This document shows, one piece after another, positions 1 to 20,000 of a stretch of DNA of 20,000 nucleotides; position 1 is the stretch's first letter; each line of letters opens with the position of its first letter. The notes beneath the pieces were generated by a model. That model did not search any database. It had not been told where the DNA came from and saw only the letters and a program-made list of their open reading frames with translations. The stretch is taken from positions 301,830 to 321,829 of the forward strand of contig BAAIJX010000026.1 of the NCBI GenBank assembly GCA_054600435.1. The letters are read 5' to 3'. Made by a program: the position numbers and the translations under genes. The stretch is from Neophaeotheca triangularis. Taxonomy: Eukaryota.

Positions 1-381
1 TACCTTAGACGTAGGGAGGTGCATTTACGGGAACATTGAGCCCCCCAAGAACAAACTTGTCATATTCAGTGCTCTTGCCACGCCGTATTAATTGGAAGGA
101 GAATGGGGCCACGCTAGTCGCTTGAGGAAGGGGCTGCGGTATTGTTCAAGACGCGTCTTCAGCGGCTGCCTCCCGCGCCTCGATGCCTCGCCTTGCTTCT
201 TCGTTTTTCATCACATCCCTTCTCCCTCTCCAGACACGCCGCCATCCATCCACACATTAATTTCACGCATTATTCCGATGTAAAATGCCAGCGTCAGGAC
301 CACATCCACCAGCTGGTCGTAGCCACATCCTCTCATATCTTGCTAACAGAGCTCATCGCCCCTGGCTCAAACATCCATGAG

Positions 382-457
382 GTCAGTCTCAAATATCATC
401 AGTCCCCTCACCGTCTTCAAATCACGCTCCCCTTTCATCTACTAATGATCGTTATAG
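382..457 (+). other. Putative intron (76 nt) of an unidentified plus-strand transcript
   Basis: GTCAGT donor at 382, CTAAT branch at 442-446 and TATAG acceptor ending at 457. A further GCTAACAG branch/acceptor signal sits at 342-349. Confidence 0.35.
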
Positions 458-1129
458 GAACCCTTCTGCCGTAGCCGCGCCACGTCAACTACCCAACGTC
501 TGTTCAGGGCCGGCTTTCATGTACCTCTCTTATCCTCCGAAAGATCGCTCACCGCTGCTACACTCGAATCTCACAAGAGAAGCTCAATCTCCGCACCATC
601 CGAGTAGTCCGTCCAGGAGCAAAGAGCTTGGATCATTCGGTTGGGGCATGGATGTCTGGTTCTGTCATGCTCCATGGACCATCTGCCGACAGCTGACAAC
701 GATCGACTGCTTCATTTGTCACTCAGTCCCGGAGTCGCTGTCAAGAGAACCTCGAGGGCCACGCGTAACCTGCGGGCTTGCCGCGGATCATGACTAGTAT
801 CTTTACTGTGATGGCCCCCAGCGTGAGATCATTTACTTGATGCTCTTTCAGGCTCGGTAAGCTAGTCCCGTCACCGCCTCGGAAGGGTCTTTCTAACACT
901 CCAACAGCAACCAGCGGAGCGACAGTAATACATATACTTGGTCTCCTTCCACCGGACGATTGCGTGTCTGCGAGACATGGGTCCCAGCCTAACTGGCCGA
1001 CGGTTCCCTCGGACCGCCCACTCGTCTTGATCACGGTCATCACATCGCTTGATGCGTCGGCCAACTCATCCCTTCCATCGCAGCTTTCCTCCCCATAGCT
1101 ACCTCCGCTATCTTGTCGTCGGTTCAGTT

Positions 1130-1460
1130 GTTACTCTCAAGTGGCTTTTGCTGCTGAGCCTATCCTTGTTCGGAACAACATCTCGTGCGATACGGCCTTA
1201 TGAACAACTCGGCATCGGGCCCGAGGCCTCTCTCAGCACAAACCAGAGCTTCGCCGCCGGATGCGAGCCGTGACGCTGGCACCAGCGATATCACTTACTA
1301 CGCCCCTGACCTCGGCTCGTGCGGCGGGAGTCACGGCGCTTTCGACAATATTGTCGCTCTCTCCCACGTTATCACGACCACCCAGAACGGAGGCAACCCC
1401 AACAACAGCCCTCTGTGCGGCTCGACCATCACCACCCACTACAGGGCTATGAGACACTAG
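1130..1460 (+). pseudogene. Truncated RlpA-like double-psi beta-barrel (expansin-like/Asp f 7-type) secreted protein relic
   Basis: DITYYAPDLGSCG...DNIVALSH......NGGNPNNSPLCGSTIT.HY matches the fungal DPBB N-terminal half. It ends at TAG 1458-1460 and lacks the D-x-C-x-x-C...DLS half. A hydrophobic signal-like stretch (KWLLLLSLSLFG) lies upstream in a different frame. Confidence 0.7.
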
Positions 1461-1790
1461 GCTGCAACCCGTGCGATACGGCCTTAATACAAGTCGTCAG
1501 CGCGTCGGTGCGGACGTGCACAGATACTACGACTGGATGGACTTCCGGTCACATCTACCTCGTGTGACAAGACCTCATGAAGACCTCGGAATCGGCAGCT
1601 CGGTTTTTGGGCCCAGCTACCACCACCACCAAACTTGTCTGTCATTCTTATCCCTTCCACCCACTTACCACATTCTTTACACCACAAACGCTTGCAAACC
1701 ACTGCTATACAGCACCTTCCGTTTCACACCAAAAAGACAACCAATCACACACCCCGGTCCCCCACGACAGCCAACGGAACTTTCACCAAG

Positions 1791-2330
1791 ATGGCGCCAT
1801 CACTATGGCGGCCTCCGCTGTCTCCACCCGCGACGAGTGTAGCGGCTCGTGCGATACGACCTTATGGAACATCCGCCAGCAATGGCACTCTTGTTGCAGA
1901 CGCTCTTCTGCTACAACGCTGCAACGGGATTGGCCTTTCGGTTTTCTCCACCTCTTGCGTCGACGCGACGCCCAGCCTATGGGCGCCTTGGCCACGGGCG
2001 CCATAGGCGACAAACGCGGCACCGTGGACATCACCGAGGCGGCGACGGTCATCGAGACCGTCGTCGTCACCCACACTGTCTGGGTCGACCCTCAACCAAC
2101 GCGGCACTGTGGACGTCACCGAGACCGCGAGGGTCATCAAGACCGTCGCCGTCACCCACACTGTCTGGGTCGACCCTCAACCAACGCCGCACTGTGGACG
2201 TCACCGAGACCGCGAGGGTCATCAAGACCGTCGCCATCACCCGCACTGTCTGGGTCGAGCCTCAACCCACTCGCGCCCGCCACGGCCACGGCCGCAGCTA
2301 CCTTGTCGGTGCGTGGGCAAGGTTTTGAGG
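1791..2330 (+). pseudogene. Degenerate N-terminal region of a secreted Thr/Val-rich protein (probably Asp f 7/RlpA-like family)
   Basis: KRGTVDITEAATVIETVVVTHTVWVDPQPT resembles the KR + 'TVT...TVWV' leader of fungal secreted wall proteins. It shares the RAIRPY motif with the upstream relic and is split across several frames. Confidence 0.4.
2013..2270 (+). repeat. Tandem repeat, 3 x 85 bp
   Basis: Equivalent positions at 2021, 2106 and 2191 (AC(C/T)GTGGAC(A/G)TCACCGAG...CACTGTCTGGGTCGA(C/G)CCTCAACC). Copies 2 and 3 are nearly identical. Confidence 0.95.
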
Positions 2331-2993
2331 GCGGAAGTGGCTCTTTCAAAGGACACTTTAGGGGTTCTGATAGCTTAATGTAATCAAGATTGGGTTTTTG
2401 CGAATGCCCATCACTGCGTCATGTCAAGGAGGTTGCATCGTCTTCGACTGTGACATTTTGTTATCTCTACCTAGGTACCTAGGTATTTACTGTAGACCTT
2501 TCTCAGCTTTGCACAAGAGCAATAATTCGGCCGCTGACAGTCTGATAGTCTACTAGGTGGCGCTTGCTTTTTTCAGGCTTACCAGGTACCTAAGTAGCTT
2601 TGGAGATGGAAGATTTGAATGGACCCACCGATCAACCGACCCACAACTACTTTCTCCACATTCAAGAAGGGTAATTCATCACTTCATCTTGTCTGTGACT
2701 GAATTTTTATTCATCTCCCGTCACTGAGCCGATCTACACCAATCGAATCCCAGCGTTATGCATGAGATCAGAGGCAATCAGCATGGCTCGATCAGCAAGA
2801 AGGGAATGTCCCATTTCAAGAACCTGCCGACGATAACTACCTTGCGCCGCACATTATGAGACATCCCCTTGCTGCGCGAGAAGTTCTGCAAGAAGTCTGC
2901 AAGAAACAACACCGTGCGGATTGCGTGGACGATAGAGAGCCATGCATCTTTGGGCCTAACACCGTCACCGATTGTGGATAATAACTTGAATGT

Positions 2994-3138
2994 TAGAAGG
3001 AGACTTTTGAAACAGGAAAACAACGCAGGACGCCCCTGCTAGCCACATAACTTGGATGTTCAGTTGGACTGAGAATCGGGGAAGTGTGGCTAGCAGGGGC
3101 GTCCTGCGTCGTTTTCCTGTTTCAAAAGTCTCCTTCTA
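2994..3138. repeat. Inverted repeat: 54-bp arms (2994-3047, 3085-3138), 37-nt spacer, 1 mismatch
   Basis: TAGAAGGAGACTTTTGAAACAGGAAAAC(A/G)ACGCAGGACGCCCCTGCTAGCCACA and its reverse complement, read directly from the sequence. Confidence 0.97.
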
Positions 3139-3672
3139 TTCCTCGGTGAGACCTTGCACTCGTTCAGCAAAGTCGTCGTTTCTCTTGGCCTTCTCTTTGC
3201 CTGCTCTTGATCCTGCTCCTGTCGGCGTCCTAGTACTCTCCTCACACGCGAGGGCACTATTGGGATCGAGAATTTGCGCATAGGCGGCTTTACCAACCGT
3301 TTGGGGATCGATTGAGACAGAGAAGCATGGCTTGCTCCCTAAAGACGCGGTTGGCTCCGTGCTAAGTGTATCTTCGCTGACAGGTCAGAGTCATTGGGGA
3401 TCCGATCCTTTGCCTTTACGAGGAGCGCAGTGGTTGGAGAATCCATCGCATATTATGAGGTCCAGTTGGCGCAGGCTTGCGAAGGCTTTGTAGATCGCGT
3501 CGATGGATCAATCTAGCGTCTTGAGAGTTTGGTAGGGGGACGATTGGTCGATGCTTTTCCTATATATCTTGCTGCGAAGATGATTGTCAGTAGGGTCTCC
3601 CAGGGAAATATCGATGGAGTCTAGACGCACCGTCCGTCCTGACCATGGCAAGATGCGCCGATGCTGGCTCCT

Positions 3673-3767
3673 CTGATTCGTAAATGTTAATAGGGGTATG
3701 CAGTGTGACAGTTTCGCTGCATCGTGAACAACGATAGACTCGATCAATCTACTCATCGTTCACTTAC
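3673..3767 (-). other. Putative spliceosomal intron (95 nt) of an unidentified minus-strand transcript or gene relic
   Basis: On the minus strand: GTAAGT donor (3767), TATTAAC branch-like site and ATCAG acceptor (3673). Flanking frames contain stops and have no recognisable product. Confidence 0.4.
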
Positions 3768-3969
3768 GCATTCTCTTCATTTGCATTCTCACCGGCGCTC
3801 CAAGTGAAGCATGCCAAGGCAATGATGTCGCTGTCGCTAAGCAAAAGCACTGACCATGCTCGCACACACAAAACCGCGCTCCCCTCCCGATTTGTTTCCT
3901 CTTCCTCTTCCCAACCTCGACATCCATTTTGCACAGCTTTTTCAACCTCCATCCACACACCACCTCACA

Positions 3970-4053
3970 GTAAGTATCTTTCGCTGTCAGCACACAGTAC
4001 AGCTCTCTCATCGCACATTCTATATGCCAATGTATTAACAAACATTCTCTCAG
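3970..4053 (+). other. Putative spliceosomal intron (84 nt) directly upstream of the repeat array
   Basis: GTAAGT at 3970, TATTAAC branch-like site at 4033-4039 and TTCTCTCAG ending at 4053. A CT-rich tract lies upstream (about 3880-3912) and an ATG follows at 4076. Confidence 0.55.
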
Positions 4054-4088
4054 GCCGACACCTCACATCGTATAAATGTCACTGGACA

Positions 4089-5031
4089 CTGGAGTTTCAA
4101 TTCGACCTGCCCAAATTCAAGCTACGTATACAGCTTGGCCAATGTCTCTGTTCTACCTTGCCCTGTTTCAGCAAACACACAATAACAGCCACTTCAGCAT
4201 ACCTCCGGACCACGACATTGCCTCCACTCCCACAAGAACATCCTCGCCCTGAGCGCATCGCCACCTCCTGGAGTTTCAATTGACCTGCCAAAAGCCAAGT
4301 TGAGTCAGCTTGGCCGAAGTCTCTGTCCCTGTGCCCACGTCTGAAGAAACACATGATAACAAATGCATCAGATCGGTCTCCACTCTCGATCCACGAGACG
4401 TTTTCGCACCCTCCAAGTTCACCATGATCTCGCCTCCGCCTACTGGAGTTTCAATTGACCTGCCGAAAGCCAAGTTGAGTTCAACTTGGCCCAAGTCTCT
4501 GTCTCTCCAGCCATGGTTTGCAAGACATGTAATAACAACTTTCCAGATGCCCTTCCAGCTTTAACAGCAAGCCTAAGGCCGCCATCGACCGCGGCATTCG
4601 ACACACAGAGGAGGATTGAGGATTGACCAAGTGCCACAAGCCAAGTTGAGTCCCAGCTTGGCCAACGTCTCTGTCTTACCTACCCTGCTTCGGGAACAAC
4701 ATGATGACAAGCGCTCAGGCACCCTCCAATCTTCGAACATCAACTCAAGCCCGCTCTCGACCGCGACATTCAACACACGGAGGAGGAAGAGAAATTGACC
4801 AGGTGCTACAAGCCAAGTTGAGTCCCAGCTTGGCTAATGTCTCTGTCTTACCAGCCCCAGTTGGGGAACAGCATGATGACAAACAATCTAGGCACCTTTT
4901 CAACCTCAACAGTCACCCTGTTGCTGCTTTCGAGCGCTTTCGACCTGAGCTTGCCGACTGGGTATGGAGGAGGATGGGAGTTGACCAGGTGCCACAGGCC
5001 AAGTTGAGTTCCAATTTGGCCATTGTCTCTG
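4089..5031 (+). repeat. Six-unit diverged tandem array (period 171-186 bp) with a conserved palindromic core GCCAAGTTG-loop-CA(G/A)CTTGGC
   Basis: Core starts at about 4116, 4294, 4469, 4640, 4812 and 4998. Each is preceded by TTGACC (TCGACC in copy 1) and followed by GTCTCTG. The intervening sequence is much more diverged. Confidence 0.92.
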
Positions 5032-6179
5032 AATTCACTGGCATAATTGATGGACACAAGATAACAACTTCACAGATTGGCTCCCTAGCTGCCCTTCTCA
5101 GGGATGTGCTGCCAACCCATCCGGCATTGCCGAAGACTTTCTTTCATCATGACATTGGCTTTTTGACCAGTGTGTGGAGAAGGACATTGTTTCTACTCGA
5201 CCGTACGATATCAAGACTTTTTATGTAGCCCTTGCCTCTGTGTTCTTATTGAATTGATGAGGTAGATCCATGCAGCACAAATTTCGGCAGACCTTCGTTC
5301 TGTTATTGATTTTTGGTAGCGGACGGTGCGTCGCTTATTATCCACGTGCGCTCAAATTAGGGGGAAGGCCTTCGATGCTCTACATCTATACCATACGCAA
5401 TCTGTCTGTCCGACTCCTTGAGAACGCAGCCCCCAACACCTCATTAACGCTAACTTCTACGTTCGCCATTCTGCCTTCGCAATTTTGTGGAACCTATTTC
5501 TCTCCTTCGACAACCGTGTCTTACATTCTCAATACAAGCCTCCAACCTATCCACAGCCGACTGTCACGTCTACGTAATCATGTCATGCTCCACCCACTGT
5601 AGCGCTCCGTGCGTGCTTCATCAGACATTGCACTTCTGATAGAGTCTTCATCGATATGATCTGCTTTTACGTGCTTCTGCGTGGCCTTGCTACTCTGGAG
5701 ACGGCCTTTTGCTATGCTTGTAGTTGAGTAAAAGGTCCAGGATTGTCTCGGGCAAGGCGAGTAGTCAATGCAAGGGTGTTCGGACTACGGCAAAGAATCC
5801 TTGCCAAATTAAAGAAGGACTGAGACTATGTCGTTGATCAAGAGGGTCACCAGTAAAGTATGGCCGTAATCGATGTGATCCCGGGGGGCGGTGTTAATTT
5901 TTGCAAAATTAACCATATCAGGTGTGGGTCTCCTTTTGTCGAACAATGGCCTCCAAGACGACGGATGTTCCGGTCTTTGATAAGATTCAAACGTTCGTCT
6001 GTGATCGTGAATTGAGAGTGTAACAGTAGTGCTTTCTTCATCGTCGCTGGCAGACCGTGCTGCTTTGAAAGCCTTAACACCAAGGCAAAGCTCTCCTGAG
6101 CACGGTCGTTATTCTAATGTGACTATTCCCACAGCCGCCGTTCCGTCGAAGCAGACTATGATCACGCGCACTTACAGTA

Positions 6180-7372
6180 TCAACAACGACCACAAGGCCA
6201 TCGTCCGAAGCAGCGACAACAAGAAAACCACAACATGTCGTAAAGAAGGATAACAGCGACAGCAACAGCCTGTGAGTTCGCCTACAACCACCTAGCTTAG
6301 ACCCTACAACCAAATTGACCGCAGGGAGACACGGGAGTTCATTTCAGAGCAGGAGGATCAGGGGCCGTATGGCAAACTTGTTGTTGAGCCCAAGCTCTTC
6401 GATCAGCAAATACGCCTTTAAAGTCCAGCCTTGAGCCTGGCCAGTGTCCGTACGGTGAGCACTATTCCGAACGACATGGGTGCCGTCTGGCCCACGCGGA
6501 GATTGTCTTGCGAAAGCTAGCTCGGCGGCGGCGTCTTGACAAGTTTGGCCACACGCCTTCAGGGGTGTGCTCCATAGACCGAAGCCAGGTCATGGCATGT
6601 TGTCTGAAACAAGGCCCTTTGAGAAATACTGGGTGAGCGCCCGGGGTTTCTGCTTCTCTATAAAAGCGTGTACCTTCGGTCTTCGTGGCTCGCTTGTGCT
6701 CCCCCCGCCCCCGTACGGTCAGAACGCTCTGTAGTGTTCTGACGGTACAAAGAGCGGCGTGTACTATACCACTGTCGCCTGTCGATCAAATATCATGCCA
6801 CTAACTCCGTTTCCAGTTGTCTGAAAATTTTGGATCGCGCCTATCGGCCAGTCTCTGGTGTATCAGCATACATGTACTGTGCGGCACCGCATCGCAATGT
6901 CAATGACGAGCTGATCCATGATGGCTTCGACGCCCAGGGCAACAATACCAGCCAGAGGCTACCAGAACGCCGATCAATCCTGCGCACACGGTTATTCTTA
7001 CTTGCCGATCACAATCATTCCAAAACAAAATGGACGCTCGCTGTAAGATGAACAGCGCCAGAGTTGTGCACATTATGCTCGGAAAGTCGGAGGTTGTCCC
7101 ATGGTGCTGGTACACGACCACGGGCACGCAGCCTTTGCGAACAACTCGCACAAGCCTGGGACGAAGAGTTTCCTTCCAGGGTTCGAAAATCTGGTTTCAT
7201 ACATTGTGCTCGGGACCGTGTAGAGCATTCCATAAGCTTCCCGGCATGTCGAAGAAAGGCCACGTCAAGGGGGCTTCCGCAGAGAGGCCAGAGACACCTC
7301 CGTCCCAAACAACAACGTCGCGAACCCGATCCACCAAACCCAAGAACTCAACCTCGTCCTCTGGGTAAGTAG
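6180..7372 (+). pseudogene. Spliced gene relic, possibly with a degenerate Ulp1-like (peptidase C48) region
   Basis: Canonical-looking introns at 6272-6324 (GTGAGT..TTGAC..GCAG) and 6633-6816 (GTGAGC..CTAAC..CCAG). The second joins open frames in phase, and the frame then runs to 7372 with one TGA (7049-7051). VNDELIH and HNHSKTKWTLAV weakly resemble the Ulp1 LND..I and HW.L motifs. Confidence 0.3.
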
Positions 7373-8250
7373 GTAAGGTAAGGCAGGTAAGTAGCAACCC
7401 CCCCCCTCGCGGGACCCAGCCCAGACGTCCAAACAACCACAACGCTAGGCCCAAGCCTAAAAAACGCTATTGCAATTTAGCGAAAACCGCTAGCCCGACT
7501 CGGCTAGCCCGCGATAGGAGTCAAGACTTCTGTCCGGGCGAAACTCAGGGAATAGTGTGCTGGGGTGCGGGTGAAGCTATTGCGTGCTTTGCTCGAAACG
7601 TCGCGGGATCGGTCGGCATGGAGCTACCTAGTGAGAGTCTTGAGGGCCAGAGGGTGGGAGTTGATGCGTTAGGCTCGGAGTTGGTGTTGTCTTTGCGACA
7701 GCGAGTTGGGATAGGAGCGGGCGAGCGGGGCGGGAGGTCGGGTCGGTTGGACATGGGACGGGGGTGGGGGGTTGATGTTTGGAGAGGGTTCCGAAGCTCG
7801 AGAGCTTTTGTCTAGAGCCCGGGGATGTTTACTGCTACAATGTCGGTCGCGCAGCGCTGCACAAAGTCAGGACTGGCTAAGCTTTGATACATAGCTCTGA
7901 TCAACCACTGCCAAAAGCCCGTCGAAACAAGAAGAGTGCAAGACTCGATGTCACGGAGAATGATATTTGACAAATCTATACCCCGCCCACGCACGGTACC
8001 TAGCTGAGAAAGCCTTCTCGAAACTTTCCAAACCCCATAAGCCCGAGCCCCTTTCCAACCGGGTTACCGCAAGTATCCAATCCCAAAACCAATGGAGAGA
8101 AAACAGCAAGAGCCAAAACAAGAAGCCCTCTTCGTGTAAAGAACCCAGAAAGCGACCGCTCCCTGTGGCAAAACCGAGAGATCCAAAGCCATTAATGCAA
8201 TCAAGCCGGCACAAGAATCCAAAGCAAAATCAGCGAACATCCAGTCCCCA

Positions 8251-11157
8251 TTACTGCCGATAAGGATCATAATCCCCCCCATGACCACGCTGACCGACCG
8301 GGGAATCCTCGCGCTCATCGCCCCTCGCGCTCCCAGTCCAGCCGGCAGACCATCCCGCACCATTCTCAGCAGCAGTATTCCCACCACCACCAAGACTATT
8401 ACCATTACCATTACCATTCGCACTCCCCTTTCCCCCAATCCCTCCGATTTTCAATGGCGCAGGCTTAACCTCGGAAACACTGACTCTCCCTCCATCCCCC
8501 CCAGCGGCTTGAACCCTCAAGAACCCCGGCGAGTCCAGCGCCCCACCGCTAGCAACGCTGTTGCGGTCGTCGTAGAAAGACTGCAGCGTCTCTTCCAGCC
8601 CTCTGCGGCGGGGAAGCGGCGTATGGGTCTCCACGTAACCCTCCCCTTCGTCGTCGTCGTCCGCATCGTCGTCGTCATCATCGGTATTGGAGGGACCAGA
8701 GGGATCAGAGAGCACGCCGACGTTTTTGACGAGTTCTACCACCCCGGCGCTCAGATTCGAAGCCGCAGCATCGAGCAGCGCGATCGGTGAAAGCCCCGCA
8801 GAAGCCGCGTGTTGTTTCGTAGCGGTTATGAGGGAGTTTGCGGTGCCCGTGACGCGGGCGCGGAGTTTGAGAATCTGCACGTTGCCGCTGGAATTTTGCG
8901 GTTGTGAAGTGGAGGAGTTGTCGGTGTGGCTATCCGCCACGGCGGACGCGCTTATGGCTTGCACGGCGATGATGACGGGTTTGAGGCTTTCCAGGAGGAG
9001 GGATTCGGTTTCGGCTGGGTCGGAGGTTTCGGCGCGGGCGTTGCGCAAGAGGTCCGAGATGGAGGTTTGGAACGCGGTAATTTGGACGTCGTGGACGCGG
9101 CCGGTGGGGGTAATGAGAGCGTTGCGGGTGGTGCGGTCGAGTTGGCTTTCACTGCTGAGGAGGTTGTGGCCGTTTTGTTGTAGCCCTAGCGTGGAGGCGC
9201 GGAGATTTTTATTCAGGGCTCTGACGCGAGCGCAGCGTTCGCGCCATTGTCCATTTTGGGTTTCGAGGTGCGTGATGCGGTGGGCGAGCTTCTCTTCGCG
9301 CTCCACGGCGGCGTCATTGGATTGTGCTAGGTCGCGCATCTCTCGGAGGTAGAGGGTTGCTTCTTCGCGAACTTGGGTGGTTAGTTTGGCTTGCTGTTCG
9401 AGTTCTCGCTCTAGCAGTTCGATGCGCTCGCGGTCTTGCTCGTTACCTGTCGCAGGAGCGGGTTGTTTGCGCAAATCGGCGTTCTCGCGTTGCAAATTTG
9501 TCAGTTGGGCGTGTAAGGTGTCCGTCTGAGCGTGTAAATTATCGAGCTCCGCTGCCTGGTCTTCGTTCTGCAATTGTAGCTTGTCGAGTTCGGCGAGTTG
9601 GCGTTGTAGGTCTTCGTTCTGGGTCTGCGCCGTGCTTTGCAAGCGGTTGGCGTCTTGGAGCTTTTGCTCTAGCTCTTTGCGAAGCTCATGCCATTCGTTG
9701 CGTTCGTTACCGACGCCGACTTCACGGTCGCGGCTGGTCGTTCGGGCCTTTTCAAGCTCCGAGTCTTTCTCCAGCACACGGCTTTCGAGCTGTTCAAGCA
9801 TTTCCCGGAGTTCCATTGTGGTAGTCTTGAGAGATGTGATTTCCGTCTCTTGCGCCTTGATGGTTTCGCGATCCTTTTCGTTTCCTTGACCGGCCGAATT
9901 GAGCACAGAAGATATGCCACCCATGCTATACTGGCTGACACCACTCAAGACTTTTCCATCACTATTATTGTCCAACGCGAATGCGTCACTGCCTCTCTGC
10001 GCCGCCTGATCAGCTTCATCCCCAGACTCATCCTCCTCAACCATGGTCGACTTGTTAGGCACGATAGTATTTTGCGCAAAAGTTTTGGGCAAAGGACGGC
10101 CGAAAGACCCGCCTTCGCTGCCATTGGTAGGCGCTCGAGGTCTGCCAGCGGGTGGTGGACCCCCAGGACCAGGGCTGTTACCCCGGAAAGACTGGTATCC
10201 TGGCTGCGGAGGGCCCATGCCGTTCGGTCCACCAGTCGGACTCAGGGGAGGCGGAGGCCCTCTCCCACCGGCAGGCGGGGGCCCTCTAAACCCCGACCCA
10301 GGCGGTCCGACAGGCGGACGCATGCCATTCCTACTTGGCCCGCGCGCGCTGCTAGCCGTACTGGCAGGCCTATCGATATCCTCGACAGCGAACCTCGGGA
10401 TCCGCCTCTCCAGCTCATAAAAGACATCGGTAGCCAACTGCCTGAACCGCTCAATGGGCAATGTGCTAAGTTTTTGCCGTGCCTGGTTTCGCTTGGGATG
10501 GAAATTAGGGCGAGGGAGGAGGTATTTGGGGACTTCGCGAACGCGTTTGAGCCGGTCGTCTTCGCGCCGGATGAGCTCGTCGTAGACGTCGGTGCTGAGC
10601 TCCATAAACTGCGTCACGCTAAGACGGAGCAACTTGTCGCGCGCGCGGTTGGGTTTGGGATTGCCTTGCTCGTCGCGGAGGATGGCGGCCAGGTAGTGTT
10701 TTAACACGCCATAGTGTCTTCCCAATTGCTCTTCGCTCTCGGGTCTGAAACCGTTGCTCTTGCTACTGTCTCTATCCCTGTCTCTTCCGGGAAGCGGCCC
10801 TCCGTTGCGTCCTGGTCCGCCCATGCGACCGTCATTGCTCATACCCATGCTGCTCGCCGAACTGGGTGCGCGGTTCATGCTTGTGCTTCTGCTGCTAGCG
10901 GCGCCGCTCGGTCTGGATACGTCTGTACCAGTGCTTGGGTGTTGTGATCCTGGTGGTGAGGCTCGTGGTTGGGGAGGAGGTCGTCGCTGGCCCGGTTGCG
11001 TCGCGCCATATGGACCGCCTTGGTATGCTATATCGTTTGGAGTGCCTCCTATGCTGTTGCTGCCGCTGCTGGGAGGTCCCATGTTGCCATAGCGCATAGT
11101 CAAGGAGTCATTGCTGTCGTTGGACAAGGGAGAGGTGGGAGGAGGTGGACGGTTCAT
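8251..11157 (-). CDS. spa2: Polarisome scaffold protein Spa2 (SpaA/SPA-2 homologue), about 968 aa, apparently intronless
   Basis: Long open frame with two Spa2-homology/GIT_SHD repeats (RARDKLLRLSVTQFMELSTDVYDELIRR; RNQARQKLSTLPIERFRQLATDVFYELERR), a Pro/Gly-rich linker, a central coiled coil (E/Q/L-rich) and the conserved C-terminal block (LRARVTGTANSLITATKQHAASAGLSPIALLDAAASNLSAGVVELVK). Start placed at the first ATG (11157, MNRPPPPTSPLS) rather than the GTG at 11238. Confidence 0.93.
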   Translation of the reverse strand: MNRPPPPTSPLSNDSNDSLTMRYGNMGPPSSGSNSIGGTPNDIAYQGGPYGATQPGQRRPPPQPRASPPGSQHPSTGTDVSRPSGAASSRSTSMNRAPSSASSMGMSNDGRMGGPGRNGGPLPGRDRDRDSSKSNGFRPESEEQLGRHYGVLKHYLAAILRDEQGNPKPNRARDKLLRLSVTQFMELSTDVYDELIRREDDRLKRVREVPKYLLPRPNFHPKRNQARQKLSTLPIERFRQLATDVFYELERRIPRFAVEDIDRPASTASSARGPSRNGMRPPVGPPGSGFRGPPPAGGRGPPPPLSPTGGPNGMGPPQPGYQSFRGNSPGPGGPPPAGRPRAPTNGSEGGSFGRPLPKTFAQNTIVPNKSTMVEEDESGDEADQAAQRGSDAFALDNNSDGKVLSGVSQYSMGGISSVLNSAGQGNEKDRETIKAQETEITSLKTTTMELREMLEQLESRVLEKDSELEKARTTSRDREVGVGNERNEWHELRKELEQKLQDANRLQSTAQTQNEDLQRQLAELDKLQLQNEDQAAELDNLHAQTDTLHAQLTNLQRENADLRKQPAPATGNEQDRERIELLERELEQQAKLTTQVREEATLYLREMRDLAQSNDAAVEREEKLAHRITHLETQNGQWRERCARVRALNKNLRASTLGLQQNGHNLLSSESQLDRTTRNALITPTGRVHDVQITAFQTSISDLLRNARAETSDPAETESLLLESLKPVIIAVQAISASAVADSHTDNSSTSQPQNSSGNVQILKLRARVTGTANSLITATKQHAASAGLSPIALLDAAASNLSAGVVELVKNVGVLSDPSGPSNTDDDDDDADDDDEGEGYVETHTPLPRRRGLEETLQSFYDDRNSVASGGALDSPGFLRVQAAGGDGGRVSVSEVKPAPLKIGGIGGKGSANGNGNGNSLGGGGNTAAENGAGWSAGWTGSARGDEREDSPVGQRGHGGDYDPYRQ

Positions 11158-11779
11158 GATCAAAGTGGGAATGGGCGCAAAGCCATGCAGCGGGCAGCAA
11201 CAAGACTCGCAATGCCACGGGTCGTGACTCGTGTGCACCGTCGATGGTCGGGTGGAGAAACAGGGTGTTTGACAAAGTTCTGCTGGTGACGCAAGGAGAG
11301 AGCAGTTGTTACAGCCTCTCTCTACTAGGTACTGCCCGTTTCACCAGAACCGATCGAGTCGAGTCGCAGCTGGCTGACAAGCAAAAGCAGTTGCCGTGCC
11401 TGGGTTAAGTCGAGTAGGTATATGTATGTTATGTTGTGATAACGAGCGAGGGACAGCTTTGGTAGGTAAGGTAGTAGTCAAGGAATGTAGTGTATGTAGT
11501 ATACAGAATGGCATAATAAAATAGAGAAAAAGACGCCTGCCTTGCCGGAAGTATAAAGTCCCCCATGCCCCTTTGGCTCCCACGATTGATGAAGCTGCAG
11601 AAAGGGCGGCGACTAGGCAGACGCCCTACTAAATTAGTGTAGTTGGACCTGCATAACAATGCAGATGTATCTACTACGACTGTAGGTATCCATGGAGAAG
11701 AGCAATTTGTGGAGAGATAGGTGGGCGGCCGGCTTCAGGGGTAAGAGGGCGGGAACTGATCTGAGCTGTTAAATGAGAG

Positions 11780-11816
11780 ATTGGGATTGGCTGATGAGAT
11801 TGGTCGGAATCATTGG
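11780..11816 (-). promoter_or_regulatory. Cluster of four CCAAT boxes in the spa2/GIG1-like divergent intergenic region
   Basis: ATTGG at 11780, 11786, 11799 and 11812. Confidence 0.4.
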
Positions 11817-12256
11817 CTCATATCATTACCTTTGGTCCTTGCCAAGCCAAGAAGGAATGGTGAAACAGCACCTAGCTCGACAGACAGCCTCGACAGCCTC
11901 GACAGCGCTTCCGACCTTCATTTCGTCTTCTTGTTCATCATCTATTCAATTGCTTACTTCTTCCTACTCTTCTCTCGCCCATGTATTCGAATATACAACT
12001 ATTCTACCGACTCTCTCTCATCCACTACAGCTAGGCAGCTTGTGCAAAGTCACAGCTTCAACAACACACGAGGTAGGCCAACAAGCCGAAAGGTAACTTA
12101 GGTTCAAATGCTGGGTGGGTCATCACCACCACCACCACCACCACCCATCACCAAACCCTCTCCCGCATCCACAACATCCCCCAAACACCACCAATCACCA
12201 CCCCACCAACACCACCCTGCTCCCCCGCTCCCTCTCTCCCAAACCACCCATCAACC

Positions 12257-12976
12257 ATGACCTCCAACCCCATCACCACCCCTCCCCCCGACACTCCCTT
12301 CTGGAACACCAACCTCCCCCCCTCGCAACAAACCCCAACCTGCCCGCCCTACCTCCTCTACGCCCTCTCAGACCCCCGCGACCGCCGCATCCTCAACACA
12401 CCCGACAGCGCCTACACCCCCCAAACGTGGACCGAGCTCAACGGCCTTATAACCACCAACCGCATCGACCTGCTCCAAAGACAGCCCTCGGACCTCCTCA
12501 AATACCGCAAATACAGCGCCGCGCTCTCAAAACAACACGGGAGCATCATGGACTTCATCGTCAATGAGAGGTTGCGCTGGGACAGTTTAGAAGCCGCGGG
12601 CACGTTTCGCGACTTCCTGCCGGAGGATGTGAGGGTGCTGAAGAATGACTGGCCCTATGGTTTGGAGCCCGGGATCGTGCATCTAGTGGTGTGGACGAAG
12701 TTTGAGCTTTTGGAGGATGCGGCGACGGGGGATTTGACTGACGAGTGTCGGGGTTGGATTGAGGGGTTTGTGCGGAGGGTTTTTGTCGATGGTGCCGGGT
12801 TGGATTGGGAGAGGGTTAGGTGGTTTCGGAATTGGACCGCTATCAAGAGTGTTAGGGCTGTTGAGCATTTTCATGTTGTTTTGTTGGAGCCGCCTGGGGG
12901 GTTCGTTGAACAGGTTACTGGGGGGGATGTTGCGTTGATTGAGAAGGTTGGGGAGGGGGGGTTGGAGGTTGGGTGA
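12257..12976 (+). CDS. GIG1-family (N-acetylglucosamine-induced protein 1-like, DUF3605) protein, 239 aa
   Basis: ATG-started ORF with family motifs W..L..LI..NRIDLLQR.PSDL..Y, LKNDWPYGLEPGIVHLVVWTK and WFRNW..IKSV.AVEHFHV. Confidence 0.88.
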   Translation: MTSNPITTPPPDTPFWNTNLPPSQQTPTCPPYLLYALSDPRDRRILNTPDSAYTPQTWTELNGLITTNRIDLLQRQPSDLLKYRKYSAALSKQHGSIMDFIVNERLRWDSLEAAGTFRDFLPEDVRVLKNDWPYGLEPGIVHLVVWTKFELLEDAATGDLTDECRGWIEGFVRRVFVDGAGLDWERVRWFRNWTAIKSVRAVEHFHVVLLEPPGGFVEQVTGGDVALIEKVGEGGLEVG

Positions 12977-13603
12977 GGTGATTGGTGGAGAAGGTGAGGT
13001 TTGTTAGAAGTCTAGGATAACTAGTAGGGTCATGGAGGGTGAAAAGGTCGGGTTCTTTGTTACTCTAATACGGCGCTTTTGTAGAGGGAGGGAGCTAGAC
13101 CGGAGAGACGGCGCCGAGTACACTCATAGAATGCATATAGCTGTTTATACACTACTATTGCCGGCCGGCATGACCAGCAGCCTCTCTTGCTCCGAGAGAA
13201 ACAGCTAGTCAGCCATCCTACCGATTCCGCAAAAGAACACACCTATGTATCTCGCTCCACCCCCCATCCGCATCGAAGTCGCTCAAATGTGCCGCCACAG
13301 CAAGTCACGCGGCCACCTCTCACTAACCGCCCTATTGCACTCATCAAGTCACCAACCGTACGTTCCCTCCACCAGGTCCACACGACACCACACCTCGCCA
13401 TGCCCATTGCCCACGACTTACTTGCCCGACAGCGCGTGGCTCAAGGCGTACTGGTGTCGCAGACCAAAGGCGCAGTAATCGCAGCTAGCCCATTGGCTGA
13501 AGCTGGAGCTAGAGCTAACGAGGTGCAACAGTAAGGTAAGCTTGCGTCGCGCTGCCGCCGCCACAGCACTAGGTACTAGGTACCTAGGTAGGTAACTTTC
13601 TCC

Positions 13604-13613
13604 CTCGTACGAT
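13604..13613. promoter_or_regulatory. Candidate SREBP (SrbA/Sre1)-type sterol regulatory element upstream of HMG1
   Basis: CTCGTACGAT (reverse complement ATCGTACGAG) is close to the ATC(G/A)TACGAT-type palindrome described for fungal SREBPs. It lies about 1.35 kb upstream of the ATG; this is a motif match only. Confidence 0.25.
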
Positions 13614-13660
13614 TCTCGCGTCTTTCGCTAAGCCGCGTTGATGCAAGCCACGAGACCTGC

Positions 13661-13698
13661 TGATGATGGTGATGGTGATGGCGATGGTGATGGTCATG
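13661..13698. repeat. (GATGGT)n hexanucleotide microsatellite
   Basis: tgatgatggtgatggtgatggcgatggtgatggtcatg. Confidence 0.75.
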
Positions 13699-14956
13699 TC
13701 CGTCGCTGTATGGTTACAAGACAGTAGAGGCATCAGGGCTTGTTCGCGAGCACTACTGTCTGTAGTCTGGATTATTCTCTACTCTCTACGAGTCGCGTGG
13801 CTTTTACAGACTCCCCTTGACCCCAGTAGTTAGTACCTACATAGTAACCGCGGCAGTTGTAAGGCAAGTTCCTGATAATGATTCCCGAGCGCCACAGCCA
13901 GCCAGCCCAGCCAGCCCTGCCGTGTTTTTTTTCTGCCGTGCCTTGTACCTCCCGTCCGCGCGGGCTGCATGCAAGCGTGCTTGCGTCCCACGGCTGGCGA
14001 CGAATGGCGGCTTGTCGGTTCCTACAGCAAATCTACCAAGTAAGGTACCTTGACTTATTGGAAGTTACTGCGAATCTCATGATTATTGAGGCTGAGGTGA
14101 TGGTGCCGCTGCATGGCAGCCTGCAGGGTGTTGTGGGTGTCATTATTTTGGGGTGGTACTGGGAGGGAAAAAGTCGGGGTGGTTTTGTTATGTTATATCA
14201 TTATTATTATTTATGGTGTTGAAGGTTGCGTTGCGACGAGTCGTGGAGAGAGACGGCTCGCGTCAAGGTTGTCTTCACCGCCTTGCTGCTCCGTCTAGGT
14301 GGGCTTGCCTTGTTGTCGATTGCTTGGGAGAGGGAGTTGGAAAGGGGCGGGCTTTCTCGACTTTTGCTTCGCTTTCTACCTTGTTTCATTCTACCTTACG
14401 CTACTAAGTATTATTGCACTTCACGCTGCCTACTCTGATTGTCTCGTGTGTCCCGGTAACATTGTTGTTGTTGTTGTAAAGGTCGAGTATATCCCGTCCA
14501 AAGTTACAATCAAAAGCCGAAAGAGGAAGGCAAGACGAGCAGAGATCCGCAATTGCAGCGGGCAGAAAAAAAGGGGACCAGAGACCCGACGCGACGACAA
14601 CAAAACAACGGCCGAGCTTGTCTCCCAACGCCATTGAGAGAGTAGCATCGCCTTCAATCAGTCCATCAATCAATAAAATACACATCTGCCATGGCGAGGA
14701 AGTGAGAGGTGTTGGAAGATTTCCCCATCGGAACAATACTAAGAGGAAGCACCTCCGCCATTCACACTCCCCTCCCCTTTGACTTCGACATCCCGATCAC
14801 CCCCCCTCTACCGAAACGCGCGCGCATCGCCACAAGCCAGTGTCGAAACACTCTGTCCGAACCCAAACACAATCCACCCACACACACAAACACGCCGTCC
14901 GCTACCACCACCGCCACCATAACCACCACCATCCCTTCGACCGAGCGCTCTCAACA

Positions 14957-17900
14957 ATGCTTGGCTCGCACCTCATCCCCACGCGCTGGCGGCGTAACCA
15001 CGACATCACCGAGCCCGACCGCCCCGGCTGGTACAACCGCCAGATAACCCCCTACCTGCAGAAAGTCTCCAACAAAGCCTGCACCCACCCCGTTCACACA
15101 ATCGCCTTCTTCGCCATCCTCGCTTCCACCACCTACATCGGCCTGCTCGAGACGGGCTTCTTCCAGCCCAGCCCGGCGAGCGCCGCCAACAAGGTTGATT
15201 TTGCGAGCTTTGCCGCGGGAAGCCGGAGGCTGCATTTGGGGCAGGAGACGGGCTGGAAGTGGGTGATTGAGGAGAATGGAGGGGCCTCGGTGCACGGTGG
15301 AAGCCCGGGGGACAAGGAGCTGGGCCTGGTGACTTTGCAGTTTGTGGAGAGCAATGTTAGTCCTCAGGCTGTACCGCAACCGGGCAGTTTGGAATTCACG
15401 GGCGCCGGCGATGCGCAGCTCGTCTCCACCGGTCTCAGCCATTCCGCTAGGTCTTCCGATATCGTGGTCGCGTACAGTGTGCCTTCGTCCCAGACGTCGG
15501 GGTTCTTGGAGAGCGCAAAGGAGATTCCCGCGCAAGCGGGTTCCGCTGCCGTTGAAGACGATGGGGGCGATGACGAGCCCGAGCGCAAGAGCTGGTTGAT
15601 GAAGTCTGCGAAAAATGGTGACGGCGGTTCGAATGGCGTGGTCGATTGGTTCCACAACAGCTGGACCGCTTTCACCGACTTGCTCAAGAACGCCGAGACT
15701 TTGGATATTGTCATCATGGTGCTGGGGTACTTGTCCATGTACTTGACCTTCATCTCGCTGTTCTTGAGCATGCGTCGCATGGGCTCCAACTTCTGGCTTG
15801 GCACCATGGTGCTCTTTTCCTCGGCTTTTGCTTTCCTCTTCGGCTTGGTCGTGACTTTACAGCTGGGAGTGCCGGTCAATGTTGTGCTTTTGTCGGAGGG
15901 GCTGCCTTTCCTCGTGGTGACTGTGGGTTTTGAGAAGCCGATTGTGCTCACCCAGGCTGTGCTCTCGGCGTCCCTCCAAGCGAAGCGGCCTTCCACTGGA
16001 GGCAGTCCTACTGGGAGTGGCAACGGCAATGGTGGTGATGCACCTTTGACTATTCAGAACGCGCTACAAGAGGCAGTCAAGGAGCGCGGCTTCGAGATTG
16101 TCCGCGACTACGCTGTTGAGATCTTCATTCTCTGTGTTGGTGCTGCTTCAGGGATTCAAGGAGGACTACGCCAATTCTGCTTCCTGGCCGCTTGGACTCT
16201 CTTCTTCGACTGCATCCTGCTCTTTACTTTTTACACTTCCATTTTAACCATCAAGCTCGAAATCAACCGCATCAAGAAGCACGTGGCTCTGCGCAGAGCT
16301 CTGGAAGAGGACGGTGTGAGCAGGCGCGTGGCCGAGAATGTGGCTAGCAGCAACGACTGGCCCAAAGATGACGGAAACTTGCAGAGCTCCGAGATGAGCA
16401 TCTTTGGCAGGAAGATCAAGGACAGCAGCATCCCGCGGTTCAAAGTTTTAATGGTCGTTGGTTTCCTCGCCATCAACATCCTCAACCTCTGCACAATGCC
16501 CTTCCGTGGAGCGCGCCACAATTCACCTGTCGCTACTGCTGGCCTCTCCAGTGTTGTGACACAACCACCCATGGACCCTTTCAAGGTTGCCGGAGACGGT
16601 TTGGATGCGCTTTTCGAGCAGGCCGTCAAGGTTGAGCAGCCTTTGACCGTGACTGTTTTCAACCCTATCAAGTATGAACTGCAATTCCCCTCTGTGCATT
16701 ATGCGCCTACCAAGCCCAGCAACGATTGGAATCTCTTCGACGGCGACTACAGCGATGGGGTGTTCTCTGCCGTCGGCGGTAGAGTTGTGGAAAGCCTGTT
16801 GAAGAGCTTCGAAGACCCAGTCCTTAGCAAATGGATCATCATCGCCCTGGCAATGAGTCTGGTGCTCAATGGCTACCTGTTCAACGCCGCGAGATGGAGT
16901 ATCAAAGAGCCGCACGACGACTCCGAGACGAACCAAGAACAGCAAACATCGACTCAGCGTGTTCCCGATCTCGACCTGCCTCAGGCTAACGGCCATGCTG
17001 AGAAACCTGCTAACGGAGACGCCGTGTCGCCCATGCCCACTGATGGCAAGCCCGTTGAATCGCGCAAGAGGTCTCGATCAGAATGCGAGGCGTTTGTGCG
17101 CGATAAGAAGGCGCCGCTGCTCACCGACTCTGAACTTACTGATCTGGCTCTACGCAACAAGATCCCCGGGTATGCTTTGGAGAAGACTTTGGAAGACAAG
17201 ACCCGCGCCGTCAAGATTCGTCGCGCTCTTATTTCTCGCACACCTGCCACTTCCGATCTGACTGGCAAGCTCGAACGCAGCAAACTACCTTACGAACACT
17301 TCGATTATGACCGTGTACATGGTGCGTGCTGCGAGAATGTCGTTGGCTACCTTCCCCTACCTCTGGGTGTCGCCGGACCCCTGACTATCGACGGTCGAAG
17401 CTACTTCCTACCCATGGCCACTACAGAGGGTGTCCTCGTAGCCTCCGCCTCAAGAGGCTGCAAAGCCATCAACGCCGGCGGCGGCGCCATCACTGTCCTA
17501 ACTGGAGACGGCATGACCCGCGGGCCCTGCATCGGCTTCGAAACCCTAGCACGAGCTGCCGCCGCCAAGGTCTGGCTCGACAGCGCCGACGGGCAAAAAA
17601 TCATGAAAGAAGCCTTTAACAGCACATCGCGTTTCGCGCGCCTCAGTGAGCTCAAAAGCACCATCGCCGGCACTTACGTCTACGTGCGCTTCAAGACCAC
17701 CACCGGCGACGCCATGGGCATGAATATGATCTCCAAGGGCGTCGAGCACGCTCTCAGCGTCATGAGCAAGGAGAACGGTTTCGATGACATGGCCATCATT
17801 ACTGTCAGCGGCAACTACTGCACTGACAAGAAACCCGCTGCTATCAACTGGATCGATGGTCGCGGTAAGAGCGTCGTCGCTGAGGCTATTATCCCCGGTG

Positions 17901-18549
17901 ATGTCGTACGCAGCGTGCTCAAATCAGATGTCAATGCTCTCGTTGAGCTGAATGTCAGCAAAAACCTGATTGGTTCCGCCATGGCTGGCTCCATTGGCGG
18001 TTTCAACGCTCACGCTGCTAACATTGTGACTGCCATCTTCCTCGCGACCGGCCAAGACCCCGCGCAGAACGTGGAGAGCAGCAACTGCATCACCGTCATG
18101 AAGAAGTAAGTCCCCGATCACCCGACCGTCGCCCACACCCACTAACCACCGCCTCCCCCTGCAGTCTAAACGGCAACCTCCAAATCAGCGTCAGCATGCC
18201 CTCAATCGAAGTCGGCACAATCGGCGGCGGCACGGTCCTGGAACCGCAAGCAGCCATGCTCGACCTCCTCGGCGTCCGCGGCGCTCACACCTCCACCCCG
18301 GGCGCCAACGCCCAACAACTCGCCAAAATCGTCGCCGCCGGCGTTCTCGCCGGCGAACTCTCCCTCTGCTCCGCCCTCGCCGCCGGTCATCTGGTCAAAG
18401 CGCACATGAGCCACAATCGCTCTCAGGCGCCCACGGCTGCGCCGAGTCGGGCCGGCAGTCCCAAGCGTGTCGTGCAGGGTGGTGCGAATCCCGTCGGAGG
18501 GGCTGTCGGGGTTTTGGAGGCTAGAGCTGCTGAGAGGGCGGGGAGGTAA
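14957..18549 (+). CDS. HMG1: 3-hydroxy-3-methylglutaryl-CoA reductase (class I); exons 14957-18105 and 18165-18549, about 1177 aa
   Basis: N-terminal HPIH-like motif (ACTHPVHTI), a multi-TM sterol-sensing domain ([29 protein letters not shown]) and catalytic motifs [47 protein letters not shown] and GHLVKAHM. Splicing joins ...[29 protein letters not shown] in frame. The first in-frame ATG is at 14957. Confidence 0.97.
18106..18164 (+). other. Spliceosomal intron (59 nt) in HMG1
   Basis: GTAAGT donor at 18106, ACTAAC branch site at 18141-18146 and a pyrimidine tract with CAG acceptor ending at 18164. Removal restores the conserved reading frame. Confidence 0.95.
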
Positions 18550-18747
18550 TGTGAGCTTTTTTTTTCCTACTACGGTTGAGACAAGGATTGGTGGCGGGGG
18601 GGAGGGAGGAAAGGTATGAGCGTACTCGCTTCTTTTCGCTGTAGTGGGGTCTCTCTCTCTTACCGCGGTCGGTTGCGCTTCTTTCGCGCTGCTGGTTAGC
18701 GAAGGGTGAGGGGGGTGGGGGGAGTGAAGACGCTTCCCTCTCTTGAC

Positions 18748-18813
18748 TGGCCTGGCCTGGCCTGGCTTGGCTTGGCTTTGCGATGCAATGCAATGGGATG
18801 GGATGGGATGGGA
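18748..18813. repeat. Compound pentanucleotide microsatellite (TGGCC)3(TGGCT)3..(TGCAA)2(TGGGA)4
   Basis: Read directly from the sequence downstream of the HMG1 stop codon. Confidence 0.85.
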
Positions 18814-18927
18814 AGGCCGTGTAACATCATCTCCCGCCGTGGCGAATAAAATTTCGACATATCTTGTACATAATCATGTCTTAGAAGCGCAAAACTCCCG
18901 AGCTTCAGTTCCCTTCATCCACAGCTC

Positions 18928-19302
18928 GCTCTCCCATCGTATACGGCTCTCCCATTGTACACGGCTCTCCTATCGTACACGGCTCTCCTATCATACACAG
19001 CTCTCCCGTTATATATAGCTCTCCTATCGTATATAGCTCTCCCGTTATACATAGCTCTCCTATCGTACACGGCTCTCCTATCGTATACGGCTCTCCTATC
19101 GTACACGGCTCTCCTATTATACATAGCTCTCCTATCGTACACGGCTCTCCTATCGTATATAGCTCTCCTATCGTACATAGCTCTCCGATTATATACGGCT
19201 CTCCTATTATACATAGCTCTCCTATCGTACATAGCTCTCCGATTATATACGGCTCTCCTATTATACAATGCTCTCCGATTATACACAGCTCTCCCATCAT
19301 AC
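18928..19302. repeat. 18-bp minisatellite, about 21 copies (consensus GCTCTCCTATCGTACACG)
   Basis: GCTCTCC recurs exactly every 18 bp from 18928 to 19288. Variation is almost entirely C/T and G/A. A 54-bp higher-order duplication is present (19162-19215 vs 19216-19269). Confidence 0.98.
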
Positions 19303-19562
19303 CGCCTCAACGCATGCAACGTCTTTGCCGACAGGAGCTGGGGTTTAAGACCGCCGTGCTCTCTCTCTTGCTCGGAAATCTTTCAACTCAGCTTCCTCGT
19401 AAAATTCCAGGTGGGTAGTCTAAATGGACACGCCTCCCGTCCCCCAGATTGCGGGAAATCGTCCGTGAGCTAGCTCGGTCTGGTCTGGGAGGGTTTGGTT
19501 TTGGGCCCGATCACCTACCTCCCTAGCGGCTTGCAATGCTGGCTTGGATACTGAAGATCGGC

Positions 19563-19651
19563 TTCTTTCTTTCTTTTCTTTCTTTTCTTTCTAAGAGTAC
19601 TTTTCGGCTGCGGTTCGCTGTTTTTTCTTTTTTCTTTTTTTTCCTTTTTTC
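19563..19651. repeat. T/C-rich low-complexity tracts ((TTTC)/(TTTTC)n and poly-T runs)
   Basis: Read directly at 19563-19592 and 19621-19651. Confidence 0.75.
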
Positions 19652-20000
19652 GGTGAAAAAATATCGTTCGCTAGCGTGGTAGCTGCTGAAGTTAACCTTT
19701 GTCGTCGTGGCGGTTTTTGAGAGGGGTTGGGATGGAGTACAGAGCGTGCTGGGCGGCGGGGGGGGCCTTTTTGGCTGCTTTGATTGGGAGGCAGTAGAAT
19801 TGGCCCGGGGACTGCCGGTGGTATCTGGTCTGGTCTAGTCTAGCTGGCTGGCTGGGTGGGGAGTTCTTTGAGAGTCTTGTTGCTGCTGCGACGGACTGTC
19901 GAAAACGCTTGCGCTCTTGAAAGCTCGGCACGCTCCCCCCTCTCACACACACCATCCCCCACCCCCCACTGCCCCCCCCCCCCCCCGCCGCCTCGGACAT

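Follow-up and report, generated by a model that had tools for sequence, protein, structure and literature searches.

A head-to-tail array of hairpin-bearing repeats in Neophaeotheca triangularis that may be a dead repeat-protein gene

The 20,000-nt stretch of Neophaeotheca triangularis DNA analyzed here (contig BAAIJX010000026.1, positions 301,830 to 321,829; hereafter the window) contains, at one locus, six homologous head-to-tail units of about 175 nt each and a probable seventh that lacks the hairpin. We put at about even the chance that this array is a dead, orphan, lineage-specific repeat-protein gene, the cores of which were homogenized by conversion and template switching and the hairpin loop of which is an indel hotspot. 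The original prediction had described six conserved, covarying hairpins separated by diverged spacers, and had named a decayed repeat-protein gene with a palindromic hotspot as the alternative. Several independent, moderate signals point to that alternative, and it is now the preferred reading.

The 5' arms of the hairpins start at 4118, 4296, 4471, 4642, 4814 and 5000, in agreement with the predicted six units and their periods of 178, 175, 171, 172 and 186 nt. The CT tract, intron and ATG that had been proposed upstream are present in the sequence. The features of the array are as follows.

3880 to 3969, plus strand: CT-rich tract, a putative 5' leader exon
3970 to 4053, plus strand: canonical-looking candidate intron (donor GTAAGT, branch ATTAAC, acceptor CAG)
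4076 to 4078, plus strand: ATG with A at -3, in the repeat-peptide frame, 22 nt past the candidate intron
4102 to 4150, plus strand: unit 1 core, degenerate, with a 7-bp stem, +1 in the upstream block and +1 in the loop
4181 to 4197, plus strand: second motif, RATRACA ... YAG, of unit 1 (equivalents start at 4355, 4531, 4703, 4875 and 5060)
4280 to 4325, plus strand: unit 2 core, 9-bp stem at 4294-4314, 3-nt loop (-2)
4304 to 4564, plus strand: open frame of 86 codons
4455 to 4501, plus strand: unit 3 core, perfect 9-bp stem at 4469-4490, AGUU tetraloop (-1)
4623 to 4673, plus strand: unit 4 core, 9-bp stem at 4640-4662, 5-nt loop
4650 to 5228, plus strand: open frame of 192 codons, with the unit 5 and 6 cores in the peptide frame; no homologue
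4795 to 4845, plus strand: unit 5 core, 10-bp stem
4981 to 5031, plus strand: unit 6 core, 10-bp stem
5163 to 5215, plus strand: probable degenerate seventh unit, hairpin missing
5216 to 5257, plus strand: hydrophobic C-terminal stretch, possibly anchor-like, and stop (5255-5257), in the peptide frame past the in-frame stop at 5150-5152

Whole units are 47-75% identical in pairwise comparisons and their spacers can be aligned, which marks them as diverged homologous copies. The spacers are thus diverged, as had been proposed, but not unique, and a CRISPR-like repeat-spacer design was rejected on these grounds. The second motif, which was absent from the original prediction, occurs in all six units as RATRACA followed by YAG 11-12 nt later. 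The probable seventh unit follows unit 6 at a distance of 182 nt, and its three recognizable blocks share one frame; its score was significant against shuffles (P = 0.0075) and was equalled by 2 of 2267 flank windows, while both the nhmmer profile and the covariance model missed 5163-5215. An in-frame 3-nt indel divides units 1-3 from units 4-6. Units 3 and 4 have in common an out-of-frame 88-nt tail, which suggests a duplication after frame loss. In unit 5, just upstream of the core, differences cluster within 6 nt, and this patch has complementarity to the GTCTCT block.

The conservation claimed for the core stood up to simulation. In the six-unit alignment, the best 50 columns have an identity of 0.825 and 31 invariant positions, compared to a neutral expectation of 0.63 +/- 0.03 and 13.5 +/- 2.4 (590 matched simulations), and neither value was reached in any of 913 neutral simulations, which included indels and realignment. 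A core of about 50 nt has been kept beyond neutral drift and is constrained at the nucleotide level. Contrary to what a simple relic would lead one to expect, the silent sites of this core do not drift at the neutral rate. Third positions of the 15 core codons are 0.82 identical, compared to 0.53-0.69 under protein-only selection without conversion (P = 0.017 to <0.001, for a core picked after it had been seen). Since protein-only selection gives too little third-position identity, conversion would have to be added. Among units 2-5, 12 of 15 core third positions are invariant versus 8 of 30 in the spacer (P = 0.001; P = 0.08 for four-fold sites alone). Between units 4 and 5, 4 of 59 core sites differ, compared to 20 of 73 in the flanks (P = 0.002; with adjacent differences merged into one event, P = 0.13), even though the shared tails of units 3 and 4 suggest that duplication came after frame loss. 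Six of the nine invariant third positions fall outside the stem, and these frozen silent sites are the part that our preferred reading leaves unexplained.

One peptide frame can be traced from the ATG at 4076 through all units and the hydrophobic tail to the stop at 5255-5257. The repeat is about 58 codons long, with the core peptide IDxxPxAKLSxxLAxVS, and the first 59 codons of the frame at 4304-4564 make up one whole repeat in the peptide frame, from the unit 2 3' arm to the unit 3 5' arm. Threading this frame needs nine frameshifts (three each in loops and tails, two in first spacers and one in the upstream block of unit 1) and meets a single stop (5150-5152), so that no full-length protein is predicted to be made now. 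The 11 diverged segments needed no stop, compared to 5.1, 2.8 and 4.9 under the nulls (P = 0.004, 0.045 and 0.008); this test excluded the unit 6 tail, which holds the one stop, and stops are scarce locally in all three frames (10 in 627 positions). A codon model, for which 67 long frames in 200 kb of the same genome served as the training set, ranked the threaded frame first of six (-0.022 versus -0.09 to -0.16), with P = 0.001 against base shuffles and a place among the highest 5% of 342 local non-genic windows. Of 63 real coding windows, however, 99% score higher, and the GC3 of 0.49 falls short of the 0.62-0.73 in genes. Changes at the three codon positions number 37, 23 and 33 steps, with second positions changing least. 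Thirteen codons differ by a single base between the closest pair of units, eight of them synonymously (P = 0.11; P = 0.48 when all six frames are considered). Each of these signals is moderate and the copies are not independent; taken together, they make a coding past the likelier history of the array, as far as the sequence can tell.

The ancestral gene would have had a Pol II leader with an intron, an ATG at 4076, six or seven repeats, each about 58 codons long, and a hydrophobic tail, and the matching anatomy is present in the repeat frame (candidate intron 3970-4053, ATG 4076, terminal stop 5255-5257). The candidate intron is one of four on the plus strand in 1-8250. In this account, the core codons form a 9-bp quasi-palindrome by coincidence. 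As long as the gene was functional, selection on its core may have held the copies similar enough for short-tract conversion, which would also have levelled silent sites between cores, while the linkers and one core codon probably drifted or were diversified. The palindrome may fold transiently in single-stranded DNA; such folding would lead to template switching that repairs the arms, while the loop gathers small indels. From unit 7, the hairpin was presumably lost. After the frame decayed, the locus would have been left without a function.

Signs of palindrome mutation are present: loop frameshifts, with three of the nine frameshifts in the few loop bases, the hairpin-less unit 7 and the clustered patch of unit 5. 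In PMC8604942, template switching that homogenizes arms of at least 7 bp is documented in yeast genes, and slower change of short inverted repeats in bacteria is cited. The array resembles such quasi-palindrome hotspots in its arms of 7-10 bp and short spacer, in changes that improve arm symmetry and in the clustered change of unit 5 complementary to a nearby block. Unlike them, it has invariant TTGACC and GTCTCTG blocks outside the arms, and no spacer inversion was seen in the array. Against a relic stand the six of nine invariant third positions just mentioned, which template switching does not help to explain, and the ratio of nine frameshifts to one stop, which is high. A neighboring dead copy aligns in five blocks; one of them duplicates another, and the other four show 2 gaps versus 82 mismatches, although BLAST blocks undercount indels. 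The array fits a decayed repeat gene except that no parent was found, in searches of low power, and that the silent-site constraint is anomalous.

Concerted evolution with hypervariable codons is known from fungal HET-E/HNWD WD40 repeats and from TALE and PRDM9 arrays. As in that pattern, the units are head-to-tail and of coding length, the cores are near-identical at silent sites, the core has one fully variable codon and the larger indels are in frame. The variable patch between the stem and GTCTCTG consists of one whole codon and the preceding silent base. Unlike those arrays, two thirds of each unit have diverged rather than a few codons, there is no family match or homologue, and nine frameshifts have accumulated.

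By DNA and pattern searches, the 25.4-Mb genome has a single copy of the array. Of the 11 genome matches to TTGGC-N4-GTCTCTG, six are in the array and five scattered (control, 3 matches). An intact homologue of the peptide repeat, the check that had been proposed, was sought as parent or orthologue in the same genome and in protein collections, and none was found. Protein searches gave no match among 1199 longer and 108 similar-length candidates, and no protein of the array turned up among the annotated proteins of the collections, which include the neighboring DUF3605 protein. The single representative match, P0001, was rejected as a translated satellite that matched the tail only, through summed weak stretches (best 26.6 bits). 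A protein atlas search gave no usable match (best later score 0.84 at low recognition), Pfam returned no family for any array piece submitted, and exact pattern scans of metagenome and viral contigs gave no matches. At four metagenome Spa2 loci (48-51% identity), neither blastn nor the covariance-model search that had been suggested found the array; the model covered the window and eight loci (71,088 bases), and remote paralogues in the genome were excluded by DNA and pattern searches only. The best named DUF3605 homologues, from Teratosphaeriaceae, are only 53-56% identical, which makes a dothideomycete lineage probable; with no close relative in the collections, the homologue search had little power. 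No matching fungal element was found in the open-access literature covered.

The window is ascomycete DNA, in which long frames encoding a Spa2-like protein, a DUF3605 protein and HMG-CoA reductase are intact. Two genes bound the interval that holds the array.

Left flank (L009), 4662 to 6236: proline dehydrogenase gene
Window, 8251 to 11340, minus strand: Spa2-like protein frame, long and intact

In the roughly 12 kb between the proline dehydrogenase gene and the Spa2 stop, no intact gene was found; gene fragments and local duplications are the content of this interval around the array. An intact 370-codon frame on another contig (C14; L018 1186-2295), itself with a weak DPBB_1 match (E = 0.02), has a scrambled and truncated copy at 1203-2291 of the window (79-89% identity). 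The pieces of this copy are in altered order, and one of them is present as a triplication with a period of 85 nt. An inverted duplication at 2994-3138 has 71-nt arms that are 87% complementary across a 3-nt gap, and is single-copy by genome search. On the minus strand, an intron candidate at 3767-3673, 4 nt past an ATG, has donor and branch hexamers identical to those of the plus-strand intron, which suggests a divergent transcription unit that may be dead. For the gene-like frames at 3136-3759, searches gave neither a paralogue in the genome nor a Pfam match. In the left flank, an isolated SF3B1/Hsh155 HEAT-repeat fragment of about 125 residues (L009 7714-8736, minus strand; E = 3e-37 to solved chains) is embedded in an otherwise unrelated frame, and about six 69-nt tandem units (L009 1608-2006) are in frame as a 23-residue repeat. 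An 18-nt minisatellite of about 21 copies, with a 54-nt higher-order period and several open frames, occupies 18874-19356 of the window, downstream of HMG-CoA reductase and near the contig end. A distant metagenome contig (L012 1-14584) conserves the order HMGCR, DUF3605, Spa2 and continues with an ING/PHD gene; the window differs from it on the ING/PHD side of Spa2.

The main alternative, which we regard as possible, is that the array is a spliced Pol II non-coding RNA, perhaps exapted from a repeat gene, with six hairpin modules under selection. Each module would comprise the upstream TTGACC block, a 9-10 bp stem with an AG-starting loop and the GTCTCTG block, and could act in a multivalent platform for RNA-binding proteins or as an RNase III-type site at which pieces of about 175 nt are cut. 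This reading accounts best for the frozen non-stem blocks, the nucleotide-level constraint including both silent sites and blocks outside the stem, and in units 2-6 the indels fall between invariant blocks, not within them. The predicted 9-10 bp stem forms in copies 2-6, while copy 1 folds only 7 bp; a 9-bp stem turns up in 1.7% of shuffled units. Pair types are those predicted, with U-G in three copies, U-A in two and C-G in one at one pair of the 9-bp stem, G-C in five and G-U in one at its neighbor, and a basal pair that is A-U once, G-C once and unpaired in four of the six. Five of seven inferred stem substitutions preserve pairing (P about 0.035). The claimed covariation was not supported: none of the nine stem pairs changed on both sides across the six copies, and the covariation score was reached by 278 of 500 shuffles, in a test that had little power with six paralogous copies and for a structure that also held a mis-registered 3-pair outer helix. 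The preference for a plus-strand RNA was borne out, the plus-strand hairpin being the more stable in four of six copies, and the candidate leader intron lies upstream on the same strand. All six hairpins form locally in the whole-array fold, but its energy is ordinary (z = 0.12), which speaks against a structured whole transcript, and single-unit folds range from z = +0.41 to -2.3, below -2 in unit 3 only. Loop lengths relative to the 5-nt loop are +1, -2, -1, 0, 0 and 0 in units 1-6, as predicted, and indels per base are about ten times as frequent in the loop as in the equally free spacers, which suggests mutation rather than tolerance. Moreover, the residual coding signal would need history or chance as its explanation, no other copy was found in the genome (by DNA or pattern), the metagenomes or the four distant Spa2 loci, and an Rfam search of 2800-6500 (E up to 1) gave nothing in the array and one weak match outside it, at 5604-5655.

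Known RNA classes gave partial likenesses. The loops open with AG in five of six copies and their second base, G, is invariant; this G and the short-loop cap recall the AGNN substrates of Rnt1, the yeast RNase III, as described in PMC13183374. A true AGNN tetraloop forms in only one of the six folds (unit 3), and the 7-10 bp stems contrast with the Rnt1 cuts at -14 and +16 given there (PMC13183374), so the definition of a substrate by an A/UGNN tetraloop and a stem reaching -14/+16 does not describe the array. Hairpins on a candidate non-coding transcript also recall fungal milRNA and other hairpin small-RNA loci. Precursors of milRNAs have a duplex long enough for a 20-25 nt small RNA, and phased reads. 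With 7-10 bp, the stems fall short of a 21-nt duplex; they do not support a milRNA precursor, nor the small-RNA precursor of the original prediction. Introner-like introns have a canonical donor, a CTRAC-type branch site, YAG and dispersed copies. The motif-to-YAG distance of 11-12 fits the branch-site peak of this genome, 10-11; introner-like or repeated introns were rejected because ATRAC is disfavored after donors in this genome (7 versus 36 CTRAC; control, 17), the units have no canonical donor and the locus is single. SnoRNAs are marked by RUGAUGA and CUGA boxes (C/D) or by an ACA box 14-16 nt from the pocket (H/ACA); with ATGATGA in two of six units and an ACA motif 45 nt from the 3' arm, a snoRNA cluster of either type was rejected. 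No tRNA was found, and telomerase RNA was rejected since the window has no template motif. RIP was also rejected (TpA/ApT 0.47), as were, by eye against consensus sequences, hammerhead, twister and HDV cores, a Pol III B box, a Helitron end, a kink-turn and a slippery site. The TCTCTGT block (4144-4151 and equivalents, in five of six units) is the complement of the ACAGAGA box of U6 snRNA, probably by chance; its register misfits a 5' splice site.

Two further explanations are less probable. That the array is a DNA element, with inverted PacC/Rim101 sites (GCCAAG ... CTTGGC) and flanking co-factor sites forming a pH-responsive enhancer of divergent units at about 3770 (minus) and 3900 (plus), we consider improbable. 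The stem arms match the GCCARG consensus given in PMC7355564, with 10 such hexamers within 4134-5003, mostly in inverted pairs; the unit spacing is near nucleosome length, and the minus-strand intron candidate suggests an adjacent bidirectional promoter. Yet arm spacing varies over 9-11 nt and 2 of 12 arms are off consensus; GCC AAG and CTT GGC are ordinary codon pairs, and no intact gene start was found within several kb. Nor is the spacing preferred genome-wide, as 8 of 40 other genomic inverted pairs fall in these 3 of 18 spacings. Genome-wide, GCCAAG-N3-20-CTTGGC occurs 44 times versus 8 for a reversed control, probably through codon usage or PacC sites. It is very unlikely that the gene is intact or nearly so, with frameshifts that are assembly errors at homopolymers and hairpins. 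The single in-frame stop and loop deletions that shorten C runs would fit such errors, but no frameshift interrupts five neighboring or related genes (299-1108 codons), the out-of-frame tails of units 3 and 4 are equal in length, and the protein collections yielded no annotated protein of the locus. Splicing does not rescue the frame either: per-unit introns were rejected since a hand-worked model, in which the donor is either GTCTCT or the invariant GT of the loop and the acceptor is the conserved YAG, leaves the exon phases mixed. All other causes together share a very slight remaining probability.

A combined possibility, which we hold to be doubtful, is that the mRNA of a dead repeat-protein gene was kept as a spliced fungal lncRNA with one selected hairpin module per former repeat, serving as a six-fold scaffold or an RNase III-processed polycistron, its arms doubling as inverted PacC sites. 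No such passage from repeat gene to non-coding RNA was found for filamentous fungi in the literature covered; if expressed, the array would give a dated example, open to testing, of a repeat-protein gene that became a multi-hairpin non-coding RNA. Under the preferred reading of a dead repeat-protein gene, the array would be an ordinary gene relic, and it would caution that fungal arrays of conserved hairpins and diverged spacers can arise from repeat genes and palindrome-driven mutation.
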